From sequence record MN850622.1: DNA of 64,000 nt; one strand, written 5' to 3'. The notes beneath the pieces were generated by a model. The model ran no database searches and was not told the origin of the DNA. It worked only from the letters and a program-made list of their open reading frames with translations. The DNA comes from Escherichia phage mobillu. The translations under genes and the position numbers were made by a program. The number at the start of each line of letters is the position of its first letter. Positions within the stretch are counted from its first letter, which is position 1. Shown here piece after piece: positions 1-64,000 of this stretch.

Positions 1-54
1 GATATTGAATACGATTTTGATAACTTTGGAATTGTTTCTGGTGGTAAAGCTTAA
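1..54 (+). CDS. 3' end of an upstream CDS truncated by the window edge
   Basis: Open frame from position 1 ending at TAA 52-54 (..DIEYDFDNFGIVSGGKA*). Confidence 0.3.
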   Translation, partial: DIEYDFDNFGIVSGGKA

Positions 55-230
55 ATAATTCCTGTCTAATAAAGGGGAACGCAACCTCTCCTCATGAACG
101 TCGAGTCCTCTGAGTGATGTACCTTTTCCAACCTGTAATAAGGTCGAGCGCAATGCGGTAATGGGTTTACATAGCGAGTCGAAGGACCTAACATGTGCCA
201 CGGAATGGCCCAAACCTTAAGAGAAATAAT

Positions 231-770
231 ATGAGAACATTTTTAACTGGACCTTATCTATCCCTGATGAATGCTTTTACACACCATTCTGATGCTAGAG
301 TAGAAGAAATTTGTAAGAACGGTTATGTCCCACCGTTTGAAGACGTACTCAAGCAGTACTGTACACTTCGTTTAGACGGTGGCCGACAATCAGGTAAATC
401 AATTGCTGTGACTAACTTTGCTGCTAATTGGCTGTATGATGGTGGAACGGTTATTGTTCTTTCTAATACTTCAGCTTATGCTAAAATTTCTGCTGGCAAC
501 ATTGAAAAAGAATTTTCTCGTTATTCTAGCGACGATATTCGATTCCGTTTATTTACTGATTCTGTTCGTAGTTTTATTGGCAATGAAGGTTCTAAATTCC
601 GTGGATTAACGCTTTCTCGTATTCTGTATATAATTGACGAGCCTATTAAAGCTCCTGATATGGATAAGATTTACAATGTACATATTAAAACAGTCCAACA
701 CTGTTGCAAAAACAAATATTGCAACGGCGGTATTGCTCGTCCTCAATTTTTTGTGATTGGAATGCAATGA
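231..770 (+). CDS. hypothetical P-loop NTPase-like protein
   Basis: ORF 195..770; Walker A-like GGRQSGKS and hhhhDE (YIIDEP); start placed at ATG 231 (ATG 195 possible). Confidence 0.55.
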   Translation: MRTFLTGPYLSLMNAFTHHSDARVEEICKNGYVPPFEDVLKQYCTLRLDGGRQSGKSIAVTNFAANWLYDGGTVIVLSNTSAYAKISAGNIEKEFSRYSSDDIRFRLFTDSVRSFIGNEGSKFRGLTLSRILYIIDEPIKAPDMDKIYNVHIKTVQHCCKNKYCNGGIARPQFFVIGMQ

Positions 771-1075
771 TGACCACTATTGAAGTTTTTGAATATTGTT
801 ATAATAGCCCGGTATGCAATAAAAGGGCTCTTGTAGAAAATTATGAGATTTACCATTTTAAACCTAAACGATATCGTTTGACTAAAGGTCCGTTCGCAGG
901 TCAGCAGGTTCTTTGTACTGCTCCTAATGCACGGTTGATGACTAGTATTCCACATTTCAAAATGGAATTTATTGATGGGCCATTTAAGGGATTAATCACT
1001 CAAAGTTTAATGGCGTTTAATTCCAACCCATTTTTGATTAAAGAAAAAACTTGGATAAATTTATTTTCTAATTGA
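767..1075 (+). CDS. hypothetical protein
   Basis: ORF 704..1075; start moved to ATG 767 which overlaps upstream stop (ATGATGA coupling). Confidence 0.5.
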   Translation: MMTTIEVFEYCYNSPVCNKRALVENYEIYHFKPKRYRLTKGPFAGQQVLCTAPNARLMTSIPHFKMEFIDGPFKGLITQSLMAFNSNPFLIKEKTWINLFSN

Positions 1076-1081
1076 GGTTAT

Positions 1082-1444
1082 ATGAAAGCATATCAAATTC
1101 TTGAAGGCACACACAAAGGCACTATTTATTTTGAAGACGGTACTCAAGCCCGGATTATTGTCTCTAAGACTTTTAAAGAAGACGCTATTGTAGACCCAGA
1201 AATTTTCTACGGTTTGAATGCCCGTGAAATTGAAATTGAACATCAACCTAAAGTTAAAATTGAAGGTGGTCAACATCTGAACGTTAACGTTCTGCGTCGT
1301 GAAACTCTGGAAGATGCAGTTAAGCATCCGGAAAAATATCCGCAGCTGACCATCCGTGTATCCGGTTATGCAGTTCGCTTTAACTCTCTGACTCTGGAAC
1401 AGCAGCGTGACGTTATCGCTCGCACCTTTACTGAGAGTCTATAA
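1082..1444 (+). CDS. autonomous glycyl-radical cofactor (GrcA/YfiD-like; T4 Y06I-type)
   Basis: C-terminal 60 aa [58 protein letters not shown] matches enterobacterial GrcA as I recall it, including the RVSGY glycyl radical motif; RBS GAGG upstream. Confidence 0.85.
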
Positions 1445-1668
1445 TGGCTAAATTGATTATAGAAGGGTCTGAAGATGTTTTAAAATGTTTTGCCGCCTGG
1501 TTTAGTTGCTCAGGCGAGCAATCATTCATTGAATCATTTAGAATGGGTGATATTACTGGAAACTATCCGACAACTGATATCACTGTACGTGGATATGGTA
1601 TTAATGAGCCTATCCAATTGGTCGAATATGACCTTGCCGCCGATGAGGAAATTCCTTATGTCGATTGA
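1444..1668 (+). CDS. hypothetical protein
   Basis: ORF with TAATG start/stop overlap with GrcA-like gene. Confidence 0.5.
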   Translation: MAKLIIEGSEDVLKCFAAWFSCSGEQSFIESFRMGDITGNYPTTDITVRGYGINEPIQLVEYDLAADEEIPYVD

Positions 1669-1924
1669 AGATATTAAAGGCTACAAGCCACATACCGACG
1701 ATAAAATTGGTAAAGTGAACGCTATTAAAGATGCAGAAGTCCGTCTTGGATTGTTGTTTGATGCTCTGATTGAAGAAGCATATATCTTGAAAGAAAATGA
1801 AACAGAGCAACAAACCAAAGAAGATATGGATGCAGTACAGGCTCTTAAGTATGCTAAGCAACATCTAAAAGAAGCCAGCATGTGGGCCTGTCGTGCAGTA
1901 TTTCGACCTGAGGAAAAATACTAA
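1658..1924 (+). CDS. hypothetical protein
   Basis: ORF 1490..1924; start placed at ATG 1658 (MSIEDIK..) overlapping upstream stop. Confidence 0.45.
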
Positions 1925-2223
1925 TGGCTCAAATCCTATCAGGCTTTGGAACTCATTATGAAGCGTCTAGACGCATAACTGAAAGCAATCCTTTTGGCCT
2001 TGTTCCGAAGCACAAGAAAATTCAAAGCCTTGATGACTTTGAGAACCGCCTATGGGCCCTCTTTAATGAGTACAAGGCATATCTGAAAGAAGACGCTGAC
2101 GATTGTCTTGAAGAAGATGAGATTGCGTATTACGAACAACGCCTTGAACAGCTAAAGAACTTCCATCAGGTTCGTGACGAAGTATCTAAAGCAGTTAAAA
2201 AGTTAATTCCTTTCAAAGAGTAG
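1924..2223 (+). CDS. hypothetical protein
   Basis: ORF; TAATG overlap with upstream gene. Confidence 0.55.
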
Positions 2224-2270
2224 TTTACTTCTCCTCTAGTTGTGTTACTATAGACTTGTCAACTAGAGGA
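2223..2270 (+). promoter_or_regulatory. T4-type early promoter with embedded inverted repeat (PeSL-like)
   Basis: GTTTAC 2223-2228, TG-TTACTATAGA -10 region; 12-bp inverted repeat CTCCTCTAGTTG 2231-2242 / CAACTAGAGGAG 2259-2270 that includes the downstream SD. Confidence 0.55.
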
Positions 2271-2279
2271 GAAATCAAA

Positions 2280-2738
2280 ATGACTATCAATTCGGAAGTT
2301 TTTATCCGCCGTAATAAACTCCGTCGAATCTTTGAAACGGAGTTCCGCAAAATAAATGCCGGTATAAAAGATGCTGCAAAGTCTCTTGGACTACCAGGCT
2401 TTCATATCAAGTATTCTCAACATCTCTTAGATCGTGCCATCCAGAGAGAAATAGATGAGAATTACGTTTTTGAATTATTTCATAAAGTAAAAAATCACGT
2501 TAAAGAAGTTGCAGAATTTTTATCAATGCCGGCACGTCCGGATGTTGATGAAGATTTTGTCGAAGGTGTCGAATATCGCCCAGGCCGTTTAGAAATAACT
2601 GACGGAAATCTTTGGTTAGGACTTACAGTTTGTCGCGAAAATCCGGCATTCAAAATGAAGACTCTTCAATGCAGAATGGCTATTATTAACAGTAAACGAC
2701 TACCAGGAAAAGCTTCTAAAGCAGTGATTAAAATCTAG
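2280..2738 (+). CDS. regB: RegB endoribonuclease
   Basis: 152 aa; MTINSEVFIRRNKLRR...LKYSQHLLDRAIQREIDE...EYRPGRLEITDGNLWLG...LQCRMAIINSKRLPGKASKAVIK matches T4 RegB as I recall it; start at ATG 2280 after GAGGAG. Confidence 0.8.
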   Translation: MTINSEVFIRRNKLRRIFETEFRKINAGIKDAAKSLGLPGFHIKYSQHLLDRAIQREIDENYVFELFHKVKNHVKEVAEFLSMPARPDVDEDFVEGVEYRPGRLEITDGNLWLGLTVCRENPAFKMKTLQCRMAIINSKRLPGKASKAVIKI

Positions 2739-2746
2739 AGGTAAAC

Positions 2747-3289
2747 ATGAGAAAAGCACTACTCGCTGGTCTATTTGCTCTTTCATTATCAGCACATAGC
2801 TCCGAGCATACTTTTAGTAATGTCCAACTCGATAACTTGAATTATGCTTATCAGTTTGGGGAACAGTTTTCTAAGGACGGAAAATTTAAAACGCATGAAA
2901 ATATGCATAAGAAAGGGCTTGGATACATAATGGCCGCAATACTATGGCAGGAATCATCCGCCGGTATTAATTTTAAAGATAAGAAAGGTCACCATGCGTA
3001 TGGAATGTTCCAAAATTATCTACCAACAATGAGGGCAAGAATTAACCAGCTTGGTTATAATATGACTGATGCCCAAATTAAGAAAATGCTATCTAAGCGG
3101 TCTAATTCAGCCAGATGGGCTTATATCGAATTTTCTTATTGGTTAAATATACATAACGGGGATATAAGAAAAGCTATATCCTCATATAATGCGGGATGGA
3201 AGACAAGTGCTGGAAGTAAATATGCTTCTGAAGTCCTAGAAAAGGCTAATTACCTTAAATCAAATAAACTACTGGAAATAAAAGAATGA
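2747..3289 (+). CDS. secreted lytic transglycosylase-like protein (SLT-like)
   Basis: N-terminal signal peptide; ILWQESSAG motif resembling the SLT catalytic E-S segment. Confidence 0.55.
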   Translation: MRKALLAGLFALSLSAHSSEHTFSNVQLDNLNYAYQFGEQFSKDGKFKTHENMHKKGLGYIMAAILWQESSAGINFKDKKGHHAYGMFQNYLPTMRARINQLGYNMTDAQIKKMLSKRSNSARWAYIEFSYWLNIHNGDIRKAISSYNAGWKTSAGSKYASEVLEKANYLKSNKLLEIKE

Positions 3290-3633
3290 CCAAAATGTTG
3301 GCTTTAATAGTTAGCTTGGTTTCATTTAACGCTCTTGCTAATACTACATATACTGATGTAACGGAGTATACAAACAGAACGGCGTCTGATTATTGTGGTA
3401 AAAGTCAAGAGTGTAAAGTAGATTTTTCACAAAAATTGTTATACGCGTATAAAGACGGAGAAAAAGATGGGGCGTCTAGTAGGTTCAAGGCGTCTACCTT
3501 AATTAAAAGATACTATAAAAAATGGCAAATATTAGAATGCTCGGTGGCGGAACCTAAAGATAAGGCAGCATGCAATTCTATGGTGGACCGTCTAGTTGAC
3601 TCTTATAATAGAGGACTTGCAGCAAGTGATTAA
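3286..3633 (+). CDS. hypothetical secreted protein
   Basis: ORF with signal peptide (MTKMLALIVSLVSFNALA), 4 Cys. Confidence 0.55.
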   Translation: MTKMLALIVSLVSFNALANTTYTDVTEYTNRTASDYCGKSQECKVDFSQKLLYAYKDGEKDGASSRFKASTLIKRYYKKWQILECSVAEPKDKAACNSMVDRLVDSYNRGLAASD

Positions 3634-4093
3634 AAACTATATCAAGGGCGATATTGTCGCCCTGTTTTCTAAAGGTAATAATATTGCTCATGGGTGTAAT
3701 TGTTTTCATACAATGGGCGCCGGTGTAGCAGGACAATTAGCAAAGGCTTATCCAAAAATTCTTGAAGCAGATAAACTTCAAACCGAATTCGGAGACAAGT
3801 CTAAACTCGGGACTTATTCGGTTTATGAAAAATATTTTAAGACCCATAAAGCTTATTGCTTTAATCTTTATACACAGTTTGAGCCGGGACCTAATTTTGA
3901 GTACTCTGCTTTAATGAATTGTATAATAGAATTAAATGAATTCGGAAAGAATAAGATAACAAAGCCTGTAATTTATATGCCAAGAATTGGTGCAGGTATT
4001 GGTGGTGGAAACTGGGATGTCATCGAAGAGATTTTAGATACGTATTCTACTAAACTAGAAATTGTGATTGTTGATTGGGAACCGTTATTATGA
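3596..4093 (+). CDS. macro-domain protein (ADP-ribose binding/processing family)
   Basis: GDIV...N.AHGCN...GAGVAGQ and later GIGGG segments resemble macro-domain motifs; overlaps upstream ORF by 38 nt. Confidence 0.55.
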   Translation: MTLIIEDLQQVIKNYIKGDIVALFSKGNNIAHGCNCFHTMGAGVAGQLAKAYPKILEADKLQTEFGDKSKLGTYSVYEKYFKTHKAYCFNLYTQFEPGPNFEYSALMNCIIELNEFGKNKITKPVIYMPRIGAGIGGGNWDVIEEILDTYSTKLEIVIVDWEPLL

Positions 4094-4302
4094 ATATACA
4101 TTATCCACATCCATATGACCCAAAGAATAAGGCAGTAATTATTCGTCAATGGGAACGCATTTGTCGTACCAAATGTCCAATTAATAGTCCACATGATGTA
4201 GATAAAGACTACATCGGAACATTCGTTGAATATACCTTTATTGATAAGAAAGGCCGTAAACAACATGTAGAAGAATATTGCTTAAAGGTGACATGGCTAT
4301 GA
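4075..4302 (+). CDS. hypothetical protein
   Basis: ORF 75 aa. Confidence 0.45.
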   Translation: MGTVIMNIHYPHPYDPKNKAVIIRQWERICRTKCPINSPHDVDKDYIGTFVEYTFIDKKGRKQHVEEYCLKVTWL

Positions 4303-4505
4303 GTCAAACAAAAATTCTTACAGGTGCTAAATGCGAAAAATGCGAATGGCCTGTAGTTTTTGCTTTATGCAATGACGAAATGGCTTGTGATTTTGATTAT
4401 TGGTGTTACTGTTCGAACAAAGGTTGTAGCAATCATAAAGGTGAAGGGTTTTACTCAGGATTTTACCCTTACCCAGATTTCGTTAAAGAAGGTGAACCTA
4501 AATGA
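4293..4505 (+). CDS. hypothetical Cys-rich small protein
   Basis: ORF 4278..4505, start placed at ATG 4293; CEKCEW...C..C..C pattern. Confidence 0.45.
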   Translation: MAMSQTKILTGAKCEKCEWPVVFALCNDEMACDFDYWCYCSNKGCSNHKGEGFYSGFYPYPDFVKEGEPK

Positions 4506-4684
4506 AATTGACTAAAGAAGAGAAAACTAAACTGTTTGAACTTATCCATGACCTATTGGATGAGCAAGCAGCCACCAATGCGTATGATGAATATGCTCCT
4601 TTGACGGACGAAGAATATCAAGCATTGTTGGAATCATTTGACAGGAAAGAACAAGAACTCATTGACTACGTGAATTCACTATAA
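4502..4684 (+). CDS. hypothetical acidic protein
   Basis: ORF 60 aa, ATGA overlap with upstream stop. Confidence 0.45.
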   Translation: MKLTKEEKTKLFELIHDLLDEQAATNAYDEYAPLTDEEYQALLESFDRKEQELIDYVNSL

Positions 4685-4693
4685 GGGACTCTT

Positions 4694-5275
4694 ATGGCTA
4701 GTTTAATTTTTACCTATGCCGCTATGAACGCTGGTAAGTCTGCTTCATTACTTACTGCCGCACATAACTATAAAGAACGCGGCATGGGTGTATTAGTTCT
4801 TAAACCGGCTATTGATACTCGCGATTCAAAAGGTGAAATAGTCTCTCGTATTGGTATTCGTCAGGACGCCAATATAATTACAAAAGACATGGATATCTTT
4901 GAATTCTATAAATGGGCTGCAGCACAAAAGGATATTCACTGCGTATTTGTTGACGAAGCTCAGTTCTTAACTACTGAAAAGGTGTATCAACTTAGTCGTA
5001 TTGTTGACGTATACAATGTGCCGGTAATGGCATATGGACTACGAACAGATTTTAAAGGTAATCTATTTGAAGGTTCTCAAGCATTAATGGCTATTGCCGA
5101 TAAGCTTGTTGAACTTAAAGGTGTCTGTCATTGTGGTAAAAAGGCCACAATGGTAGCTAGAGTCACGGAAGACGGACTTCCAATTACAGATGGCAGTCAA
5201 ATTGAAATTGGTGATACCGATAGATATGTGTCATTATGCCGGAAGCATTGGAACGATTTGACAGGGTTGTTATAA
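4694..5275 (+). CDS. tk: thymidine kinase
   Basis: 193 aa; P-loop NAGKSASLL, VDEAQF, zinc ligand pattern CHCGKKAT...C; matches T4 Tk length and motifs. Confidence 0.9.
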   Translation: MASLIFTYAAMNAGKSASLLTAAHNYKERGMGVLVLKPAIDTRDSKGEIVSRIGIRQDANIITKDMDIFEFYKWAAAQKDIHCVFVDEAQFLTTEKVYQLSRIVDVYNVPVMAYGLRTDFKGNLFEGSQALMAIADKLVELKGVCHCGKKATMVARVTEDGLPITDGSQIEIGDTDRYVSLCRKHWNDLTGLL

Positions 5276-5278
5276 ATA
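5271..5278 (+). promoter_or_regulatory. candidate T4 late promoter (TATAAATA)
   Basis: Exact TATAAATA about 25 nt upstream of ATG 5303. Confidence 0.35.
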
Positions 5279-5302
5279 CTAATATCTAACCAAGAGGTAT
5301 AT

Positions 5303-5515
5303 ATGCAGCAATTAAACGAAAGACAACTTCGTAATCTTACTGTAACCCAATTGGATGAAATCCGAAGAGAATTAGGACATTCTATTTCTCATTTAAACGA
5401 GGATATCCGTCAAACTGGTTCTAAAGCTGATTATACACGCAAGCGCAAGCTGGAAAAATACCTCGCAGATGTTAAGGCCGTCCAAAGGCGAAAAATAAAT
5501 ACTGGCCAAAATTAA
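5303..5515 (+). CDS. hypothetical protein (rI.-1 position)
   Basis: ORF 70 aa with RBS AAGAGG. Confidence 0.5.
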
Positions 5516-5527
5516 CAGGAGGCCTAT

Positions 5528-5830
5528 ATGGCCTTAAGAGCGATAGCTGTCATAGCGATGCTGGGGTTTTTTGCAGCAACAACTCCTATCGTTGGTACTG
5601 CAAATATCGACCCATATTTTGATAACTTTATGGAATCAGGGATTAAAAACGTATATACTTTGTTTGAAATTCAAAATGTCGAGAATTCTGAAAAATTCTA
5701 TAAGTATATGGCAAAGCATTACAAAAATAGCCCCTGTGATGATGCATTTGAATGTCATGAACAAGGCATAAAAACTGCCAGACAATTTGCCGAGTTCATG
5801 AAAATAAAATTAGAGCCTACATCTATCTAA
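5528..5830 (+). CDS. rI: lysis-inhibition regulator RI (antiholin)
   Basis: 100 aa with N-terminal signal anchor; NIDPYFDNFMESGIKNVYTLFE...YKNSPC..FEC..G...FMKIKLE matches T4 RI as I recall it; synteny tk-rI. Confidence 0.7.
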   Translation: MALRAIAVIAMLGFFAATTPIVGTANIDPYFDNFMESGIKNVYTLFEIQNVENSEKFYKYMAKHYKNSPCDDAFECHEQGIKTARQFAEFMKIKLEPTSI

Positions 5831-5836
5831 TTTACT

Positions 5837-5865
5837 AGCCCCTTCCGAAAGGTTGGGGCTTTTTG
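5837..5865 (+). terminator. rho-independent terminator
   Basis: Stem AGCCCC/GGGGCT with inner CC-GAAA-GG, followed by TTTTT. Confidence 0.7.
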
Positions 5866-5875
5866 GCATCTATCA

Positions 5876-5927
5876 GTTTACTTCTCCTCAGGTTGTGTTA
5901 TAGTAAACCTTACTTACTAGAGGAGAA
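5876..5927 (+). promoter_or_regulatory. T4-type early promoter (PeSL-like)
   Basis: GTTTAC 5876-5881, TG-TTATAGTAA; inverted repeat TCTCCTC/GAGGAGA spanning the SD. Confidence 0.5.
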
Positions 5928-5931
5928 CGTT

Positions 5932-6111
5932 ATGTCACGTAAAGAAAAAATTTCTAAGTTAATGTTTTTGATTGAAGAGTACGCTAATGCGGTATCTGAT
6001 TGGGAAAATGCTCATGGTTGCGAAGATGGAGACATCGACATTAACAGAGCTATGAAAAAGATGGCTGACGCCCACACCGAATTGCAAATGTATGTTAACG
6101 AGATTATGTGA
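5932..6111 (+). CDS. hypothetical small protein
   Basis: ORF 5863..6111, start placed at ATG 5932 after GAGGAG. Confidence 0.5.
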   Translation: MSRKEKISKLMFLIEEYANAVSDWENAHGCEDGDIDINRAMKKMADAHTELQMYVNEIM

Positions 6112-6118
6112 GGATATT

Positions 6119-6325
6119 ATGCTTTACGATTATACTGGAAAATCTGAAGACGGTGTACTTGAGCTTTTACCTGAAAGCGCTGAAGATGATGATATGGTGG
6201 TGATGTTTTGTAAAAATGGACCTGGGGATAAGGGATGGATTTATCTTCGTCAAGAAAATGACTTAATTGTTTTGGACCCTAAACAAGTTGAAGAACTTTA
6301 TCAACATTTAAAACACAATCGGTAG
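6119..6325 (+). CDS. hypothetical acidic protein
   Basis: ORF 6092..6325, start placed at ATG 6119. Confidence 0.5.
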   Translation: MLYDYTGKSEDGVLELLPESAEDDDMVVMFCKNGPGDKGWIYLRQENDLIVLDPKQVEELYQHLKHNR

Positions 6326-6362
6326 TTTACATCTTGGTAGGACTATGTTATAGTAGTCCTAT
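6325..6362 (+). promoter_or_regulatory. T4-type early promoter (PeSL-like)
   Basis: GTTTAC 6325-6330, TG-TTATAGTAG; inverted repeat AGGACTA/TAGTCCT. Confidence 0.5.
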
Positions 6363-6382
6363 CAAAACAAACGGAGAACAAA

Positions 6383-6493
6383 ATGAAACTTTTGCTTATC
6401 GCTTATGTTGTAGTACAATACAATTATCCGATGTTTACTTATAACATGGTAAACGGCATAGTGAATCTTATTGAAACGAGTATGGTAAAATGA
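6383..6493 (+). CDS. hypothetical micro-ORF (36 aa, hydrophobic)
   Basis: ATG with RBS ACGGAG; below the ORF-track size cutoff. Confidence 0.25.
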   Translation: MKLLLIAYVVVQYNYPMFTYNMVNGIVNLIETSMVK

Positions 6494-6669
6494 CCCGTGA
6501 ACAAGCTAATAAATTGATGGACCTTATCCGTGACTTACGTGAAGCCGATTCAGATTTGAATGATGTAGCTTATCATGCGGTAAATGATAACGAAGACTTT
6601 TATGAAAATCAGGTTGATGCTTGTCTGAATGATTTGGTGAATTTTGTTGAAACTTTAATTGGTGAATAA
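6490..6669 (+). CDS. hypothetical acidic small protein (59 aa)
   Basis: ATGA overlap with preceding micro-ORF; below ORF-track cutoff. Confidence 0.35.
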   Translation: MTREQANKLMDLIRDLREADSDLNDVAYHAVNDNEDFYENQVDACLNDLVNFVETLIGE

Positions 6670-6670
6670 T

Positions 6671-7201
6671 ATGAAAACTGTAATTGAAACAACCGAGTTG
6701 TTTGGCGATTTATGTATCGAAAAACGTGGTTATGCTTACGTTCTGACACAAGAAGATGATGCTGTTACTATTCTTCCTATGGAACTGGACAAGATTTTGA
6801 AACTCAATCCGCCCGGCCATGCATCTGTAATTAACATTGATGAAGACCTTCAAGTTCGTTTTTATCACGGTCTTTATAGTGGGGTTAATATCGAAACAGA
6901 AGATGAATGCCTTTCTATCAATAATTGGAAAACATTCGTCACTAAGGTGAAAGAATTCATAGAATCTGAAACTGCCAAAAAGGCCAAACTTCAATGGGCT
7001 AAATGCCGTAATGCTTTTATTACAAATCAGGACCACCCTGACTATACAACAGTCCTAGGCGTTAATCCTTCTTATGAAGACGGTGATGTCGTAGTTATTC
7101 GCCAAATTGATGACCTTCGTCAGCATATCATTACATTAGACAAAGATGAAGCAGTTGCTCTTAAAGCTTATCTCGATTCTATTATCCCAACTTTGAAATA
7201 A
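6671..7201 (+). CDS. hypothetical protein
   Basis: ORF 6659..7201, start at ATG 6671. Confidence 0.55.
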   Translation: MKTVIETTELFGDLCIEKRGYAYVLTQEDDAVTILPMELDKILKLNPPGHASVINIDEDLQVRFYHGLYSGVNIETEDECLSINNWKTFVTKVKEFIESETAKKAKLQWAKCRNAFITNQDHPDYTTVLGVNPSYEDGDVVVIRQIDDLRQHIITLDKDEAVALKAYLDSIIPTLK

Positions 7202-7210
7202 GGAATTATT

Positions 7211-7684
7211 ATGATTATCAATGAAAACTCTTGGCACTTTAAAATTTATGCCGCGTTCAATAGTACATGGAATCGCCCGAAAACGTTGTGTGCTTATTTT
7301 TGGAAAACGTTAATCCCGGTATTGGCTGTTTCAATTATTGGATTTGCGATTTTAGCAGCAGTCACAATTATTGGCCAGGAAATTTTAACTAAATTCTTTG
7401 TTTTTAGCAGTCTATGGACATTAGTTCCGGCCTCAATTGGCGTAGGCATTTTAATGGTAGCAGTCATGGCTTTTATTGCTACCGGGTTGGTAATTGGTCC
7501 GTCTTGGTTGTTAGACAAATATAACGACAGAAAATATTATAAAGAAATTGAGTTCATTGCACAAAACCAAGAACGAATTAAAAATGGACTTGAACCTATT
7601 GAACGTAAGAAATCATTAATAGGTGAATACCTTAAAGCTCGTAAAGAAAAAGTCTGTCCTACTCTTGAATATAAGGCTAAATGA
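7211..7684 (+). CDS. hypothetical membrane protein
   Basis: Two to three hydrophobic helices (LIPVLAVSIIGFAILAAV.., LVPASIGVGILMVAVMAFIATGLVIG). Confidence 0.55.
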   Translation: MIINENSWHFKIYAAFNSTWNRPKTLCAYFWKTLIPVLAVSIIGFAILAAVTIIGQEILTKFFVFSSLWTLVPASIGVGILMVAVMAFIATGLVIGPSWLLDKYNDRKYYKEIEFIAQNQERIKNGLEPIERKKSLIGEYLKARKEKVCPTLEYKAK

Positions 7685-8670
7685 TGAAAACGATTGTTAA
7701 GGCTTACTTTGGTAGCCACCTTTATGGAACGTCTACTCCTGAATCTGACGTCGATTTTAAAGAAATTTATGTCCCTCATGCTCGTGATATCTTGACCGGT
7801 AACGTTAAAGAACACATGAGCAAGAACACGAATAACACATCTTCTAAGAACACAAAAGACGACGTGGACCATGAGTTGTATAGTCTCAAATATTTCTTTA
7901 AACTAGCTGCGGATGGTGAAACCGTCGCATTAGATATGCTTCACACTCCACAAAGTCTAGTAGTTAAATCTGATTTGCCTGATGTATGGAAGTATATTCA
8001 AGATAACAGGTCTCGTTTCTATACCACTAACATGAAATCTTATTTAGGGTATGTCCGTAAGCAAGCTTCTAAATACGGTGTCAAGGGTTCTCGACTGGCT
8101 GTTCTTCGTCAAGCCCTTAAACGTTCTAATGAATGGGGACAATACTTTGATAATGGTGCAGTAATTCGTTTATCACATATGAAGAATGTTCTGCCTGTAG
8201 GTGAATTTGCTTCATGGGTTGAAACCGAAAACGAGAAAACAGGTAAGCAAACATTCTATAATCTGTTAGACCGTAAATTCCAAGACACATTAACCAATAA
8301 AGAGTTCAATGCCATCCTGGTTAAACTGGAAGAGAACTATGGTGAACGTGCTCGTAAGGCAGAAGCCAACGAAGGTATTGACTGGAAAGCATTGAGTCAT
8401 GCATGTCGTGGTGGACTTCAACTATTGGAAATTTACAAAACCGGCGACCTGGTTTACCCACTTCAGGATGCTCCATTTATTCTCGATGTTAAGCTTGGTA
8501 AACATACGTTTAAAACTGTACAAGAATTCCTAGAAGATATCGTTGACCAAGTTGAACATGCGTCAGAACAAGCCGCTAAGAACGGTATGCAACAAAAAGT
8601 AGATATGAGTTTCTGGGATGATTTCCTTGAGCAAGTCTATCTCGAAAATCATAATTCTTACTATAAATAA
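7681..8670 (+). CDS. Pol-beta-superfamily nucleotidyltransferase-like protein
   Basis: N-terminal GS-x9-SDVD motif (YFGSHLYGTSTPESDVDF). Confidence 0.55.
   Translation: MMKTIVKAYFGSHLYGTSTPESDVDFKEIYVPHARDILTGNVKEHMSKNTNNTSSKNTKDDVDHELYSLKYFFKLAADGETVALDMLHTPQSLVVKSDLPDVWKYIQDNRSRFYTTNMKSYLGYVRKQASKYGVKGSRLAVLRQALKRSNEWGQYFDNGAVIRLSHMKNVLPVGEFASWVETENEKTGKQTFYNLLDRKFQDTLTNKEFNAILVKLEENYGERARKAEANEGIDWKALSHACRGGLQLLEIYKTGDLVYPLQDAPFILDVKLGKHTFKTVQEFLEDIVDQVEHASEQAAKNGMQQKVDMSFWDDFLEQVYLENHNSYYK
8663..8670 (+). promoter_or_regulatory. candidate T4 late promoter (TATAAATA)
   Basis: Exact TATAAATA about 32 nt upstream of ATG 8702. Confidence 0.35.
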
Positions 8671-8701
8671 ATAGATAAATAACCATTAACTTGAGGTAAA
8701 T

Positions 8702-8968
8702 ATGAAAAAATTAGTAATTGGTTTATTCGCTGTAATGATGGCATTCTCTGTTGGTGCTACCACGGGCGCAGGAGCTGATGGTAACCAGTCTTCTGGGCCT
8801 TCTAACGGTTCGGTAAATGCATCACATTCTCAGGGTATTGAGAATATCAAATCAAGCTATATTAATAGCACGGCCGGACAAGCAACTGAAGCATGGTCAA
8901 AGGGTCGAGTAGTTACTCGCTCTGTATTCTGTGATATGCCTAATTATGTTGCTAAGTGTGATAAGTAA
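8702..8968 (+). CDS. hypothetical secreted protein
   Basis: Signal peptide MKKLVIGLFAVMMAFSVGA; Gly/Ser-rich. Confidence 0.55.
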   Translation: MKKLVIGLFAVMMAFSVGATTGAGADGNQSSGPSNGSVNASHSQGIENIKSSYINSTAGQATEAWSKGRVVTRSVFCDMPNYVAKCDK

Positions 8969-8973
8969 ATGTG

Positions 8974-8993
8974 GGGACCTTCGGGTCCCTTTA
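8974..8993 (+). terminator. candidate rho-independent terminator
   Basis: GGGACC-TTCG-GGTCCC followed by TTT. Confidence 0.5.
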
Positions 8994-9019
8994 GGGGGTT
9001 AAAATATTTTTAAAAAGTA

Positions 9020-9056
9020 GTGTACATGCTTTTAGGATATGATACTATAGACCTAT
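9020..9056 (+). promoter_or_regulatory. candidate early promoter
   Basis: TGTACA -35-like, TACTATAGACC -10 region as in other cassettes. Confidence 0.35.
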
Positions 9057-9086
9057 CGAAACGAAATGAGTAAATTGGAGAATAAA

Positions 9087-10067
9087 ATGTTCAACGTTCA
9101 AATCAAAAAAGGTATCTATCGTAATAACGAAATCTCTGGTTCTTATGTTGCCACAAAGACCTGGTTCCCGGCAAAGCTTAATCCTGAATGTTCCCACTTA
9201 GGTGATGGTAAAATTTTCGTTATGATTGATGGATCTGAACGTGGAGTATGGGTCTTCAAATCAGACATCGTAATGGAAGGAGTTGAGACGTCACCAGTTG
9301 CAGTTGTTGAAAGCACTGAAGATATGAAAACTCGTATCAACAAACGCTTTAAAGTAATGAACATGATGACGAATGGCATTATCGATGGCAAAATTCGTTC
9401 ACTCATTATTTCAGGTGCAGCTGGTATTGGTAAGACGTATTCTCTGGATAAAGCACTTAATAATGCTAATGATAATGGTTTCATCAAATACAAAAGCATT
9501 AATGGTAAAATCTCTGGTATTGACCTTTACGAACAACTTTGGCTCAACCGTGATGCAGACAGCGTTCTCTTAATCGATGACGTTGACGTATTCTCAGATA
9601 TGGACATCCTGAACCTTCTTAAAGCAGCATTAGATACCGGAGATAAACGCAAAGTTTGTTGGAGCACTGCGTCATCTTATCTCGAGGATAAGGGTATTGA
9701 TAAAGAATTTGAGTTTGAAGGTACTATCGTTTTCATTACAAACGTTGATATCGATAAAGAGTTAGAACGGGGTTCGAAACTTGCTCCACACCTTCAAGCT
9801 TTAGTATCTCGTTCAGTGTATCTCGACCTTGGAGTACACTCTAATGAAGAGATTATGGTTCGAGTTGAAGATGTAATATTATCTACTGACATGATGCAGA
9901 AACGTGGTCTGACGGATGCAGAAACGTATAAAGCATTGTCCTGGATGAAGGCTAACGTATCTCGTCTTCGCAATGTATCATTACGTACGGCTCTTTATGT
10001 AGCAGATTTTATTTCAACTGATAAAGATGGTTGGGAAGAAATCTCGGAAGTTACTTTACTGAAATAA
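9087..10067 (+). CDS. AAA-type P-loop ATPase-like protein
   Basis: Walker A ISGAAGIGKTY, Walker B VLLIDDVD; start placed at ATG 9087 after GGAG (ATG 9066 possible). Confidence 0.6.
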   Translation: MFNVQIKKGIYRNNEISGSYVATKTWFPAKLNPECSHLGDGKIFVMIDGSERGVWVFKSDIVMEGVETSPVAVVESTEDMKTRINKRFKVMNMMTNGIIDGKIRSLIISGAAGIGKTYSLDKALNNANDNGFIKYKSINGKISGIDLYEQLWLNRDADSVLLIDDVDVFSDMDILNLLKAALDTGDKRKVCWSTASSYLEDKGIDKEFEFEGTIVFITNVDIDKELERGSKLAPHLQALVSRSVYLDLGVHSNEEIMVRVEDVILSTDMMQKRGLTDAETYKALSWMKANVSRLRNVSLRTALYVADFISTDKDGWEEISEVTLLK

Positions 10068-10205
10068 GCTTATAGGAAGTTCTGAGGTAACAAAAGCCAT
10101 AAAGATGAATAATCATATGGCTTACCTCAAAGAAGGACACCAGGAACCTACTGAGGGCATAGAAATATTTAAAAATAATGATGTACAAATCAAAGAGGAT
10201 ATGTT

Positions 10206-10493
10206 ATGGATTTTATGCAAAAAATTAAAGCCGCAGTCGAACTCTATGCTCATCGTATGGTTAGTTCTACAATGCAATATAGCGAGGAGGTTCGCCAGGA
10301 CTCTTCCTTGAAAGGAAAAACTAAAGCCTTAATTACCTTAGATCGTTTGCAAAAGAATGCCATAGAGATGCTCCAGTACGACAAGGGTGTATATAAGAAA
10401 GAACAGGAAGAGAAACTTAAATCTGAAAAATTAAAGAAAATCCCGAAGTCGGTTTGGTTCAGTGGAAAAAATACCGAAAAAAGTTTCTTTTAG
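10206..10493 (+). CDS. hypothetical protein
   Basis: ORF 95 aa with RBS AGAGGA. Confidence 0.5.
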   Translation: MDFMQKIKAAVELYAHRMVSSTMQYSEEVRQDSSLKGKTKALITLDRLQKNAIEMLQYDKGVYKKEQEEKLKSEKLKKIPKSVWFSGKNTEKSFF

Positions 10494-10495
10494 TT

Positions 10496-10533
10496 GTTTA
10501 CAAGGTCTATGGTTATGTTATTATAGACCTATC
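10496..10533 (+). promoter_or_regulatory. T4-type early promoter (PeSL-like)
   Basis: GTTTAC 10496-10501, TG-TTATTATAGACC; inverted repeat GGTCTAT/ATAGACC. Confidence 0.5.
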
Positions 10534-10551
10534 AACTACTGGAGGTAAAAC

Positions 10552-11079
10552 ATGAACGCTAAAGATATTTTCAACCTGGTGAATTATAACGACGGTAAAT
10601 TTAAATCTGAAGCACAAAGCAAGTTCTTTAATGACGTTGCTTATGGTAACGAGATTACCGTGGACGGAGGTCAGATTTTCAAATCTCGCTGGAATTGGAT
10701 TGTTATCATCGATTCAGTTGGAATTGTGGAAGTCTACAAAAACACTAACAAAAAACGTACATTATTCTGGTCTCGTGAAACTAACGAGCAGTACAAAAAG
10801 GATAAAGCATCTCGTTTATCCAAAGTAACCCAGGAAGATATCGAGTTTATCAAGAAAGATATCGAGATGTACGAAAATTTAATTGCTGAAGACCAGGCAG
10901 TACTCGATAAGTTTGATGAAATTAAAGCTTCTCGTGAAATCCCTGACTTCATGAAAGAAACAGTAAACGAACGATACGCTCTCACTTCAGAACGTATTGC
11001 AAACTATACAAAACAGAAAGCAGAACGTATTAGTACTCTTCGGAAATTTGAAGAACGTTTAAAGACGGTTCACGCATAA
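10552..11079 (+). CDS. hypothetical protein
   Basis: ORF 175 aa with RBS GGAGG. Confidence 0.55.
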   Translation: MNAKDIFNLVNYNDGKFKSEAQSKFFNDVAYGNEITVDGGQIFKSRWNWIVIIDSVGIVEVYKNTNKKRTLFWSRETNEQYKKDKASRLSKVTQEDIEFIKKDIEMYENLIAEDQAVLDKFDEIKASREIPDFMKETVNERYALTSERIANYTKQKAERISTLRKFEERLKTVHA

Positions 11080-11081
11080 AC

Positions 11082-11106
11082 GCTTTACCCAAGGACGGGT
11101 TATAAT
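11082..11106 (+). promoter_or_regulatory. candidate middle-type promoter
   Basis: GCTTTA (MotA-box-like) 12 nt upstream of TATAAT 11101-11106; contains CCAAGGACGG motif. Confidence 0.35.
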
Positions 11107-11141
11107 GGTTTTGAGTTCCAATTCAATCTGAGGAAATAGTT

Positions 11142-12137
11142 ATGAGCATTACATCTGATGCGGTAAAACATGAAATTAACGGTTTATGTGCTTCACAGAT
11201 TAAAGTGTGGTTTAAAGACCATAACGATCGCAGAGCACTTAATTATGAACAAATTGCTATCCAAGTTCATCAATTACTGGTTAGTAAATTTGATTTTCAT
11301 ATGCCGTCTGAAATCTATACTAATCTGCCGCGAGCACTTATTAAAGCGTGTAAAGGTTATGGAAAATCAATGGCTGATGGAATCTTCAGCGCGCTGAATA
11401 AACTTAACGTTCTGTCGATGATTAACTCTAACAACATCCTGCGTAATCTAGGACGTACTGATTTGTTCGGCCGTGAACAGTGTAAAATGCCTTTGAAATG
11501 GATTGTTGCTCATCTTAACGAGAACCAAACACGTTTTATGGCCGTAACAGCACGCTTACAAATGGGCCTAGATCGTCAGATGAACTTTAAAACTCATCCA
11601 CGTTATTCAGGTTCAACTGACTTTTATAAATGTGAGCTTCAAAAGGTCGGTGGCAAAACCGTCTTAGTAGTTCGTGTAACGTTTGAAGGACGACGTCAAG
11701 GATATTTTGACATAATCGGCTCTGGACTTAAACATTGTGGATTTATCGACGAAGTTGATATCAAGCGAGACGGCGTTGGATACCGTATTGGGTATGTTTG
11801 TACTCTTAAAGAAGAGATTTCAGGACCAGCTCCAGGACTAAAAGACGTTAGATATAAAGACGAGCTCGTTGAAGAAATAAAAGAAGTTGAATATGATATC
11901 AACCAAGAAGATGCTCTTAAAGACCTTATTGATGAACTGAACCAAGACGTTATTCCGGTTCAGAAATTTGAATCAAAACATGCTGAGCAAATCAAATACT
12001 TTGAAGCTTTGATTAACGAACTTAATGTAACTATTCAACAGACTGACGATGAAATCTCACGATTAGCAGGCTTAAACGGTAAAAATAAAACAGAACGAGC
12101 TAATCTTATTCAAGTAGTAAAACTTCTTAAGGAATGA
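11142..12137 (+). CDS. hypothetical protein with C-terminal coiled coil
   Basis: ORF 331 aa; C-terminal heptad-rich segment. Confidence 0.6.
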   Translation: MSITSDAVKHEINGLCASQIKVWFKDHNDRRALNYEQIAIQVHQLLVSKFDFHMPSEIYTNLPRALIKACKGYGKSMADGIFSALNKLNVLSMINSNNILRNLGRTDLFGREQCKMPLKWIVAHLNENQTRFMAVTARLQMGLDRQMNFKTHPRYSGSTDFYKCELQKVGGKTVLVVRVTFEGRRQGYFDIIGSGLKHCGFIDEVDIKRDGVGYRIGYVCTLKEEISGPAPGLKDVRYKDELVEEIKEVEYDINQEDALKDLIDELNQDVIPVQKFESKHAEQIKYFEALINELNVTIQQTDDEISRLAGLNGKNKTERANLIQVVKLLKE

Positions 12138-12166
12138 TGTACAACCAAGGATGGTTGGAGTATAAT
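12137..12166 (+). promoter_or_regulatory. early promoter cassette
   Basis: ATGTAC-AACCAAGGATGGTTGGAG-TATAAT. Confidence 0.5.
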
Positions 12167-12192
12167 AAATTTTTCAACATGAGGAATATAAA

Positions 12193-13152
12193 ATGGCTTT
12201 TATTACACGTAGAGAACTTATCAAAGAATTTACCTCGAACGCATATACTCCAGGACCTAATCCTATCCGTATGCCTGTAAAGACTCCTGAAGAGATTGAG
12301 GAAATCTGTTCATATTATGGGATTACTTCTCGTAAGTTTACTCAATTTGAATGCGTTACTAACACACCCGTTAAAGAGTTCATTAAAAATGGCGAGTTCA
12401 GCCGTTTATTGGCCAAACAGAAACTTCGTAATTTTTGTATTGGCGGTGAAGGACAATATTTCGCTAAGCAGTTCCGGAATAACCTTAACAATCTGATGGC
12501 CATTGCTTCTCGTATTCGTCCTCAAGCAATTAACATGAAACATTTGAAATATACTTACGATAAGTTGGAAATCATGGTTATCAGTGAGAACGAGTTCACT
12601 CTCACGTATAAACCTAAGAATGATAACGTTGCTCGTGTATTCCACCAAGCGTTGGAAGTGTTAGGTGATAATATTCACCAGATTAAAGCAATTTATTCTC
12701 GTGAGCTTAATATTATCAACCCTATCAAGAATAAGGGCCATATCGCTATCCAGGCTCGTGTATCTATTGGTAAAAAGGTTCCTGCGCCATGGTGGCACAA
12801 AGACTCCGAATATTATCAAAATCTTAAAAAGGAAAATGCATTGTTTGAAGCATCGCTTACTGGGACCCCAATTGAACAGGCCGAAGTCCTAAGTGCTTAT
12901 TCTACTTCGGGTAAATCAATGTTTAAAGGTTTGCCAAATGTGTGCAAACTGTCTGCAGTAAAACTAAATGTTTCTAATGACCTTCTTCCGGTCGAAGATT
13001 ACCATTACAATCAAATCAAGGCCACTATGGACCAACTGTCTGTTGAACTTGACAAAGCACAAGCTAAGCTTCGTGATGCTCAAAGTGTTGTAACGAATCT
13101 CCAGTTGCAGTATTCTAAACTTTTTAACGCAATGAATGCGTTAAAATCATAA
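12193..13152 (+). CDS. hypothetical protein with C-terminal coiled coil
   Basis: ORF 319 aa; C-terminal heptad-rich segment. Confidence 0.6.
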   Translation: MAFITRRELIKEFTSNAYTPGPNPIRMPVKTPEEIEEICSYYGITSRKFTQFECVTNTPVKEFIKNGEFSRLLAKQKLRNFCIGGEGQYFAKQFRNNLNNLMAIASRIRPQAINMKHLKYTYDKLEIMVISENEFTLTYKPKNDNVARVFHQALEVLGDNIHQIKAIYSRELNIINPIKNKGHIAIQARVSIGKKVPAPWWHKDSEYYQNLKKENALFEASLTGTPIEQAEVLSAYSTSGKSMFKGLPNVCKLSAVKLNVSNDLLPVEDYHYNQIKATMDQLSVELDKAQAKLRDAQSVVTNLQLQYSKLFNAMNALKS

Positions 13153-13156
13153 ATCA

Positions 13157-13186
13157 GTTTACAACCAAGGATGGTTGGAGTATAAT
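13157..13186 (+). promoter_or_regulatory. early promoter cassette
   Basis: GTTTAC-AACCAAGGATGGTTGGAG-TATAAT, identical 30-mer also at 55021. Confidence 0.55.
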
Positions 13187-13214
13187 GAATTTATCTTAAC
13201 GAGAGGAAAATATT

Positions 13215-14165
13215 ATGACACGTTCACATTACATTGAATACTTTGCAGGTCTTATCGCTAACGTTCATGCCCAACGTGCTTCTGGTGTACTAGGATTTGA
13301 TGTTCCACACCGAGATGTAGTAAGTGGTATTCTTCGAGATTTTGGTACATACGTAGGCCAAGAAAATCATATCTGTAAAGATACTCAAAATGCATATTCT
13401 CATTCATTAGGGACACTGCTTCAATGGTTCAAACGTTCTCGTTTATTATCTTCTACTGTAGCTCGCGATAACATTAAAAACTTTATGAAGCCGAGCTTTA
13501 TTAAATCTGTGACATCTAAAACCGATTTGGTTGAATTCACTATTGTTAATGATGTTAAAAAGACTCATTTGGCTGATTGGTTAACTACCATTCCTGAAAC
13601 TAAATTTGCCGATAAATTTGCTTGTGAATTCAATAACCAAGTGAATATGCTTTTTAAACATTCTCGTAAATTATTCACAGGCGGCGATTCTCGTACAAAT
13701 ACAGTTCATGCTAAAGATTGGGTTACTGCAGTGTTCAAACCAACCGGTAATGGTACCGCATCATTATCAATTGATATTCAGGTTCCTTATTATCACTCAC
13801 GTAATCTCGGCACCATGAAAGCTGAAGAAATTAAGAAGCACAATAAAACCATTCGTTCGCTGTCTTATAAACTTCGCATGATGTTAAGAATCATGGACGT
13901 GGTAGAAATGTATGATGAAACCGAAGATAATGGTTCAATGTTATACAGTTCTCGCATTCAAATTAAGTTGAAGAACCCTAACGAGTATAAGCCTAAGCCT
14001 ATTAAAGAGCCTAAAGCAGAAAAAGTTGATAACTTAAGAGAAGAACGCGAATATCTCAAATCTCGTCTGAAAGAAGTCGAAGCCCAGATTGCAGAACAAA
14101 CTAAATCGTTAAAAGCTCTGAATGCGAAAGCGGATGGTTTACGAAATGCCATTGAGGTGTTATAA
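13215..14165 (+). CDS. hypothetical protein with C-terminal coiled coil
   Basis: ORF 316 aa; C-terminal heptad-rich segment. Confidence 0.6.
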   Translation: MTRSHYIEYFAGLIANVHAQRASGVLGFDVPHRDVVSGILRDFGTYVGQENHICKDTQNAYSHSLGTLLQWFKRSRLLSSTVARDNIKNFMKPSFIKSVTSKTDLVEFTIVNDVKKTHLADWLTTIPETKFADKFACEFNNQVNMLFKHSRKLFTGGDSRTNTVHAKDWVTAVFKPTGNGTASLSIDIQVPYYHSRNLGTMKAEEIKKHNKTIRSLSYKLRMMLRIMDVVEMYDETEDNGSMLYSSRIQIKLKNPNEYKPKPIKEPKAEKVDNLREEREYLKSRLKEVEAQIAEQTKSLKALNAKADGLRNAIEVL

Positions 14166-14470
14166 TGAAACTACGTCTTTTAGAGGATATTGATATGAGC
14201 ACTAATCATGGCTTGGTTAAGTTTATTGACGATAGTTCAAAGATTGAATTTGTTCAGCGAGATAAAATCCACGGTGAAGAAGAGTTTGTTCCTCCGGCAT
14301 GGAACGAAATAATGAAAATGGTTGAACGACGTGAAAATGCTGCCAAATCGGCAGCAAAACATCCATGCCCGGAATGTGGAACTATCCAAGTCCAACTGGT
14401 TAACTGGACAACTGATAACTTGAAATTGAAATGCCGTAAATGCTTCCACAAATTTGAGAGAACATTATAA
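14165..14470 (+). CDS. hypothetical zinc-ribbon protein
   Basis: C-terminal CPEC-x17-CRKC; TAATG coupling. Confidence 0.5.
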   Translation: MKLRLLEDIDMSTNHGLVKFIDDSSKIEFVQRDKIHGEEEFVPPAWNEIMKMVERRENAAKSAAKHPCPECGTIQVQLVNWTTDNLKLKCRKCFHKFERTL

Positions 14471-14883
14471 TGAGATATAGCCTTCATTGTTTTATCGCAG
14501 CTTTAGTTTTTGCCATCATTCCATTCATTTGGAACAGCCAGAATACTTACATGGAAACTAAAGTAATTCCTGTGGAGGTAGTGGAATTAATCTCAGGTCA
14601 ATCTACAGGAAAATATTCTAAATTAGAATTTATTGCCGTCTATAAAGATGAGCAAGGACGAGTTTTTGACAGGCGTGTATCGCCATCGTTTTATACGCTT
14701 CTGAATAAAGGTGATACGATAGCTATAGAAATTCGTGAGATGGATATCAAACAAACTACTAAAGATAACTTGATTTGGTTCTTTGGTATGGTGTTGTTGG
14801 TTTCTATCTGTATCACAGGTTTTATTACATGTATTGTATTTGGCGTTGCATATTTAATCGATGAAAGGAAAAATAATGTTTAA
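14470..14883 (+). CDS. hypothetical membrane protein
   Basis: N- and C-terminal hydrophobic helices. Confidence 0.55.
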   Translation: MRYSLHCFIAALVFAIIPFIWNSQNTYMETKVIPVEVVELISGQSTGKYSKLEFIAVYKDEQGRVFDRRVSPSFYTLLNKGDTIAIEIREMDIKQTTKDNLIWFFGMVLLVSICITGFITCIVFGVAYLIDERKNNV

Positions 14884-15139
14884 AGTGTACGGGTATGACT
14901 CTACTATTCATAAATGCATTTATTGTGATAATGCGAAACGATTGCTGACTGTTAAGAAACAGCCATTCGAATTCATTAATGTTATGCCAGAAAAAGGTGT
15001 TTTTGATGATGAGAAAATTGCTGAGCTTCTGGTTAAGCTTGGACGTGAATCACAAGTCGGATTGACTATGCCTCAAGTGTTTGCTCCTGACGGAAGTCAC
15101 ATTGGTGGATTTGATCAACTGCGAGAATATTTTAAATGA
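14876..15139 (+). CDS. nrdC: thioredoxin (NrdC)
   Basis: 87 aa from ATG 14876; MFKVYGYDSTIHKCIYCDNAKRLL...GGFDQLREYFK matches T4 NrdC as I recall it (CxYC active site). Confidence 0.9.
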   Translation: MFKVYGYDSTIHKCIYCDNAKRLLTVKKQPFEFINVMPEKGVFDDEKIAELLVKLGRESQVGLTMPQVFAPDGSHIGGFDQLREYFK

Positions 15140-15351
15140 TGCTTGAAGGAACTGATTATATCCATGACTACCGTGGAAACGCGGTATATGTAGGTGATGA
15201 AGTTGCAGTTTACTATGGGTATGGAACTTTGATGACAGCCAAGGTTATTCAAATTAAAAATAATCGTGCTAAACTCGAAGTTTATTATTCTAATGGCGAA
15301 AAGTCTATTTCTAAATGGAAATACGGCGATTGCATGGTCAAACTGGGGTAA
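15136..15351 (+). CDS. hypothetical protein
   Basis: ORF 71 aa, ATGA overlap. Confidence 0.5.
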   Translation: MMLEGTDYIHDYRGNAVYVGDEVAVYYGYGTLMTAKVIQIKNNRAKLEVYYSNGEKSISKWKYGDCMVKLG

Positions 15352-15353
15352 AT

Positions 15354-15524
15354 ATGATTTACGATATTAGTGCAGCAAGAGCTCCATCAATGGTTACTAT
15401 TCCTGTTGAAGAATTAGATCGTCTTCAGAAAATTGAAGAGCTTCTTTGGGAAATTGAATCAGCTTTGCCGTCCGGACTAGAATCCTGGATTGATTATGAA
15501 GAGCTCAATAAACTCCGGGGTTAA
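15354..15524 (+). CDS. hypothetical small protein
   Basis: ORF 15315..15524, start placed at ATG 15354 after GGGG. Confidence 0.4.
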   Translation: MIYDISAARAPSMVTIPVEELDRLQKIEELLWEIESALPSGLESWIDYEELNKLRG

Positions 15525-15573
15525 ACCATGGTATTCGGCTCGATGGGAAACTGTCGAGCCAGACGTCGAAACA

Positions 15574-15603
15574 GTTTACAACGACGAAGAAACGTGTTAT
15601 GAT
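15574..15603 (+). promoter_or_regulatory. candidate early promoter
   Basis: GTTTAC 15574-15579 and TG-TTATGAT 18 nt downstream; preceded by hairpin GGCTCGA/TCGAGCC 15537-15560. Confidence 0.35.
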
Positions 15604-15652
15604 GAACCTACAGTAAACGATATGATTGATTTGGAAATGGGAAGAGATTATT

Positions 15653-15823
15653 ATGCAAGTTAAATTGTTATACCGTTTATTAAAAAGTGGCGAACACGAT
15701 TGGTATGTGTTGATTAAAACTGAACCAAATTTTTTCTCCGGACGACCATTTACGGTTCGACCAACTAAACGTCAGCTTCGCAAAGCGAAACGCACGCATC
15801 GCAACTTTTATAGAGGATATTGA
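15653..15823 (+). CDS. hypothetical basic small protein
   Basis: ORF 15626..15823, start placed at ATG 15653 after GGAAGAG. Confidence 0.4.
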   Translation: MQVKLLYRLLKSGEHDWYVLIKTEPNFFSGRPFTVRPTKRQLRKAKRTHRNFYRGY

Positions 15824-15824
15824 T

Positions 15825-16250
15825 ATGAATATTTCTGACACACGTGGTAAGTGGTTCAAGATTGTTAAAGATGACGAAGAACTCCAAGATAAGTTTCCTG
15901 AATTAAAGAAAGATACAATCATCAAGGTAATTGGTACTACGACCGAAGATGGTTATGGCGACCATGGCATTATTGAAGTGATGTTGAACACTGGTGAGAA
16001 ACTTTGCATCTATGACCGTGATACTTCTCTTTGGTGCTTCTGGGAATCACATTCAATAGATGAACTCGAAGAAATTGATTCGGCTGATATTGCGGATGTG
16101 CTAGGTAGTAAACTTGGTGAATTCGAAGGTGAACGAATTTCTTATGCATTAGCTAAATTAGCCGGACAAGAAAATAACGACGGCTATGAAGGTAACCTGA
16201 TGCAAGCAGCCGCAGAATACATTGAATATTTAGAAAGACGTTTAAGTTAA
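15825..16250 (+). CDS. hypothetical acidic protein (position of T4 pin)
   Basis: ORF 141 aa between nrdC and gene 49; no motif recognised. Confidence 0.55.
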   Translation: MNISDTRGKWFKIVKDDEELQDKFPELKKDTIIKVIGTTTEDGYGDHGIIEVMLNTGEKLCIYDRDTSLWCFWESHSIDELEEIDSADIADVLGSKLGEFEGERISYALAKLAGQENNDGYEGNLMQAAAEYIEYLERRLS

Positions 16251-16255
16251 TAAAT

Positions 16256-16284
16256 ACCCTTATCTATTTAAGGTAAGGGTTTAT
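16256..16284 (+). terminator. hairpin / weak terminator upstream of gene 49
   Basis: ACCCTTA-loop-TAAGGGT followed by TTAT. Confidence 0.4.
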
Positions 16285-16285
16285 C

Positions 16286-16759
16286 ATGTTATTATCAGGC
16301 GCAAAATATAAAGAAGAAAAACAAAAATTTTATGATGCACAGAATGGTAAGTGTCCTATTTGCCACCGTGAATTAGACCCTGATGTTCAAGGTAACCATC
16401 TTGACCACGACCACGAATTAAACGGGCCAAAAGCCGGTAGAGTTCGTGGATTACTCTGTAATCTGTGCAACGCAGCAGAAGGCCAAATGAAGCATAAGTT
16501 CAATCGTTCCGGTCTTAAAGGACGTGATGTTGACTACCTCGAATGGCTTGAAGCTCTTCTTGCTTATTTGAAACAAGATTATTCTGATAATAATATCCAT
16601 CCTAATTTTGTTCCAGACAAAACTAAAGAGTTCTCAAGACTAGGTAAAGAGGAAATGATGGCTGAGATGCTTCAAAGAGGATTTGAATATAATGAATCTG
16701 ACACCAAAACACAGTTAATAGCTTCATTTAAGAAGCAGCTTAGAAAGAGTTTAAAATGA
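16286..16759 (+). CDS. 49: endonuclease VII (Holliday junction resolvase)
   Basis: 157 aa; YKEEKQKFYDAQNGKCPIC..HLDHDHELNGPKAG.VRGLLCNLCN...GFEYNESDTKTQLIASFKKQLRKSLK matches T4 gp49 as I recall it. Confidence 0.9.
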   Translation: MLLSGAKYKEEKQKFYDAQNGKCPICHRELDPDVQGNHLDHDHELNGPKAGRVRGLLCNLCNAAEGQMKHKFNRSGLKGRDVDYLEWLEALLAYLKQDYSDNNIHPNFVPDKTKEFSRLGKEEMMAEMLQRGFEYNESDTKTQLIASFKKQLRKSLK

Positions 16760-18573
16760 CAATTGAAAAAGAAATTGAAGGATTGATTCATAAAACTAAT
16801 AAAGACCTTTTAAACGAGAATGCTAATAAAGATTCTCGTGTTTTTCCAACTCAACGGGACCTTATGGCCGGTATTGTGTCTAAACACATTGCCAAAAATA
16901 TGGTCCCGTCTTTTATTATGAAAGCGCATGAAAGCGGAATTATTCATTTCCACGATATTGATTATTCCCCTGCTCTTCCATTTACTAATTGCTGTTTAGT
17001 AGATTTAAAAGGAATGCTTGAAAACGGATTTAAGCTAGGTAATGCACAGATTGAAACTCCTAAATCAATTGGCGTTGCTACTGCAATTATGGCACAAATT
17101 ACTGCACAAGTTGCTTCCCATCAATACGGCGGAACGACTTTTGCTAATGTAGATAAAGTACTTTCTTCTTATGTTAAACGCACCTATGCAAAACATATTG
17201 AGGATGCAGAAAAATGGCAAATCGCTGATGCGTTGAATTATGCTCAATCTAAAACAGAAAAAGACGTATACGATGCATTCCAAGCTTATGAATATGAAGT
17301 AAATACTCTCTTTAGTTCAAACGGACAAACTCCTTTTGTAACAATTACATTTGGTACGGGAACTGACTGGACTGAACGAATGATTCAGAAAGCAATTCTG
17401 AAAAATCGTATTAAAGGTCTTGGTCGTGATGGAATAACTCCTATTTTCCCTAAGCTTGTTATGTTCGTTGAAGAAGGCGTTAATCTTTATAAAGACGATC
17501 CGAACTATGATATTAAGCAGCTTGCTCTAGAGTGTGCAAGCAAAAGAATGTATCCTGACATTATTTCGGTTAAGAATAATAAAGCTATTACCGGTTCTTC
17601 AGTTCCTGTTTCTCCAATGGGTTGCCGTAGTTTCTTGAGCGTATGGAAAGATTCAACCGGTAATGAAATTCTTGATGGTCGCAATAATCTTGGTGTTGTA
17701 ACATTGAATCTTCCTCGTATCGCGTTAGATTCTTATATTGGAACACAGTTCAATGAACAGAAATTTGTTGAGCTATTTAATGAACGAATGGATCTGTGTT
17801 TTGAAGCCTTGATGTGTAGAATTAGTTCCTTAAAAGGAGTTAAAGCAACTGTTGCTCCTATTCTTTACCAAGAAGGTGCATTAGGGGTTCGTCTTAAACC
17901 TGATGACGATATAATTGAGTTATTTAAAAACGGTAGAAGTTCAGTGTCTTTGGGATACATTGGTATTCACGAATTGAATATTCTTGTCGGTCGTGATATT
18001 GGGCAAGAAATTTTAACTAAAATGAATGCTCATCTTAAACAGTGGACTGAAAGAACCGGATTTGCTTTTAGTTTATATTCGACTCCTGCTGAAAACCTTT
18101 GTTATCGCTTCTGTAAACTTGATACAGAAAAATATGGAAGTGTAAAGGATGTCACTGATAAAGGCTGGTACACTAATAGTTTCCATGTTTCAGTAGAAGA
18201 AAATATTACTCCGTTTGAAAAGATTTCTCGTGAAGCGCCATATCATTTCATTGCGACAGGTGGTCACATTTCTTATGTTGAACTTCCTGATATGAAAAAT
18301 AACTTAAAGGGTCTTGAGGCCGTGTGGGATTATGCTGCACAACATTTAGATTATTTTGGTGTTAATATGCCAGTGGATAAATGTTTTACATGCGGAAGTA
18401 CTCATGAAATGACTCCCACTGAAAACGGATTTGTTTGTTCAGTTTGTGGAGAAAGTGATCCTAAAAAGATGAACACCATAAGAAGAACATGCGGTTATTT
18501 GGGAAATCCGAACGAACGAGGATTTAATCTCGGTAAAAATAAAGAAATCATGCATAGGGTTAAACACCAATGA
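16756..18573 (+). CDS. nrdD: anaerobic ribonucleoside-triphosphate reductase
   Basis: 605 aa; C-terminal zinc site C..C..C..C and glycyl-radical motif RRTCGYLG; uninterrupted reading frame. Confidence 0.95.
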   Translation: MTIEKEIEGLIHKTNKDLLNENANKDSRVFPTQRDLMAGIVSKHIAKNMVPSFIMKAHESGIIHFHDIDYSPALPFTNCCLVDLKGMLENGFKLGNAQIETPKSIGVATAIMAQITAQVASHQYGGTTFANVDKVLSSYVKRTYAKHIEDAEKWQIADALNYAQSKTEKDVYDAFQAYEYEVNTLFSSNGQTPFVTITFGTGTDWTERMIQKAILKNRIKGLGRDGITPIFPKLVMFVEEGVNLYKDDPNYDIKQLALECASKRMYPDIISVKNNKAITGSSVPVSPMGCRSFLSVWKDSTGNEILDGRNNLGVVTLNLPRIALDSYIGTQFNEQKFVELFNERMDLCFEALMCRISSLKGVKATVAPILYQEGALGVRLKPDDDIIELFKNGRSSVSLGYIGIHELNILVGRDIGQEILTKMNAHLKQWTERTGFAFSLYSTPAENLCYRFCKLDTEKYGSVKDVTDKGWYTNSFHVSVEENITPFEKISREAPYHFIATGGHISYVELPDMKNNLKGLEAVWDYAAQHLDYFGVNMPVDKCFTCGSTHEMTPTENGFVCSVCGESDPKKMNTIRRTCGYLGNPNERGFNLGKNKEIMHRVKHQ

Positions 18574-19040
18574 ATTATGATAGATTTTATCCTTGCGATT
18601 TTGTGAATGGCCCTGGTTGCAGGGTCGTTCTTTTCGTTACAGGTTGTTTGCATAAATGTGAAGGGTGTTATAATAAATCAACATGGAATGCTAGAAATGG
18701 TATTCCATTCACTGGTGAAACACTAGAACAATTAATTGAATGTTTGAATAATGATTATATAGAAGGATTGACTATAACCGGAGGAGACCCTCTCTATCCT
18801 GACAACCGAGATGTTATTCATTGCATTGCTCAAACAGTAAAAAATCTTTATCCCAATAAAAGCATTTGGTTGTGGACAGGATATAAGTTTGAAGATATTA
18901 AACAGCTAGAAATGCTTAAATATGTTGATGTTATTATTGATGGGAAGTATGAGAAAAATCTTCCGACCAAAAAACTGTGGCGAGGATCAGATAATCAGCG
19001 ACTTTGGTCAAATACCGATGGGGTGTGGAAACATGATTAA
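18570..19040 (+). CDS. nrdG: anaerobic RNR activating protein (radical SAM)
   Basis: 156 aa; CLHKCEGC radical-SAM cluster motif; ATGA coupling with nrdD. Confidence 0.9.
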   Translation: MNYDRFYPCDFVNGPGCRVVLFVTGCLHKCEGCYNKSTWNARNGIPFTGETLEQLIECLNNDYIEGLTITGGDPLYPDNRDVIHCIAQTVKNLYPNKSIWLWTGYKFEDIKQLEMLKYVDVIIDGKYEKNLPTKKLWRGSDNQRLWSNTDGVWKHD

Positions 19041-19150
19041 ATTGAATTACATTATGGATACTATAAATGATATGATTTTTCGTTTTGGTCCAGAATTTTA
19101 TTCGCAATATAGTTTAATGATTATCAATGCTTAGTTAATTAAGGGTAAAT

Positions 19151-19366
19151 ATGTACAAATTTCGTAAAGGTTTAGCTGATTTTCTTACAACTGTAACGTT
19201 CTTTTTGTTTATGGCAGTTGGAGCTATTTTTCTTATTCCTTTTACTGGTGTATTTTTCGTGATTAGTTTAATTTCTCCAGAAAAGGGTTTATCCTCCAGC
19301 GAATTCAATGAACGTTTGGACAAAATTACTAATAAACTGAATTCTGTTCTTGATAAAAAGGCTTAA
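19151..19366 (+). CDS. hypothetical membrane protein
   Basis: Two hydrophobic helices. Confidence 0.5.
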   Translation: MYKFRKGLADFLTTVTFFLFMAVGAIFLIPFTGVFFVISLISPEKGLSSSEFNERLDKITNKLNSVLDKKA

Positions 19367-19368
19367 TT

Positions 19369-19686
19369 ATGATTAGTTTTGAGCGGTATGTAGTAGAGAG
19401 TTGGAATGGTTTTGATATGTTCGGTAATGACTATTATTTCTATGAATGTAGTCTGAACCCAAGCTTCTGGGCTGGACGTGAACAAGACCTCGAAGAAATC
19501 AACGCTCGTGCCGATTTGTTAGGTGAACTGCCTACGGTTTATTTTACCTTTGATGAATCCGGCTTCGTTATCCAGGTTTATTTTCCTGAAGAAAACTCTG
19601 GTGAGGATTCTGTTAATCCTCCTTATTGGGCTTACCAAGGAATTATTTCTCGTGGAACAAAACTCGAACTTAAAGAACAAGATTGA
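19369..19686 (+). CDS. hypothetical acidic protein
   Basis: ORF 105 aa. Confidence 0.5.
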   Translation: MISFERYVVESWNGFDMFGNDYYFYECSLNPSFWAGREQDLEEINARADLLGELPTVYFTFDESGFVIQVYFPEENSGEDSVNPPYWAYQGIISRGTKLELKEQD

Positions 19687-19975
19687 AATTTATGGCATCC
19701 CTGAAGAAGTTGGACGTTGTCCAGGATGTTATACTGTTACAAAACTTTTAAAGGAGCTCAATGCTCCTTATACATTTTATAAAGTCCTCACTAATAATGG
19801 TAAGATTGAATATGACCGTCCTTTAATCGTATCTCTTGCTAAACGTGCAGGATTCACTTCACTTAATATTCGTTATCCTGTCATATTTTTAAATGATAAG
19901 AAACAAAAGAATATTGCAGAGTTTAAAAAGTCCTTGATTTCATTAGGATATGACTCTGATATCATAGAAGATTGA
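19652..19975 (+). CDS. nrdH: glutaredoxin-like protein (NrdH-like)
   Basis: Glutaredoxin fold signature KIEIYG...CPGC; no in-frame ATG near the domain, so start tentatively at GTG 19652; ORF-track 19523 start would overlap upstream gene by 164 nt. Confidence 0.55.
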   Translation: MEQNSNLKNKIEIYGIPEEVGRCPGCYTVTKLLKELNAPYTFYKVLTNNGKIEYDRPLIVSLAKRAGFTSLNIRYPVIFLNDKKQKNIAEFKKSLISLGYDSDIIED

Positions 19976-20084
19976 CCAGGTGCCGCCTGGTCTTCTTTAT
20001 CTCATTTCTAATATAATCCATTGGAATCTTCACTTCACTATCTCCTTGTGCCCCTCTCAAATCAAAAAATATTTTCATAAAACA

Positions 20085-20115
20085 GTTTACATCCTCAATA
20101 AATGTGTTAAGATTA
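20085..20115 (+). promoter_or_regulatory. candidate early promoter
   Basis: GTTTAC 20085-20090, TG-TTAAGAT 16 nt downstream. Confidence 0.4.
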
Positions 20116-20141
20116 AACCATCTACTATAGAGGAAAATAAA

Positions 20142-20324
20142 ATGACAATTGAAGATAAAGAAATTAAGGTTGACCAGTACTATTCTGTCAATGGTAATGC
20201 AGTACAGATAACCAGAGTTTCAAGCCTGGATGTTTGGTACCGTTCAATCAAATATCCAGAAATTGGCGAAATGCTTTGTGACCGTGGTATCTTCTGTTCA
20301 ATTGCGAAGGAAATTAAGCTATGA
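20142..20324 (+). CDS. hypothetical small protein
   Basis: ORF 19980..20324, start placed at ATG 20142 after AGAGGAAAA. Confidence 0.5.
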   Translation: MTIEDKEIKVDQYYSVNGNAVQITRVSSLDVWYRSIKYPEIGEMLCDRGIFCSIAKEIKL

Positions 20325-20569
20325 TTAGTTTAGATTCAAAGAAAGTTGTTCTAACCCTTAAAGTTAATGACGAGCGACCGGTATTCGTTACCATTTCCGA
20401 TTTGCATGTTGAAATTGCTAATGGCGTCCGTACTTATCAAACGTCTAAAACACATTGGGACTATATCCCGATGTTGACGCTTACTCAGCGTTTAGAATCA
20501 ATCGGTCTTAAAGACCTTTCAGTAAGTGAAGTGAATTTTATCAAACGCATTGTATCAATCAACCTCTGA
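20321..20569 (+). CDS. hypothetical protein
   Basis: ORF 82 aa, ATGA overlap. Confidence 0.5.
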   Translation: MISLDSKKVVLTLKVNDERPVFVTISDLHVEIANGVRTYQTSKTHWDYIPMLTLTQRLESIGLKDLSVSEVNFIKRIVSINL

Positions 20570-20576
20570 GGTACTT

Positions 20577-20870
20577 ATGGGTAAAACGTATCGTCGTAAA
20601 GATTTGAAAGTTCGTGATTATGACTATTTTGGTAAACGTAAAGCTCCTGACGGTGTTAGCCACAAAGACATGGTTGAAAACATTTTCCGCTCAGATAAAT
20701 GGAAACGTATGAAAGGCGTTGATTCCGAAGTCAAGAATGAAATGAATCGACAACTCCGCAAAGAAGTTCGTAAGTTGAAAAAAGATGTTTACAGTAAAGA
20801 AGATTATGATTATAATACTTCTCATACTGAAGCCAAACGTAAAGCTAACGAATGTTATCGTTACAGTTGA
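20577..20870 (+). CDS. hypothetical basic protein
   Basis: ORF 20550..20870, start at ATG 20577 after GAGG. Confidence 0.5.
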   Translation: MGKTYRRKDLKVRDYDYFGKRKAPDGVSHKDMVENIFRSDKWKRMKGVDSEVKNEMNRQLRKEVRKLKKDVYSKEDYDYNTSHTEAKRKANECYRYS

Positions 20871-20877
20871 GGAAATT

Positions 20878-21012
20878 ATGAATATCAAACGAATGCTTTT
20901 TAAGCAGGGATTATATACTTTAAATGTTAATCCAAAGGGTGATACAACTAAATGGTCCGTAAATGACTGGATTAAGTTCATCGATGAAAATGGGGCCTGG
21001 AACACAAAATGA
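20878..21012 (+). CDS. hypothetical small protein (44 aa)
   Basis: ORF 20785..21012, start at ATG 20878 after GAGGAAA. Confidence 0.35.
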   Translation: MNIKRMLFKQGLYTLNVNPKGDTTKWSVNDWIKFIDENGAWNTK

Positions 21013-21209
21013 ATCCTGAATCTATGTTATCGCAAAAGCTTCGTGAAGAACGTGCCGAATTCTTTGCCAATATGAAACTCAACGGCGTTGAGGATGAAGA
21101 CTTCTTACGCTGGTTCTGGATTTACAAATACAAAGAATGCCAGCACGCTGTACTACTGACTTGTGCAGTTATGTACGAAGGCTGGAAAGGCGCTAAAAAG
21201 TTCGGTTAA
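21009..21209 (+). CDS. hypothetical protein
   Basis: ORF 66 aa, ATGA overlap. Confidence 0.5.
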   Translation: MNPESMLSQKLREERAEFFANMKLNGVEDEDFLRWFWIYKYKECQHAVLLTCAVMYEGWKGAKKFG

Positions 21210-21272
21210 TAATGTACAACGATAGGAAGACATGTTATTATCTTCCTATCGTCTTAAAATGAGGAAAATATC

Positions 21273-21512
21273 ATGGCCCAAGAATTAGATTTTATCAAAT
21301 TCAAAAAACACCTCGACGTTAAAATTGGGGATTCAATTGTTAGGATTGAGTATGACATTTTAACAGATGCTATTACTATTAGTTGTGATGGAAATAGTTT
21401 CAGCTTCGATACAACCGAAAACAAATACCCAATCTATAAAGGCATCTTTGATATGGGTGTTGATATTACTCCACGTGATACAAATTACTTACTTTTCATG
21501 CTTAAAAAATAG
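21273..21512 (+). CDS. hypothetical protein
   Basis: ORF 79 aa with RBS GAGGAAAA. Confidence 0.5.
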   Translation: MAQELDFIKFKKHLDVKIGDSIVRIEYDILTDAITISCDGNSFSFDTTENKYPIYKGIFDMGVDITPRDTNYLLFMLKK

Positions 21513-21578
21513 TATACAAACTCTTGAGAGATGAGTATAATTCTCTCGTTGGATAATAAAATAACCGAGGAAAATAAT

Positions 21579-21911
21579 ATGTCTACTAAAATCAAAAACG
21601 TAGTTAATTCTTTCGCTTTCGATAAAGTTGTTGCTCTTCTGGAATCTGGCAATATTGTTACTCCTCAAGTTCTTGACGCATGGGAATTCCGTCTTTATGA
21701 AATCATGCAAAAACACAACCAGAAAATTGGACGTAATTCTATTCGTGAAATTCTAGTGCAATATATTCTTTCTGAATTTGACGTTGCTGCGTTTGGTGTT
21801 GAATCTAAAGCTTATCAGAAACATGAAATCTCTGAAAAGACTATCCGTCGTATGAAAAATCAACGTAAGAAAAAATTCGTTGACCTGAAAATTGTTAAGG
21901 CGGCAAAATGA
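21579..21911 (+). CDS. hypothetical protein
   Basis: ORF 21531..21911, start at ATG 21579 after GAGGAAAA. Confidence 0.5.
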   Translation: MSTKIKNVVNSFAFDKVVALLESGNIVTPQVLDAWEFRLYEIMQKHNQKIGRNSIREILVQYILSEFDVAAFGVESKAYQKHEISEKTIRRMKNQRKKKFVDLKIVKAAK

Positions 21912-22135
21912 GTGTATTAACAGAAACTTTGATTAATGACCTGCGTCTAGCTGGTTACGAAGTTGGTACAAATAGCCTAGGTCTTCCTCAGATTGAAGGT
22001 CCTGGATTTATTCTAGAATACGAATTCAAACAATGGTGGTTATATGCTACGGTTGACGATGCGTTGAATATTGATTTCGTTGACCAATTTGATTCGCTGG
22101 ATGCTGCTCTTGAAGCAGCAAAGGAACTAGAATGA
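21908..22135 (+). CDS. hypothetical acidic protein
   Basis: ORF 75 aa, ATGA overlap. Confidence 0.5.
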   Translation: MSVLTETLINDLRLAGYEVGTNSLGLPQIEGPGFILEYEFKQWWLYATVDDALNIDFVDQFDSLDAALEAAKELE

Positions 22136-22401
22136 AATTAACTCGAATCAGTATAACTGAAGAAAAGCTGGGCGAATTTTATGTTGACGAATACATGAAA
22201 GTCACGTATTTTCCATTCGTTAAAGGTGTTGGTTTTTGGGAAACTCATGTATCTCAATTAAACGAAGGCGACTATAACGAAACACATGAGAACTTTTTAG
22301 ATTTTCTTTATAATGCCGGTCTTACTGAGCTTTATATCGATATCCATGAGTTCAAACGTTTAATGGAAAAAGTGTTTCAGGCTTATTGTTTGCTCCGATA
22401 G
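22132..22401 (+). CDS. hypothetical protein
   Basis: ORF 89 aa, ATGA overlap. Confidence 0.5.
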   Translation: MKLTRISITEEKLGEFYVDEYMKVTYFPFVKGVGFWETHVSQLNEGDYNETHENFLDFLYNAGLTELYIDIHEFKRLMEKVFQAYCLLR

Positions 22402-22409
22402 TATCTCGT

Positions 22410-22452
22410 GCTTTAAGATAGGTCTCTAAATATTATGATATAATAGACCTAT
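22410..22452 (+). promoter_or_regulatory. candidate promoter with inverted repeat upstream of gene 55
   Basis: GCTTTAA, TATAAT 22439-22444; inverted repeat AGGTCT/AGACCT. Confidence 0.4.
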
Positions 22453-22473
22453 GAATTGAGCCAAGAGGTACTT

Positions 22474-23031
22474 ATGACTGAACAAAAACCTAAAAATAAC
22501 TATGTGAATAATAAAGAGCTTCTCGCCGCTATAATCGAGTGGAAAAAGGAGCTCTTAAATAATAAAGACCCAAACAAAATTATTCGTCAGAATGATACCA
22601 TCGGTTTAGCAATTATGCTTATCGCCGAAGGCCTGTCCAAACGTTTCAACTTTTCAGGATATACCCAGTCTTGGAAGCAGGAGATGATTGCAGATGGGAT
22701 TGAAGCCTCTATTAAGGGACTTCATAATTTCGACGAAACTAAGTACAATAACCCACATGCATACATAACTCGAGCTTGTTTTAATGCTTTTGTCCAACGT
22801 ATCAAAAAAGAACGTAAGGAAGTTGCAAAGAAATATAGTTACTTCGTTCATAATGTCTACGACAGTCATGACGATGATATGGTAGCGTTGGTAGATGAAA
22901 CGTTTATTCAAGACATCTACGATAAAATGACGCATTATGAAGAATCCGCTTATAAAGCTCCTGGGGCTGAAAAGAAGGAAGTTGTTAGCGATTCGCCTAG
23001 TTTGGATTTTTTATATGAGGATGACAATTGA
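22474..23031 (+). CDS. 55: late-transcription sigma factor gp55
   Basis: 185 aa from ATG 22474; ..[13 protein letters not shown]...[53 protein letters not shown] matches T4 gp55 as I recall it. Confidence 0.9.
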
Positions 23032-23230
23032 CATCTCTAACTACTTAGAAGAACCTTTTGACGAAGCAATCCCTTATTTGGTAAAACTGTTGGGTCGAGA
23101 ATTTAAAATTAATTTTGACATCGACCCTTTGAACCCACATGACGTGTCATTTTCGATAAATGGGACCCCAGTTGAATATGAGTTCTGTATTGAAGAGGAT
23201 GGGCGTTTTTATTTTAATTTAATGAGATAA
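23021..23230 (+). CDS. hypothetical small protein
   Basis: ORF 22937..23230, start placed at ATG 23021 (or 23015), overlapping gene 55 end. Confidence 0.4.
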
Positions 23231-23231
23231 T

Positions 23232-23555
23232 ATGACTACCGAGATTATTGAAAATAAAGAAGCAGAAGATGCAGTAGCTAAAATGCTACAAGAAATCCAA
23301 AAGAAAAATGAAGCTGAAGCACGTAAAAAATCTGAAAAGATTCTTAAAAAGAATCGTTTTGAACTAAACCGTCTTTATGCTCATGCTCAAGAAGCAGCAA
23401 TTCAAAACAACTTCGAAGCTTATGAATATGCTATTAAGAAATCTCGGGATATTCTACGACAACCATATAATGACAAGTTAATTAAAATCCAGTGGATTAC
23501 TACTCGTCAGGCTATTGAGGACATCATTAATGGCGCTAGTTCAAACAAAGTTTAA
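23232..23555 (+). CDS. hypothetical protein (coiled-coil, Lys/Glu-rich)
   Basis: ORF 107 aa. Confidence 0.5.
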   Translation: MTTEIIENKEAEDAVAKMLQEIQKKNEAEARKKSEKILKKNRFELNRLYAHAQEAAIQNNFEAYEYAIKKSRDILRQPYNDKLIKIQWITTRQAIEDIINGASSNKV

Positions 23556-23736
23556 ACGTCTGAAGCTGAACGCAGGGTTCACCATTAAATTGGGTGGTCC
23601 TCTTTGTGTTAAAATTTCCGAAAAGGAATATCACGACGGTTCTATTACAGAAATTTGTCCGCCTATTGTAAAGGCAGACCCAAAACAACTCGTGTGGGTT
23701 GATTCATTCCAAGTTAAGAAATGGTGGAAACGATGA
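23530..23736 (+). CDS. hypothetical small protein
   Basis: ORF 23515..23736, start placed at ATG 23530. Confidence 0.35.
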   Translation: MALVQTKFKRLKLNAGFTIKLGGPLCVKISEKEYHDGSITEICPPIVKADPKQLVWVDSFQVKKWWKR

Positions 23737-23775
23737 GAGAAATCGATTTAGGCATTTTCTGAGAGGTGCTTATGC

Positions 23776-23949
23776 ATGACGAACATCCCGACTTCTGAAA
23801 ATTTTGATAAAATCCGTAAAGGCAAAGCAGAAAGAATGAGACGTTTTAAAGAGTCTTATGATAAAGCTAAAGCCGAAGGAACTATTACGTACAAGCCCAT
23901 TCGATTTAAAAGTTCAAATGAGCCTCTGTACGGTGTACTATGTGGATAG
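23776..23949 (+). CDS. hypothetical basic small protein (57 aa)
   Basis: ATG 23776 with GAGAGG upstream; ends immediately before the terminator; below ORF-track cutoff. Confidence 0.4.
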   Translation: MTNIPTSENFDKIRKGKAERMRRFKESYDKAKAEGTITYKPIRFKSSNEPLYGVLCG

Positions 23950-23972
23950 GAACTCTTCGGAGTTCCTTTTTT
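23949..23972 (+). terminator. rho-independent terminator
   Basis: GGAACTC-TTCG-GAGTTCC followed by TTTTTT. Confidence 0.7.
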
Positions 23973-24018
23973 GCTTTATAAACGGATGATAGAATGAATT
24001 AACTAATGAGGAAATAAT

Positions 24019-25038
24019 ATGAAAATTTTGCACTTAGGCGACTTCCATATCGGAGTCAAACAAGACGACCCATGGGTTCAAGATATTCAACGTGATGGTA
24101 TTCAACAAGCAATTGAATACTCTAAGAAACACGGGATTAAAACTTGGATTCAGTACGGTGATTGGTTTGACGTCCGTAAAGCAATAACACATCGTACAAT
24201 GGAATTCAATCGTGAAATCGTTGATATGATTTCTAAAGCAGGCATTCACGTTCATGTCACGATAGGAAACCATGACATGGCGTTTAAGAATACAATAACA
24301 CCTAACACTGTTTCTGAATTGTTAACTCAATTTGAAAACTTTACTATTTACGAACATCCAACTACTGTAGATTTTGACGGATGTCTGATTGATATCGTTC
24401 CATGGATGTGTGAAGAAAATACAGGTGAAATCTTAGAGCACATCAAGACTTCTTCCGCCGCGTATTGTGTTGGGCACTGGGAATTAAATGGCTTTTATTT
24501 CTATAAAGGAATGAAGTCTCATGGGCTTGAACCTGATTTCTTAAAGACCTATAAACAAGTCTGGTCTGGCCACTTCCACACAATCTCTGAAGCTGCTAAC
24601 GTCAAATATATTGGGACACCATGGACCCTTACTGCAGGCGATGAGAACGACCCGCGCGGATTCTGGGTATTTGACACTGATGTTGAACGTATGGAATTTA
24701 TTCCTAATGAAACAACATGGCATCGACGAATCACTTATCCGTTTAAAGGCAAAATTAATTATTCTGATTATACTAATCTAGCCGTACGTGTTATAGTATC
24801 AGAAATTGATTCAGAGTTGACTAAGTTTGAATCTGAACTTGAAAAAGTAGTTCACTCTCTTCGTATGGTTTCTAAAGTTGATAACAGTGTTGAATCTGAT
24901 GACGACCAGGAAATCGAGATTAAATCACTTCAAGATATCATTAAAGAATATATTGACGCGATTCCAGATATCTCAGACGAAGACAGAGAAGCGCTGGTCA
25001 AATATTCCAACGAACTTTATATTGAGGCAACACAATGA
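24019..25038 (+). CDS. 47: recombination nuclease subunit gp47 (Mre11-like)
   Basis: 339 aa; phosphoesterase motifs LHLGDFH, GDWFD, GNHD, GHWE, GHFH; matches T4 gp47 as I recall it. Confidence 0.9.
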   Translation: MKILHLGDFHIGVKQDDPWVQDIQRDGIQQAIEYSKKHGIKTWIQYGDWFDVRKAITHRTMEFNREIVDMISKAGIHVHVTIGNHDMAFKNTITPNTVSELLTQFENFTIYEHPTTVDFDGCLIDIVPWMCEENTGEILEHIKTSSAAYCVGHWELNGFYFYKGMKSHGLEPDFLKTYKQVWSGHFHTISEAANVKYIGTPWTLTAGDENDPRGFWVFDTDVERMEFIPNETTWHRRITYPFKGKINYSDYTNLAVRVIVSEIDSELTKFESELEKVVHSLRMVSKVDNSVESDDDQEIEIKSLQDIIKEYIDAIPDISDEDREALVKYSNELYIEATQ

Positions 25039-25292
25039 CTTTAGATGAATTTAACAATGCTGGTCTCAGGCTTGAAGTTGAAATGGACGTTAAAGACGAT
25101 GATGGATTCGAGGACACTATCAAGTATTGGATTGAGCCATTACGCGTTGAAGGCAATGAAGTTAAAGCAGTTCATGTCTGCACCGACTGGGCTATTGAAT
25201 TTAGCTTTAATATAATGGACAACGATACTCCCGGCTCTATTCTTAAAATGGCTGAAGCGTGTATTGAGGATGCGTATAATGACGAAGACTGA
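25035..25292 (+). CDS. hypothetical acidic protein
   Basis: ORF 85 aa, ATGA overlap with gene 47. Confidence 0.5.
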   Translation: MTLDEFNNAGLRLEVEMDVKDDDGFEDTIKYWIEPLRVEGNEVKAVHVCTDWAIEFSFNIMDNDTPGSILKMAEACIEDAYNDED

Positions 25293-25518
25293 TTATGAAA
25301 TCCATCGTCATGAATTTAGTATTGGTGACGGTTATATTGGTATCGTTGAATGGACTGAGAATTACGAGGAATCAACTCCTCGTTTCTTTGGAACAATGTA
25401 TGTTACCTGTGAGTACGCACCAGGTGTTGTTATGTATGCAGAACTAGATGAATATTTTGCTGATAGAGATGGCATGTTAAAATATGTAGAGGACTTCATT
25501 CGAAGAGAATACATATGA
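25279..25518 (+). CDS. hypothetical protein
   Basis: ORF 25264..25518 begins with TTG in the track; ATG 25279 (or 25270) preferred. Confidence 0.45.
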   Translation: MTKTDYEIHRHEFSIGDGYIGIVEWTENYEESTPRFFGTMYVTCEYAPGVVMYAELDEYFADRDGMLKYVEDFIRREYI

Positions 25519-27203
25519 AATCATTTAAATTAAATCGTGTTCGTTATCAAAACATCATGTCTGTAGGTGGGAATCCTATTGATATCCAATTAGATAAAGT
25601 CCAAAAGACCTTAATCACCGGTAAAAATGGCGGTGGTAAATCTACGATGTTAGAAGCCATTACTTTCGGACTTTTCGGTAAACCATTTCGTGATGTTAAG
25701 AAAGGACAAATCATTAATAGCACGAACAAGAAAGAGCTCTTAGTTGAGCTTTGGATGGAATTCGATGATAAAAAATACTTCATTAAACGTGGCCAAAAGC
25801 CCAATATTTTCGAAATCTCCGTTGACGGTGTTCGTCTCGATGAATCTGCCAGCAGTCGTGACTTCCAAGAAGAATTTGAACGTAGCATCGGAATGTCATA
25901 CGCGTCTTTTAAACAGATCGTTGTGCTTGGGACGGCAGGGTATACCCCTTTCATGGCTCTTAGCACCCCTGCTCGTAGAAAACTTGTCGAAGACCTTTTA
26001 GAAGTCGGCACACTCGCTGAAATGGATAAAATCAATAAGTCTCAAGTTCGAGAACTTAATTCCCAGGGACAAGTTCTCGATGCCAAGAAAGATGGTATTA
26101 TCCAACAAATTAAGATTTATAACGAGAATATCGAACGTCAAAAGAAATTATCTGGTGATAATGTAGCGCGTCTACAGAATATGTATGACGACCTAGCCAA
26201 AGAAGCTCGTTCATTAAAAGCAGAAATCGAAGAAGCTAATGAGCGACTACTTAATATCGTTCTTGATGAAGACCCTACTGAGGCATTCAACAAGATAGGA
26301 CAAGAAGCATTCTTGATTAAATCTAAAATCGACTCATATAACAAAGTTATTAAGATGTATCATGATGGCGGTACATGTCCTACTTGTGCATCACAGTTGC
26401 ACCAGGGTGATCCTATTGTCTCTAAGATTACCGATAAGCTTCATGAATGTAATCACTCATTCGAGCAACTTACATGTCACAGAGATAATCTGAGTGTCCT
26501 AGTGGACGAATATAGAGCTAATGTTAAGACTAAACAGGACCTTGCATCTGATATTCGTACCAAGAAACAAGCAATGATTGCCACTATTGATAAAGCTAAG
26601 AAAGTTAAAGCTGCAATAGAGCAAGCCTCAGCAGAATTTATCGACCATGCCGATGAGATAGCTTTGCTTCAAAAAGAACTTGATAAAATCATTAAAACAA
26701 AATCAGATATCGTTCTTGAAAAATACCATCGTGGTATTATCACAGATATGTTAAAAGATTCTGGTATTAAAGGTGCTATCATTAAAAAATATGTGCCTCT
26801 GTTCAACAAGCAGATTAACCATTATCTTAAAATCATGGAAGCTGATTACGTGTTTTCTATTGACGAAGAATTCAATGAATCTATAAAATCACGTGGTCGT
26901 GAAGATTTTAGTTATGCTTCATTTAGTCAAGGTGAAAAGGCACGTATCGATATCGCATTGTTGTTTACATGGCGAGATATTGCTGAAAAGGTCTCTGGTG
27001 TTAAAATCAACACTCTGATTCTTGATGAGGTTTTTGATGGTGCTGTTGATTCTGAGGCTGTTAAGGCTATAGATACCATTCTTGGAAGTTTACAAAATAC
27101 TAATGTGTTCATTATCTCTCATCGAGACCATGACCCTCAACGTTATGGACAACATCTTCAAATGAGCAAAGTTGGACGATTTACGGTAATGACTGTTTCA
27201 TAA
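25515..27203 (+). CDS. 46: recombination nuclease subunit gp46 (Rad50/SbcC-like ATPase)
   Basis: 562 aa; Walker A GKNGGGKST, central coiled coil with CPTC zinc hook, signature FSQGEKARI, Walker B LILDEVFD. Confidence 0.9.
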   Translation: MKSFKLNRVRYQNIMSVGGNPIDIQLDKVQKTLITGKNGGGKSTMLEAITFGLFGKPFRDVKKGQIINSTNKKELLVELWMEFDDKKYFIKRGQKPNIFEISVDGVRLDESASSRDFQEEFERSIGMSYASFKQIVVLGTAGYTPFMALSTPARRKLVEDLLEVGTLAEMDKINKSQVRELNSQGQVLDAKKDGIIQQIKIYNENIERQKKLSGDNVARLQNMYDDLAKEARSLKAEIEEANERLLNIVLDEDPTEAFNKIGQEAFLIKSKIDSYNKVIKMYHDGGTCPTCASQLHQGDPIVSKITDKLHECNHSFEQLTCHRDNLSVLVDEYRANVKTKQDLASDIRTKKQAMIATIDKAKKVKAAIEQASAEFIDHADEIALLQKELDKIIKTKSDIVLEKYHRGIITDMLKDSGIKGAIIKKYVPLFNKQINHYLKIMEADYVFSIDEEFNESIKSRGREDFSYASFSQGEKARIDIALLFTWRDIAEKVSGVKINTLILDEVFDGAVDSEAVKAIDTILGSLQNTNVFIISHRDHDPQRYGQHLQMSKVGRFTVMTVS

Positions 27204-27257
27204 ACGCTTTAACACGATGTGGTTATAATGACCACATCAAATTAAATGGAGAACAAC

Positions 27258-27446
27258 ATGGAGTATTCAACTGGCCAACATCTTCTCGTTGTCCCTGAAA
27301 TTAAAAAATATGTTTTGACCAATACGTTTTCAGGTGAAGAACATATTGTTACTGAACAAATGCTCAAATCTGCTTTTAAAGATGAGTATAATAAAATAAT
27401 GTCTAATCGCAATTCCGCATGGACAGTTACCGACTTCTACGAATAA
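27258..27446 (+). CDS. hypothetical small protein (45.2 position)
   Basis: ORF 27246..27446, start placed at ATG 27258 after GGAGAA. Confidence 0.5.
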   Translation: MEYSTGQHLLVVPEIKKYVLTNTFSGEEHIVTEQMLKSAFKDEYNKIMSNRNSAWTVTDFYE

Positions 27447-27458
27447 GAGAGAAATAAT

Positions 27459-27875
27459 ATGTTTACTACTGCTAAAGGTTTTACCGCTGCTGATCTGAAA
27501 GTTACTTCTATCCGTACTGACGCTAACCCGCATAACCATAATCGTGTTCGTAAAGCATGGGTCCTGCATTGTGATGACGCAAGTGCTAAAAAACTCCAAT
27601 CTTTGCCACAAGAAACTCGTTTTATGATTTATGGTTTTATTGATAACGATGTATCTGATATGTGGATTCATCTGATGCGTAAGCACTATAAAGATTCTAT
27701 CGAAGCAGGTGCTAAAATCGTTCTTGATAAAGACGGTTCTGAACGCCTTGAAGATTTTTACTGTGTTGATGCCGACGAACAACTAATTGCAGCTGGCGAA
27801 ATTGTTGCTTCTAAAATTCCAGAATATATTGAATCACTGCCTGAAGCTATTAAAAAGCAGATGGTTGCTGCATAA
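27459..27875 (+). CDS. rpbA: RNA polymerase-binding protein RpbA (by position and size)
   Basis: 138 aa ORF between gene 46 and gene 45; assignment by synteny. Confidence 0.6.
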   Translation: MFTTAKGFTAADLKVTSIRTDANPHNHNRVRKAWVLHCDDASAKKLQSLPQETRFMIYGFIDNDVSDMWIHLMRKHYKDSIEAGAKIVLDKDGSERLEDFYCVDADEQLIAAGEIVASKIPEYIESLPEAIKKQMVAA

Positions 27876-27917
27876 TAAATTTGTTATAAACTTTGAATTG
27901 TCTTGAAAGGAAATAAA

Positions 27918-28604
27918 ATGAAACTGTCTAAAGATACTATCGCTATTCTGAAAAACTTTGCCTCTATTAACTCTGGCATTCTGCTGAGTCAAGGTAAATT
28001 TATTATGACTCGTGCAGTTAATGGCACCACTTATGCGGAAGCAAATATCTCTGATGAAATTGATTTTGACGTAGCACTTTATGATTTGAATAGCTTCTTA
28101 AGCATTTTGAGTCTAGTGTCTGATGATGCCGAAATTTCAATGCATACTGATGGCAATATTAAAATTGCAGATACACGTTCCACAGTTTATTGGCCTGCTG
28201 CCGACAAGAGCACCATTGTTTTTCCTAATAAGCCAATTCAATTCCCAGTGGCTTCTGTGATTACTGAAATTAAAGCTGAAGACCTTCAACAATTGCTTCG
28301 AGTTTCACGTGGTCTTCAGATTGATACAATTGCTATTACAAATAAAGACGGTAAAATTGTTATCAATGGCTATAATAAAGTTGAAGATTCAGGACTAACT
28401 CGTCCTAAGTATTCTTTGACTCTTACTGATTATGACGGTTCTAATAACTTTAACTTCGTAATCAATATGGCTAATATGAAAATCCAGCCAGGTAACTATA
28501 AAGTAATGTTGTGGGGAGCTGGTGATAAAGTTGCAGCCAAGTTTGAAAGCTCTCAAGTAAGTTATGTTATTGCGATGGAAGCCGATTCTACCCACGACTT
28601 CTAA
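27918..28604 (+). CDS. 45: sliding clamp gp45
   Basis: 228 aa from ATG 27918; MKLSKDT.A.LKNFA.INSGI...AEDLQQLLRVSRGLQIDTIAIT...EADSTHDF matches T4 gp45 as I recall it. Confidence 0.9.
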   Translation: MKLSKDTIAILKNFASINSGILLSQGKFIMTRAVNGTTYAEANISDEIDFDVALYDLNSFLSILSLVSDDAEISMHTDGNIKIADTRSTVYWPAADKSTIVFPNKPIQFPVASVITEIKAEDLQQLLRVSRGLQIDTIAITNKDGKIVINGYNKVEDSGLTRPKYSLTLTDYDGSNNFNFVINMANMKIQPGNYKVMLWGAGDKVAAKFESSQVSYVIAMEADSTHDF

Positions 28605-28679
28605 GTCAAAGCTTTACGTTTATTGTGATACGATTATGGAGGAGAAATCCTCCAGTTTAATGATAATGAGGAAAATTAC

Positions 28680-29642
28680 ATGATTACTATCAATTCCAAA
28701 GAACACATTCTAGAACAGAAATATCGTCCTTCTTCCATTGACGAATGTATTCTGCCTGCGTATGACCATGAAACATTCAAGTCTTTAGTATCTAAAGGAA
28801 AACTTCCTCATATTATTTTACACTCTCCATCTCCTGGTACCGGTAAAACAACCGTAGCAAAAGCATTATGTAATGATATCAATGCCGAAATGATGTTCGT
28901 CAACGGTTCTGATTGTAAGATTGATTTTGTGCGTGGTCCATTAACTGCATTCGCTCGTTCAGTCTCAATGGAAGGCAAGCCTAAAGTTATTGTTATTGAT
29001 GAATTTGACCGTAGTGGCCTCGCTGAATCACAACGTCACCTTCGTACATTCATGGAAGAATTCTCTAGTAACTGTTCTATTATTATTACTGCCAACAACA
29101 TCGATGGAATTATCGAACCGTTACGTAGTCGTTGTCGAGTTATCGAATTCGGACGTCCAACCGAAGAAGATAAAATCTCAATGATGAAGAAAATGATTCA
29201 TCGCATGGTTGAAATCTGTAAGAACGAAAATATCGAAATCGCTGATATGAAAGTTGTTGCAGCTCTGGTTAAAAAGAACTTCCCGGACTTTCGACGTACA
29301 ATTGGTCAATTAGACCAGTACTCATCTAAAGGTGTTCTTGATGCAGGTATTTTGTCGATTGTAACCAATGATCGTGGCACGGTAGATGATGTCATAGAAG
29401 CAATGAAAAATAAAGATATCAAACAGCTTCGTGCGTTAGCTCCAAAATATGCCGCTGATTATTCATGGTTCATCGATAAATTAGTTTCTGAGTGTTATGA
29501 CAAAGTTGCACCAGGTAAAAGTATTATTTCGCTTTATGAAATTGCAGGCGAAAATAATAAGTTTCATGGATTAGCAAGTAATATTGAATTACATGTTATG
29601 TATATGCTTCTTCAACTGACCTGCGAACTGACTTGGAAATAA
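28680..29642 (+). CDS. 44: clamp loader large subunit gp44 (AAA+)
   Basis: 320 aa; Walker [11 protein letters not shown], Walker [12 protein letters not shown] motif LRSRC. Confidence 0.9.
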
Positions 29643-29643
29643 T

Positions 29644-30207
29644 ATGAACTTATTTGATGATGCCGTCCAACTTAACGAGCACCAAATTGCATGGAAGTCT
29701 AACGACGCTGATGCGATTCAAAAATGTGCTGACATGTTTAAAGAAAAACCTGAGAATGAATTCTTTAAAATCATTAATGCTATTAATGAAAAGAAATCTA
29801 TGTCAATTGCTCAGGTCGACTACTCAAAATTTATGGTTGAGAACTCATTATCCCAGTTCCCAGAATGTATGCCAGCTGTTTACATGATGAACTTAGTCGG
29901 TTCTGAATTAAGTGATGAAGCGCACTTCAACTATATGATGGCAGCAATTCCGCGTGGTCGTCGATTCTCTAAATGGGCTAAACTAGTCGAAGACACTTCA
30001 GAGTTACTAGTTATCAAACTGTTGATGAAACGTTACACAATCAACATGAATGATGCTACCGAGTATAAGCGGCTCCTTGAAAAAAATAACAAGTTGCCAA
30101 TAGTCCTTAAAGAACTGAAGGCCATGGTCACTGATGAGTTTCTCAAAGAAGTTACAAAAAATGTGAAAGAACAAAAACAATTTAAAAAATTAGCATTGGA
30201 ATGGTAA
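29644..30207 (+). CDS. 62: clamp loader small subunit gp62
   Basis: 187 aa, immediately downstream of gene 44; synteny and size. Confidence 0.8.
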
Positions 30208-30209
30208 AA

Positions 30210-30578
30210 ATGATTGAAATTAAATTGAAGAACCCTGAAGATTTTCTGAAAGTCAAAGAGACTTTGACCCGTATGGGCATCGCTAATAACAAGGATAAAG
30301 TTCTTTATCAGTCCTGTCATATCCTCCAAAAGCAAGGTAAATACTACATCGTCCACTTTAAAGAAATGTTGCGTATGGATGGACGTCAGGTTGATATTGA
30401 TGGTGAAGACTATCAGCGACGTGATTCGATTGCTCAGTTGCTTGAAGACTGGGGATTGATTGTTATTGAAGACTCTGCTCGTGAAGATCTGTTTGGCCTT
30501 ACTAATAACTTCCGTGTTATCTCTTTTAAACAGAAAGATGACTGGACTTTGAAAGCAAAATATACAATTGGTAATTAA
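30210..30578 (+). CDS. regA: translational repressor RegA
   Basis: 122 aa from ATG 30210; MIEIKLKNPEDFLKVKETLTRMGIANNKDKVLYQSCHILQK.G.YYIVHFKEMLRMDGRQV...NNFRVISFKQK matches T4 RegA as I recall it. Confidence 0.9.
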   Translation: MIEIKLKNPEDFLKVKETLTRMGIANNKDKVLYQSCHILQKQGKYYIVHFKEMLRMDGRQVDIDGEDYQRRDSIAQLLEDWGLIVIEDSAREDLFGLTNNFRVISFKQKDDWTLKAKYTIGN

Positions 30579-30582
30579 AGCA

Positions 30583-30612
30583 ATGGGACTTCGGTCCCAT
30601 TTGGAGTATAAT
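30583..30612 (+). promoter_or_regulatory. hairpin plus -10 element upstream of gene 43
   Basis: ATGGGAC-TTCG-GTCCCAT hairpin 30583-30600 followed by TATAAT 30607-30612. Confidence 0.4.
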
Positions 30613-30659
30613 AAGTTCATCAACAAACAAAAGACAATAACTCGTCTAAAGGAAATTAA

Positions 30660-33371
30660 ATGAAAGAATTTTACTTAACGGTTGAACAGATTGGTGATTC
30701 AATTTTTGAACGTTACATCGATTCTAATGGCCGTGAACGTACTCGCGAAGTAGAATATAAACCATCACTGTTTGCTCATTGTCCAGAAAGTCAGGCTACG
30801 AAATATTTCGATATCTACGGTAAGCCGTGTACTCGTAAATTGTTCGCTAATATGCGTGATGCCTCCCAATGGATTAAACGCATGGAAGATATCGGACTTG
30901 AAGCACTTGGCATGGACGATTTCAAATTGGCGTATTTGTCTGACACTTATAACTATGAAATCAAATACGACCATACAAAAATTCGTGTGGCTAACTTCGA
31001 CATCGAAGTAACATCTCCGGACGGGTTCCCTGAGCCGTCACAAGCAAAACATCCGATTGATGCTATCACCCATTATGACTCAATTGACGACAGGTTCTAC
31101 GTATTTGATCTATTGAATTCTCCATATGGTAATGTGGAAGAATGGTCTATCGAAATTGCGGCTAAGCTTCAAGAACAAGGCGGTGATGAAGTTCCATCCG
31201 AAATTATCGATAAAATCATTTATATGCCGTTTGATAATGAAAAAGAATTATTGATGGAATATCTCAACTTCTGGCAACAGAAAACTCCTGTCATTTTGAC
31301 TGGATGGAACGTTGAGTCATTTGATATTCCATATGTGTATAACCGAATCAAGAATATTTTTGGCGAATCTACTGCGAAACGTTTATCGCCACATCGTAAA
31401 ACTCGTGTTAAAGTTATCGAAAACATGTATGGTTCTCGTGAAATCATTACATTGTTCGGTATCTCTGTTCTTGATTACATTGACCTTTACAAAAAATTCT
31501 CTTTTACCAATCAACCGTCGTATTCTCTGGATTACATTTCAGAATTTGAATTGAACGTTGGTAAACTGAAATATGACGGCCCTATTTCTAAGCTTCGTGA
31601 AAGCAATCACCAACGATATATTTCTTATAACATTATCGACGTGTATCGTGTATTGCAAATTGATTCTAAGCGTCAGTTCATCAACTTGAGCTTGGACATG
31701 GGTTATTATGCTAAAATTCAGATTCAATCTGTGTTTAGCCCAATTAAAACATGGGATGCTATTATTTTTAATAGCCTTAAAGAGCAGAACAAGGTGATTC
31801 CACAAGGTCGTTCTCACCCGGTTCAACCTTATCCTGGCGCTTTTGTTAAGGAACCTATTCCAAATCGATACAAATATGTAATGAGTTTCGACCTTACATC
31901 TCTGTATCCAAGTATTATTCGCCAAGTGAATATTAGCCCTGAAACAATAGCAGGAACGTTTAAAGTAGCTCCACTGCATGATTATATTAACGCAATCGCT
32001 GAACGTCCTTCAGATGTGTACAGTTGTTCTCCTAACGGCATGATGTATTATAAAGACCGTGATGGTGTAGTTCCAACTGAAATCACTAAGGTCTTTAATC
32101 AACGTAAAGAACATAAAGGTTATATGCTTGCAGCTCAACGTAATGGTGAAATAATTAAAGAGGCATTGCATAATCCTAATCTTTCTGTTGACGAACCATT
32201 AGATGTTGATTATCGTTTTGACTTCACTGACGAGATTAAAGAAAAGATTAAAAAGTTGTCTGCTAAATCTCTTAATGAAATGTTGTTTAGAGCTCAACGT
32301 ACTGAAGTTGCAGGTATGACTGCACAAATTAACCGTAAATTGCTTATCAACTCACTTTATGGTGCACTTGGCAACGTTTGGTTCCGTTATTATGATTTGC
32401 GTAATGCTACTGCAATCACAACATTCGGGCAAATGGCTTTACAGTGGATTGAACGTAAAGTTAATGAATATCTGAATGAAGTTTGTGGTACAGAAGGTGA
32501 AGCTTTCGTTCTTTATGGTGATACAGACTCTATTTACGTATCTGCTGATAAAATTATCGATAAGGTTGGTGAATCTAAATTCCGCGATACTAACCATTGG
32601 GTAGACTTCTTAGATAAGTTTGCACGTGAACGTATGGAACCAGCTATTGATAGAGGTTTCCGTGAAATGTGTGAATACATGAACAATAAACAACACTTAA
32701 TGTTCATGGACCGAGAAGCTATCGCTGGTCCTCCGCTCGGTTCTAAAGGTATTGGTGGATTCTGGACTGGCAAGAAACGTTATGCATTAAACGTGTGGGA
32801 TATGGAAGGCACTCGTTACGCCGAGCCTAAACTCAAAATCATGGGTCTAGAGACTCAGAAATCTTCGACCCCTAAAGCAGTACAGAAAGCTCTTAAAGAA
32901 TGTATTCGTCGTATGCTTCAAGAAGGTGAAGAATCATTACAAGAATATTTTAAAGAGTTTGAAAAAGAATTCCGTCAATTGAATTATATTAGCATCGCGT
33001 CGGTATCTTCTGCGAATAACATTGCTAAATATGACGTAGGTGGATTCCCGGGTCCTAAATGCCCGTTCCATATTCGTGGAATTCTGACGTATAACCGAGC
33101 TATCAAAGGTAATATTGATGCACCACAAGTTGTAGAAGGTGAAAAAGTATATGTTCTGCCTTTACGTGAAGGAAACCCATTCGGTGATAAATGTATCGCA
33201 TGGCCTTCTGGTACTGAAATCACAGATTTAATTAAAGACGATGTACTTCATTGGATGGACTACACTGTTCTCCTTGAGAAGACATTTATTAAACCGCTTG
33301 AAGGATTCACATCAGCAGCTAAACTCGATTACGAGAAGAAAGCATCTCTGTTCGATATGTTTGATTTTTGA
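30660..33371 (+). CDS. 43: DNA polymerase (family B) gp43
   Basis: 903 aa; exonuclease motif FDIEV, polymerase motifs DxxSLYPS, KxxxNSLYG, YGDTDS; N-terminus matches the RB69-type polymerase as I recall it. Confidence 0.97.
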   Translation: MKEFYLTVEQIGDSIFERYIDSNGRERTREVEYKPSLFAHCPESQATKYFDIYGKPCTRKLFANMRDASQWIKRMEDIGLEALGMDDFKLAYLSDTYNYEIKYDHTKIRVANFDIEVTSPDGFPEPSQAKHPIDAITHYDSIDDRFYVFDLLNSPYGNVEEWSIEIAAKLQEQGGDEVPSEIIDKIIYMPFDNEKELLMEYLNFWQQKTPVILTGWNVESFDIPYVYNRIKNIFGESTAKRLSPHRKTRVKVIENMYGSREIITLFGISVLDYIDLYKKFSFTNQPSYSLDYISEFELNVGKLKYDGPISKLRESNHQRYISYNIIDVYRVLQIDSKRQFINLSLDMGYYAKIQIQSVFSPIKTWDAIIFNSLKEQNKVIPQGRSHPVQPYPGAFVKEPIPNRYKYVMSFDLTSLYPSIIRQVNISPETIAGTFKVAPLHDYINAIAERPSDVYSCSPNGMMYYKDRDGVVPTEITKVFNQRKEHKGYMLAAQRNGEIIKEALHNPNLSVDEPLDVDYRFDFTDEIKEKIKKLSAKSLNEMLFRAQRTEVAGMTAQINRKLLINSLYGALGNVWFRYYDLRNATAITTFGQMALQWIERKVNEYLNEVCGTEGEAFVLYGDTDSIYVSADKIIDKVGESKFRDTNHWVDFLDKFARERMEPAIDRGFREMCEYMNNKQHLMFMDREAIAGPPLGSKGIGGFWTGKKRYALNVWDMEGTRYAEPKLKIMGLETQKSSTPKAVQKALKECIRRMLQEGEESLQEYFKEFEKEFRQLNYISIASVSSANNIAKYDVGGFPGPKCPFHIRGILTYNRAIKGNIDAPQVVEGEKVYVLPLREGNPFGDKCIAWPSGTEITDLIKDDVLHWMDYTVLLEKTFIKPLEGFTSAAKLDYEKKASLFDMFDF

Positions 33372-33411
33372 TATAATGCCAAGGACGGCCAACTAATTAA
33401 ATGAGAGAAAT

Positions 33412-34047
33412 ATGAAAACTACACCAATCACTATCGCTATTGACGCAATCGTAAAACAAGCTTCATCTCTTGCCACTATGGCTAAAGTAATTAGTCAAAA
33501 CCCTGCTCGGTATAATGCTATTCTTGAAACTCTTCGTCGCCCTGGACTGAGTAATTATGAAAGTCGTGTAATTATTACAGGTGTTGGTAAGAACGCTAAT
33601 ATCGCAACTAAAGCTTCCGAGACTTTTGCTTCACTAGGTATTCCTAGCATGTATTTGAACACTGGGCATTATTCTCATGGTGACGCAGGATTTATTGCAC
33701 CTAATGATGTATTAGTTCACATCAGCCGTTCTGGTAAGACTGAAGAAATGATAGGTGTTGCTAAACATCTTCGTATGATTCGTCCTCAGGTTAAACAGAT
33801 TCTGTTACATTGTAACCCTGACATTCCACAAGAATACGAAGCCCTTTTTGATTACTCTTTCTGTACAGGCATCGCGGTAGAGGTTGATGAGAATTCTCTG
33901 GCTCCGACCATGTCCACTACATTGTTGTTAGCGCTTATCGATACGTTTGCTATCAACCTTTCGTCTGAACGTGGATTTACCTCTAATGATTTCCTTAAGT
34001 TCCATCCAGGCGGTGCACTAGGTGCCATGTTACGAGGCGAACAATGA
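33412..34047 (+). CDS. SIS-domain sugar-phosphate isomerase (GmhA/KdsD-like)
   Basis: 211 aa; SIS signature VIITGVGKNANIA...HISRSGKTEE; single-domain size similar to phosphoheptose isomerase. Confidence 0.75.
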   Translation: MKTTPITIAIDAIVKQASSLATMAKVISQNPARYNAILETLRRPGLSNYESRVIITGVGKNANIATKASETFASLGIPSMYLNTGHYSHGDAGFIAPNDVLVHISRSGKTEEMIGVAKHLRMIRPQVKQILLHCNPDIPQEYEALFDYSFCTGIAVEVDENSLAPTMSTTLLLALIDTFAINLSSERGFTSNDFLKFHPGGALGAMLRGEQ

Positions 34048-34187
34048 AAGCAATAACAATAGGACTTTTACTATTGATGCTTGTCATGACTATCTACTGG
34101 AGCTTAACGGCTCCGGTAATGATTCCAACACTTGTAATTGGATGGATTATGATTGGTCTACAGGCAAAGTATGAATGCTTTAACTAG
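34044..34187 (+). CDS. hypothetical small membrane protein (47 aa)
   Basis: ATGA coupling with SIS gene stop; two hydrophobic segments; below ORF-track cutoff. Confidence 0.4.
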   Translation: MKAITIGLLLLMLVMTIYWSLTAPVMIPTLVIGWIMIGLQAKYECFN

Positions 34188-34228
34188 AATAGTGTACAAT
34201 ACTCCTACTTACCAATGAGGACTTCAAC

Positions 34229-35914
34229 ATGAAAAAAGCTGTTATTCTTGGTGCTGGATTGGCAACTCGTTTGTATCCAATAACGCATCATATTCCTAAG
34301 GTGCTTGTTAACTATAAACAAGACACTATTCTGAGCAATTTGTATACAATTTATTCTGACCTTGGCGCAGATGAAATTATTGTAGTAGTTCATTCAAAAT
34401 TTGCTGAAACTGTTCGAGCTTATTGTGAGCAAGAAGGGTTCAATGTGACTATTCGTACAGTTGATGAAGCGTATGGTTCTGCTTATGCTCTTGCTAAATT
34501 ACACAAAGATTTAGACGGCCATAATGTAATTGTTAACTGGTGTGATATTATTCCCGATTTTGGTTCATGGTCTTGGAATGTTAACGCAATCTATGTTAAG
34601 GGTGACGAATGTCGATATAATTTCGACGGTGAAAATATCACTAACGTAGGTTCAACAGGTGGTAATGTTGTAGGAATTTATCAGTTCAAAGACTGGGAAT
34701 TCTATATGGGTTCTACTGATGAGGAAATTCATGAATACTGCAAAGGACGTGATTTCGTAGAATTCCTTTACGGCAGCGCATTCAATAAATCAGAGCTTAT
34801 GAATATAATTGATTTAGGTGATATGCCTAAACTTGAAAAGGCTCATGAAGTTCGTGAACTTAATCGTAGTTTTAATGCAGTTGAAATTGGTGAAGAAACT
34901 GTAACTAAATTCGCATTAACCGAACAGGGACGAGCTCTTCAGAAAGATGAGATTTCGTGGTATTTGAAAGTGAAATCAGATTCAGTTCCTCAGTTAGTTT
35001 CTGTTAATGAAAATAACTTTGAAATGGAACGCATTAAAGGTAAGCCGGCATTTGAATATATTAAATCAAAATCAAGTCTTGCTCGTCCACAAATTATTGA
35101 TGCAATTTTAGATGCACTGAAATTCAGCACAGACACTTATTTTGTAAGTCCTGAAACTGTTCGTCGTGATTTCACTAAAGAATTCTATACGAAAGTTATT
35201 GATCGTTGTGAAAGCATTCAACCATTGATTGATTCATTTGGTAAAATCACACATGTGAACTACACTAAGATTGGACGTCTGAAGCCAATGCTGAAACAAG
35301 CTTTAGAACACCTTATTCGTTATCATAACCGTTCTCAGGGACAGTACTCTGTTATTCATGGTGACCCGAACTTCAGTAATACTATGATTACTGATAACGG
35401 CGAAGTCAAGTTTATCGACCCTCGTGGATATTTTGGCGAAACCAAGATTTACGGGCCAAAATTGTATGATGAAGCTAAAGTGCTTTATGCTGTTTCAGGT
35501 TATGATGAATTCAATGCTAATCCGACCTGGGGACAGTTTACTATTGATGAAACAACTTGTAATGTGACTATTAACATCAATCCATTAGTTTACAAATATG
35601 GAAAGATGAGTTCGTTTAACGAGTATCATCATTTGGCTGTAGCAATTATCTGGATTGCATTAGGTGGTTATTTCAAGAATAATCCACTTAAAGCGGTAGC
35701 CGCATATTATAAAGGTATGGAACTTCTGACTAAGCAATTACGTAACATGGGCCGTGTACTTCAAGACGGCTCTATTAGTTATGACGTAGCAGAACCTGTA
35801 ACGGCTACTCTGATTACAAAAAATCCTGGTAAATGGGTACTAACTGATAAAGAAACTGGTGTTTCCTATCGTCCAATCGGTGGCGATATCACTCATCAAT
35901 GGGAACGAATCTAA
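34229..35914 (+). CDS. bifunctional sugar-1-phosphate nucleotidyltransferase / sugar kinase (APH-choline kinase fold)
   Basis: 561 aa; N-terminal NTP-transferase signature AVILGAGLATRLYPIT..PK; C-terminal kinase motifs VIHGDPNFSNTMI and FIDPRGYFGE. Confidence 0.75.
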   Translation: MKKAVILGAGLATRLYPITHHIPKVLVNYKQDTILSNLYTIYSDLGADEIIVVVHSKFAETVRAYCEQEGFNVTIRTVDEAYGSAYALAKLHKDLDGHNVIVNWCDIIPDFGSWSWNVNAIYVKGDECRYNFDGENITNVGSTGGNVVGIYQFKDWEFYMGSTDEEIHEYCKGRDFVEFLYGSAFNKSELMNIIDLGDMPKLEKAHEVRELNRSFNAVEIGEETVTKFALTEQGRALQKDEISWYLKVKSDSVPQLVSVNENNFEMERIKGKPAFEYIKSKSSLARPQIIDAILDALKFSTDTYFVSPETVRRDFTKEFYTKVIDRCESIQPLIDSFGKITHVNYTKIGRLKPMLKQALEHLIRYHNRSQGQYSVIHGDPNFSNTMITDNGEVKFIDPRGYFGETKIYGPKLYDEAKVLYAVSGYDEFNANPTWGQFTIDETTCNVTININPLVYKYGKMSSFNEYHHLAVAIIWIALGGYFKNNPLKAVAAYYKGMELLTKQLRNMGRVLQDGSISYDVAEPVTATLITKNPGKWVLTDKETGVSYRPIGGDITHQWERI

Positions 35915-36300
35915 TGCACCGTGTAGAAAACATGCTTAATCTTTGTTTTGATGTCGATGATTGTATAACAGAGTGGAATAACAATCGTGATTACGTGAAC
36001 TTCAAACCAGACGTCGAAATGGTGTCTGCCATTAATGCCCTGTATGATGCAGGGCATACCATAACGCTTTACACTGCTCGCGGTATGAAGTCAGTAGGTC
36101 CTGGTCGTATAGCAATTGACATTCTCCCAAGTCTGATTCAGAACTTGGCAAACATTGGCTTGAAGTACCATAATTTGCTAACACATAAACCAGTATATGA
36201 TTGGATTATCGACGACAAAGCTATGCGTCCTGACGAATTCAAAGCTCTTATGAATAAAGGCGAATTCGAAACATTTAAATCATATAAACCAAATCTATAA
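35914..36300 (+). CDS. HAD-superfamily phosphatase
   Basis: 128 aa from ATG 35914 (TAATG coupling); HAD motif I FDVDDCIT near N-terminus; C-terminal WIIDDKA. Confidence 0.65.
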   Translation: MHRVENMLNLCFDVDDCITEWNNNRDYVNFKPDVEMVSAINALYDAGHTITLYTARGMKSVGPGRIAIDILPSLIQNLANIGLKYHNLLTHKPVYDWIIDDKAMRPDEFKALMNKGEFETFKSYKPNL

Positions 36301-36357
36301 TAATTTAAGTAAGACCTGCAAAAACCATCGCATCAATTAACGTGAGATGCAAAAAAA

Positions 36358-37518
36358 ATGAATACTTTTAAAATCGGAACGAATTTTGATTTAGCTCTTC
36401 TTGATAAAATCGTAGAGCTCAATAAAACTTATCCTAATAGCTTGATAAACGAAGTATACGGCTCTACAAGAGAAATGGCTTTTGTAGCAGCCAGACCTGA
36501 TTTTAGGCTTCCTGACGTTGACAAAAAGATGTTAGAAGATTACGTTAAACGTTGTAACGAATTAGGTATTTGCTTTAACTATACACTCAACACGATAAAT
36601 CCTGGTTCAAAAAGAGAACTAGTTGAGTGGAAGAAGAAAGCTATTCAGGATTATGTTCAGTATCTTTGGTCAATAGGCGTATGGCGTATTACTATCGCTA
36701 ACCCTGTTGTTATGGAAATTGTTCGTGAAGTCAATAAAGACATTGAGATTGAAGTTTCAACAATTCTACATGTCGATGCTGTAACTCAAATCAAATACTT
36801 GCATGACCAGTATAATATCAAAAAGGTCTGCTGTGGAATTCATAAGAACCGTTCAGTTTCTTTCCTGAAGCGTGCAGCAGAGTTTTGCAATAAGAACAAT
36901 ATAATATTTGAAGTTCTTGTAAATGAGTTCTGTTCTAATGCTGGTAAAGGGTATACAACACATTGTAGCTATCGTGACTCTTGCTATATTTTCCATAGTA
37001 CTGATGTTACAGCTGATGATGCTAAATCCTTAAACGGATATCCTATGCAGCACTGTATTAAAGCTCGTGATACAGACCCATTTAACTGGTTGAGAACTCG
37101 TTTTGTTCGTCCTCAAGATTTGAAACTTTATAATGATATTGGTATCACTCAATTCAAAGTTTCAGGACGTACAGGTAGCACAGACTACATTTTGAAAGTT
37201 CTTGAAGCATACGCTTCTGAAAAGTTTGAAGGTAATTTGTTAGAACTGTGGAAGCCTTTAGAGACTATTTTCACTCTTGAAAATGAGACCGAGTTTTCAC
37301 ATACGGTAAATATTGAAACCTCTTTGTTAGATGGCTTTTTAGAAAAAAGGTGGTTCAGACATCCAGATTTCGATTGTGCTAATGAAATCTGCGGGACGAC
37401 GTGTACATATTGTGAAAGATATTATAAACGTCAGTTATCTAAAAATGGGTTATCAGAAAATTCTATATCTATTATTGATATAACTAACTCTGATGACGCT
37501 TTGAGGTACCCAGAATGA
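36358..37518 (+). CDS. U32-family-like Cys-rich protein (tentative)
   Basis: 386 aa; layout YTLNTIN ... EVSTILHV ... IFEVLVNEFCSNAGKGYTTHCSY resembles U32 (PrtC/RlhA/UbiU) family; C-terminal cluster C-x4-C-x4-C-x2-C. Confidence 0.55.
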   Translation: MNTFKIGTNFDLALLDKIVELNKTYPNSLINEVYGSTREMAFVAARPDFRLPDVDKKMLEDYVKRCNELGICFNYTLNTINPGSKRELVEWKKKAIQDYVQYLWSIGVWRITIANPVVMEIVREVNKDIEIEVSTILHVDAVTQIKYLHDQYNIKKVCCGIHKNRSVSFLKRAAEFCNKNNIIFEVLVNEFCSNAGKGYTTHCSYRDSCYIFHSTDVTADDAKSLNGYPMQHCIKARDTDPFNWLRTRFVRPQDLKLYNDIGITQFKVSGRTGSTDYILKVLEAYASEKFEGNLLELWKPLETIFTLENETEFSHTVNIETSLLDGFLEKRWFRHPDFDCANEICGTTCTYCERYYKRQLSKNGLSENSISIIDITNSDDALRYPE

Positions 37519-37754
37519 TTTCTAGAAAAACTTTTAACCACCAACTTAATGAAGAGATTTTGACTATGAAAATTAACAGCAACGAACAAATTCTTAAAAA
37601 GGCCCTTATGGGCCTGTTTGAAACTAAAGCGGCTAAAGTGATTAAAGGACCTGTTCAATTGGAATACTACGCTGATGCATTTCTTCATAGTGTTCTTGGA
37701 AGTATCGATGCTGAAGCTTTACGTTATATCAACATTGTCAAGAAATTCAAATAA
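37515..37754 (+). CDS. hypothetical protein
   Basis: ORF 79 aa, ATGA overlap. Confidence 0.5.
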   Translation: MISRKTFNHQLNEEILTMKINSNEQILKKALMGLFETKAAKVIKGPVQLEYYADAFLHSVLGSIDAEALRYINIVKKFK

Positions 37755-37796
37755 GCTTTACGAATTGAGTATATAATAAATTGTATTGAGGTAAAC

Positions 37797-38513
37797 ATGG
37801 GAAAACATAACACAATGAAATATATCAAAGCCGCAGATTTTCAAACCGCATTTAAAGCAGTCAATCGTGAAATTTTAGAAAACCCGGAATTCGTAACTGA
37901 TTCTCGTATTGGACGTTGTAATGAAATTGGGTCTATGACAGTAGTTGTTGACACTCCATCATCATTCAAAATGACCGACCCACGTATTAACCGCATCTCT
38001 TATGAATACGCCGAAGATTTCTGGAAGTTTATGATTTCTGGTGGTACCAACGCAGAAGAAGCGTTTAAGGCATATCCTAATGTCGCTAAATTTATTTCTA
38101 AACCAAAATCAGATGTTTTGCCGGCGAACTTCAACACTTTCTACGGTCCTCGCATTGCGGCCCAATTACCAGCTCTTCTAAAAGAACTTAAAGAGAAGCC
38201 TAACTCCCGAAGAGTTGTGTTCCAAATTCTAGAAAGTTCTGATCAGGCTTTGCTTGATTCAGACGAAACGCTTGAATATCCATGTACTGACTCAGTGACT
38301 TATTATATTCGTGATGGTAAGCTTTATACCCACTGTCATATGCGTTCTCAGAACTGTGCTGTTGTTATGCAGTTGGATTTTTATCTCCAAGGAAAATTAC
38401 TTCATTATATCGCTAACGAATGTGGTGTAGAAGTTGGTGATTATACTCATACCATGGTAAGTGCCCATGTGTTTGAACGTGATTTTGATTATGTTAAAGG
38501 ATTCCTTGACTAA
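37797..38513 (+). CDS. 42: dCMP hydroxymethylase gp42 (thymidylate synthase family)
   Basis: 238 aa; PCTDSVTYYIRD ... HMRSQN segments correspond to T4 gp42 active-site region as I recall it. Confidence 0.8.
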   Translation: MGKHNTMKYIKAADFQTAFKAVNREILENPEFVTDSRIGRCNEIGSMTVVVDTPSSFKMTDPRINRISYEYAEDFWKFMISGGTNAEEAFKAYPNVAKFISKPKSDVLPANFNTFYGPRIAAQLPALLKELKEKPNSRRVVFQILESSDQALLDSDETLEYPCTDSVTYYIRDGKLYTHCHMRSQNCAVVMQLDFYLQGKLLHYIANECGVEVGDYTHTMVSAHVFERDFDYVKGFLD

Positions 38514-39412
38514 TGGCTATTTTCCGCGTACCAATCTTGAGTATGCGGTCTTATGAAACTGGACAGTATGCTATCCTTAAGGATGGCAACTTCCAACTTC
38601 ATTTGCACCGTGCTAATCCAGGTGATGTGATTACATATCCACGTAATGCATCTGATATTAAAGAATGCGAACGTCTTTTCCCAGAATTTAAGTTTGTTCC
38701 ATTATGGTATAAAGATAACGCGTATAACACTCGTAAATATTTCTGGTCTGAAAATGAATTTGTGGTTGATTCATTAATTGCTTATTATGATTGTGATTTT
38801 CTAATCACAGATATCACCGGATATGACGGTGCTTTTGATGTAGAATTCAATTTCAATATCACTGCAGACCCTAATAAACCACGTTTTTATATTGACGAAT
38901 TCTTAAAAACCGACATGTTGTCGGTTAATCGTTCACTTCAAACTACTGTGTTGAACGAACGTCAAAAAGAAGTGCTGGTTAACGCAGGTGCAGATGGTAA
39001 TAAGATTATCGTAACGCAGAAAGTTATACGTCCTTCCATCATGCAGCGTCTTGTAGGTGATTTGGCTCCTATTCATCTAGATGGTATTTTTCATCCATTT
39101 CGAATTAGCGACCCGTGCTATCGTTTTGAACAAGTGGTTGAATGTGCAATTCAATTAGGCCAACCGCTTTATATAACCGATCCAAATAATAGCTTCGACA
39201 GAAATAAGTATCCTGAAGAAGCGCTGATTCGAATTTTTAAACCAACTAAAACTGAGTACTATCAAATTCTTAAAGGACGTCCGAAAATTCAATATTTCGA
39301 AAATCCTGAAGAAGTATTCCATCCAGGTCTTGGTGAGTTCATCTACTTTAATGCTTTAATTTCTTCGCCGTATAATATACCTAAATATGAAGATGTCGTA
39401 ATCGAGGAATAA
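38513..39412 (+). CDS. hypothetical protein occupying the beta-glucosyltransferase locus
   Basis: 299 aa; no similarity to T4 beta-gt recognised; TAATG coupling with gene 42. Confidence 0.6.
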   Translation: MAIFRVPILSMRSYETGQYAILKDGNFQLHLHRANPGDVITYPRNASDIKECERLFPEFKFVPLWYKDNAYNTRKYFWSENEFVVDSLIAYYDCDFLITDITGYDGAFDVEFNFNITADPNKPRFYIDEFLKTDMLSVNRSLQTTVLNERQKEVLVNAGADGNKIIVTQKVIRPSIMQRLVGDLAPIHLDGIFHPFRISDPCYRFEQVVECAIQLGQPLYITDPNNSFDRNKYPEEALIRIFKPTKTEYYQILKGRPKIQYFENPEEVFHPGLGEFIYFNALISSPYNIPKYEDVVIEE

Positions 39413-39413
39413 A

Positions 39414-39962
39414 ATGGCTAAAATTATTTTAGTAGATGGCCCAGATAATGCTGGTAAAACAACTTTCATTAATGACATAATGGAAATTAGTGAAAGATAT
39501 GTAAAGATTGATTTCCCTAAACGAACAGTTGATGGGCGTTTCGATGTTAAGTCTCGAAATGAAGTTGGCTGCTTCGAAACGATGTTGAATTATTTAGACC
39601 CTACTAAGATTTATCTGTTAGACCGTGGATATATTAGTAACTGGGTTTATGGACGTATTCGACAAGATGCGGACTCGGTTCTTGACGTTTATGAACAGGA
39701 TTATGTTCGTCTTTGCCAAAACCATGATGTGTTCACAATTATTTTAACACGTAACGAAATGACTGAAAGTTTTGAAGACGACCTTATTACTTTGTCTTCA
39801 TTCGGTTTTAATACAGTCATTTCACATTTTGAAGAGTTTGCAATTCATAACAAAATCCAAACGTATCAATTACTTAATCATGATGGTGCTAACAAAGTTA
39901 TAGGATTTAATGCAAGCGAACGTAATTATTTGATTACAGAAATTATCAAATGGGCTCGTTAA
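39414..39962 (+). CDS. P-loop nucleoside/nucleotide kinase-like protein
   Basis: 182 aa; Walker A VDGPDNAGKTT; LDRGYIS resembling dNK/TMK family. Confidence 0.65.
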   Translation: MAKIILVDGPDNAGKTTFINDIMEISERYVKIDFPKRTVDGRFDVKSRNEVGCFETMLNYLDPTKIYLLDRGYISNWVYGRIRQDADSVLDVYEQDYVRLCQNHDVFTIILTRNEMTESFEDDLITLSSFGFNTVISHFEEFAIHNKIQTYQLLNHDGANKVIGFNASERNYLITEIIKWAR

Positions 39963-40060
39963 GAGCCATTTAAAGTTTTAAATGCTGTATAACCCTTAGT
40001 ATATAATCATCTTATCTTTTAAACATGAGTAAAATATAATGATGCCTATGGAAAAATACA

Positions 40061-41233
40061 ATGTCTGATTTAAAATCTCGTTTGATTAAAGCTTCTACTT
40101 CTAAAATGACTGCAGACTTGACTAAGTCTAAGCTGTTTAATAATCGCGATGAAGTCCCTACTCGTATTCCAATGTTGAATATTGCACTAGGTGGTGCACT
40201 GAATGCCGGGTTGCAATCAGGCTTGACTATTTTTGCTGCTCCTTCTAAACACTTTAAAACGTTGTTTGGACTGACCATGGTTGCAGCATATATGAAGAAA
40301 TATAAAGATGCAATCTGTTTGTTTTATGACTCAGAATTCGGTGCTTCGGAATCTTATTTTCGTTCAATGGGTGTTGATTTAGACCGTGTAGTTCATACTC
40401 CGATTCAATCGGTCGAACAACTTAAGGTTGATATGACTAATCAGCTTGACGCGATTGAACGCGGTGATAAAGTTATTATCTTTATTGACTCGATTGGTAA
40501 TACTGCATCTAAGAAAGAAACCGAAGATGCATTGAACGAGAAAGTTGTAGGTGATATGTCTCGTGCTAAGGCACTTAAATCTCTGTTCCGCATTGTGACC
40601 CCGTATCTGACTATTAAAGATATTCCGTGTGTTGCAATTAACCATACAGCAATGGAAATCGGCGGATTGTATCCTAAAGAGATTATGGGCGGTGGTACAG
40701 GTATTCTTTATTCTGCCAACACGGTATTTTTTATCTCTAAACGTCAGGTTAAAGAAGGTACAGAATTGACCGGTTATGACTTCACGTTGAAAGCAGAAAA
40801 ATCTCGCACAGTTAAAGAGAAATCTACTTTCCCGATCACGGTTAATTTTGATGGCGGTATTGACCCATTCAGTGGCTTGTTAGAAATGGCAACTGAAATT
40901 GGTTTTGTAGTTAAGCCTAAAGCTGGTTGGTATGCTCGTGAATTCCTTGACGAAGAAACAGGTGAAATGATTCGTGAAGAAAAATCATGGCGTGCTAAAG
41001 CTACTGATTGTGTAGAATTCTGGGGACCTTTGTTTAAACACAAACCTTTCCGAGATGCAATTGAAACTAAATATAAACTAGGTGCTATCTCTTCTATTAA
41101 AGAAGTTGATGACGCTGTTAACGACCTTATTAATTGCAAAGCAACAACTAAAGTTCCGGTTAAAACTTCTGATGCTCCATCTGCAGCAGATATAGAAAAC
41201 GACCTTGACGAAATGGAAGATTTCGATGAATAA
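40061..41233 (+). CDS. uvsX: recombinase UvsX (RecA-like)
   Basis: 390 aa; Walker A-like AAPSKHFKT, RecA core; matches T4 UvsX size and position. Confidence 0.9.
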   Translation: MSDLKSRLIKASTSKMTADLTKSKLFNNRDEVPTRIPMLNIALGGALNAGLQSGLTIFAAPSKHFKTLFGLTMVAAYMKKYKDAICLFYDSEFGASESYFRSMGVDLDRVVHTPIQSVEQLKVDMTNQLDAIERGDKVIIFIDSIGNTASKKETEDALNEKVVGDMSRAKALKSLFRIVTPYLTIKDIPCVAINHTAMEIGGLYPKEIMGGGTGILYSANTVFFISKRQVKEGTELTGYDFTLKAEKSRTVKEKSTFPITVNFDGGIDPFSGLLEMATEIGFVVKPKAGWYAREFLDEETGEMIREEKSWRAKATDCVEFWGPLFKHKPFRDAIETKYKLGAISSIKEVDDAVNDLINCKATTKVPVKTSDAPSAADIENDLDEMEDFDE

Positions 41234-41567
41234 TCTCGATGATTTAAATCTAGAAATCGTTGATGAATCCCCTTCTTCGGAAGGGGAAGACATTCGCAAA
41301 GAACGAGTGTTTAATGAATCTCTTAAAATTGTCCGTTCAGCAATGGAAAATGTCATTCAAGAGATTCTGATTACACTTGAAGACGGTTCCCATCATATAG
41401 TCTATATTACAAAACTAGACTGGGTTGATGGTAAAATCGTAATGGACTTTGCAGTTCTTGACCAGGACAGAAAAGCAGAACTTGCACCGCACGTTGAAAA
41501 ATGTGTTACAATGCAAGTACAACAAGCTTTTAATGAACGAACCAAGAAAAAATTTAAATTCTTTTAA
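41226..41567 (+). CDS. 40: gp40-like protein (head vertex assembly chaperone position)
   Basis: ORF 41205..41567, start placed at ATG 41226 overlapping uvsX stop; synteny uvsX-40-41. Confidence 0.55.
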   Translation: MNNLDDLNLEIVDESPSSEGEDIRKERVFNESLKIVRSAMENVIQEILITLEDGSHHIVYITKLDWVDGKIVMDFAVLDQDRKAELAPHVEKCVTMQVQQAFNERTKKKFKFF

Positions 41568-41576
41568 GGAGTTATC

Positions 41577-43019
41577 GTGGTAGAAATTATTTTGTCTCAT
41601 CTAGTATATGACCAGGCTTATTTTTCTAAGGTCTGGCCTTATATGGATTCTGAGTATTTTGAGCGTGGACCGGCAAAAAATGTCTTTAAAATTATAAAGA
41701 GCCACGTTAACGAATATAATGCAATGCCATCTATCAATGCGTTAAAGGTGGCTTTAGATAACAGTTCTTTAACTGAAGCCGAATATAAAGGAACTTCAGA
41801 CCTAATTGAAAAATTGGCTGATACTCCTGAAGACCATGAATGGTTGGTTAAAGAAACTGAGAAATATGTCCAGCAAAAAGCGATGTATAATGCTACATCC
41901 AAAATCATTGAGATTCAGTCTAATGCTGAACTACCTCCAGAACAACGTAACAAGAAAATGCCTGACGTAGGAGCTATTCCTGATATTATGCGTCAAGCAC
42001 TTTCAATTTCGTTTGATAGTTATGTTGGTCATGACTGGATGGAAGACTACGAAGCACGCTGGCTTTCTTATCTAAATAAAGCACGTAAGGTCCCGTTCAA
42101 ATTAAACATTTTGAATAAAATCACTAAAGGTGGTGCTGAAACAGGTACACTAAACGTTTTAATGGCCGGTGTTAACGTTGGTAAATCTTTAGGCCTTTGT
42201 TCACTTGCTGCAGATTATCTTCAAACAGGTCATAACGTTCTTTATATTTCTATGGAAATGGCTGAAGAAGTTTGTGCTAAGCGTATAGATGCAAACATGC
42301 TTGACGTATCACTCGATGATATCGATGATGGTAACGTATCTTATGCTGAATATAAAGCCAAGATGGAAAAATGGCGTTCAAAAACAACATTAGGACGTTT
42401 AGTAGTTAAACAGTATCCCACTGGTGGAGCTAATGCTAATACATTTCGTGCATTGCTTAATGAGTTAAAACTTAAGAAGAACTTTGTGCCATCTGTAATC
42501 ATGGTTGATTACTTAGGTATTTGTGGGTCTTGTCGTATCAGAGTTTACACTGAAAATAGCTACACATTAGTTAAAGCTATCGCAGAAGAACTTCGTGCAT
42601 TAGCAGTAGAATCTGAAACAGTTCTATGGACTGCAGCTCAAGTAGGACGGGCAGCATGGGATGCTTCGGATATGAACATGAGCGATATTGCAGAATCAGC
42701 AGGTTTACCAGCAACGGCAGATTTCATGTTGGCCGTAATTGAAACCGAAGAACTTGCACAAGCTGAACAACAACTTATCAAACAAATCAAATCACGATAC
42801 GGCGATAAGAATAAGTGGAATAAATTCCTGATGGGTGTACGTAAAGGCAACCAGAAATGGATTGAGATTGAGCAAGAAGGCATGAACACACCTAACACAG
42901 TAAATGAAAACGCAGGTGCTCAGATGCGTCAGGCAGAGGTGAATCGTACGGAACGCGTAGGTAAAGCCAAAGCAACACGTGCTGACCTAGATAGCTTAGC
43001 CAATGAGTTAAAATTTTAA
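41577..43019 (+). CDS. 41: replicative DNA helicase gp41 (DnaB-like)
   Basis: 480 aa; GTG start 41577 with RBS TAAGGAG; Walker A GVNVGKS; N-terminus MVEIILSHL.YDQAYFSKVWPYMDSEYFE matches T4 gp41 as I recall it. Confidence 0.9.
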   Translation: MVEIILSHLVYDQAYFSKVWPYMDSEYFERGPAKNVFKIIKSHVNEYNAMPSINALKVALDNSSLTEAEYKGTSDLIEKLADTPEDHEWLVKETEKYVQQKAMYNATSKIIEIQSNAELPPEQRNKKMPDVGAIPDIMRQALSISFDSYVGHDWMEDYEARWLSYLNKARKVPFKLNILNKITKGGAETGTLNVLMAGVNVGKSLGLCSLAADYLQTGHNVLYISMEMAEEVCAKRIDANMLDVSLDDIDDGNVSYAEYKAKMEKWRSKTTLGRLVVKQYPTGGANANTFRALLNELKLKKNFVPSVIMVDYLGICGSCRIRVYTENSYTLVKAIAEELRALAVESETVLWTAAQVGRAAWDASDMNMSDIAESAGLPATADFMLAVIETEELAQAEQQLIKQIKSRYGDKNKWNKFLMGVRKGNQKWIEIEQEGMNTPNTVNENAGAQMRQAEVNRTERVGKAKATRADLDSLANELKF

Positions 43020-43025
43020 TAAAAA

Positions 43026-43044
43026 GGAGACTTCGGTCTCCTTT
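43026..43044 (+). terminator. rho-independent terminator
   Basis: GGAGAC-TTCG-GTCTCC followed by TTT. Confidence 0.6.
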
Positions 43045-43048
43045 CGGG

Positions 43049-43078
43049 GTTTACATCTTCCTCTAGGCATGATATGAT
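43049..43078 (+). promoter_or_regulatory. candidate early promoter
   Basis: GTTTAC 43049-43054 and TATGAT 18 nt downstream. Confidence 0.4.
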
Positions 43079-43107
43079 GTACTTACACCAACCAAGAGGA
43101 AAACATT

Positions 43108-43482
43108 ATGAATATGTCTCAAGCAATTTTTACTGTAATCACCGAAAACACAACTGTTGAAGTAGTTTCTCCACTGGCAACCTACGTTATTCTTGCTCCT
43201 AAAACTATTGTATCTCGTATGGAAAACATGGGCAAACGTATCGTACAAATAGTTGGAGCCGGAAATCAAAAACTTGATTATCTACGAACCATCAAAGCTT
43301 ATGAACATTTCCAACTCGAAAAAGGTTCTCCTATCCAGGTAGAACTCGTAAATGGTGATATCGTTCGAGCAATGTTCCATCATTTCTATGCATTGAATGA
43401 CCCATCTAAAGCGGTTCGTTTAATTGCATACGACGCAAACCAAAACGAAATCAACGCAGATGTATCTAAATTACGTTTTTAA
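43108..43482 (+). CDS. hypothetical protein
   Basis: ORF 124 aa with RBS AAGAGGAAA. Confidence 0.55.
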   Translation: MNMSQAIFTVITENTTVEVVSPLATYVILAPKTIVSRMENMGKRIVQIVGAGNQKLDYLRTIKAYEHFQLEKGSPIQVELVNGDIVRAMFHHFYALNDPSKAVRLIAYDANQNEINADVSKLRF

Positions 43483-43531
43483 GTTTACTTCTCCAGTAGT
43501 TGTGTTATTATAGATCTATCAACTACTGGAG
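43483..43531 (+). promoter_or_regulatory. T4-type early promoter (PeSL-like)
   Basis: GTTTAC 43483-43488, TG-TTATTATAGA; 12-bp inverted repeat CTCCAGTAGTTG/CAACTACTGGAG. Confidence 0.55.
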
Positions 43532-43537
43532 AACAAA

Positions 43538-43855
43538 ATGAAAACCATCGATTGTAAAGCAGAATTTAAGATTTTTTATCACGGTTCAAGTAGTTCAGCT
43601 AACATCGAAAACATGCTTTGTCCTCCTGAAGAAACAGGAGTTCTGTCTGAAACTGGACGTAAGAAAAACTTGGATCGTGTATTCTTTACTGAAGATATCG
43701 GTTTAGCAAAGATTTATGCAGGACGAGCAGCACGCTCTTATGGAGGTGAACCACGTCTCTATCGAGTAATTTCTCCGGTAGATGTAGTTCAAATGAATGA
43801 TACTAAAGGCGCTACAGTTTATCACGCTGAATGGGCATTTTGCGAGGAAATATGA
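43538..43855 (+). CDS. hypothetical protein
   Basis: ORF 105 aa immediately upstream of and coupled to dmd. Confidence 0.55.
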   Translation: MKTIDCKAEFKIFYHGSSSSANIENMLCPPEETGVLSETGRKKNLDRVFFTEDIGLAKIYAGRAARSYGGEPRLYRVISPVDVVQMNDTKGATVYHAEWAFCEEI

Positions 43856-44040
43856 GCAAATTAACTAAAGTTACTTTTATCGGTTGGTTTAAAAGCGGTG
43901 AGATGTTCACTAAAGATATCATGTTATCAGGTGATCGCGAAGAAATCGAGTGGGTTACGGTACAACTTGCTGAAGTGAACAAAGCATTAGTTAAAGCATT
44001 TGTTAATGACGAGAAAGTTTTCGAAGCAGATTTTCGATAA
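43852..44040 (+). CDS. dmd: Dmd (discriminator of mRNA degradation; antitoxin against RnlA/LsoA)
   Basis: 62 aa from ATG 43852; ..KVTFIGWFK..EMFTK...AEVNKALVKAF..D.KV.E.D matches T4 Dmd as I recall it. Confidence 0.7.
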   Translation: MSKLTKVTFIGWFKSGEMFTKDIMLSGDREEIEWVTVQLAEVNKALVKAFVNDEKVFEADFR

Positions 44041-44052
44041 TTTTAAATAGCT

Positions 44053-44086
44053 GTTTACAAGCCCCACATACTGTGTTACTATCTTT
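44053..44086 (+). promoter_or_regulatory. candidate early promoter
   Basis: GTTTAC 44053-44058, TG-TTACTAT. Confidence 0.4.
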
Positions 44087-44110
44087 CTATCAACTACAGA
44101 GGAAATTGAA

Positions 44111-44479
44111 ATGAAAAAATTAATCGCTTTAGCAATGGTATTTGGATTAACCGGATGTGGTGCCCATGGCTTTATCCCTAATAATGTTGGCCAACTGATT
44201 TATAATCCGAATGTTAAACAGTACGACCAACCTAAAGTTGAAGTGGAAGACCCGGTTACTGTAGGTAATCGAATGATTCAAGCTGATGCCCATGCTCAAC
44301 GTTATCGTGACTCTGATACTGTAGCATTGTCAAAAGAACAGCGCGTTAAAGAACATTGCTTACAGGCTACTGAAATCGCATTCATTCGCTATGTTGAAAC
44401 AACCGGTAAAGAGCCTACCCAGAAACAAATCGCGAATAACTACGTCCAGTGTATTGAACGTTTAAACAAATTTAATTAA
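44111..44479 (+). CDS. hypothetical lipoprotein
   Basis: Signal peptide with lipobox LTGC. Confidence 0.55.
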   Translation: MKKLIALAMVFGLTGCGAHGFIPNNVGQLIYNPNVKQYDQPKVEVEDPVTVGNRMIQADAHAQRYRDSDTVALSKEQRVKEHCLQATEIAFIRYVETTGKEPTQKQIANNYVQCIERLNKFN

Positions 44480-44482
44480 TTG

Positions 44483-44516
44483 GTTTACACCAAAGTTAAA
44501 ATAAGATACTATAAAC
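44483..44516 (+). promoter_or_regulatory. candidate early promoter
   Basis: GTTTAC 44483-44488, TACTATAAAC downstream. Confidence 0.35.
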
Positions 44517-44540
44517 ATAACAAATCAAGAGGAAATTAAC

Positions 44541-44789
44541 ATGGAATTATTCGTAGCTAGTTCAGTAGCAGTTTTAATCGCAGGTATTGGTTCAATCATC
44601 ATTTACATGTTGCCTTGGGTAATCGCACTTATTCGTGGCACAAAAAGCACAACAGCAATCTTCTTTGTATCTTTACTCTTTAACTGGACGATGGTTGGTT
44701 GGATTGGAACTTTAATTTGGTCTATCATTGCCGAAAAGAAATCGGCTCAGCAGCCTCAACAAGTAATTATTATTCGCGAAAAAGAATAA
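44541..44789 (+). CDS. hypothetical membrane protein
   Basis: Two hydrophobic helices; 82 aa. Confidence 0.55.
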   Translation: MELFVASSVAVLIAGIGSIIIYMLPWVIALIRGTKSTTAIFFVSLLFNWTMVGWIGTLIWSIIAEKKSAQQPQQVIIIREKE

Positions 44790-44793
44790 ACTT

Positions 44794-44830
44794 GTTTACA
44801 TTATAGATGGACTATAGTATAGTAGTCCTA
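44794..44830 (+). promoter_or_regulatory. T4-type early promoter (PeSL-like)
   Basis: GTTTAC 44794-44799; inverted repeat GGACTA/TAGTCC. Confidence 0.5.
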
Positions 44831-44852
44831 TCAAATCAACTAAGGAGTTAAA

Positions 44853-45146
44853 ATGAAAAAGTTATCATTGGCAGCAATCTTACTTGCAGTATCATGTGCA
44901 CCGGCTCCAGTTACGGCAGGTTATGATAAAGACCTCTGTGAGTGGTCAATGACTGCAAATCAAGAAGATGTTGAACAACAAATCTTCTCTGATATCATGA
45001 ACATCACTAAACGAGACCGTCCTAATATGGTTAATAAAGTTGTTGAACAACTTAAGTCTGGCGGTATCATGCAGTACAACTATGTTTTGTATTGTGACCC
45101 TAATTTCGATAACAAAGATATCGTAACCGAAATCACAGGTGAATAA
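44853..45146 (+). CDS. sp: Spackle-like periplasmic protein (tentative)
   Basis: 97 aa with signal peptide; AGYDKDLCEWSMTA...YNYVLYCD resembles T4 Sp as I recall it. Confidence 0.5.
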   Translation: MKKLSLAAILLAVSCAPAPVTAGYDKDLCEWSMTANQEDVEQQIFSDIMNITKRDRPNMVNKVVEQLKSGGIMQYNYVLYCDPNFDNKDIVTEITGE

Positions 45147-45798
45147 TATGATTTATTATATGCACAAAAATGCGCCATTTAAATATGGTAAATTTCCTAA
45201 TGCACAATGTTATAATATAACGCCGAATGAAAATAATAACGGATACCATCTCGGTGTAATTTTTGTAATTGTTAAAGATAACGAAATAGTTGCCTGGGCA
45301 GATTTTAAAGGTACAACATATGATGTTAATCCTGTGCCTTTCACATATTACAATATAATGGATTTGGCATATGATTATAATTGGTTTAATCATGACACGT
45401 TGGCTCATATTGAAGGTGTAGGATTTGACATCTCTTATTCTAGCTATTCATTATGTCCTATGAGCCGAGCTCACGGTAAAGATGTATCATATCTTTCAAT
45501 TCGGAAACGTGTAAACTTCAAACGTAGTACAGAGTATGTTGGTGGACTCTTTGTTAAAGATAATAAAATAACCCGTATTAGTTATCCTCTAAGTGTAGGC
45601 CAAAAAGATGTTGATGTTGATTTGGACTTAACTGAAAATAACATTAATCGTATTGCTTCTGTATATTTTGATATCGATGAAAAAATTGTAGTGTGTGGAT
45701 ACGAATTACCACCTGAAGAAAAGGCCGAAGCAATTGAAGTCGAATTAGAAATTTCTGTTGATGACCAAATATTTAATGCATTTATGAATCGAGGTTAA
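45139..45798 (+). CDS. hypothetical protein
   Basis: ORF 219 aa. Confidence 0.55.
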   Translation: MNNMIYYMHKNAPFKYGKFPNAQCYNITPNENNNGYHLGVIFVIVKDNEIVAWADFKGTTYDVNPVPFTYYNIMDLAYDYNWFNHDTLAHIEGVGFDISYSSYSLCPMSRAHGKDVSYLSIRKRVNFKRSTEYVGGLFVKDNKITRISYPLSVGQKDVDVDLDLTENNINRIASVYFDIDEKIVVCGYELPPEEKAEAIEVELEISVDDQIFNAFMNRG

Positions 45799-45799
45799 A

Positions 45800-45997
45800 A
45801 TGACTACTGCAATTTGCACTGGTTCTAAAATTAGTGTTTTTACAAGTTTTGAAGATTATGAAGTTGTTTCAAAACACCAATGCCATATTAGCGTAAAAGC
45901 TAATGATGGTGTAATTTGGAATATTCCACAGTATGAAGGCACTACATATGAAGTCACAGATATAAATGGTGACAAAGCAATCTTTGTAATTGATTAA
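45800..45997 (+). CDS. hypothetical protein
   Basis: ORF 65 aa. Confidence 0.5.
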   Translation: MTTAICTGSKISVFTSFEDYEVVSKHQCHISVKANDGVIWNIPQYEGTTYEVTDINGDKAIFVID

Positions 45998-46016
45998 ATA
46001 TACTCAGGAGGTACCT

Positions 46017-46484
46017 ATGGGTATTATTAACACTGCAATAGATTCTGTTTATGCATATAAGTTTATTCGACTAATGCAAAAACCTTTTACTGAATGGAAA
46101 GCATACGAAGCCAAAATCATCGATGAACGTGGAAGTGTTCTTAAACGCCCTTCCACTCCTGAAGAGAAAGCGGCTTATACACCTTTTCATGCTTCAGTTC
46201 GTTCAATGAAGCGAATGATGAGCACTGTTCCAGGTCTTAATGGAATGGCCTCAATGATGTCTGCCTGGAGTGCTGTAGCTTCACGCTATAACATTACGGA
46301 AGAACAACAGAAAGAAATATTTAAAGAACTCCCTTTATTTGAGGATATGGTTGCTGGTGATTCAGGCGACAGTCCTCAAGCTATTGCATCAGGAACAACT
46401 ACAGGTGCAGTCGTAAATAAAGGTCCAGAACAAATTCCTTCCAAGAAAAGAAAGCGAATTAAAGTAAATATTAATAAGTTGTGA
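46017..46484 (+). CDS. hypothetical protein
   Basis: ORF 45990..46484, start placed at ATG 46017 after AGGAGG. Confidence 0.5.
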   Translation: MGIINTAIDSVYAYKFIRLMQKPFTEWKAYEAKIIDERGSVLKRPSTPEEKAAYTPFHASVRSMKRMMSTVPGLNGMASMMSAWSAVASRYNITEEQQKEIFKELPLFEDMVAGDSGDSPQAIASGTTTGAVVNKGPEQIPSKKRKRIKVNINKL

Positions 46485-46523
46485 TATGATGGCCTTATTA
46501 ATTTAAGGCCTCTGGAGAATACT

Positions 46524-47546
46524 ATGGCTGAATGGATAGATAATGAATTTGCTTATCGTGCGTTTTCTCACCTACCTCGTTTTAGACAAATCAATAATTC
46601 AAGCACATTTAAATTAACATTTCGATGTCCAGTTTGTGGCGACTCTCAGACAGATGCAATGAAAGCTCGCGGTTGGTATTATGGCGGTACTCCTGGTAAT
46701 GTACATTGCTATAACTGTCAATACCACAATACAATTTCCGGATACTTAAAGGAGTATGATGAAGAGCTTTATCGCGAATATCTAATGGAAGTTCGTAAAG
46801 AAAAAGCTAGAATGGAACCAAAGATTGAAAAGGTTCCTGAAGCTAAGCCAGAGCCAGAGAAAAAGACTATAAATTCTTTGCCGTCTTGTTCTCGTCTGGA
46901 CAAGTTGCCTGAAGAGCATCCTATTGTGAAATATGTTAAGTCTCGGTGTATTCCTAAAGAATCATGGAACAGATTATGGTTCACATTAGAATGGCCCAAA
47001 TTGGTCAACAAGATTCAACCTGGTACGTATAAGAAAGAGATTCCCGAACCACGTTTAGTGATTCCTATTTTTAATAAAGATGGTAAGGCCGAGTCATTCC
47101 AAGGACGTGCACTTCGTAAAGATGCTCCTCAGAAATATATCACTATTAAAGCGTTTGAGTCTGCAACAAAAATTTATGGTGTTGAACGTGTTAAGGAAGG
47201 GGACGTCTGGGTAATGGAAGGCCCTATTGATAGTTTATTCATACCCAATGCAATCGCTATTACAGGCGGCTCAATAGATTTAGATGTGGTACCATTTAAA
47301 GAACGTCGGGTATGGGTAATGGATAATGAACCTAGGCATCCGGATACTATAGCTCGCATGAAGCGATTAGTTGATGCAGGCGAACGTGTCATGTTCTGGG
47401 ATCGAGCTCCATGGAGATCAAAGGATGTGAATGATATGGTAATGAAAGAAAATGCAACACCACAAGAAATTTTAGAATATATGAAACAGAATATTTCAAG
47501 TGGGTTGCATGCTAAAATGAGATTATCTCGTTATTCGAAGATTTAA
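46524..47546 (+). CDS. 61: DNA primase gp61
   Basis: 340 aa; N-terminal zinc ribbon CPVCGDS...CYNC, TOPRIM segment VMEGPIDS...D.E. Confidence 0.85.
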   Translation: MAEWIDNEFAYRAFSHLPRFRQINNSSTFKLTFRCPVCGDSQTDAMKARGWYYGGTPGNVHCYNCQYHNTISGYLKEYDEELYREYLMEVRKEKARMEPKIEKVPEAKPEPEKKTINSLPSCSRLDKLPEEHPIVKYVKSRCIPKESWNRLWFTLEWPKLVNKIQPGTYKKEIPEPRLVIPIFNKDGKAESFQGRALRKDAPQKYITIKAFESATKIYGVERVKEGDVWVMEGPIDSLFIPNAIAITGGSIDLDVVPFKERRVWVMDNEPRHPDTIARMKRLVDAGERVMFWDRAPWRSKDVNDMVMKENATPQEILEYMKQNISSGLHAKMRLSRYSKI

Positions 47547-47740
47547 ACAAGCCCTATAATAGCAAAGGCCAAATCAACTACAGTATCCAATGGAACAGAA
47601 GGAACCATAACACCATGGGCAACTAACAATGGTGCAATCCCGAAGTTCCATGAAATAATGCCACCTACAACTATTGCAGCGATAGCAGTTTTCTTTTTAT
47701 TGCCTTTAATAGCGTTGATTAACGATGGAAGTTTAAACAT
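47543..47740 (-). CDS. hypothetical small membrane protein (minus strand)
   Basis: 65 aa; strong RBS TAAGGAG 5 nt upstream of ATG on minus strand; lies in a gap with no + strand ORF; two hydrophobic helices. Confidence 0.55.
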   Translation of the reverse strand: MFKLPSLINAIKGNKKKTAIAAIVVGGIISWNFGIAPLLVAHGVMVPSVPLDTVVDLAFAIIGLV

Positions 47741-47828
47741 GATATCTCCTTAGTTACCTATTATTTATTACGCTTTATAAAATTAATGTTAGAATTAACT
47801 CTCTTATACTGAATTGAAAGGAAAAATA

Positions 47829-48350
47829 ATGGCACACTTTAACGAATGTTCACAACTTATTTCTGGTGTTGATAAAGCAGAAGAAGCTTATTTTAATGCT
47901 CTGATTCACGAAGATAAAGACCCACTGCAGGTAATGCTTGATATGCAGAAATCTTTACAGGTTCGTCTGGCAAATGACAAGCCTGAACATAACAAACATC
48001 CTGATGAATTGGCCACTGCTGGCGATGTTGTTGATTGGCTGCGTAATCAGAAAGATTATATTGATGATGAATTTCGTGAACTGCTGACTTCACTTGGTGG
48101 TATGTCCAACGGTGAAAAAGCTGCCAGCTCTGTGTGGAAGCCATGGAAAGCACAACATGCTGAATATCGTAATCGTCGTATTGATGAACTGTCTCCTGAA
48201 GACCAGCTCGAAATTAAATTCGAAATGATTGATATTCTGCACTTCGTTCTGAACATGTTCCAAGGTCTGGGTCTTTCTGCCGAAGAAATCTTTAAACTGT
48301 ATTATCTGAAGAATGCTGAAAACTTTGCTCGTCAAGACCGAGGTTATTAA
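47829..48350 (+). CDS. 56: dCTP pyrophosphatase gp56 (MazG-like)
   Basis: 173 aa from ATG 47829; MAHFNEC...DPLQVMLDMQ...ETAGDVV.W...IDDEFRELLTSLG...SPEDQLEIKFE..DI.HFVLNMF.GLG...EEIFKLYYLKN.ENFARQDRGY matches T4 gp56 as I recall it. Confidence 0.85.
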   Translation: MAHFNECSQLISGVDKAEEAYFNALIHEDKDPLQVMLDMQKSLQVRLANDKPEHNKHPDELATAGDVVDWLRNQKDYIDDEFRELLTSLGGMSNGEKAASSVWKPWKAQHAEYRNRRIDELSPEDQLEIKFEMIDILHFVLNMFQGLGLSAEEIFKLYYLKNAENFARQDRGY

Positions 48351-48523
48351 TGGCTCGTTTAAATAAACGTCAGCTTAAGAAAGCTCATAAGAAACGTATT
48401 GACCAACTATTTAAAAATGATAACAGTGAGCTTATTTGTAAGCTCCTGTCTAATCAGCTTCAGCATGTTAGTCAATTATCAGACCATCTACATATGGTTG
48501 ATTGGGTTGCAAATGAAACTTGA
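48350..48523 (+). CDS. hypothetical basic small protein (57 aa)
   Basis: TAATG coupling with gene 56 stop; below ORF-track cutoff. Confidence 0.4.
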   Translation: MARLNKRQLKKAHKKRIDQLFKNDNSELICKLLSNQLQHVSQLSDHLHMVDWVANET

Positions 48524-48737
48524 TTTTTATGCATGGCAAAAAGCCGGGAGACCGGCTAATAAAGCATTCGGCTCTGATGGATATAATACTAGACTCCACT
48601 GGAAATTTAATACTCCAGATGATTATTCTCCGGTAATAATTAACGGTGATGTTGTTATATTAGCTAAATTCGGATATTTTATTGTACCGAAGAAATTCAT
48701 TATAAATACACCTGTAACTAAACAACAAAGGAGTTAA
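48513..48737 (+). CDS. hypothetical small protein
   Basis: ORF 48399..48737 in other frame; start placed at ATG 48513; alternative longer form would have hydrophobic N-terminus. Confidence 0.35.
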   Translation: MKLDFYAWQKAGRPANKAFGSDGYNTRLHWKFNTPDDYSPVIINGDVVILAKFGYFIVPKKFIINTPVTKQQRS

Positions 48738-48739
48738 TT

Positions 48740-48976
48740 ATGGGTGGTTATGTAAACATCAAAACCTTTACGCATCCTGCTGGTGAAGGTAAAGAAGTTA
48801 AAGGTATGGAAGTTTCTGTGCCGTTTGAGATTTATTCAAACGAACATCGGATTGCAGATTCTCATTACCAAATCTTTCCATCAGAAAAGGCAGCTTATTC
48901 TACTGTAGTTTCTGATGCAGCTGACTGGAAAACTAAGAACGCTGCAATGTTTACCCCTACACCAGTAAGTGGTTAA
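48740..48976 (+). CDS. soc: small outer capsid protein Soc
   Basis: 78 aa; GYVNIKTF...HYQ.FPSEKAAYSTV matches T4 Soc as I recall it. Confidence 0.75.
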   Translation: MGGYVNIKTFTHPAGEGKEVKGMEVSVPFEIYSNEHRIADSHYQIFPSEKAAYSTVVSDAADWKTKNAAMFTPTPVSG

Positions 48977-48984
48977 ATAATTTA

Positions 48985-49010
48985 AGGAATCCTTCGGGAT
49001 TCCTTTTTTT
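48985..49010 (+). terminator. rho-independent terminator
   Basis: AGGAATCC-TTCG-GGATTCCT followed by TTTTTTT. Confidence 0.8.
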
Positions 49011-49019
49011 GTTTCTACA

Positions 49020-49052
49020 GTTTACAACAACTAAAAACTGTGTTAAGATATT
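49020..49052 (+). promoter_or_regulatory. candidate early promoter
   Basis: GTTTAC 49020-49025, TG-TTAAGAT. Confidence 0.4.
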
Positions 49053-49077
49053 TTTACTTACTCAAGAGGAGAACAAT

Positions 49078-49305
49078 ATGTTAAATCGTTGGATTAAACC
49101 TAATAACACATTAGGTGCTTTGATTGCTCAAGAAGTTTCGTTGAAATACGGTCTTGGATATTACGATGATGTAGTCGTACACTCATTCATGATGGATGGT
49201 GAAGACGTCAAATTTAATGTCGAAATCCGTTGGGATGATGGTGGTGTTCGTTTTGTTCGAGGAACAATTAATGCTTACGATACTGAAGAAGTTGTTTGCT
49301 GTTAA
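49078..49305 (+). CDS. hypothetical protein
   Basis: ORF 49009..49305, start placed at ATG 49078 after GAGGAG. Confidence 0.5.
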   Translation: MLNRWIKPNNTLGALIAQEVSLKYGLGYYDDVVVHSFMMDGEDVKFNVEIRWDDGGVRFVRGTINAYDTEEVVCC

Positions 49306-49318
49306 GCCAGGCGAAGGT

Positions 49319-49519
49319 ATGATGCCTATTCCTGATACACACGAAAAAAGTTGGGAATATATCGGTGACGGCATGATGGAAGAAGTTGTTCGTCCAAAAA
49401 CAAAACATGTTAATGCTTCAAGCTCTTCAAGTTATAATCATTCATACGTATCGTCTTGGCCTGGTGATTCTGGGTCAAGTTATTCTGATTGTGGTTCAAG
49501 CTCAGGGAGCTGCGAATGA
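49319..49519 (+). CDS. hypothetical Ser-rich small protein
   Basis: ORF 49196..49519, start placed at ATG 49319; low-complexity Ser/Gly C-terminus. Confidence 0.35.
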   Translation: MMPIPDTHEKSWEYIGDGMMEEVVRPKTKHVNASSSSSYNHSYVSSWPGDSGSSYSDCGSSSGSCE

Positions 49520-49695
49520 ACAAGATAGTTAAATGGTTTAAAAGCTGGGACGATGGTGTCGGTCCGGAAGATTGGCTGGATGTTCTTGAAGAGAATATGG
49601 CTAAAGAATTCCAGAAACATGAAGAAAAGCTCGTCGAAGATGAAGGCGAACGTATTGTAAAACTTTATATGGGTGAACCATCGAGGAAATTATAA
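49516..49695 (+). CDS. hypothetical small protein
   Basis: ORF 49489..49695, start placed at ATG 49516 (ATGA coupling). Confidence 0.4.
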   Translation: MNKIVKWFKSWDDGVGPEDWLDVLEENMAKEFQKHEEKLVEDEGERIVKLYMGEPSRKL

Positions 49696-50159
49696 TGGAT
49701 GCTATGCTATTTAAAATGTATTTGCTTGAAGCCAAGTCATTTAAACATATACCAGTGGAAGATAAGACTCCACTAGAAATAGCTATTCTCATTAACAAAA
49801 GTCTAAATAATCCGCAATATATCGTAGAAGAATTCTGCAAATTGCAGATTCCTAAAGGTTACAAAATTCGTGTAGAGCGAGTTGGAGCTATTACTCGTTC
49901 TAAAAATTCTCCGTTTAGTCTTGAAGAAGGCATAAAGGACTTAGGTTATGAATCTACGGAAAATGCCGTTTATGCGAATCCTGAAAAGCGTTTAGACTTG
50001 TTTGAAAAGCGAGACCACAAGTATTTTGCCAAAAAATACTTTATTACATCATTAGCAGATTTAATCCATTTGCAACGAGCTATTTGGAAATTTTTTAAGA
50101 CAAAAGGTGTAGCGCTAGAAACATTCTCCGAGCAGCCTAGTTTTTATTTAGGTGAATAA
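49695..50159 (+). CDS. hypothetical protein
   Basis: ORF 154 aa. Confidence 0.55.
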   Translation: MDAMLFKMYLLEAKSFKHIPVEDKTPLEIAILINKSLNNPQYIVEEFCKLQIPKGYKIRVERVGAITRSKNSPFSLEEGIKDLGYESTENAVYANPEKRLDLFEKRDHKYFAKKYFITSLADLIHLQRAIWKFFKTKGVALETFSEQPSFYLGE

Positions 50160-50160
50160 T

Positions 50161-50340
50161 ATGGACCTTATGAGTATGTTTGACGAGCCTGAAGTTGAGG
50201 CTCCTAAAGTGCATCGTAGTGAACTTGTTGATGAACTAGATAGTATTATACAGCGTCATGGCTTTAGTTTACCATTAGATGTCCTGAAAGACCTCGCCTC
50301 TTATTATGATGACCCTCCACCATGGAGTCCATGGAAATGA
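50161..50340 (+). CDS. hypothetical acidic small protein
   Basis: ORF 50152..50340 starts with GTG in track; ATG 50161 preferred. Confidence 0.45.
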   Translation: MDLMSMFDEPEVEAPKVHRSELVDELDSIIQRHGFSLPLDVLKDLASYYDDPPPWSPWK

Positions 50341-50501
50341 AAGAGAAATTGAAAGAGAAATTCTTACTAGAAATCAAGGAAAAAGACTTTGAGACATGGT
50401 ATCGAATGGTGAAAGGGTTGACATTGCTTTTTAAAGCATCCTTATTCATGTTAGAACAACCTGGCCCTGATGGACCTTTAGTAGGAAAGCTTAAAAAGTA
50501 G
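50337..50501 (+). CDS. hypothetical small protein (54 aa)
   Basis: ATGA coupling with upstream stop; below ORF-track cutoff. Confidence 0.35.
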   Translation: MKEKLKEKFLLEIKEKDFETWYRMVKGLTLLFKASLFMLEQPGPDGPLVGKLKK

Positions 50502-50535
50502 TTTACATTCCCTCCTCTCGTGTTATGATAGGCTT
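50501..50535 (+). promoter_or_regulatory. candidate early promoter
   Basis: GTTTAC 50501-50506, TG-TTATGATAGG. Confidence 0.45.
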
Positions 50536-50556
50536 ATCTTTAAATGGAGGTCTATC

Positions 50557-51138
50557 ATGACATGTCAATCTGAACTTCAAGAACGTGAATACCTAACAAA
50601 TCTGATTGATAGCAAATTCACCCACCAAGAACAAAACATTCTCTGGGCTTGCACCGATTCTAAGGAAGACCCGGATTTCCACTATGAATTAGACCATCTT
50701 GTTCGTAAGCATATGACTTCTACAGTACCAGTAGAACTCTACCGTGGTGTAACTCCAGAAGAAGTAGAACGTCTTTCACTTCTTTCTGTTGGTTGCCATT
50801 GGTCTCCTGGACGAGTAACATCGTTCACAACTGATTTCAGTACAGCTCGTCAATTCTCCGGGAGATGGGAATATCAGACGTACACTATTCTTAGTCTCAG
50901 GAATGCTCCATTCATTTTTGATTACTACCAAAACATGATTAACATTGTACTCGCCGGAAAGAACCCTAAGCATGTTATGGAAGAAACGCGTGTTGACGTC
51001 CTAGATATGATTGAATCTGAACAAGAGTACATGGTCTCAGGTATCTCTAGATTTGAGATTGTGGAAATTGAAGACTTAGAATATGACCCTTTATCTCGAT
51101 TATACAAAATCATTCATTTGAAAATGTTGAATTTTTAG
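50557..51138 (+). CDS. modB: ADP-ribosyltransferase (ModB-like)
   Basis: 193 aa; R-S-E triad: LYRG, TSFTT (STS-type), EQEYMV; tandem with second ART. Confidence 0.65.
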   Translation: MTCQSELQEREYLTNLIDSKFTHQEQNILWACTDSKEDPDFHYELDHLVRKHMTSTVPVELYRGVTPEEVERLSLLSVGCHWSPGRVTSFTTDFSTARQFSGRWEYQTYTILSLRNAPFIFDYYQNMINIVLAGKNPKHVMEETRVDVLDMIESEQEYMVSGISRFEIVEIEDLEYDPLSRLYKIIHLKMLNF

Positions 51139-51196
51139 TGTACAAACTCTTCCAATGATGATACTATTACCTTTATCAACCACAGGAGAAACCTAA

Positions 51197-51805
51197 ATGT
51201 TTATGCCGTATAACGAGTGTGAAATTGAAGAAATTGTTCGTCGTGCTCAAAACCCCGAATATCAAGATGTATTGCAGTACGAAATTGATAGTCAATTCAG
51301 CGACATTGAACAAAGTGTACTGTGGCAGTGTATGGAAAACAAGCCAGACTGTATTCAACAGGAGTTAAGTTCAATCGTTCGTAGAAATTGGACGTCTTCT
51401 GTTCCTGAGACAATGTATCGTGGAATCTCTAAGAAAACTATGGCCGCACTCGATGATAAAGGCATTGGTAGTATTATTAAATTTGACAGAGTAATGAGCT
51501 TCAGCCCAGTGTTCGGTGTAGCACGTAACTTTGCTTCGTATAATTTTTACGGAACATTTAATATGTTCTGCATCAAAGATGCACCATTTGCTTTCAACTT
51601 CCGTGAACATATGCTTAACATGATTCTGGCTGCGCCATCTTGTGAGTTCAATGGAGCTTTCCCTGAAGCGACAAGACGGTCTAATGCTAGACTTATATCC
51701 GACGAATGTGAATTTATGCTCCCTATAGGGACTACACTGCGTGTAGATTCTATTATTCAAGATGGACGTTATACAATCTGGAATCTGTCTATTGTCAGTT
51801 ACTGA
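51197..51805 (+). CDS. modA: ADP-ribosyltransferase (ModA-like)
   Basis: 202 aa; MYRG, MSFSP, DECEFML triad elements. Confidence 0.65.
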   Translation: MFMPYNECEIEEIVRRAQNPEYQDVLQYEIDSQFSDIEQSVLWQCMENKPDCIQQELSSIVRRNWTSSVPETMYRGISKKTMAALDDKGIGSIIKFDRVMSFSPVFGVARNFASYNFYGTFNMFCIKDAPFAFNFREHMLNMILAAPSCEFNGAFPEATRRSNARLISDECEFMLPIGTTLRVDSIIQDGRYTIWNLSIVSY

Positions 51806-51957
51806 CTGAATTGGAATAACCGGATGGAACTCAGAACCATTATAACACATAAAAAATTAAAGCATTTTACGAAAAAAGAGTGTACACTACCTGAGGGCAT
51901 GATATTATAAGCTTATCAGCTAAATGACTTAACGTCCGTAAGACAGAGGAAAATATT

Positions 51958-52704
51958 ATGTTATCAAATAATAAAATTAACAAAATCAATCGTCGTCTTG
52001 ACCACACCAGAGCTTCTGCGAAGAGACGCTCTAAGGATTTTAACTTAGACTTTAATTACCTTAAAAACATTCTTGATCAAAAGGTCTGCGCTTACTCAGG
52101 TGAATCTTTCAATAACTCTGTTGAAGGTGAGAAATTATCCTTAGAACGTTTTAATAACGATATCGGCTACATTAAAGGTAATGTTATCCCGGTTAAGAAA
52201 AAATATAACACGGCTCGTTCTGATTTAACATTAGAAGAACTTATTGAGAAACGTGACGCTGTTGCAAGACGTATCGCTAATCCTTCTGCCCGTAAAGTAG
52301 AGAAACTTAATCTCGACGAGAAGAAATGGGCCCAAATTAAAAAGGTTTATGATACTATTTTAAAAATCCGAGCAAAACGTGAAAATCGTGTTAAGCATAT
52401 GGCGAACATGATGAAAAATCAACCTTTATCTAACGAATCTAAACTTAGAATTGTTGCTTTGAAAGCACGCATTAATGGCTCACATCAAGCAGAAGGCCAT
52501 GAACTTACTAAACTCAACGTTCTTCTTAAAGGCTCTGACTGGAAAACTAAAACTAAATTAACTGACGCTGAATCGCTTTTCGATACATATGATAAAGTTA
52601 TCCAAGGTCTGCAACGCTTTGAAAAGATTGGTTTCATTGGTAAATTAAAATTGAAACGTGGCTTACCACTTAGCGCATCATTATTCCAACTGATTAAAGG
52701 TTAA
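51958..52704 (+). CDS. hypothetical basic protein (srd position)
   Basis: 248 aa; position corresponds to T4 srd between modA and dda. Confidence 0.5.
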   Translation: MLSNNKINKINRRLDHTRASAKRRSKDFNLDFNYLKNILDQKVCAYSGESFNNSVEGEKLSLERFNNDIGYIKGNVIPVKKKYNTARSDLTLEELIEKRDAVARRIANPSARKVEKLNLDEKKWAQIKKVYDTILKIRAKRENRVKHMANMMKNQPLSNESKLRIVALKARINGSHQAEGHELTKLNVLLKGSDWKTKTKLTDAESLFDTYDKVIQGLQRFEKIGFIGKLKLKRGLPLSASLFQLIKG

Positions 52705-52706
52705 TT

Positions 52707-53018
52707 ATGGTTTATGTATATGCAATAGTTTATCGAGATATGGAAGGATTTACCGTCCCGGTTCCACTTGATGAGCATCGTCCTGCAGTATTTTTTAGAA
52801 AGGATATTGCAGATAAAGTTTTCGATACTTTGAAAACACAGTATAAAACAGATTTAAAAATGGGAGTTCTAAGAATGGTCGAAACTCCGCGTAAGTTCTG
52901 GTTTAATAAGCTTGAAATGAAACACGTTAAACTAGATGCGGAGACGCAAAGATTGTATCAACGAATCCTGGACACAGGCCGTATTGTTAGTATTCCAATT
53001 GCAGGGACTTTACGATGA
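52707..53018 (+). CDS. hypothetical protein (dda.1 position)
   Basis: ORF 103 aa. Confidence 0.5.
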   Translation: MVYVYAIVYRDMEGFTVPVPLDEHRPAVFFRKDIADKVFDTLKTQYKTDLKMGVLRMVETPRKFWFNKLEMKHVKLDAETQRLYQRILDTGRIVSIPIAGTLR

Positions 53019-54328
53019 CATTTGATGATTTGACTGAAGGCCAGAAAAACGCCTTCAACGTTGTTATGGAAGCTATTAAAGAAAAGAAACATCACGTAAC
53101 TATTAATGGGCCTGCTGGTACAGGTAAAACAACCCTTACTAGATTTATTGTTGAAGCTCTTATTTCTTCAGGAGAATCAGGTATTATTTTAGCAGCCCCT
53201 ACACATGCTGCTAAAAAGGTTCTAAGCAAACTTGCGGGTCAAGAAGCATCGACTATTCATAGCATTCTTAAAATCAACCCAACTACATACGAAGAAAACG
53301 TATTGTTTGAACAGAAAAAGGTTCCCGACTTAGCCTTGTGCCGTGTACTGTTATTTGATGAAGCGTCAATGTGTGACCGTTCTCTGTTTAAAATAATGTT
53401 AGCTAGTATCCCTAAATGGTGTACAGTAATTGGAATTGGTGACCGATGCCAGATTCGTCCAGTAGACCCAGGTGAATCAACTGCGTATCTAAGTCCTTTC
53501 TTCACTCACAAAGACTTTGTGCAATGCAACCTTACAGAAGTTAAACGTAGCAATGCACCAATTATTGATGTTGCGACTGATATTCGTAATGGCAAATGGA
53601 TTTACGATAAAGTAGTTGATGGACACGGTGTTCATGGATATACAGACCTTAAATCGTATATGATGAACTATTTTAACGTTGTTAAAACTCCTGAAGACCT
53701 TTTCGAAAATCGAATGATGGCATTCACAAATAAGTCGGTGGACAAGTTAAATTCAATTATTCGCCGAAAACTTCTTGAAACAGAAAAACCATTTATTAAA
53801 GACGAAGTCATTGTTCTACAAGAGCCATTTACTAAGACATATAAGCTAGATGGTAAAAATATGACCGAAATGCTTTTCAATAACGGGCAATTCGTTCGTA
53901 TTCGAGATGCTGTAGAAACGTCTACATTCGTTAAAGCACGTGGTGTTTCAGGCGAATATATGATACGATACTGGAATCTTACAGTAGAAACATATGGGGA
54001 TGATGAAGAATACATCCGCGAAGATATAAAGGTTATTTCTTCTGAAGAAGAGCTTTATAAATTCAATTTGTTTTTGGCTAAGACCGCAGAAACATACAAA
54101 TTTTGGAATAAAGGTGGTAAAGCCCCATGGAGCGAATTCTGGGATGCTAAACGCATGTTCACTAAGGTGAAGGCACTACCTGTATCAACCTTCCATAAGG
54201 CCCAGGGTATATCTGTTGACACGGCCTTTGTTTATACACCGTGTATCCATTATGCCGATTCAGAATTAGCCAAACAATTACTATATGTCGGCACGACTCG
54301 TGGTCGTTTTGACGTCCATTTTATTTGA
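53015..54328 (+). CDS. dda: SF1 DNA helicase Dda
   Basis: 437 aa; Walker A GPAGTGKTT, Walker B LLFDEASM; N-terminus MTFDDLTEGQKNAFN matches T4 Dda as I recall it. Confidence 0.9.
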   Translation: MTFDDLTEGQKNAFNVVMEAIKEKKHHVTINGPAGTGKTTLTRFIVEALISSGESGIILAAPTHAAKKVLSKLAGQEASTIHSILKINPTTYEENVLFEQKKVPDLALCRVLLFDEASMCDRSLFKIMLASIPKWCTVIGIGDRCQIRPVDPGESTAYLSPFFTHKDFVQCNLTEVKRSNAPIIDVATDIRNGKWIYDKVVDGHGVHGYTDLKSYMMNYFNVVKTPEDLFENRMMAFTNKSVDKLNSIIRRKLLETEKPFIKDEVIVLQEPFTKTYKLDGKNMTEMLFNNGQFVRIRDAVETSTFVKARGVSGEYMIRYWNLTVETYGDDEEYIREDIKVISSEEELYKFNLFLAKTAETYKFWNKGGKAPWSEFWDAKRMFTKVKALPVSTFHKAQGISVDTAFVYTPCIHYADSELAKQLLYVGTTRGRFDVHFI

Positions 54329-54337
54329 GAGAAAATT

Positions 54338-55015
54338 ATGAGCACTGATGTTATTATAGATTTTGAAACATTCGGCAATACATCAAAAGCGGCTGTTATT
54401 GACCTTGCGGTTATTGCATATAATTCCGACCCTGAAGTTGTTGAATCATTTGAAGAACTTGTTCAACGAGGTAAGCGAATTAAATTTAATTTAGCTTCTC
54501 AGAAAGGGAAGCGAGTTTTCGCTAAATCCACTATGAAATGGTGGAAAGAGCAATCGGCTGAAGCACGTAAAAACTTGGCCCCGTCTGAAGACGATGTCAC
54601 TACGCTTGAAGGCATTAAAATCTTTTTAGATTATTGTCGAGCTAATAAAGTTGACCAATGGAAATCACAGATGTGGTGCCGTGGTATGAGCTTTGACTTC
54701 CCGATCTTGGTCGATTTGATTCGTGACCTCTATCGTGATGAAGGTGTTCTTGAACCAGATATTGATACTGATAAATTAGAACCGGTTAAATTCTGGGCTC
54801 AACGTGATATTCGTACGGCAATCGAAGCTTACTCGTTGACACGAGGATTAAGTATGTGTCCATTACCGATGGGTACGCTAAAAGGATTCGTTGCCCATGA
54901 TAGTATTCATGATTGTGCTAAAGATATTTTGATGTTAAAATATGCTCAGCGTTATGCGCTTGGCCTTGAAGATGTCCCTGAGAATCCTGACCCATTAAGT
55001 GTAAAACAGCGATAA
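54338..55015 (+). CDS. dexA: exonuclease A (DEDD family)
   Basis: 225 aa; N-terminal IIDFETFG (DEDD motif I); synteny downstream of dda. Confidence 0.75.
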   Translation: MSTDVIIDFETFGNTSKAAVIDLAVIAYNSDPEVVESFEELVQRGKRIKFNLASQKGKRVFAKSTMKWWKEQSAEARKNLAPSEDDVTTLEGIKIFLDYCRANKVDQWKSQMWCRGMSFDFPILVDLIRDLYRDEGVLEPDIDTDKLEPVKFWAQRDIRTAIEAYSLTRGLSMCPLPMGTLKGFVAHDSIHDCAKDILMLKYAQRYALGLEDVPENPDPLSVKQR

Positions 55016-55020
55016 AACCG

Positions 55021-55050
55021 GTTTACAACCAAGGATGGTTGGAGTATAAT
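55021..55050 (+). promoter_or_regulatory. early promoter cassette
   Basis: GTTTAC-AACCAAGGATGGTTGGAG-TATAAT, identical to 13157-13186. Confidence 0.55.
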
Positions 55051-55081
55051 CTTTCTATCTTAACCAAACAGGAAAAACATT

Positions 55082-55576
55082 ATGAATATCAATACTACGG
55101 CTACTTACATCCTGAAAGACGAAAAACAAATCAACTGGTACGGTGCTTCAGTGCGAGCTTATGAAAAGTTTTGTGAAATTTTAGGTGCCACTCAAGGTAA
55201 TAGTTTCACTATTGTTAACTTCATCAAACAAGCTGAAGGCCCTTGGTTATTCTTAGAAATTAAAAATTCATACGGTACAATTTCTACTGCCGCCCTTCCA
55301 AGCACCGACTTTGAACTGTTGATTGAAGAAGTAGAACCTGTTAAAGACATCTGTATTGATATGGATATCGCTTGTATGTACGGTACTCTGATTAAGCCTA
55401 TTGAGCCTACTGATTTGTTGTGTAAATATGTTTCAATTCGACGACCGTTCGCTGGTCCAGTAAATGGCTGGGTGTCTGACCAGTGGATTGAAGAAGGTGT
55501 TGAACTTCTGAACGTTGTTCATGCAGGTGATTTTAGTGTAGTTCCACGTAGTGCTGTGGTTAATATCCTTAATTAA
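55082..55576 (+). CDS. hypothetical protein, paralog family member A
   Basis: 164 aa; C-terminal GWVSDQWIEEGVELLNVVHAGDFSVV shared with next two ORFs. Confidence 0.6.
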   Translation: MNINTTATYILKDEKQINWYGASVRAYEKFCEILGATQGNSFTIVNFIKQAEGPWLFLEIKNSYGTISTAALPSTDFELLIEEVEPVKDICIDMDIACMYGTLIKPIEPTDLLCKYVSIRRPFAGPVNGWVSDQWIEEGVELLNVVHAGDFSVVPRSAVVNILN

Positions 55577-55578
55577 TG

Positions 55579-55608
55579 TTGTACATCCAAGGATGGATGG
55601 AGTATAGT
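55579..55608 (+). promoter_or_regulatory. early promoter cassette variant
   Basis: TTGTAC-ATCCAAGGATGGATGGAG-TATAGT. Confidence 0.5.
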
Positions 55609-55638
55609 GAATTCAATTTAAACAAAGAGAGAGAAATT

Positions 55639-56094
55639 ATGATTGCTATTGGTGAAATTAAGCGTGTATCGTCTGCATCTCGTTCTAAAGCTGCAGGTCG
55701 TCTAGTTGAAGTGGTAGGACTTCGTACTAATGGTACTGGTCGTGTTAAAGAAGTTAAAGTTCGAATCATTCCTAGTTCTGGAAAAACTGAAACTCAGTAC
55801 GCTTACGTAAGTCCTAAATTTTTGGAAACTCATGTGAGCGCTCATTTTGCTTCTACTGAACCTAATGCACAGTTCAAATGGGCCCTTTGCAAAGGTGTTG
55901 AATTCCAGACTGATAAAGAATTTGACTTCATCGATGAATATGGTTATCCAAGCAAAACTGATACTATGTGTGGCTTCATTAGTGACCAATGGGTTGAAGA
56001 TGGTGAAAAGTTATACAATATCGTATTCTTAGGTGACTTCCGAGTTGTTAAAGAATCTGAAATCACTCGCTATGTGTCTCCTCGTAAAGCTTAA
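55639..56094 (+). CDS. hypothetical protein, paralog family member B
   Basis: ORF 55576..56094 begins inside the promoter; start placed at ATG 55639 after GAGAGAG; shares N- and C-terminal motifs with 56104 ORF. Confidence 0.6.
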   Translation: MIAIGEIKRVSSASRSKAAGRLVEVVGLRTNGTGRVKEVKVRIIPSSGKTETQYAYVSPKFLETHVSAHFASTEPNAQFKWALCKGVEFQTDKEFDFIDEYGYPSKTDTMCGFISDQWVEDGEKLYNIVFLGDFRVVKESEITRYVSPRKA

Positions 56095-56103
56095 GGAATT
56101 ATT

Positions 56104-56523
56104 ATGAATATTGTAAATCTCTCTACAGGTGATTACGTATATGTATCCGTTGCTTCTCGCTCTAAAGTTGCCGGGAAGTTGGTTGAAGTTCTTTCTGTGA
56201 GTGATCCGGTTTTTGGACGTAACGAAGTTAAAGTTCGTGACGCTGATGGTAACATTGGTTATGTCTCAAGCCAATTCATTGAACCAGAAGAAAAAGCGTT
56301 CAAATGGGGACTATGCAGATCAGTTTCTGTTGAAAAAGACCATGAATTCACTATTGCTGCGGCAACTGATGGAACACCGTGGAAAACTAAGCAAATCGCC
56401 GGATTTATTAGCGACCGTTGGGTAGAAGATGGTGTTAAGCTTTATAACATCGTTTTCGCTGGACAGTTCATGGTAGTTCCTGAATTCCAAATTAAAAAAT
56501 ATAGCCCAGCTGCTTTTGCATAA
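56104..56523 (+). CDS. hypothetical protein, paralog family member C
   Basis: 139 aa; SRSK.AG.LVEV and GFISD.WVEDG..LYNIVF.G.F.VV shared with member B. Confidence 0.6.
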   Translation: MNIVNLSTGDYVYVSVASRSKVAGKLVEVLSVSDPVFGRNEVKVRDADGNIGYVSSQFIEPEEKAFKWGLCRSVSVEKDHEFTIAAATDGTPWKTKQIAGFISDRWVEDGVKLYNIVFAGQFMVVPEFQIKKYSPAAFA

Positions 56524-56527
56524 AGTT

Positions 56528-56576
56528 GTTTACTTCTCCTCTGGTTTTGATATTATAACCATATCAACCAGAGGAG
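56528..56576 (+). promoter_or_regulatory. T4-type early promoter (PeSL-like)
   Basis: GTTTAC 56528-56533; 11-bp inverted repeat CTCCTCTGGTT/AACCAGAGGAG. Confidence 0.55.
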
Positions 56577-56582
56577 AATAAT

Positions 56583-57107
56583 ATGTTAGTTTACCGCGTA
56601 GAACGTAGTTTTTGTACTCAACGTGAATCATTACCAGGAATTGCTATCGAAGACGGTAAAGCCGTCAGAATTTGGGAAACCTCTTGGAATAAAGAACCTC
56701 GCTCGCCGTACGGTTGGTCGGGCACCGACAACTCTGAAGAAACATGGGAGTTCCTTGATAAACACGGAATACTCTCAGGTAACTTCTACCATCACGGCGA
56801 CAACTATAATGTCCCTAATCGTCCTACAGTAAATGAAGACAAACTCCTTGAACAAAATATCTTAAGATACCATAGAATTGAGTACACATTTGAATTGAGT
56901 GAAGATTGGGCTCAAGGGTTCTATTTTGGATTTGAAAGTGTTGACGCGGTTTATGCATGGTTTGATGACCAGGTGGATGTTGAACTCTTGAAAGCTAAAG
57001 GATACTACATCGCGGTCTATGAAGCACCTGATTTCATCCTCGGAAGTTGTCAATTAATGTTCAGACGTTCATTGGCAGAACAAGTTGATTTTATTTTGCT
57101 AAAATGA
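56583..57107 (+). CDS. hypothetical protein
   Basis: ORF 174 aa. Confidence 0.55.
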   Translation: MLVYRVERSFCTQRESLPGIAIEDGKAVRIWETSWNKEPRSPYGWSGTDNSEETWEFLDKHGILSGNFYHHGDNYNVPNRPTVNEDKLLEQNILRYHRIEYTFELSEDWAQGFYFGFESVDAVYAWFDDQVDVELLKAKGYYIAVYEAPDFILGSCQLMFRRSLAEQVDFILLK

Positions 57108-57141
57108 TGTACAACAACTATGGTCTATGATACTATAGACC
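57108..57141 (+). promoter_or_regulatory. candidate early promoter (PeSL-like)
   Basis: TGTACA, TACTATAGACC; inverted repeat GGTCTAT/ATAGACC. Confidence 0.45.
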
Positions 57142-57164
57142 TATCAAAACAAGAGGAGAATATT

Positions 57165-57392
57165 ATGAAACGTCAAATCATTAAAAACGTAACTACTGAT
57201 TCAAACATCGATGAGTTTGAAGATGTTCTGTTTAATCCTGATTTAGTTGTTGTACAGAAAAACTGGACTGAATTTTTATGCTACACTGAAGTGGTTTACG
57301 TTTACGAAAAACTCGGCGATGAAATGCCTATCTATGGTATCTTCCGTGAAATCACTGAAAATGGTACAACTTATTGGAAGGAAACTTACTAA
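57165..57392 (+). CDS. hypothetical protein
   Basis: ORF 57120..57392, start placed at ATG 57165 after GAGGAG. Confidence 0.5.
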
Positions 57393-57805
57393 TGGCTAAT
57401 AAATTCCGCGTTAACTCATGGTACCAATTTAAAGATAAACGTGCCCAAGAAGAGTTTATTAAAGACCACACTGATAATGGGATTTATGCACGACGTCTTG
57501 GCATGGAACCATTTAAAGTATTAGATGTTGACCATCTTGGTCGTCCTACTAAAATTGTGACATCTACTGGCACGGTTGGATACGCAACAGGCGGTGATAT
57601 CCTTGATGAAAACTTTATCTGGCTCTCCACGAATGAAGCAGAATTCTTTGACGAAGTTGGAAATCCATATCAAGCGTCCGAAGAGCAAGATTCTGGTGAA
57701 CTTGATGAATTGTCTGAATTTCCGGTGATGACGATTACTATCGAAAATAACGACCAGGCATGGTCTTTGTATCAAATGTTGAAAGCTCACTTTAAGGAAC
57801 AATAA
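57392..57805 (+). CDS. hypothetical protein
   Basis: ORF 57374..57805, start at ATG 57392 (TAATG coupling). Confidence 0.5.
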
Positions 57806-57984
57806 TGCCGTTATACGACTATAAATGTCAATCTGAAGATTGTGGTCATGAATATGAAAAAATTAAAAGAATTTCTGAACGAGAAAACGATGTTTGCCTT
57901 GAATGTCATCGTCTGTCTACTCGTCGGGTTTCTGCTCCTAAACATGTGAACGGTGGTTTTTACGACTTACTTAAGAAGGGTTAA
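57805..57984 (+). CDS. hypothetical zinc-ribbon small protein (59 aa)
   Basis: C-x4-C ... C-x2-H pattern (YKCQSEDCGH...CLECH); TAATG coupling; below ORF-track cutoff. Confidence 0.45.
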   Translation: MPLYDYKCQSEDCGHEYEKIKRISERENDVCLECHRLSTRRVSAPKHVNGGFYDLLKKG

Positions 57985-57986
57985 TT

Positions 57987-58409
57987 ATGGCTTTTAAAGG
58001 TTTTGAAGTTGGTAAGAAATATCGTATTATCAAAGGACAGGAAGATAATTTCTTGAGAATTCTTAATACGACTGGTAAACGTCTTAACACTACTCTGCAT
58101 ACAGTTTTATTATCAAGAGATTTTATTGTAGAAGAGATGATTGGTTATGGTGTTTCAATGATTGCCGCTGAAACCGATGGACCTGGACGTACAATCATTA
58201 GTATGCAAGGTGATATTCTAATTTACGGTGCAGAATTTAAATTCTTTGAAGAAGTTCCTGAATCAGATACAGCCGTAGATTTCAAAAAAGGCTCTATAGA
58301 ATTTGTTGATGGTTCGGTGATCGTATCAGGTGATGTGGTCATTACAGTTAAAAGTGAACAAGGGCGTTTGGCTGCAATTGATGCACTTCAGAAAATTAAA
58401 TTTAAATAA
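57987..58409 (+). CDS. hypothetical protein
   Basis: ORF 140 aa, followed by terminator. Confidence 0.55.
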   Translation: MAFKGFEVGKKYRIIKGQEDNFLRILNTTGKRLNTTLHTVLLSRDFIVEEMIGYGVSMIAAETDGPGRTIISMQGDILIYGAEFKFFEEVPESDTAVDFKKGSIEFVDGSVIVSGDVVITVKSEQGRLAAIDALQKIKFK

Positions 58410-58427
58410 GGGCTTCGGCCCTTTTTG
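58408..58427 (+). terminator. rho-independent terminator
   Basis: AAGGGC-TTCG-GCCCTT followed by TTT. Confidence 0.75.
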
Positions 58428-58472
58428 CTTTAGATTTCGGATGATAGAATACCTTCATAACGAGGAGACAAC

Positions 58473-60290
58473 ATGATTAAAAATGAAATTAAGGTATTGT
58501 CAGATGTAGAACATATTAAGAAACGTAGTGGTATGTATATTGGTTCTTCGGCTAAAGAAGCCCACGAGCGTTTTTTGTTTGGTAAATATCAACAAGTTGA
58601 ATATGTTCCTGGTCTGGTTAAATTAATCGATGAGATTATTGACAACTCGGTTGATGAAGCTATTCGTACATCATTTAAGTTTGCAAATAAAATTGATGTG
58701 CAAATTAAAAATAATCAAGTTTCGGTGGAAGATAACGGACGTGGTATTCCTCAAGGTTTAGTTACCGACCAAACAGGTGAACAAATTCCTGGACCTGTAG
58801 CAGCCTGGACTATTCCAAAGGCCGGTGGTAACTTTGGTGATGACTCTGAACGCAAGACTGGTGGTATGAACGGCGTCGGGAGTAGTTTAACTAATATCTT
58901 CTCTACGTTGTTTACAGGCATCACGTCAGATGGCGAAAACGAAATCACTGTTAACTGTTCAAACGGAATGGAAAACAAATCATGGTCTTCTAAGAAATCT
59001 AAAGGTAAAGGCACTAAAGTAATCTTCACTCCTGATTTCTCTTCATTTGAAGAGCATAATTTATCTCAAATTTATTTAGATATTACTTTAGACCGACTTC
59101 AAACATTGGCAGTCGTTTATCCTGATATCAAGTTCACATTTAATGGTAAAAAGGTTGATGGTAATTTTAAACGATTTGCTAAACAATTTGGCGAAGATAA
59201 CATCATTCAAGAAAATGATAAAGTCTCTATAGCATTCACAACATCACCAGATGGCTTCCGTCATTTAACTTATGTGAATAACATCCATACTAAAAATGGT
59301 GGTCATCATGTTGAATGTGTAATGGATGATATCTGTGAACATCTTTTGCCTGGTATTAAAAAGAAATATAAGGGTATTGAAGTCACTAAAGCTCGTGTTA
59401 AAGAATGTCTCACAATGTTGATGTTTATTAGAGACATGAGCAACATGCGTTTTGATTCTCAGACTAAAGAACGTTTAACGTCAACGTATGGTGATATTCG
59501 TAATCATATCCAATTAGATGCTAAGAAAATTGCTCAGGCACTTCTTAAAAACGAAGCCTTGATTATGCCTATTGTTGAAGCAGCATTAGCTCGTAAATTG
59601 GCAGCAGAAAAGGCTGCAGAAACTAAAGCAGCTAAAAAGGCAACTAAAGCTAAGGTTCATAAGCATATTAAAGCTAACCAATGTGGTAAAGATGCAGATA
59701 CGACATTGTTTTTAACAGAAGGTGATTCGGCAATTGGTTATCTCATTGATGTTCGTGACCGTGAACTACACGGCGGATTCCCATTACGTGGTAAGGTGAT
59801 GAATAGCTGGGGTATGTCATATGCTGATATGATGAAGAACAAAGAGCTCTTTGATATCTGTGCTATCACGGGTCTTATTCTTGGTGAAAAGGCAGAGAAT
59901 ACGAACTATCGTAATATTGCAATTATGACCGATGCCGATCATGACGGTCTTGGAAGTATTTATCCGGCTTTGCTTGCTTTCTTTAGTAATTGGCCTGAAT
60001 TGTTTGAACAAGGACGTATTCGCTTTGTTAAAACGCCTGTAATTATTGCACAAATTGGCAAAACTCAAAAATGGTTTTATACTGTAGCTGAGTATGAAGA
60101 AGTTAAAGATACACTGCCTAAGCATAGTATTAGATACATCAAGGGATTAGGCTCCCTTGAAAAGTCAGAATATCGTGAAATGATTCAGAACCCTGTGTAC
60201 GACGTAGTTAAACTTCCTGAAAATTGGAAAGAACTCTTTGAAATGTTGATGGGTGATGATTCAGAACTTCGTAAAGAATGGATGTCCTAA
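58473..60290 (+). CDS. 39: DNA topoisomerase II large subunit, fused gp39/gp60 form (GyrB-like ATPase + TOPRIM)
   Basis: 605 aa; GHKL ATPase motifs (DNSVDE, DNGRGIP, GGMNGVGSS) plus TOPRIM LFLTEGDSA and DADHDG in one continuous frame. Confidence 0.9.
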   Translation: MIKNEIKVLSDVEHIKKRSGMYIGSSAKEAHERFLFGKYQQVEYVPGLVKLIDEIIDNSVDEAIRTSFKFANKIDVQIKNNQVSVEDNGRGIPQGLVTDQTGEQIPGPVAAWTIPKAGGNFGDDSERKTGGMNGVGSSLTNIFSTLFTGITSDGENEITVNCSNGMENKSWSSKKSKGKGTKVIFTPDFSSFEEHNLSQIYLDITLDRLQTLAVVYPDIKFTFNGKKVDGNFKRFAKQFGEDNIIQENDKVSIAFTTSPDGFRHLTYVNNIHTKNGGHHVECVMDDICEHLLPGIKKKYKGIEVTKARVKECLTMLMFIRDMSNMRFDSQTKERLTSTYGDIRNHIQLDAKKIAQALLKNEALIMPIVEAALARKLAAEKAAETKAAKKATKAKVHKHIKANQCGKDADTTLFLTEGDSAIGYLIDVRDRELHGGFPLRGKVMNSWGMSYADMMKNKELFDICAITGLILGEKAENTNYRNIAIMTDADHDGLGSIYPALLAFFSNWPELFEQGRIRFVKTPVIIAQIGKTQKWFYTVAEYEEVKDTLPKHSIRYIKGLGSLEKSEYREMIQNPVYDVVKLPENWKELFEMLMGDDSELRKEWMS

Positions 60291-60312
60291 GCTCCTTCGG
60301 GAGCTTCATTTT
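60290..60312 (+). terminator. candidate rho-independent terminator
   Basis: AGCTCC-TTCG-GGAGCT followed by TCATTTT. Confidence 0.55.
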
Positions 60313-60332
60313 AATTTTAATAAGGCTTAATT

Positions 60333-61433
60333 ATGAAAGTTATGTTTATCCCATCTCGCGCAGTCCCATTTAACCCAGAACGTGTACAAGGTGGTCTTGA
60401 AGCAGTACATTTAAATGTGTTGAAATATCTTGTGTCCATCGGTGCTGATATTGATTATATCGGCTTTGATAATGACACGTTTGGTGACTGGAAGGTTAAT
60501 CATCATCCTGTTGGTCATCTGACTAAATTCAGTCTAGGTATGAGTTATACTATGGCTCGTAAGATTGTTGAACTAGCCGGCATTAATGAGTACGATTTCG
60601 TTGTTACAATGGAACCGACCAAACTAACCGTTCAGGCAATTAAAGACGCAGGTCTCTCTAAAGTTCATAAGAATTTTATGGCAACACCATTTGAACCAGT
60701 ATCTCGTGGCATTGTTCAAATTTGGGACCAGACTATTCAAATTCATAAGAACGGTGGTAAGAGTTATGCTCCTACTAAAGCCTTCCGTGAATTTGAACGC
60801 AAATATTGTTATATGACTTCAGGTCTGACTGACAAAATTGATTATGATTATTGGCGAGCAAATCCGTTGTTTGAAGCCGAAGATTATCCGGTTATTTGTT
60901 TGAATGATAAACCTGAAGTTCTTCCGGCGACTGATCTGATTATTAGTGCACAACGTTATGACACTAAAATGCGTCGTACTGATGTTGCTCTTGAAGCGAT
61001 TAAAGCACTAGGCGAAAATGGTGCAGGATACTGTCCTAGTAAATGGGCACCACCAGCTAAATATCCTGTTATTATTGATGCTCCACACAGTGAAATCATG
61101 GAACGTCTTAAAATGGCTAAAGCACTTATTAATACGTGTCCTGACACAGGTACGGTAGAGAATAGTTCTATTGAAGCCATCTCTAAAGGTGTCCCTGTAA
61201 TCCAGTTAGTTTTTAAGGATTATCCTCATGCGACATTCGAATACGACCCGGATACTGTGCGTGTAGAAATTGATTCCTCTACTCCTAAGAAAGAAGTAGT
61301 TGCGCTTTACACAAAAGCTGTATTAGAATTCACTGACACATACGAAGCTCGAGTTAAACGTGCTGAAGCAGTATGGAAGAAATATAATCGAGATGCAGTT
61401 GTTGCGATGTGGGATAAAATCTTCACAGCGTAA
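60333..61433 (+). CDS. GT-B fold glycosyltransferase (GT4-like); candidate DNA (hmC) sugar transferase
   Basis: 366 aa; N-terminal MKVMFIPSRA..GGLEAVHLNVLKYL and C-terminal ENSSIEAISKGVPVI resemble GT4 signature regions. Confidence 0.65.
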   Translation: MKVMFIPSRAVPFNPERVQGGLEAVHLNVLKYLVSIGADIDYIGFDNDTFGDWKVNHHPVGHLTKFSLGMSYTMARKIVELAGINEYDFVVTMEPTKLTVQAIKDAGLSKVHKNFMATPFEPVSRGIVQIWDQTIQIHKNGGKSYAPTKAFREFERKYCYMTSGLTDKIDYDYWRANPLFEAEDYPVICLNDKPEVLPATDLIISAQRYDTKMRRTDVALEAIKALGENGAGYCPSKWAPPAKYPVIIDAPHSEIMERLKMAKALINTCPDTGTVENSSIEAISKGVPVIQLVFKDYPHATFEYDPDTVRVEIDSSTPKKEVVALYTKAVLEFTDTYEARVKRAEAVWKKYNRDAVVAMWDKIFTA

Positions 61434-61525
61434 ATCCTGAATAGCCTGAGGCACTATTACACATAAGATGATAGATTATATGGTCTTTAGTAATAGTGCC
61501 CTAGGAATCTACTGAAGAGAATATT

Positions 61526-61726
61526 ATGAGAACATATAACGTGGACTTGGAACTTTTTGATAAAGCAGTGCTCCGGGAATTCCGGCTTATCCAAAGATTT
61601 TTTGATATCGAATCAGCAGAGTCCTTTAAAGAACGCTTTAAAGAAATTCGATATAAAATACAAACCGATACAGCTACTAAAGAAGAACTTCTTGAAGTAG
61701 CAGAAATTTTTAAACGTAACTTGTGA
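61526..61726 (+). CDS. hypothetical protein (rIIA.1 position)
   Basis: ORF 66 aa upstream of rIIA. Confidence 0.5.
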   Translation: MRTYNVDLELFDKAVLREFRLIQRFFDIESAESFKERFKEIRYKIQTDTATKEELLEVAEIFKRNL

Positions 61727-61738
61727 TGAGAGAAAAAT

Positions 61739-63952
61739 ATGATTATTGAAACGGCTAAAGAAACGATTATTGGTTCTGGTGGTAAAAGCACAGCATTTAC
61801 TATTCAAGGCAATAGCAAAGTTTATAAGATTTTGTCTAATGACCTTTATACAAACAAAGAATTGGCTTGTGTACGTGAATTAATCACAAACTGTATTGAT
61901 GGGCAAATTCTTAATGGTTGCACTGATAAGTTTATTGTTCAGGCACCAGGTCGTTTAGACCCACGTTTTGTAGTTCGAGACTTTGGTCCTGGTATGAGTG
62001 ATTTCACCATTCGAGGTAATGACGAAGAGCCAGGAATTTATAACTCATATTTTGCTTCAACTAAAACATCGAGTAACGATTTCATTGGTGGATTCGGACT
62101 CGGCTCTAAAGCTCCATTAGCATATACCGATACGTTTAACCTTACGTCTTATCACAACGGCGAAGTTCGTGGTTACGTAATCTACCAAGATGACACGGGT
62201 CCACAAATTAAGCCGACCTTTGTAGATAAGATGGGTCCTGATGACCGTACTGGTGTAGAAGTAGTCGTACCGGTTAACCCGGAAGATTTTGAAAAGTTTG
62301 CATCCGAAATTGCGTATGTTATGCGTCCTCTAGGTGATATTGCAGAAGTTCGTGGTGTTAAAGATATTAAATACTTCCCTGAATTTGACGATGTATATTT
62401 GGCCAAGGAAGCTCCATGGGGTGAACGCGGTAATATCATGGCTGTTTACGGTGGTATTGTATATCCAATCGGAAGTGTTATTAAAGAACAAACATGGATG
62501 ATGACGCGATGCACTACAGCTTATATTAAATTCCCTATGGGTGAACTAGATGTAGCTCCGTCTCGTGAAGCATTGTCATTTGATAAACGTACGGTAGCAA
62601 ATATCCATAAACGCGTTGCAGAAATCGATGCTAAATTGTTCGCTGAAGATTCTAAGAAATGGATTGATTGTAAATACCCACGTCATGTGTTCCGTGAAAT
62701 TGATTCTCTTGGCTATACCGCTCGTAAATACATGGAAAAGGCTGGGTCTAATATTGAATCACTGAAATACTCTAAAGAACAACTAACTTATTCTGAGTTG
62801 TACAAACGTTTTAAAATGGGGCCTGAGTGGTGTAATCTTGGCGTCGTATATGATATCGTTGAATCCCCTCGTCTTCGTCGTATTCGTGAAAGTGGTAGCT
62901 CAACGGCAACCATTTCAATTAACAGTCTGATTGGCATTAACATTAAAAACGTTGAAATTGTTATTGACGACGTTAAGGGACGCGTTCCATTAATGCGAGC
63001 TCTTAATTCAATTGAAATGTCTAAAGACGAGGTTAAATTAACTGGTAAAGTTCCACGCGGTTTTGGTAAAAGCGTACTATTCGTTGACCCTACAGACGAA
63101 GATGCAATGAAACTTCTGGAACGCCTTAAAGTTATCTTTGTTGGCGACAACATTAACATGTACAAGACTTCAGAGCTTTTACAAATCGTTAAGCCATGGA
63201 TTGAAGTCAGGAAACGAACTAATGAGCCTCGTCCTAAATCGCCAAGTGCTCATCGATTCTTTAAGAATGAAAACGATGTTTGGGTATCAGAAGACCTCTT
63301 TATTCCGGCAAGTGAAGCAGATGAAATCCAAGGTTATGCTATAGTTCGTAATCGTTCTAATGCTGAATGTCTTGATGCAGATAAAGGTTGGTTGAACTAT
63401 GACTCTAATTTCTTGACCCGTATTGCTGATTTGTCAGATATTAAAGAGTTCACTGTAGTCCGTCCACAGATTGCTAAGAAAGTTCGTAAACTTGGTGAAG
63501 TAGAATGCTTGTTCGAAAAATCAATTAATGACTATATTACGCTAATCGATAAAGTAGATTATGATGAGTATGTATCACCAAGTCGTAGAGCACAGCCCTA
63601 TCTAAACCATATTACTCGTAATGAAGAGCTTAACTTCCTTAGTAAGTATTTTAGCTCTAAGAACAAAGAAATCAGTAAAGATTTTGCAAAACTCTCCACA
63701 GTAAATAATCGCTGGGGATGGAATCGATTCGCAGGTGCTACTAATACAGACCTGAATAAGAAGTTAGAATTGTGTGCTAAAATTTTCGATAAGCTTAAAG
63801 ATAATGCTTACGATAATGATGATAAAATGGTTATTGAATTCGAAACCAATTATCATATTGTGACAGAATACATGGGACGACGTGGTACTCTTTCAAAAGA
63901 ACAGGTCGCTCAAATCGTTAAATTCATGAAGGCCGTGGAAGCGGCCAAATAA
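61739..63952 (+). CDS. rIIA: rIIA membrane-associated protein
   Basis: 737 aa; followed directly by rIIB start; N-terminal GHKL-like region; size and synteny. Confidence 0.85.
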   Translation: MIIETAKETIIGSGGKSTAFTIQGNSKVYKILSNDLYTNKELACVRELITNCIDGQILNGCTDKFIVQAPGRLDPRFVVRDFGPGMSDFTIRGNDEEPGIYNSYFASTKTSSNDFIGGFGLGSKAPLAYTDTFNLTSYHNGEVRGYVIYQDDTGPQIKPTFVDKMGPDDRTGVEVVVPVNPEDFEKFASEIAYVMRPLGDIAEVRGVKDIKYFPEFDDVYLAKEAPWGERGNIMAVYGGIVYPIGSVIKEQTWMMTRCTTAYIKFPMGELDVAPSREALSFDKRTVANIHKRVAEIDAKLFAEDSKKWIDCKYPRHVFREIDSLGYTARKYMEKAGSNIESLKYSKEQLTYSELYKRFKMGPEWCNLGVVYDIVESPRLRRIRESGSSTATISINSLIGINIKNVEIVIDDVKGRVPLMRALNSIEMSKDEVKLTGKVPRGFGKSVLFVDPTDEDAMKLLERLKVIFVGDNINMYKTSELLQIVKPWIEVRKRTNEPRPKSPSAHRFFKNENDVWVSEDLFIPASEADEIQGYAIVRNRSNAECLDADKGWLNYDSNFLTRIADLSDIKEFTVVRPQIAKKVRKLGEVECLFEKSINDYITLIDKVDYDEYVSPSRRAQPYLNHITRNEELNFLSKYFSSKNKEISKDFAKLSTVNNRWGWNRFAGATNTDLNKKLELCAKIFDKLKDNAYDNDDKMVIEFETNYHIVTEYMGRRGTLSKEQVAQIVKFMKAVEAAK

Positions 63953-63960
63953 GGAAACAT

Positions 63961-64000
63961 TATGTACAATATCAAATGCTTGTCCCAAGAAGAACAGTTA
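63961..64000 (+). CDS. rIIB: rIIB (5' end, truncated by window)
   Basis: MYNIKCLSQEEQL matches the T4 RIIB N-terminus MYNIKCL as I recall it. Confidence 0.6.

Follow-up and report, generated by a model that had tools for sequence, protein, structure and literature searches.

Described systems with arabinosylated 5-hydroxycytosine

DNA of phage RB69 carries mono- and di-arabinosyl-5-hydroxycytosine; no unglycosylated 5-hydroxycytosine (5hoC) has been reported in virion DNA. RB69 gp48, a thymidylate synthase (TS) homologue, was shown experimentally to convert dCMP to 5-hydroxy-dCMP (5hodCMP) with flavin and O2. RB69 gp159, a kinase of the T4 gp1 type, phosphorylates 5hodCMP in vitro, and the TS homologue together with gp159 is enough to place 5hodC into E. 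coli DNA. Genes located further upstream were shown by others to supply UDP-D-arabinofuranose (UDP-Araf), starting from ribulose-5-phosphate.

Lee et al. (NAR 2026, PMC13326640) described the gene pairs gp46:47 and gp45 of RB69, gp79 and gp78 of DLP3, and gp215 and gp214 of RL38J1. The two ORFs analyzed here are the same genes: they belong to the same cluster, have the same predicted roles and structural matches [6kih; thymidylate kinases (TMKs)] and do not differ in kind. Their assignment is already known, since Lee et al. named the products ‘arabinosyltransferase 1’ and ‘nucleotide kinase’; in that work neither product has demonstrated activity. Purified DLP3 gp79 was inactive on 5hoC-DNA with either UDP-Araf or UDP-Arap, and according to the authors of the DLP3 work mononucleotide and DNA cannot be told apart as acceptors. 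DNA of Shewanella phage Thanatos was reported to be mono-arabinosylated.

The locus is a part of the machinery that replaces every cytosine with arabinosylated 5hoC in RB69-like, Acinetobacter, Serratia and Klebsiella phages as well as in many uncultured ones. The modification is a block to restriction enzymes, to some CRISPR systems and to DNA glycosylases, and has consequences for sequencing as well as for the design of phage therapy. Knowing whether DNA or a nucleotide accepts the first sugar would show whether the T4 paradigm holds for modifications of this class too or has to be given up for them.

Organization of the locus

The analyzed window is a stretch of 64,000 nt of Escherichia phage mobillu (sequence record MN850622.1); all features described below are located on the + strand. 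An ORF of 299 codons (38513..39412), whose product, the counterpart of RB69 gp47:46, we call GT1, is followed by the ORF of a 182-aa P-loop protein (39414..39962; RB69 gp45) that begins with MAKIILVDGPDNAGKTT. The TS homologue (37797..38513; RB69 gp48) is located directly upstream. The junction of the latter with GT1 reads ...gactaATGgct...; the upstream stop codon TAA occupies 38511-38513, and its last A is also the first base of the GT1 start codon at 38513, which produces the overlap TAATG (38511..38515). Judging from this sequence and from related loci, the overlap couples the putative hydroxylase gene to GT1. The GT1 stop codon TAA (39410-39412) is separated by a single base from the kinase ATG at 39414, which is preceded by GAGGAA. 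These coordinates and the junction sequence agree with the overlap and the gene order described in the earlier note.

DNA identity to phage RB69 is 98.3% over 7.3 kb, with identical gene order. In the RB69 record the GT1 counterpart is broken by a frameshift (ORF047c+046c), while here it is one intact ORF; the kinase ORF is an intact version of RB69 ORF045c. Both ORFs are genuine genes rather than chance ORFs, as follows from the presence of homologues in 348 (GT1) and 343 (kinase) phage records and from confident structure models.

No tRNA or Rfam family was found in 33000-42000, and scans for promoters and terminators did not exceed shuffle expectation; a regulatory or RNA element in this region was therefore rejected. 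We also rejected an origin in bacteria and a link to defence systems: the scan of genomes of 185,579 species produced a single locus, situated on a 167-kb phage-like contig.

The upstream gene as a predicted dCMP 5-hydroxylase

The TS homologue matches Pfam Thymidylat_synt (2.3e-15) and is 98% identical to the phage HY126 enzyme, a dCMP 5-hydroxylase (PDB 9iqc/9ir2/9iqu). Identity to T4 gp42 is 25%, and Asn replaces Asp of the T4 motif MRSND. Judged by sequence comparison, the gene, called gene 42 in the earlier note, is not a functional gene 42 but that of the flavin-dependent dCMP 5-hydroxylase. With such an enzyme upstream, the acceptor of the sugar would be 5hoC and not hmC, the base that the earlier note named for a transfer assay.

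The predicted GT-B fold of GT1

The structure model of GT1 has two Rossmann-like alpha/beta domains with a cleft between them, i.e. the GT-B fold. The protein is placed by structure prediction only, as all sequence-profile routes were negative. No family was matched in Pfam or NCBIfam at E<=0.1; phmmer against PDB sequences reached no known family, and hmmsearch of PDB sequences with a 70-sequence profile found no glycosyltransferase (GT). Sequence signatures of families GT4 and GT63 are absent, and those of GT72 appear to be absent as well. GT1 falls outside CAZy GT4 (Pfam Glycos_transf_1), having no E-x7-E motif: after H270 the sequence reads HPGLGEFIYFNALISS, and the second Glu, eight residues further, is missing. 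It also falls outside GT63, with BLASTP E of 3.7 and hhalign probability of 0.35% in comparison with T4 beta-gt, in line with the lack of resemblance seen previously.

Invariant residues of GT1 are MRS (11-13), KDGN (23-26), R33 and R74 and, in the C-terminal domain according to predicted secondary structure, FxPFRxxD (193-200), TxPN (222-225), K246 and HPG (270-272). By their place in this predicted secondary structure, they appear to sit where strands end and helices begin, a placement known from the active-site clefts of GT-B enzymes. Proteins of the GT1 family are acidic, with a median pI of 5.2 and a net charge of −10, while the DNA-binding T4 beta-gt has pI of 9.05; the acidity of the family is a new observation. 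Thanatos protein TH1_063 is a true GT1 homologue, with 48% identity along the entire protein, and is the only GT of that phage.

T4 beta-gt (family GT63) belongs to the GT-B fold class, as predicted for GT1. Its gene, b-gt, was found directly downstream of gene 42 in T4, as the earlier note stated; the slot is the same, right after the TS-family gene and ahead of uvsX. The general job is also the same, transfer from a UDP-sugar to the C5 hydroxyl of a modified cytosine, a role that is predicted for GT1. The idea that this slot holds here a different transferase or accessory enzyme for an alternative modification agrees in spirit with the GT-B fold and the published assignment, though not in its gene 42 and hmC context. 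Retaining GT-B enzymes of the GT4 type (sucrose-phosphate synthase 6kih, BshA 6n1x, PimA 2gej and MshA 3c4q) are 8-12% identical to GT1; in contrast to them, GT1 lacks a match to Glycos_transf_1 or Glyco_trans_4 as well as the E-x7-E motif, and has a shorter C-terminal domain with five strands.

The thymidylate kinase-like protein

The 182-aa protein has the TMK fold, the P-loop Asp in the pattern G-x-D-x-x-GK-T and the substrate motifs FPxR and DR-x-Y, which bears out its initial description as a dNK/TMK-like kinase. The P-loop Asp, FPxR and DR motifs are all invariant, and so are the catalytic P-loop Lys and Thr; invariance of Lys/Thr and of the DR motif argues for an active enzyme. There was no match to PF02223 at E<=0.1, the score against TIGR00041, the curated TMK profile, was 16 bits (cut-off 83), and in the hhalign comparison of the family with E. 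coli Tmk the P-loop alone was aligned. The protein matched phrog_761 ‘thymidylate kinase’ (2.4e-45), and its homologues carry the name thymidylate kinase given by annotators. Unlike type I TMKs (vaccinia 2v54, yeast 1tmk and human 1e2d), it has Asn in place of the P-loop Arg/Lys, is shorter and stays below Pfam and NCBIfam thresholds. T4 gp1 (1dek), the equivalent of RB69 gp159, offers a functional likeness, as a phage dNMP kinase feeding modified dCMP into replication.

We also weighed a role as a DNA 5-hydroxyl kinase, similar to that of the 5-hmdU DNA kinases, and dropped it for two reasons: no activation by phosphate is required when a UDP-sugar is the donor for O-glycosylation, and the motifs with which TMKs bind mononucleotides are invariant.

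Conservation and linkage of the three genes

The linkage was surveyed in 59 related loci. A TS homologue is present in 54, directly upstream of GT1 in 49, with median overlap of 4 nt in those 49. Asn characteristic of 5hodCMP synthases was found in 57 of 58 GT1-linked TS homologues (the one in the window included), in contrast to Asp of T4 gp42. With orthology to RB69 gp46:47 and gp45 and a linked synthase carrying this Asn, the locus belongs to the 5-hydroxycytosine glycosylation module. GT1 and the kinase gene overlap or abut in 37 loci; in 11 loci, representing some lineages, the kinase gene lies apart from GT1. Nearly all of the 59 loci have the hydroxylase-GT-kinase triad, which is a new observation.

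The kinase (343 records) and GT1 (348 records) occur in the same phages, with near-identical genus breakdown. The kinase was found only alongside GT1 and the hydroxylase module, not across T4-like phages generally; so strict an association with a module that modifies cytosine argues for a cytosine-derived dNMP as its substrate. We also found natural GT1-kinase fusion proteins (P0255 and P0285), likewise a new observation; their source is two short metagenomic contigs. Near-universality of the triad, existence of the fusions and acidity of the GT keep open the option that the first glycosylation occurs at the mononucleotide level.

Proposed pathway and alternatives

The two ORFs probably provide the transferase and kinase steps of arabinosyl-5-hydroxycytosine DNA hypermodification in RB69-like phages, with GT1 acting on DNA and the kinase acting on 5hodCMP. 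GT1 would be a minimal, highly divergent GT-B glycosyltransferase, whose C-terminal Rossmann domain may bind UDP-Araf while the N-terminal domain binds the 5hoC acceptor, and it would form the base-proximal alpha-Araf-O-C5 ether-linked glycoside; the most parsimonious timing would be that of T4, with the sugar transferred to DNA that has just been replicated. The 182-aa protein, as an active TMK-type deoxynucleoside-monophosphate kinase, would convert 5hodCMP to the diphosphate and so let modified dCTP fully replace dCTP at replication. The second arabinose would then be added on DNA by an unlinked transferase, GT2 (60333..61433). The identity to RB69, arabinosyl-5hoC in RB69 DNA, the published assignments, the apparent placement of invariant residues of GT1, the coupling to the TS homologue, TMK motifs, co-occurrence of the genes and the single GT of Thanatos all support this pathway. 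Points against it are the inactivity of DLP3 gp79, the lack of GT signatures, the acidity of GT1, the UDP-xylose activity of the Thanatos homologue and the redundancy with gp159; as gp159 already phosphorylates 5hodCMP, the TMK-like kinase is not obviously needed for this step.

A pre-replicative order of events seems doubtful to us, though it accounts for several of these points. GT1 would arabinosylate free 5hodCMP, the TMK-like kinase would be dedicated to 5-Araf-O-dCMP, too bulky for the gp1-type kinase to handle, and the polymerase would incorporate the sugar-bearing dCTP, with only the second arabinose added on DNA. Such a scheme would explain why purified first-step transferases, such as DLP3 gp79 with its undistinguished acceptor level, show no activity towards 5hoC-DNA, and would account for the conservation of another dNMP kinase though gp159 handles 5hodCMP. 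The gene order hydroxylase-GT1-kinase, tight in the 37 and 49 loci mentioned above, is also the order of the proposed steps, and the GT1-kinase fusions and low pI of GT1 point the same way. Free 5hoC is mutagenic when present in DNA, and host Nth/Nei excise this lesion; a phage would therefore benefit from avoiding it. Still, gp159 would compete for 5hodCMP, yet virion DNA shows no reported unglycosylated 5hoC; T4 beta-gt likewise follows gene 42 although its target is DNA, so that gene neighbourhood by itself is no proof; the kinase stands apart from GT1 in 11 loci, and the fusions come from just two short contigs. To our knowledge, phage DNA glycosylation characterized so far (e.g. by T4 alpha- and beta-gt) is post-replicative, which counts against the scheme; if it is true, we know of no earlier natural example of a nucleobase glycosylated before replication.

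Other roles of the two proteins appear less plausible. It is improbable that the kinase is an ordinary enzyme of dTMP phosphorylation, or that it activates GT1 as a non-catalytic partner, with no role on modified dCMP in either case: fold, motifs and annotation are indeed those of TMK, and partner-dependence does exist in the system (DLP3 gp76 and gp77 are mutually dependent for activity), but the kinase accompanies only the GT1 and hydroxylase module, and the invariant P-loop Lys/Thr and DR motif speak against a non-catalytic protein. T4-type gp1 already covers dTMP, a further point against an ordinary dTMP kinase. Very improbable, in our view, is that GT1 is a sugar-1-phosphate uridylyltransferase (UDP-pentose pyrophosphorylase), as was reported for the homologous TH1_063; His-tagged TH1_063 with UTP and xylose-1-phosphate gave a UDP-xylose peak in vitro, but a co-purifying E. 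coli uridylyltransferase could be a simple alternative source of the peak, the predicted fold is GT-B rather than that of nucleotidyltransferases, and the cluster already has an enzyme with the NTP_transferase domain (see below). We give equally little credence to a GT-B-fold UDP-sugar 2-epimerase-like enzyme that would remodel the donor sugar without transferring it, even though the best Foldseek E-values of GT1 were to UDP-GlcNAc 2-epimerases (1e-06 to 1e-05) and the top Foldseek match of the RL38J1 counterpart in Lee et al. (PMC13326640) was also an epimerase.

Donor-sugar genes, GT2 and the U32 gene

An arabinose-5-phosphate isomerase (33412..34047; RB69 gp55) is assigned by position, by annotation in RB69 and NRG-P0074 and by literature. 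The next protein (34229..35914; RB69 gp53:52, AfhE analogue), a predicted bifunctional sugar kinase/UDP-arabinose pyrophosphorylase, has the Pfam NTP_transferase domain in the N-terminal part and weak APH-like kinase matches in the C-terminal part. In the literature the gp53:52-type enzyme is assigned production of the UDP-Araf donor, and the HY126 homologue was reported to have UDP-arabinose pyrophosphorylase activity. The HAD-type phosphatase (35899..36300; RB69 gp51, AfhF analogue; phrog_1238) is assigned in the literature to conversion of arabinofuranose-1,5-bisphosphate to Araf-1-P.

GT2, a 366-aa GT4-like glycosyltransferase homologous to RB69 ORF003c, is near-identical (E 4e-247) to a glycosyltransferase of phage HY126 whose structure has been solved (9iqz/9ir0); PDB entry 9iqz names it ‘glycosyltransferase subfamily 4-like N-terminal domain-containing protein’. 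It belongs to a family different from that of GT1 (hhalign probability 0.5%), is unlinked to the hydroxylase and was proposed in the literature as the second arabinosyltransferase, acting on DNA.

The Peptidase_U32-family protein (36358..37518; RB69 gp50; Pfam PF01136, 7e-11), called a ‘sugar or heterocycle reductase’ in the literature, has Cys 203/209/233 that align with Cys of UbiU, TrhP and RlhA. In other phages the U32 gene takes the place of the TS homologue beside GT1 and the kinase, and in relatives, though not in this window, it is followed by a chorismate mutase gene. The U32/chorismate mutase pair looks like an oxygen-independent hydroxylase, and we propose that the U32 protein may be an O2-independent, prephenate-dependent cytosine-5 hydroxylase; if true, this would be an oxygen-independent route to 5hoC in anaerobic hosts. 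The slot that holds chorismate mutase in related phages is occupied here by a 79-aa ORF (37515..37754; RB69 ORF049c; phrog_8601, function unknown) that overlaps the U32 stop codon. Its product has neither a CM_2 match nor similarity to the PWKp16 chorismate mutase, and in some relatives the ORF occurs together with a chorismate mutase gene.

The two ORFs and the published pathway

The 299-aa protein GT1 is encoded at 38513-39412 and the 182-aa P-loop protein (the kinase) at 39414-39962, both on the + strand. The start of the GT1 gene lies within ctaATGgct (read directly from the sequence), therefore one base is common to the upstream stop codon and the GT1 ATG; the kinase ORF begins one base past the GT1 TAA and its start is preceded by GAGGAA. 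Coordinates and start sequence thus bear out the ORF pair with stop/start overlap described in the earlier note; the P-loop VDGPDNAGKTT is present in the kinase as stated and, as also stated, the b-gt gene directly follows gene 42 in T4. Between 33000 and 42000 no tRNAs or Rfam families were detected, and the yield of simple scans for promoters and terminators was no higher than chance.

The observation on the two ORFs as a whole was confirmed; since the assignment of both genes is in the literature, the finding is already known. Thomas et al. (2018) reported arabinose in RB69 DNA; their proposal was that ORF003c acts as transferase and that UDP-arabinose is made by ORF055c and 053:052c. The chemistry was revised by Lee et al. 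(NAR 2026): the base is 5-hydroxycytosine (5hoC) carrying one or two arabinofuranoses via an ether oxygen, and 5-hydroxy-dCMP (5hodCMP) is made by RB69 gp48, a thymidylate synthase homologue, with flavin and O2. In the same work, 5hodCMP was phosphorylated by gp159, a kinase of T4 gp1 type; gp45 was named in a table entry without further role.

By megablast, 150 phage genomes match 34000-41300 with at least 80% coverage, and ∼30 Mosigvirus genomes, RB69 among them, have 98.1–98.7% identity across the whole interval. RB69 is annotated with a pair of ORFs (047c and 046c) in place of the 299-aa gene; ORF045c of that annotation corresponds to the kinase and ORF048c to the upstream gene. A recent record labels the GT1 and kinase genes ‘glycosyltransferase’ and ‘thymidylate kinase’. 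Two cluster genes, 047c/046c (L001:6014-6914) and 053c/052c (L001:1731-3417), are broken by apparent frameshifts in the RB69 reference record AY303349; both are single ORFs in the window (299 and 561 aa). The close relative NRG-P0074 carries a homing endonuclease gene (L002:3400-4161) between the genes for UDP-arabinose synthase and HAD phosphatase; there the 561-aa synthase is annotated, probably wrongly, as ‘dCMP deaminase’.

Upstream gene and acceptor base

The gene upstream of GT1 (37797-38513, + strand), which the earlier note took for gene 42, encodes a thymidylate synthase (TS) homologue that has 25% identity with T4 gp42 as against 98% with the solved HY126 enzyme (9iqc/9ir2/9iqu). It has Asn (MRSQN) where T4 gp42 (MRSND) has Asp, a change that marks 5hodCMP synthases according to Lee et al. 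(NAR 2026). Judged by its sequence, this is not a functional gene 42. Given the HY126 identity and the Asn signature, the acceptor base for the downstream transferase would therefore be 5-hydroxycytosine and not hydroxymethylcytosine, as had been supposed. The idea of a different transferase serving an alternative modification held up in the main; the upstream enzyme and acceptor base named with it did not.

The TS homologue–GT1–kinase triad of one metagenomic phage contig (122 kb) has a gene for a Flavodoxin_2 protein (FMN-dependent reductase; L004:4739-5293) immediately upstream, which fits the reported flavin dependence of the hydroxylase.

Family and fold of GT1 and the kinase

GT1 has no match in Pfam or NCBIfam; PDB sequences gave none either, even when searched with a 70-homologue profile, and its PHROG is a function-unknown group. 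The lack of resemblance to T4 b-gt noticed earlier was upheld (BLASTP E 3.7; profile–profile probability 0.35%); profile–profile comparison with GT2, the 366-aa glycosyltransferase of the window, gave a probability of 0.5%. The proposed fold check was made on an AlphaFold2 model from the 70-sequence alignment (pLDDT 95.4, pTM 0.90), which has two alpha/beta domains with seven and five strands and a predicted GT-B fold. Its structural matches include sucrose-phosphate synthase 6kih (17.3), BshA (16.6), HepE (16.3), PimA (15.9), the HY126 transferase 9iqz (14.1) and T4 alpha-gt (13.1); T4 beta-gt is absent from the best 60. Foldseek retrieved the same fold, with UDP-GlcNAc 2-epimerases and MshA as best matches (E ∼1e-6, TM ≤0.63). 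Judged by predicted secondary structure, the 26 invariant residues of the two domains appear to gather in loops where strands end and helices begin.

By sequence, GT1 belongs to neither GT4 nor GT63 and shows no GT72 signature; it is best regarded as a small family of its own. Only 231 members were found when 1.84 billion representative proteins were searched with its profile; among bacterial genomes, scanned at one per species, GT1 occurred only in a phage-like contig. The family is acidic throughout (median pI 5.2, compared with 9.05 for T4 beta-gt).

The kinase family profile aligns with vaccinia and yeast TMK at the G-x-D-x-x-GKT P-loop and the FPKR motif, and its DRGY motif aligns with DRY of yeast TMK; none of these residues varies among 24 homologues. 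Thresholds of curated TMK profiles were not reached, and the P-loop has an invariant Asn where type I TMKs have Arg or Lys. From these motifs, the protein is a divergent TMK-type deoxynucleotide kinase that is probably active.

Conservation of the gene neighbourhood

Among 59 related GT1 loci fetched from metagenomic and viral collections, 54 have the TS homologue, which lies directly upstream of GT1 in 49 (median overlap 4 nt). Of 58 TS homologues linked to GT1, counting that of the window, 57 have the Asn signature. The kinase gene was found in 49 of the 59: in 37 it immediately follows GT1, each time overlapping or abutting it, and in 11 it lies upstream elsewhere in the locus. Across annotated phage genomes, 348 records have GT1 and 343 have the kinase, and the genus counts of the two are nearly identical. 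The order TS–GT1–kinase–U32 is shared by Shewanella phage Thanatos, with 48% (GT1) and 44% (kinase) identity to the window proteins.

Two representative metagenomic proteins are natural GT1–kinase fusions, with a Pfam Thymidylate_kin match at residues 372-519 (E 1.2e-4) in P0255 and a match to the kinase family profile (hhalign probability 73%, E 3e-5) in P0285; their contigs (L073 and L072) are short (1.8 and 3.6 kb) and the fusions could be assembly artefacts. At least seven other representatives (P0167, P0175, P0178, P0193, P0195, P0262 and P0251) have an N-terminal extension of ∼150–190 residues fused to GT1. HAD-phosphatase-like DxDG motifs occur in the three extensions read, but only one of these gave a Pfam HAD match, and a weak one.

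Proposed pathway and the acceptor of GT1

In the best-supported reading, the hydroxylase would produce 5hodCMP, a kinase step would pass it on to replication, and GT1 would attach the base-proximal arabinose from UDP-arabinofuranose, the product of upstream genes. The unlinked GT2 (60333-61433, + strand), an RB69 ORF003c homologue located 21 kb off and virtually identical to the HY126 glycosyltransferase 9iqz/9ir0, would then extend this arabinose on DNA. The role of GT1 as first transferase is supported by its fold, by its strict linkage with TS homologues of the 5-hydroxylating type and by its being the sole transferase of Thanatos.

That the first arabinose is added at the DNA level has, in our judgement, about an even chance; DNA as the acceptor is favoured by the T4 precedent and by the gp159 data, TS and gp159 being sufficient for 5hodC in E. 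coli DNA (Lee et al., NAR 2026). Alternatively, GT1 might act on the mononucleotide, its product then going to the dedicated kinase. Gene order agrees with the order of that pathway, and the GT1–kinase fusions, the conservation of an additional kinase and the acidity of the GT1 family point the same way, as does the inactivity of the first-step transferase on 5hoC-DNA: purified DLP3 transferases were each inactive alone, and Lee et al. note that their data cannot separate mononucleotide from DNA as acceptor of the first arabinose. We consider this route the less likely of the two. It is unlikely that GT1-type proteins are UDP-xylose pyrophosphorylases, the activity published for the Thanatos homologue TH1_063 (L066:25460-26362), as this conflicts with the GT1 fold and the cluster already has a dedicated pyrophosphorylase. 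At 48% identity to GT1, TH1_063 should therefore have the GT-B transferase fold, and a host enzyme carried along in the purification may account for the published activity.

A candidate second hydroxylase

The U32-family proteins RlhA, TrhP and UbiU/V are O2-independent, prephenate-dependent hydroxylases, and RlhA makes 5-hydroxycytidine in rRNA; its E. coli annotation is in line with this role. Sequence comparisons and gene neighbourhoods suggest that the U32 gene of the window (36358-37518, + strand; relatives at L067:4501-5903 and L066:26927-28317 and in L055/L071 and L072) encodes an oxygen-independent alternative hydroxylase of the same pathway, prephenate-dependent and acting at cytosine C-5. 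The one label given to this gene in the accessible literature is ‘sugar or heterocycle reductase’, and no paper there connects U32, prephenate and phage DNA.

Cys 203, 209 and 233 of phage U32 align with conserved Cys of UbiU, TrhP and RlhA; phage U32 also has an extra invariant four-Cys motif at the C-terminus. A chorismate mutase (above the Pfam threshold) is the next gene after U32 in Klebsiella phage PWKp16, Thanatos and many other relatives. In the window this slot holds a 79-aa ORF (37515-37754, + strand; RB69 ORF049c, phrog_8601) that overlaps the U32 stop codon and has no CM_2 match or similarity to the relatives' chorismate mutases; some relatives carry both genes. U32 conservation is unusual, with at least 80% identity in all 221 phage records; the gene is absent from all GT1-carrying Acinetobacter phages. 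Three non-T4-like contigs have the order kinase–GT1–U32, with no TS homologue found in the DNA read (15.8 kb for one); two of them continue directly with a PolIII-alpha gene. One GT1–kinase fusion gene is directly followed by a U32 gene.

What the first reader, a model, noticed from the sequence alone, without database searches (positions are those of the whole stretch)
43538..44040. Dmd antitoxin preceded by a translationally coupled unknown ORF
The 62-aa ORF from 43852 matches the Dmd consensus I recall (WFK..EMFTK, AEVNKALVKAF), the inhibitor of host RnlA/LsoA toxins. It is ATGA-coupled to an upstream 105-aa ORF (43538-43855, YHGSSS..) that has its own PeSL promoter and no T4 counterpart I recognise, possibly a second anti-toxin or anti-defence factor co-expressed with Dmd.
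Basis: partly seen in the sequence, partly recalled or inferred. Interest (0 to 1): 0.5.

Follow-up and report, generated by a model that had tools for sequence, protein, structure and literature searches.

The report
Dmd antitoxin behind small ADP-ribosyltransferase gene
In this T4-like phage the known anti-toxin gene dmd lies directly behind a small, very conserved gene that is predicted to be an Arr-like ADP-ribosyltransferase; a 2022 survey already described the pair, and the enzyme's target has not been tested.

Summary
ORF 43852-44040 is Dmd: Pfam PF17587 E=5e-21, 58% identical to T4 Dmd, 60/62 identical to crystallised Dmd 5I8J. It overlaps the 105-aa ORF 43538-43855 by ATGA, and that ORF has its own promoter-stem-loop cassette. 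T4 has no counterpart at this position.

Iyer et al. 2022 (PMC9503650) predicted a 'p0068-family ART toxin + Dmd antitoxin' pair in such phages, almost certainly this one, and some GenBank records already name the gene 'ADP-ribosyl transferase'.

My comparative analysis argues against an obligate toxin-antitoxin pair:
- Only 11 of 70 related loci have Dmd nearby.
- Most Dmd phages lack the enzyme.
- Identical enzymes sit next to 56%-identical Dmd alleles, or next to no Dmd.

Best reading: an early-expressed ADP-ribosylating effector for host takeover or anti-defence, co-transcribed with Dmd in a variable anti-defence region. Its target is unknown. This is already known as a prediction and of modest interest.

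The parts
43484..43538 (+). PeSL-type cassette: early sigma70-like promoter (TTTACT at 43484, 16-nt spacer, TG-extended TATTAT ending at 43511) inside a 19-nt inverted repeat (43484-43502 / 43520-43538). The right arm carries the GGAG ribosome-binding site of the ART gene and ends at its ATG.
   Evidence: Promoter scan; inverted repeat 19 nt, 89% complementary; definition of PeSL in PMC2839356. Promoter and terminator activity is inferred, not tested.
43538..43855 (+). 105-aa ORF: stand-alone minimal ADP-ribosyltransferase-fold protein (Arr-like / p0068-like family, PHROG 2110). Invariant residues within the phage clade include H15 G16 E38 G40 R41 K43 N44 F49 T51 D53 Y60 R63 S67 G69 G70 G91 E103.
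43844..43855 (+). Coupling junction: GAGG Shine-Dalgarno (43844-43847) made of the ART's C-terminal Glu-Glu codons, then ATGA (43852-43855), where the dmd start overlaps the ART stop.
   Evidence: Sequence. The same geometry (ATGA, or TAA immediately followed by ATG, with GAGGAA upstream) occurs in all 12 related loci that carry Dmd.
43852..44040 (+). dmd: 62-aa Dmd (discriminator of mRNA degradation), the phage antitoxin that inhibits host RnlA/LsoA RNase toxins.
   Evidence: Pfam PF17587 E=5e-21; PHROG 2102; 58% identity to T4 Dmd, E=2e-23; 60/62 identity to PDB 5I8J and a match to 5HY3_B; syntenic with T4 dmd downstream of gene 41.

Best explanation
The locus is a two-gene early transcription unit in the variable gene 41-gene 61 interval of an RB69/Mosigvirus-type T4-like phage. 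A PeSL-type early promoter drives a 105-aa stand-alone ADP-ribosyltransferase (ART) and then Dmd. Dmd translation starts on the ART stop codon (ATGA) and uses a ribosome-binding site built from the ART's last Glu-Glu codons. Dmd does what it does in T4: it binds and blocks host RnlA/LsoA-type RNase toxins so that phage mRNA survives (established for T4 Dmd, inferred here from 58% identity and from near-identity to a crystallised Dmd). The ART is a distant Arr-like member of the histidine class of ARTs. It most likely binds NAD+ through the invariant YHG[ST] strand and the F49/Y60 aromatic pair, and transfers ADP-ribose to a conserved target early in infection. That would make it a host-takeover or anti-defence effector in the manner of T4 Alt/ModA/ModB or the anti-CRISPR ART AcrIF11. 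Its link to Dmd is one of operon organisation in a recombination-prone anti-defence region, not an obligate toxin-antitoxin partnership. Shown: the gene structures, the fold, family membership, the distribution and the lack of obligate linkage. Inferred: NAD+ binding, catalysis, early timing and the effector role. Unknown: the target.
Against: No experiment addresses activity or target, and I found no paper that tested this protein. The window protein itself does not reach any Pfam, NCBIfam or PADLOC model, and its link to Arr is transitive. The Tyr of the H-Y-[EDQ] triad is an invariant Phe here, and no acidic residue at the expected catalytic position is conserved across the wider family. 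E103 is invariant only in the phage clade, where its codon also serves as the downstream ribosome-binding site. Catalysis and its chemistry are therefore uncertain. The tight junction with Dmd is conserved wherever both genes occur. PMC9503650 also reports Dmd next to an unrelated Mod-like ART in Klebsiella phages, which hints at a real ART-Dmd functional link that I could not check.
Confidence: 0.55

Rival explanations
1. Phage-borne type II toxin-antitoxin pair, as proposed by Iyer, Burroughs, Anantharaman and Aravind 2022. The ART is a toxin, perhaps acting on RNA, and Dmd is its cognate antitoxin that binds and restrains it, for example to time its action or protect phage molecules.
For: Published prediction for Escherichia, Shigella and Salmonella phages, together with the report that Dmd also pairs with an unrelated Mod-like ART in Klebsiella phages (PMC9503650). 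The stop/start juxtaposition is conserved in all 12 loci that have both genes. The toxin-first order has a precedent in rnlAB (own knowledge). Dmd is a proven promiscuous antitoxin (references cited).
Against: The linkage is not obligate. 59 of 70 ART loci have no Dmd within 3 kb. An identical ART protein occurs with and without adjacent Dmd (L019/L020). Identical ARTs pair with 56%-identical Dmd alleles (L009/L010). Dmd evolves far faster than the ART. Most Dmd-carrying phages, T4 included, lack the ART. In Klebsiella, Aeromonas and Acinetobacter phages the downstream ORFs are not Dmd. A lytic phage needs no antitoxin for an effector aimed at the host: T4 Alt, ModA and ModB have none (own knowledge). 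Tight junctions are common in this genome (5 of 15 pairs).
Confidence: 0.15
2. The ART and Dmd act on the same enemy. The ART ADP-ribosylates RnlA/LsoA-type or other host RNase toxins, or their activators, giving an enzymatic back-up to Dmd's stoichiometric inhibition. T4 Alt is reported to ADP-ribosylate MazF in a comparable way.
For: Co-transcription and coupled translation give matched timing and dose. The region holds other counter-defence genes. There is precedent for phage ARTs that disable defence proteins: AcrIF11 is the third-best structural match, and Alt interferes with MazEF according to the text quoted.
Against: The ART is most widespread in phages of hosts where no Dmd was found nearby (Klebsiella, Acinetobacter, Aeromonas, Vibrio). 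Its target is therefore probably something far more conserved than RnlA/LsoA. The extreme conservation of the ART contrasts with the arms-race divergence of Dmd.
Confidence: 0.1
3. Tpt1-like chemistry on phosphates rather than protein modification. The enzyme transfers ADP-ribose to a terminal or 2' phosphate of RNA or DNA, or to a nucleotide, to cap, repair or mark nucleic-acid ends during infection.
Against: The protein lacks the N-terminal RNA-binding lobe that Tpt1 needs (105 aa only). By my count from the sequence it has 13 basic against 15 acidic residues, so it is not basic overall. The only sequence-level link is to Arr, a small-molecule ART, not to Tpt1. The evidence from fusion partners is sparse.
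Confidence: 0.1
4. A non-catalytic ART-fold protein: a binder or sponge for NAD+ or NAD-derived immune signals, or a purely structural inhibitor of a host protein.
For: The canonical Tyr is replaced by Phe and the catalytic acid is not clearly assignable. The protein is very small and could act stoichiometrically from a strong early promoter.
Against: The NAD-binding YHG[ST] motif, the aromatic pair and several charged residues are invariant over a very wide host range, which is typical of enzymes. In relatives the same domain sits among catalytic effector modules in polyvalent proteins.
Confidence: 0.07

Closest known systems
T4 Dmd (gene 61.5), antitoxin against RnlA and LsoA; solved structures 5HY3 (LsoA-Dmd complex) and 5I8J
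   Same: Same Pfam family (PF17587), same length, 58% identity to T4 Dmd, 60/62 identity to the 5I8J chain, and the same position downstream of gene 41.
   Different: In T4, dmd is the first gene behind its own promoter-stem-loop and is followed by tifA (61.4). Here it is the second cistron behind the ART, and no tifA follows it.
'p0068-family ART toxin + Dmd antitoxin' system predicted by Iyer et al. 2022 (Viruses 14:1977, PMC9503650)
   Same: Their description (an ART of the HY-[EDQ] clade next to Dmd in Escherichia, Shigella and Salmonella phages) fits this locus exactly. It is almost certainly the same gene pair.
   Different: I could not confirm identity by accession because no supplement is held. 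Their toxin-antitoxin interpretation is not supported by my co-occurrence analysis.
Arr, rifampin ADP-ribosyltransferase (Pfam Arr-ms PF12120; PDB 2HW2, 9IAF, 9IBA)
   Different: The window protein does not itself match PF12120. Only profile positions 1-67 of 99 align in relatives. Arr's Tyr is Phe here. There is no reason to expect rifamycin as a substrate in a lytic phage.
Tpt1/KptA RNA 2'-phosphotransferase, NAD+-binding lobe
   Different: No RNA-binding N-terminal lobe, and no detectable sequence similarity.
AcrIF11, an anti-CRISPR ADP-ribosyltransferase (PDB 6KYF)
   Different: No sequence similarity was detected. AcrIF11 is known from Pseudomonas mobile elements and modifies Cas8f (own knowledge). 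No CRISPR link is evident here.
T4 Alt, ModA and ModB ADP-ribosyltransferases
   Same: ARTs of T4-type phages that act at the start of infection to reprogram host machinery, without antitoxins (annotation; own knowledge).
   Different: They belong to the R-S-E class and are 200-680 aa. The protein here is of the histidine class, has 105 aa, and is absent from T4 at this locus.

Membership tests
Dmd (PF17587, discriminator of mRNA degradation) | Matches the family HMM above the curated threshold over its full length | tested here: met
   75.2 bits against a cut-off of 27, residues 4-62 on profile positions 3-59 of 60; PHROG 2102 E=3.8e-33.
Dmd (PF17587, discriminator of mRNA degradation) | Direct similarity to experimentally characterised Dmd proteins | tested here: met
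   58% identity to T4 Dmd, E=2e-23; 60/62 identical to PDB 5I8J; matches 5HY3_B at E=1.1e-17.
Dmd (PF17587, discriminator of mRNA degradation) | Binds and inhibits RnlA/LsoA toxins | not testable with these tools
   Needs toxin-neutralisation or binding assays.
ADP-ribosyltransferase superfamily (fold level) | ART core fold | tested here: met
ADP-ribosyltransferase superfamily (fold level) | NAD-binding first strand with His-Gly-[Ser/Thr] (histidine class) | tested here: met
   H15-G16 are invariant in both the 50-sequence and the 52-sequence alignments, and S/T17 is conserved. H15 aligns to Arr's HGT.
ADP-ribosyltransferase superfamily (fold level) | Second-strand Tyr and a catalytic Glu/Asp/Gln (H-Y-[EDQ] triad) | tested here: inconclusive
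   The residue aligned to Arr's strand Tyr is an invariant Phe (F49); Y60 lies 11 residues further on. E103 is invariant only in the phage clade and absent in many distant relatives. D88 varies.
ADP-ribosyltransferase superfamily (fold level) | NAD+-dependent transfer of ADP-ribose | not testable with these tools
   Needs biochemistry.
Arr-ms (PF12120, rifampin ADP-ribosyltransferase) | Matches the family HMM above the curated threshold | tested here: not met
   No Pfam hit for the window protein even at E<=1. It is therefore not filed as a member of PF12120.
Arr-ms (PF12120, rifampin ADP-ribosyltransferase) | Detectable homology through intermediate sequences or profiles | tested here: met
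   Profile A2 against the PDB hits Arr only, E=0.0021 and 0.023. 15 of 52 family members hit PF12120 at E<0.01, several above the 25-bit cut-off.
Arr-ms (PF12120, rifampin ADP-ribosyltransferase) | ADP-ribosylates rifamycins | not testable with these tools
   Needs an enzyme assay; not expected from the biology.
Tpt1/KptA RNA 2'-phosphotransferase | Two-lobe architecture with an N-terminal RNA-binding lobe | tested here: not met
   The protein has 105 aa and aligns only to the NAD lobe (75 residues of a 179-residue chain). No sequence match.
Type II toxin-antitoxin pair (ART toxin + Dmd antitoxin) | The two genes are inherited together as a unit | tested here: not met
   11 of 70 ART loci have Dmd within 3 kb. 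Identical ART occurs with and without Dmd. T4-type Dmd phages lack the ART.
Type II toxin-antitoxin pair (ART toxin + Dmd antitoxin) | Co-transcription and coupled translation | tested here: met
   Single upstream promoter, ATGA overlap, and a conserved junction in 12 of 12 loci. However, 5 of 15 neighbouring gene pairs in this genome are equally tight.
Type II toxin-antitoxin pair (ART toxin + Dmd antitoxin) | Toxicity of the first protein, neutralised by direct binding of the second | not testable with these tools
   Needs expression and rescue experiments and binding assays. A two-chain structure prediction was not possible with the tools.
PeSL (promoter-early stem-loop cassette of T4-type phages) | Strong sigma70-like promoter combined with a stem-loop, located in a hyperplastic region | tested here: met
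   The definition is in PMC2839356. Variable gene content of the gp41-gp61 interval is seen.
PeSL (promoter-early stem-loop cassette of T4-type phages) | Promoter and terminator activity | not testable with these tools
   Needs reporter assays or transcript mapping.

The most novel reading that the evidence does not exclude
The 105-aa protein is a minimal, acid-less ART that uses Tpt1-like chemistry to ADP-ribosylate phosphate groups on RNA, for example the ends produced by host RNase toxins or on host tRNA/mRNA. In Mosigvirus-type phages it would work with Dmd as a two-layer system that protects phage mRNA, one layer blocking the nuclease and the other chemically marking, capping or repairing RNA. 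That would be a new class of phage RNA-modifying enzyme present in more than 600 sequenced phages.
Probability: 0.1. Interest if true: 0.7.

Novelty: already known. Interest (0 to 1): 0.3.

Why it matters
Dmd is a textbook phage antitoxin, so confirming it adds nothing new. The neighbouring enzyme is the useful part. It is a tiny ADP-ribosyltransferase-fold protein kept at 62-99% identity in over 600 sequenced T4-like phages infecting many bacterial genera, it is expressed from an early promoter, and I found no experimental study of it. Finding its target would reveal either a new way phages reprogram or disarm their hosts, or a new NAD+-dependent chemistry in a very small scaffold. The comparative result here, that the enzyme and Dmd are linked only in some lineages, bears directly on the published toxin-antitoxin hypothesis. 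It suggests that experiments should look for a broadly conserved host target and not only for a Dmd-ART interaction.

Tried and rejected
1. Direct sequence searches of the 105-aa protein against Pfam (E<=1), NCBIfam, PADLOC and PDB sequences found nothing. The close-family profile A1 against the PDB gave only a chance hit to complement factor I, E=1.2. The link to Arr appeared only after distant relatives were added.

2. The paper's 'p0068 family' could not be tied to this gene by accession because no supplementary files are held. A full-text search for 'p0068' returned only unrelated papers in the 15 listed of 168 hits.

3. Literature searches for experimental work on this ART found none (RB69 + ART + Dmd; Arr-like + phage; Tevenvirinae + ART + anti-defense).

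4. The scan of bacterial and archaeal genomes with the broad alignment A2 failed because it has no conserved stretch. With A1 it returned only 5 loci. Three look like phage sequence. Two are in Patescibacteria, stand-alone ORFs of about 145 aa, one next to an IS integrase, with no informative partner. This gives no support for a cellular toxin-antitoxin or polymorphic-toxin context for the close family. The pattern-based scan cannot see distant relatives.

5. I considered that the small ORFs after the ART in Klebsiella (58 aa, phrog_7619) and Aeromonas (81 aa, phrog_7668) phages might be divergent Dmd. Neither the Pfam Dmd model nor my iterated Dmd HMM matches them. Profile-profile comparison was not done, so very remote homology is not excluded.

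6. I considered that a TifA (61.4) homolog might follow Dmd as in T4 and RB69. None is present in the window.

7. A co-fold of ART and Dmd, which would bear on the toxin-antitoxin model, could not be run, because the structure tool takes single chains from the window only.

8. The whole T4 genome was not scanned. Only bases 1-50000 were tested with the HMMs. Absence from the rest rests on the organism counts and on general knowledge that T4's known ARTs are Alt, ModA and ModB.

Full report
WHAT IS THERE. The window is a T4-like phage of the RB69/Mosigvirus type. Bases 43000-44600 are 98-99% identical to Escherichia phages BEU50 and a20, Shigella phage JK45 and about 140 others. The gene order on the + strand is:
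- gene 41 helicase, 41577-43019
- a 124-aa ORF of unknown function, 43108-43482 (phrog_10668)
- the 105-aa ORF, 43538-43855
- the 62-aa ORF, 43852-44040
- a lipoprotein-like DUF5481 ORF, 44111-44479
- imm, 44541-44789
- spackle, 44853-45146
- a gp61.2/AdfA ortholog, 45139-45798
- further small ORFs, then primase gene 61.

OBSERVATION CHECK. The 62-aa ORF is Dmd. It scores 75.2 bits against Pfam PF17587, whose cut-off is 27. It is 58% identical to T4 Dmd over its full length, E=2e-23, 60/62 identical to the crystallised Dmd of PDB 5I8J, and matches the Dmd chain of the LsoA-Dmd complex 5HY3. Its ATG (43852-54) overlaps the TGA (43853-55) of the upstream ORF. The GAGG ribosome-binding site four bases upstream is made of the upstream ORF's own Glu-Glu codons. 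Upstream of the 105-aa ORF lies a sigma70-like promoter, TTTACT-16-TATTAT with a TG extension. It sits inside a 19-nt inverted repeat whose right arm ends at the ATG. This matches the published 'promoter-early stem-loop' (PeSL) cassettes of T4-type phages (PMC2839356). In T4, dmd follows gene 41 directly behind its own promoter-stem-loop and there is no intervening gene. Neither family HMM finds a homolog in T4 bases 1-50000.

WHAT THE 105-aa ORF IS. It belongs to PHROG 2110, 'unknown function', and has no direct Pfam, NCBIfam, PADLOC or PDB sequence match. Several lines of evidence nevertheless identify it.
- It is unusually conserved. 149 database clusters share 62-99% identity, from phages of Escherichia, Enterobacter, Pantoea, Serratia, Proteus, Erwinia, Acinetobacter, Vibrio and others, and it occurs in 609 GenBank phage records.
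- An AlphaFold2 model built on 50 homologs is confident (pLDDT 89.1, pTM 0.79).
- An exhaustive HMM search of 1.8 billion representative proteins found 221 relatives. Many of them pass Pfam's Arr-ms model on this domain.
- A profile that includes these distant relatives hits only Arr among all PDB sequences, E=0.0021. That alignment puts H15 on the His of Arr's 'HGT' strand, F49 on the Tyr of Arr's second strand, and E38-G40-R41 on Arr's 'EAGR'.

The protein is therefore a minimal, stand-alone, histidine-class ART distantly related to Arr. Some depositors already call it '(rifampin) ADP-ribosyl transferase'.

PRIOR KNOWLEDGE. [quoted passage not shown] They list p0068-like ARTs among the most frequent viral ARTs of the HY-[EDQ] clade. 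I could not verify this by accession, but the description fits this locus and no other ART lies beside Dmd here. I found no experimental study of the protein.

IS IT A TOXIN-ANTITOXIN PAIR? I tested the defining expectation that the two genes travel together.
- Of 70 ART loci retrieved from IMG/VR with 3 kb flanks, only 11 contain a Dmd gene, always immediately downstream.
- Seven loci keep the same gene 41 -> ART arrangement but have unrelated ORFs where Dmd would be.
- L019 and L020 encode 100% identical ART proteins. One is followed by Dmd and the other by a 188-aa ORF with a signal-peptide-like N-terminus.
- L009 and L010 also have 100% identical ARTs, but their Dmd alleles are only 56% identical.
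- Over 45 phage pairs the ART averages 92% identity and Dmd 70%.
- In Klebsiella, Aeromonas and Acinetobacter phages the ART sits in other genomic neighbourhoods, and the ORFs after it are not Dmd by Pfam, PHROG or an iterated HMM.
- Conversely, Dmd occurs in 800 phage records, 566 of them T4-type alleles, and T4-type phages do not appear in the ART distribution.
- Across loci the ART's neighbours fall into 29 downstream and 33 upstream clusters.
- The tight stop/start junction is conserved wherever both genes are present (12 of 12), but equally tight junctions join 5 of 15 neighbouring gene pairs in the annotated near-identical phage.

The linkage is thus lineage-specific and facultative. Dmd behaves like a fast-evolving arms-race gene next to a slowly evolving enzyme. 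This does not exclude an interaction, but it removes the main comparative support for an obligate pair. One point in favour of a real functional connection is the paper's report that Dmd also neighbours an unrelated Mod-like ART in Klebsiella phages. I could not check this.

HOW IT MOST LIKELY WORKS. The cassette promoter should fire early (inferred from its sequence type; PMC2839356). One transcript encodes both proteins, and ribosomes finishing the ART reinitiate on dmd (inferred from the ATGA overlap and the embedded GAGG). Dmd neutralises RnlA/LsoA-type RNase toxins (established for T4 Dmd; inferred here). The ART most likely binds NAD+ through the invariant YHG[ST] strand and the F49/Y60 aromatic pair. 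These two residues are spaced 11 apart, as are the two nicotinamide-stacking tyrosines of diphtheria toxin and PARP1 (own knowledge). It would then ADP-ribosylate a target conserved across many Gram-negative hosts.

Distant relatives of the domain support an effector role. They are fused to a lambda-type portal protein plus a 2H/Acb1-like phosphoesterase, to DUF7178, and to giant 'polyvalent' proteins carrying ART-PolyVal, NUDIX, GNAT and Toprim modules. PMC9503650 describes ARTs in head-associated and polyvalent proteins as host-injected effectors. The close family is almost absent from cellular genomes, with 5 loci in about 185,000 species genomes, of which 3 are probably phage sequence. The surrounding gene 41-gene 61 interval is a recombination-prone accessory region. 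In T4 it holds dmd, tifA (61.4) and adfA (61.2) and has been called a candidate 'anti-TA island' whose other genes are 'attractive anti-toxin candidates' (PMC9391042; PMC11825919).

UNCERTAINTIES ABOUT CATALYSIS. The Tyr of the classical H-Y-[EDQ] triad is an invariant Phe. No acidic residue at the expected catalytic strand is conserved across the wider family. E103 is invariant only in the phage clade, and many distant relatives end in '...AKVVKK' instead. Its codon also forms the downstream ribosome-binding site. The best structural match is the acid-less Tpt1 class. Some relatives are fused to enzymes that process ADP-ribose-phosphate products (2H, NUDIX). The loop GRKKN next to the NAD strand is invariant. 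Together these leave room for phosphate-directed chemistry on nucleic acids or nucleotides, which I rate as the most novel reading not excluded (about 10%).

VERDICT. Dmd is ordinary. The upstream ORF is a member of an already described, experimentally uncharacterised phage ART family, and its pairing with Dmd has been published as a prediction. The new contribution is negative evidence against an obligate toxin-antitoxin relationship, plus a residue-level and structural link to Arr and Tpt1. Novelty: already known. Interest: modest (0.3), resting on the unknown target of a very widespread and very conserved small phage enzyme.

Noticed in passing
L015:3532-3873 and L019:3498-3830 (IMG/VR loci related to the window): In some relatives the Dmd gene is followed immediately by a second, longer (110-113 aa) ORF that also matches Dmd. 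BLASTP to the window Dmd gives 39% identity, E=1.5e-4, and the iterated HMM match is strong. This looks like a tandem Dmd paralog with an extension.
   Followed up: partly
L004:2093-2968, L006:2183-2941 and 13 IMG/VR loci (cluster U2): In Klebsiella, Aeromonas and RB43-type phages the ART is preceded, 0-67 nt upstream on the same strand, by a 250-306 aa protein of the related families phrog_7439/phrog_7204 (unknown function, no Pfam or NCBIfam match). This association is about as frequent as the Dmd one and spans more divergent phages. No homolog is present in the window.
   Followed up: partly
window 43108-43482 (+), promoter-like site at 43050-43078: A 124-aa ORF (phrog_10668, unknown function, no Pfam or NCBIfam family) lies between gene 41 and the ART, with its own promoter-like site and a 10-nt inverted repeat. 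It is absent in Dhakavirus-type relatives, where the ART follows gene 41 directly.
   Followed up: partly
window 44111-44479 (+): The ORF after Dmd (122 aa, DUF5481/phrog_1754) starts MKKLIALAMVFGLTGCG, a lipoprotein-type signal with a lipobox cysteine. Some GenBank records call it an 'immunity protein'. It occupies the slot where T4 has tifA (61.4), and no TifA homolog follows Dmd in the window.
   Followed up: partly
window 44541-45146 (+): imm (superinfection immunity) lies directly upstream of spackle in this phage, whereas in T4 imm lies between genes 42 and 43. Two superinfection-exclusion genes are thus adjacent here.
   Followed up: no
P0165 (954 aa), P0163 (1955 aa), P0139 (3735 aa), P0178 (1046 aa): Distant relatives of the ART domain are embedded in large proteins: lambda-type portal + ART + 2H/Acb1-like phosphoesterase; ART-PolyVal + this ART + NUDIX; GNAT + Toprim + this ART. 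These are polyvalent, probably injected, effector proteins that carry two different ART domains or ADP-ribose-processing modules.
   Followed up: partly
L081:3902-4348 and L082:3923-4354 (Patescibacteria genomes): Stand-alone homologs of about 145 aa (48-51% identity) occur in two candidate-phyla-radiation bacterial genomes, one next to an IS-type integrase. These are the only cellular occurrences of the close family found among about 185,000 species genomes.
   Followed up: partly
L020:3295-3861: In a phage whose ART is 100% identical to that of a Dmd-carrying relative (L019), the Dmd position is taken by a 188-aa ORF with a signal-peptide-like N-terminus (MKKLFIIAFALCGLAKPAYS...) and no family match sought. 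This is an example of cassette replacement right at the ART stop codon.
   Followed up: no

What the first reader, a model, noticed from the sequence alone, without database searches (positions are those of the whole stretch)
47543..47740. Convincing minus-strand small membrane-protein gene in an otherwise unidirectional region
The gap between primase (ends 47546) and gene 56 (starts 47829) lacks any + strand ORF. On the minus strand, a 65-aa ORF has a strong RBS (TAAGGAG, 5-nt spacer) and ATG at 47740, encoding two hydrophobic helices (AIAAIVVGGIISWNFGIAPLLVAHGVMV...). Its stop overlaps the primase stop convergently. Candidates: membrane-targeting toxin, superinfection-exclusion factor or holin-like peptide.
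Basis: seen in the sequence. Interest (0 to 1): 0.55.

Follow-up and report, generated by a model that had tools for sequence, protein, structure and literature searches.

The report
Conserved late T-even membrane-protein gene (dam.1)
The minus-strand ORF is a real, conserved small inner-membrane protein gene of T4-type phages, already annotated as a hypothetical protein (RB69ORF029w, dam.1 in T4T), probably expressed late, dispensable in the lab and of unknown function.

Summary
Window 47543..47740 (-) is a 65-aa ORF with TAAGGAG 5 nt before the ATG. Its stop overlaps the primase (gene 61) stop, and it is the only opposite-strand gene in about 14 kb.

The window is a Mosigvirus (RB69-like T-even phage). 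The ORF is identical to annotated "hypothetical protein" genes in 26 phage records. It equals RB69ORF029w and phrog_2024. Its T4 ortholog is called dam.1 in the T4T record but is missing from the T4 RefSeq.

It sits in the same convergent slot after gene 61 in six named Tevenvirinae genera. It shows purifying selection (dN/dS 0.12-0.38). In 12 of 13 loci an NATAAATA box, a T4 late-promoter variant, lies 14-21 nt before the start codon.

AlphaFold and hydropathy give one real transmembrane helix, probably N-terminus inside, plus a short amphipathic C-terminal helix. That is not two membrane spans.

Its positional ortholog in phage Bas37 is non-essential by transposon sequencing. No Pfam, NCBIfam, PADLOC, PDB or Rfam match gives a function.

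Best reading: a non-essential late accessory inner-membrane protein. The holin, toxin and exclusion ideas remain unsupported. This is a known gene of unknown function, of modest interest.

The parts
47543..47740 (-). CDS of 65 aa plus stop. Ortholog of RB69ORF029w / T4T dam.1, family phrog_2024. Predicted features: N-terminal cationic segment (net +5), TM helix about 19-41, Pro-rich loop 42-50, short amphipathic helix 51-62.
   Evidence: ORF. (100% identical annotated CDS in 26 records). (phrog_2024, E 2.6e-27, full length). (dN/dS 0.12-0.38). (hydropathy, AF2 pLDDT 85.7).
47746..47752 (-). Shine-Dalgarno sequence TAAGGAG, 5 nt before the ATG.
   Evidence: An AAGGAG/GGAGGA-type SD is present at the same place in all 13 loci aligned.
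47762..47769 (-). AATAAATA, a T4-type late-promoter box (gp55-dependent) with A at -13. It ends 21 nt before the ATG.
   Evidence: NATAAATA lies 14-21 nt before the ATG in 12 of 13 loci from different genera. ATAAATA is depleted in the window (10 vs 29±5 expected). A(-13) variants make up 9 of the 50 listed T4 late promoters (PMC2988020). Promoter activity itself is inferred, not measured.
47756..47756 (-). Predicted late transcription start, 6 nt after the box (box = -13..-6), giving a 16-nt leader.
   Evidence: Inference from the published box geometry (PMC1524935). Not measured.
47543..47546 (.). Convergent overlap of the ORF stop and the primase stop.
   Evidence: The same 4-nt tail-to-tail overlap occurs in T4, RB51, CkP1, KLB31 and metagenome locus L017.
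46524..47546 (+). Gene 61 (DNA primase), the convergent neighbour. It would be read antisense by any late transcript that passes the ORF.
   Evidence: No minus-strand terminator-like site lies between 47600 and 40000.

Best explanation
The ORF is a real protein-coding gene of T-even phages. It is RB69ORF029w in RB69, dam.1 in the T4T record, and family phrog_2024.

Shown here:
- It is conserved, with an intact frame, under purifying selection.
- It sits at a fixed position convergent with primase gene 61 across Tevenvirinae.
- It carries a conserved Shine-Dalgarno sequence and a conserved NATAAATA box.
- Its Bas37 positional ortholog tolerates transposon insertions.

Inferred:
- It is transcribed in the late phase by gp55-RNA polymerase from a sub-consensus late promoter. 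The -13 base is never T in the loci read, so the promoter is probably weak.
- It is translated from a leader of about 16 nt.
- It inserts into the inner membrane as a single-pass protein, with the cationic N-terminus in the cytoplasm and a tail of about 24 residues, ending in an amphipathic helix, on the periplasmic side.

The most conserved residues are W31, N32, P37, G43, P47 and D/E52. They lie in the outer half of the TM helix and just after it. This points to action through helix-helix contact with a partner membrane protein or with itself.

My best guess for its role is a dispensable late modulator at the envelope, for example of lysis timing or lysis inhibition through holin T, RI or the spanins. 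I put that specific role at only about 0.25.
For: Reality of the gene:
- the ORF and its signals.
- 692 records hold a homolog, 685 of them near full length.
- dN/dS 0.12-0.38 with third-position bias.
- 17 invariant columns across three clades.

Synteny:
- same slot in Mosig-, Tequatro-, Gapriver-, Karam-, Jiaoda- and Kanagawavirus.
- remote homologs (E 2e-5 to 1e-4); the two whose contigs were read (P0075, P0076) lie in the same slot.

Late promoter:
- NATAAATA in 12 of 13 loci.
- the motif is depleted in the window.
- the other occurrences precede rI.-1, rI, soc and similar genes.
- published consensus, geometry and A(-13) variants.

Topology:
- hydropathy and charge.
- AF2 model.
- published TMHMM gives one TM at 21-41 and no signal peptide.

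Dispensability:
- bas37_0144 has 20 of 24 TA sites hit and is classed 'Non-essential'. In the one host comparison I read it showed no conditional effect (log2FC 0.33, q = 1), and it is not among the anti-defence genes the paper highlights.
Against: - I found no transcript, ribosome-profiling or peptide evidence for this gene in any phage.
- The promoter box deviates from the consensus. Neither the RB69 late-promoter list of Nolan et al. 2006 nor the T4 RefSeq features include it.
- The topology is prediction only. The C-terminal segment could be re-entrant.
- Occasional truncated copies exist (a48; P0034-P0036).
- The functional guess rests only on analogy: late, small, membrane-bound and non-essential, like the T4 lysis-inhibition genes.
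Confidence: 0.7

Rival explanations
1. It is a holin or pinholin-like lysis effector that permeabilises the inner membrane late in infection.
For: It is small, membrane-bound and has a late-type promoter. One homolog carries the source label 'Holin'.
Against: It has only one full TM, and the C-terminus is hydrophobic rather than a charged cytoplasmic tail. There is no Pfam or NCBIfam holin match. The Bas37 positional ortholog is non-essential. T-even phages already use holin T (my own knowledge). The fold search returned only family members.
Confidence: 0.08
2. It is a superinfection-exclusion, immunity or anti-defence factor that acts at the inner membrane.
For: It is a small inner-membrane protein, non-essential in K-12 and conserved across Tevenvirinae infecting Enterobacterales. 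That pattern is typical of accessory host-interaction genes.
Against: Known T4 exclusion genes (imm, sp) are early and unrelated in sequence (my own knowledge); this gene has a late-type promoter. There is no PADLOC match. In HIDEN-SEQ it showed no effect in the one host comparison I read, and it is not among the anti-defence genes the paper highlights.
Confidence: 0.15
3. The functional element is the late promoter and its antisense transcript, which runs into primase gene 61 and lowers primase expression late in infection. The peptide would be secondary.
For: The arrangement is convergent and overlaps the gene 61 stop in many genera. No minus-strand intrinsic terminator-like site lies within 7.5 kb downstream. 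[quoted passage not shown]
Against: Protein-level purifying selection, conserved residues and a conserved SD show that the peptide itself is selected. In Yersinia P8 and Gaprivervirus the ORF is separated from gene 61 by a homing-endonuclease gene or a 119-nt gap, yet it is kept intact. The antisense role could be an added function rather than a replacement.
Confidence: 0.07
4. It is a chance ORF on the antisense strand of an AT-rich intergenic region and is not expressed.
For: 1.7% of shuffles give an ORF of this size. There are no direct expression data. It is missing from the T4 and SP18 RefSeq annotations.
Against: The frame is kept at 45-55% amino-acid identity with saturated synonymous sites (dS above 1). 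Remote homologs at 22-34% identity lie in the same slot. The SD and promoter box are conserved.
Confidence: 0.02

Closest known systems
RB69ORF029w (NP_861719) / RB32ORF030w / T4T dam.1 (ADJ39749); family phrog_2024
   Same: Same gene. It has 100% amino-acid identity to annotated CDSs in 26 Mosigvirus records and 55% to the T4 copy. Position, orientation, length and overlap with the gene 61 stop all match.
   Different: Nothing differs structurally. The family has no assigned function. It is absent from the T4 RefSeq NC_000866, and so from the T4 gene lists used by CRISPRi-ART and HIDEN-SEQ.
T4 lysis-inhibition and lysis accessory membrane proteins (RI antiholin, holin T, spanin PseT.3)
   Same: These are also single genes under their own late-type promoters, scattered among early genes. 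They are small inner-membrane proteins and are dispensable in the lab. In this window rI also has an A(-13) AATAAATA box.
   Different: There is no sequence similarity: no paralog in the window and no family match. The periplasmic part is only about 24 residues, against the folded periplasmic domains of RI and T (my own knowledge). No functional link has been tested.
T4 Imm and Sp (superinfection exclusion)
   Same: Small envelope proteins of T-even phages encoded a few kb away.
   Different: Imm and Sp lie on the early strand and are early genes (my own knowledge). They are unrelated in sequence. This gene lies on the opposite strand behind a late-type box.
Class II/III holins and pinholins
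   Same: Size of about 60-70 aa, membrane helix, late expression.
   Different: It lacks a second full TM and a charged C-terminal cytoplasmic domain. The positional ortholog is non-essential. There is no profile match.

Membership tests
phrog_2024 (RB69ORF029w / dam.1 family) | Full-length profile match | tested here: met
   E 2.6e-27 over residues 1-65 of a 65-position profile. The T4 copy scores E 4.6e-31.
phrog_2024 (RB69ORF029w / dam.1 family) | Syntenic slot: opposite strand, immediately 3' of primase gene 61, between genes 61 and 56 | tested here: met
T4-type late gene | TATAAATA-type box (-13 to -6) shortly upstream of the SD and start codon | tested here: met
   AATAAATA at 47769..47762, and NATAAATA in 12 of 13 loci. 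The A(-13) class is documented. The box is a variant, not the perfect consensus.
T4-type late gene | gp55/gp33/gp45-dependent transcript appearing late in infection | not testable with these tools
   No expression data are held. The T4 dRNA-seq TSS table of bioRxiv 10.1101/2024.04.04.588121 is not among the held supplements.
Holin (class II/III or pinholin) | At least two TM helices (or one SAR plus one TM) with a charged cytoplasmic C-terminal tail | tested here: not met
   one TM helix (15-41 in the AF2 model) and a 12-residue C-terminal helix. The C-terminus is hydrophobic with net charge -2 to 0. The charge cluster is N-terminal.
Holin (class II/III or pinholin) | Required for lysis and plaque formation when it is the phage's holin | tested here: not met
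   the Bas37 positional ortholog bas37_0144 is classed Non-essential (20 of 24 TA sites disrupted). This is published Tn-seq data read here.
Holin (class II/III or pinholin) | Match to a holin sequence family | tested here: not met
   (no Pfam or NCBIfam hit). (only family members in BFVD).
Superinfection exclusion (Imm/Sp-like) | Sequence relation to Imm or Sp, and early expression | tested here: not met
   One search found no paralog in the window, which includes the imm/sp region. The promoter is late-type, not early or middle.
Known anti-phage defence or counter-defence proteins (PADLOC) | Profile match | tested here: not met
   no match for four family members.
Structured non-coding RNA | Rfam match or unusually stable fold | tested here: not met
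   no Rfam match at E up to 1; fold z-score of -1.5 for the 3' part of the ORF plus downstream sequence.

The most novel reading that the evidence does not exclude
dam.1/RB69ORF029w may be an overlooked late gene of T4 itself, with a specific role at the inner membrane. Because it is absent from the T4 reference annotation, it was skipped in the T4 gene lists of the two genome-wide screens I read (CRISPRi-ART, HIDEN-SEQ). One possible role is a modulator of holin T or RI, setting lysis timing or lysis inhibition through contacts made by its conserved in-membrane Asn. It might also be a dual-purpose unit in which the same weak late promoter drives antisense RNA into primase gene 61.
Probability: 0.2. 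Interest if true: 0.55.

Novelty: already known. Interest (0 to 1): 0.3.

Why it matters
The ORF is already annotated, so finding it is not new. The useful points are these:
- It is one of the few genes conserved across Tevenvirinae that still has no function and, as far as I found, no literature.
- It is missing from the T4 RefSeq record, so the T4 arms of recent genome-wide screens never tested it.
- It has a clear predicted expression class (late) and location (inner membrane), which makes it easy to test.

If it turned out to tune lysis timing, lysis inhibition or late membrane integrity, it would add a component to one of the best-studied phage lysis systems. If not, it remains an ordinary accessory gene.

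Tried and rejected
- Pfam, NCBIfam and PADLOC scans gave nothing usable. The only hit was AaeX at E 0.013 (15.8 bits against a cut-off of 82) for one remote member. I rejected it as a chance hydrophobic match.
- A PDB profile search returned only nicotinic-receptor M4 helices at E of 0.03 or worse. I rejected these as TM-composition matches.
- A BFVD fold search returned only family members.
- An Rfam search and an RNA fold of the 3' part of the ORF plus downstream sequence gave no RNA element and no convincing terminator.
- A sigma-70 promoter and terminator scan found no minus-strand promoter near the ORF and no downstream terminator.
- A paralog search of all six-frame ORFs in the window found none.
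- Literature searches for RB69ORF029w, RB32ORF030w, dam.1, T4 ribosome profiling and unannotated ORFs found no paper on the gene.
- Miller et al. 2003 (PMC150520) is not held.
- The T4 dRNA-seq TSS table is not in the held supplement.

Full report
**What the window is**
Window 46500-48400 is 99.7% identical to Escherichia phage FL31. It is 96-99% identical to about 150 other records of RB69-like T-even phages, genus Mosigvirus. The + strand of the window corresponds to the early/middle transcription direction of T4. The local gene order is sp - 61.2 - 61.1-like - 61 (primase) - [the ORF, opposite strand] - 56 (dCTPase) - soc.

**Check of the observation**
- The ORF is 47543..47740 (-), 65 aa, ATG start.
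- TAAGGAG lies at 47752..47746, 5 nt before the ATG.
- The ORF stop overlaps the primase stop tail to tail at 47543-47546.
- The gap between primase and gene 56 (ATG 47829) holds no + strand ORF beyond a 31-aa one.
- In FL31 this is the only opposite-strand CDS in about 14 kb.
- An ATG-ORF of this size occurs in 1.7% of dinucleotide shuffles of the region. Size alone is therefore only suggestive.

**Is it a real gene?**
- tblastn finds the protein in 692 phage records, 685 of them near full length. Twenty-six are 100% identical, and 533 fall below 60% identity, which is the band where T4 and its close relatives fall.
- It is annotated in almost all of these records as 'hypothetical protein' or 'putative transmembrane protein'. 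It is RB69ORF029w in RB69, RB32ORF030w in RB51 and dam.1 in the T4T record HM137666.
- It is not annotated in the T4 RefSeq NC_000866. There an intact 66-aa homolog (55% identity) lies in the 309-nt 'empty' gap between dam and gene 61. It is also missing from the SP18 RefSeq.
- Pairwise Nei-Gojobori estimates give dN/dS of 0.12-0.38, both within and between clades. Synonymous sites are saturated between clades, and differences by codon position run 3rd > 1st > 2nd, for example 41/30/12 for window vs T4.
- A profile search of 1.84 billion representative proteins found only nine proteins at E up to 1e-3. I read the contigs of two of the four remote ones, P0075 and P0076 (E 2e-5 and 7e-5; 22-23% identity to the window protein). 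Both are encoded in exactly the same slot: opposite strand, directly after the primase gene, between genes 61 and 56.
- With tblastn, the family covers Mosigvirus, Tequatrovirus, Gaprivervirus, Karamvirus, Jiaodavirus and Kanagawavirus, plus a Yersinia phage with no genus assigned in its record.
- It is absent where primase is followed within 8-15 nt by the next co-directional gene: Slopekvirus Matisse, Krischvirus GEC-3S and the Acinetobacter Lazarusvirus Konradin. In Aeromonas phage 31.2 the gap is only 95 nt. The gene therefore appears specific to the subfamily Tevenvirinae.
- The ORF survives local rearrangements. These include dam inserted between it and gene 56 in T4, a homing-endonuclease gene inserted between it and gene 61 in Yersinia P8, and extra genes in Karam- and Kanagawavirus.
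- A few copies are truncated (a48, P0034-P0036). This fits a non-essential gene.

**Expression signals**
- In 12 of 13 loci from different lineages, an NATAAATA box ends 14-21 nt before the ATG and is followed by an AAGGAG/GGAGGA Shine-Dalgarno. CkP1 has ATTAAATA instead. Otherwise the upstream regions of the different genera show little visible similarity.
- In the window the box is AATAAATA at 47769..47762.
- The T4 late promoter is TATAAATA at -13 to -6 (PMC1524935). Of 50 listed T4 late promoters, 32 are perfect and nine have A at -13 (PMC2988020). In RB69 and other relatives the -13 T is poorly conserved.
- ATAAATA is strongly depleted in this window: 10 occurrences against 29±5 in shuffles. 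The other occurrences mostly lie just before SD-ATG starts of expected late genes. These are rI.-1 (TATAAATA), rI (AATAAATA), soc (TATAAATA) and a signal-peptide ORF behind three overlapping boxes.
- I therefore infer gp55-dependent late transcription starting near 47756 (-), with a 16-nt leader.
- This is inference. Nolan et al. 2006 did not list a late promoter here among their 31 RB69 sites. The T4 RefSeq carries no regulatory feature here. I found no transcript data.
- One detail is unexplained. The -13 base is A, G or C, and never the consensus T, in every lineage read. This suggests selection for a weak promoter.
- No sigma-70-like promoter lies on the minus strand near the ORF. No intrinsic-terminator-like site lies on the minus strand for 7.5 kb downstream. 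The fold of the RNA covering the ORF's 3' end and downstream sequence is unremarkable (z = -1.5). A late transcript would therefore run antisense into gene 61 unless Rho stops it.

**The protein**
- The alignment of the three close clades has 17 invariant columns.
- Adding the remote members leaves M1, W31, P37 and G43 invariant. N32, P47 and G63 are nearly invariant, and position 52 is an acidic residue. The signature is W-N-[FY]-x3-P-x5-G-x3-P-x4-[DE].
- The N-terminal 18 residues are cationic (net +5 in the E. coli phage clades).
- Residues about 19-41 are a plausible TM helix, with a rough Hessa-type sum of -2.7 to +3.3 kcal/mol. I applied that scale from memory.
- The last 20-22 residues score +4 to +13 and carry D52 and D56 spaced i, i+4. 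This marks an amphipathic helix rather than a second span.
- AF2 with a 16-sequence alignment gives pLDDT 85.7, helices 4-11, 15-41 and 51-62, and a Pro-rich loop at 42-50.
- Published TMHMM and SignalP results for RB69ORF029w agree: one TM at 21-41 and no signal peptide.
- By the positive-inside rule, the likely topology is N-terminus in the cytoplasm and C-terminus on the periplasmic side.
- The conserved in-membrane Asn and the conserved residues just outside the membrane suggest specific helix-helix or interfacial contact with a partner or with itself. This is inference.

**Functional evidence**
- No match was found in Pfam, NCBIfam, PADLOC, PDB sequences, BFVD folds beyond family members, or Rfam.
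- No paralog lies in the window.
- No paper in the searchable library mentions RB69ORF029w, RB32ORF030w or dam.1.
- Both recent genome-wide T4 screens used gene lists that jump from dam to gene 61, so they never scored the T4 copy (CRISPRi-ART, PMC11879866; HIDEN-SEQ, bioRxiv 10.1101/2025.11.20.689424).
- HIDEN-SEQ also covered Bas37, a close T4 relative. Its bas37_0144 is a 201-nt opposite-strand CDS overlapping the primase gene by 4 nt, so it is the positional ortholog. It had 20 of 24 TA sites disrupted and was classed 'Non-essential'. In the one host comparison I read there was no effect (log2FC 0.33, q = 1), and it is not among the genes the paper highlights as anti-defence factors.
- I did not verify the Bas37 sequence itself. 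The assignment rests on position, length and overlap.

**Interpretation**
- The gene is real, conserved, very probably late and membrane-bound, and dispensable in laboratory growth.
- Among T4 genes, the class 'own late promoter, scattered among early genes, small inner-membrane protein, non-essential' is best represented by the lysis-timing and lysis-inhibition genes. This is my own knowledge of T4 biology. In this window rI shares the A(-13) box.
- I therefore rank an accessory role at the envelope late in infection first, with about 0.25 for a lysis-timing or lysis-inhibition role specifically.
- A true holin is unlikely, because the architecture is wrong and the positional ortholog is non-essential.
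- An exclusion or anti-defence role is possible but fits the late promoter poorly.
- An antisense-RNA role against gene 61 may add to the peptide's function but cannot replace it.
- A chance ORF is excluded by the comparative data.

**Novelty and score**
The ORF is already annotated in hundreds of records and forms a PHROG family of unknown function, so the finding is 'already known'. Three points go slightly beyond the records: the family-wide late-promoter box that never has T at -13, the restriction to Tevenvirinae at a fixed slot, and the gap in the T4 reference annotation that hid the gene from functional screens. Interest is 0.3.

Noticed in passing
window 47772-47795 (+): GCTT (47772-47775) and TAGAAT (47790-47795) have the exact -30/-12 spacing of a T4-type MotA-dependent middle promoter for gene 56 (ATG 47829). 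It sits back to back with the minus-strand late box, only 2 nt (47770-47771) away. I read this from the sequence; the geometry comes from PMC1524935.
   Followed up: no
window, whole 64 kb: ATAAATA is strongly depleted on both strands: 10 occurrences against 29±5 in shuffles. Most occurrences lie 20-40 nt before an SD-ATG. This fits avoidance of stray late promoters.
   Followed up: partly
window 5494-5501 (+) and 5528..5830 (+): The rI antiholin homolog (100 aa, MALRAIAVIAMLGFF...) is preceded by the same A(-13) variant box AATAAATA. rI.-1 (5303..5515) has a perfect TATAAATA at 5271.
   Followed up: partly
window 8662-8681 (+) and 8702..8968 (+): Three overlapping late-type boxes (TATAAATAAATAGATAAATA) precede an 88-aa ORF with a signal-peptide-like N-terminus (MKKLVIGLFAVMMAFSVGA...). 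Its identity was not examined.
   Followed up: no
L003 2239..2439 (T4 NC_000866 17738..17938 +); L024 (SP18 NC_014595): Intact homologs are unannotated in the T4 and SP18 RefSeq records, though the T4T record names the gene dam.1. As a result, the T4 gene lists of CRISPRi-ART and HIDEN-SEQ omit it.
   Followed up: yes
13 loci aligned (window, L003-L005, L008, L009, L015, L017, L018, L021-L024): The -13 base of the late-type box is never the consensus T. It is A in Mosig- and Jiaodavirus, G in Tequatrovirus and L018, and C in Gapriver-, Kanagawavirus and L017. CkP1 has ATTAAATA. This may reflect selection for a weak promoter.
   Followed up: partly
L006 2456..2608 (Escherichia phage a48); P0034-P0036: Truncated or short copies of the gene exist in a few phages and contigs, which fits dispensability or sequencing errors.
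   Followed up: no
L004 2715..3553 (Yersinia phage vB_YenM_P8): A homing-endonuclease gene is inserted between the ORF and primase. Several neighbouring small ORFs carry implausible product names, such as 'molybdenum ABC transporter' and 'DNA packaging ATPase' for a 33-aa ORF.
   Followed up: no
window 40000-47600 (-): No intrinsic-terminator-like site lies on the minus strand. Late transcription from 47756 would be antisense to genes 61, 61.1-like, 61.2, sp and beyond unless it is stopped by Rho.
   Followed up: partly
window 51197..51805 (+) and 51371..51850 (-): A 159-aa minus-strand ATG ORF almost fully overlaps a 202-aa plus-strand ORF (FL31 annotates the plus-strand one as ModA/ModB-like). 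The minus-strand ORF is probably spurious but was not examined.
   Followed up: no
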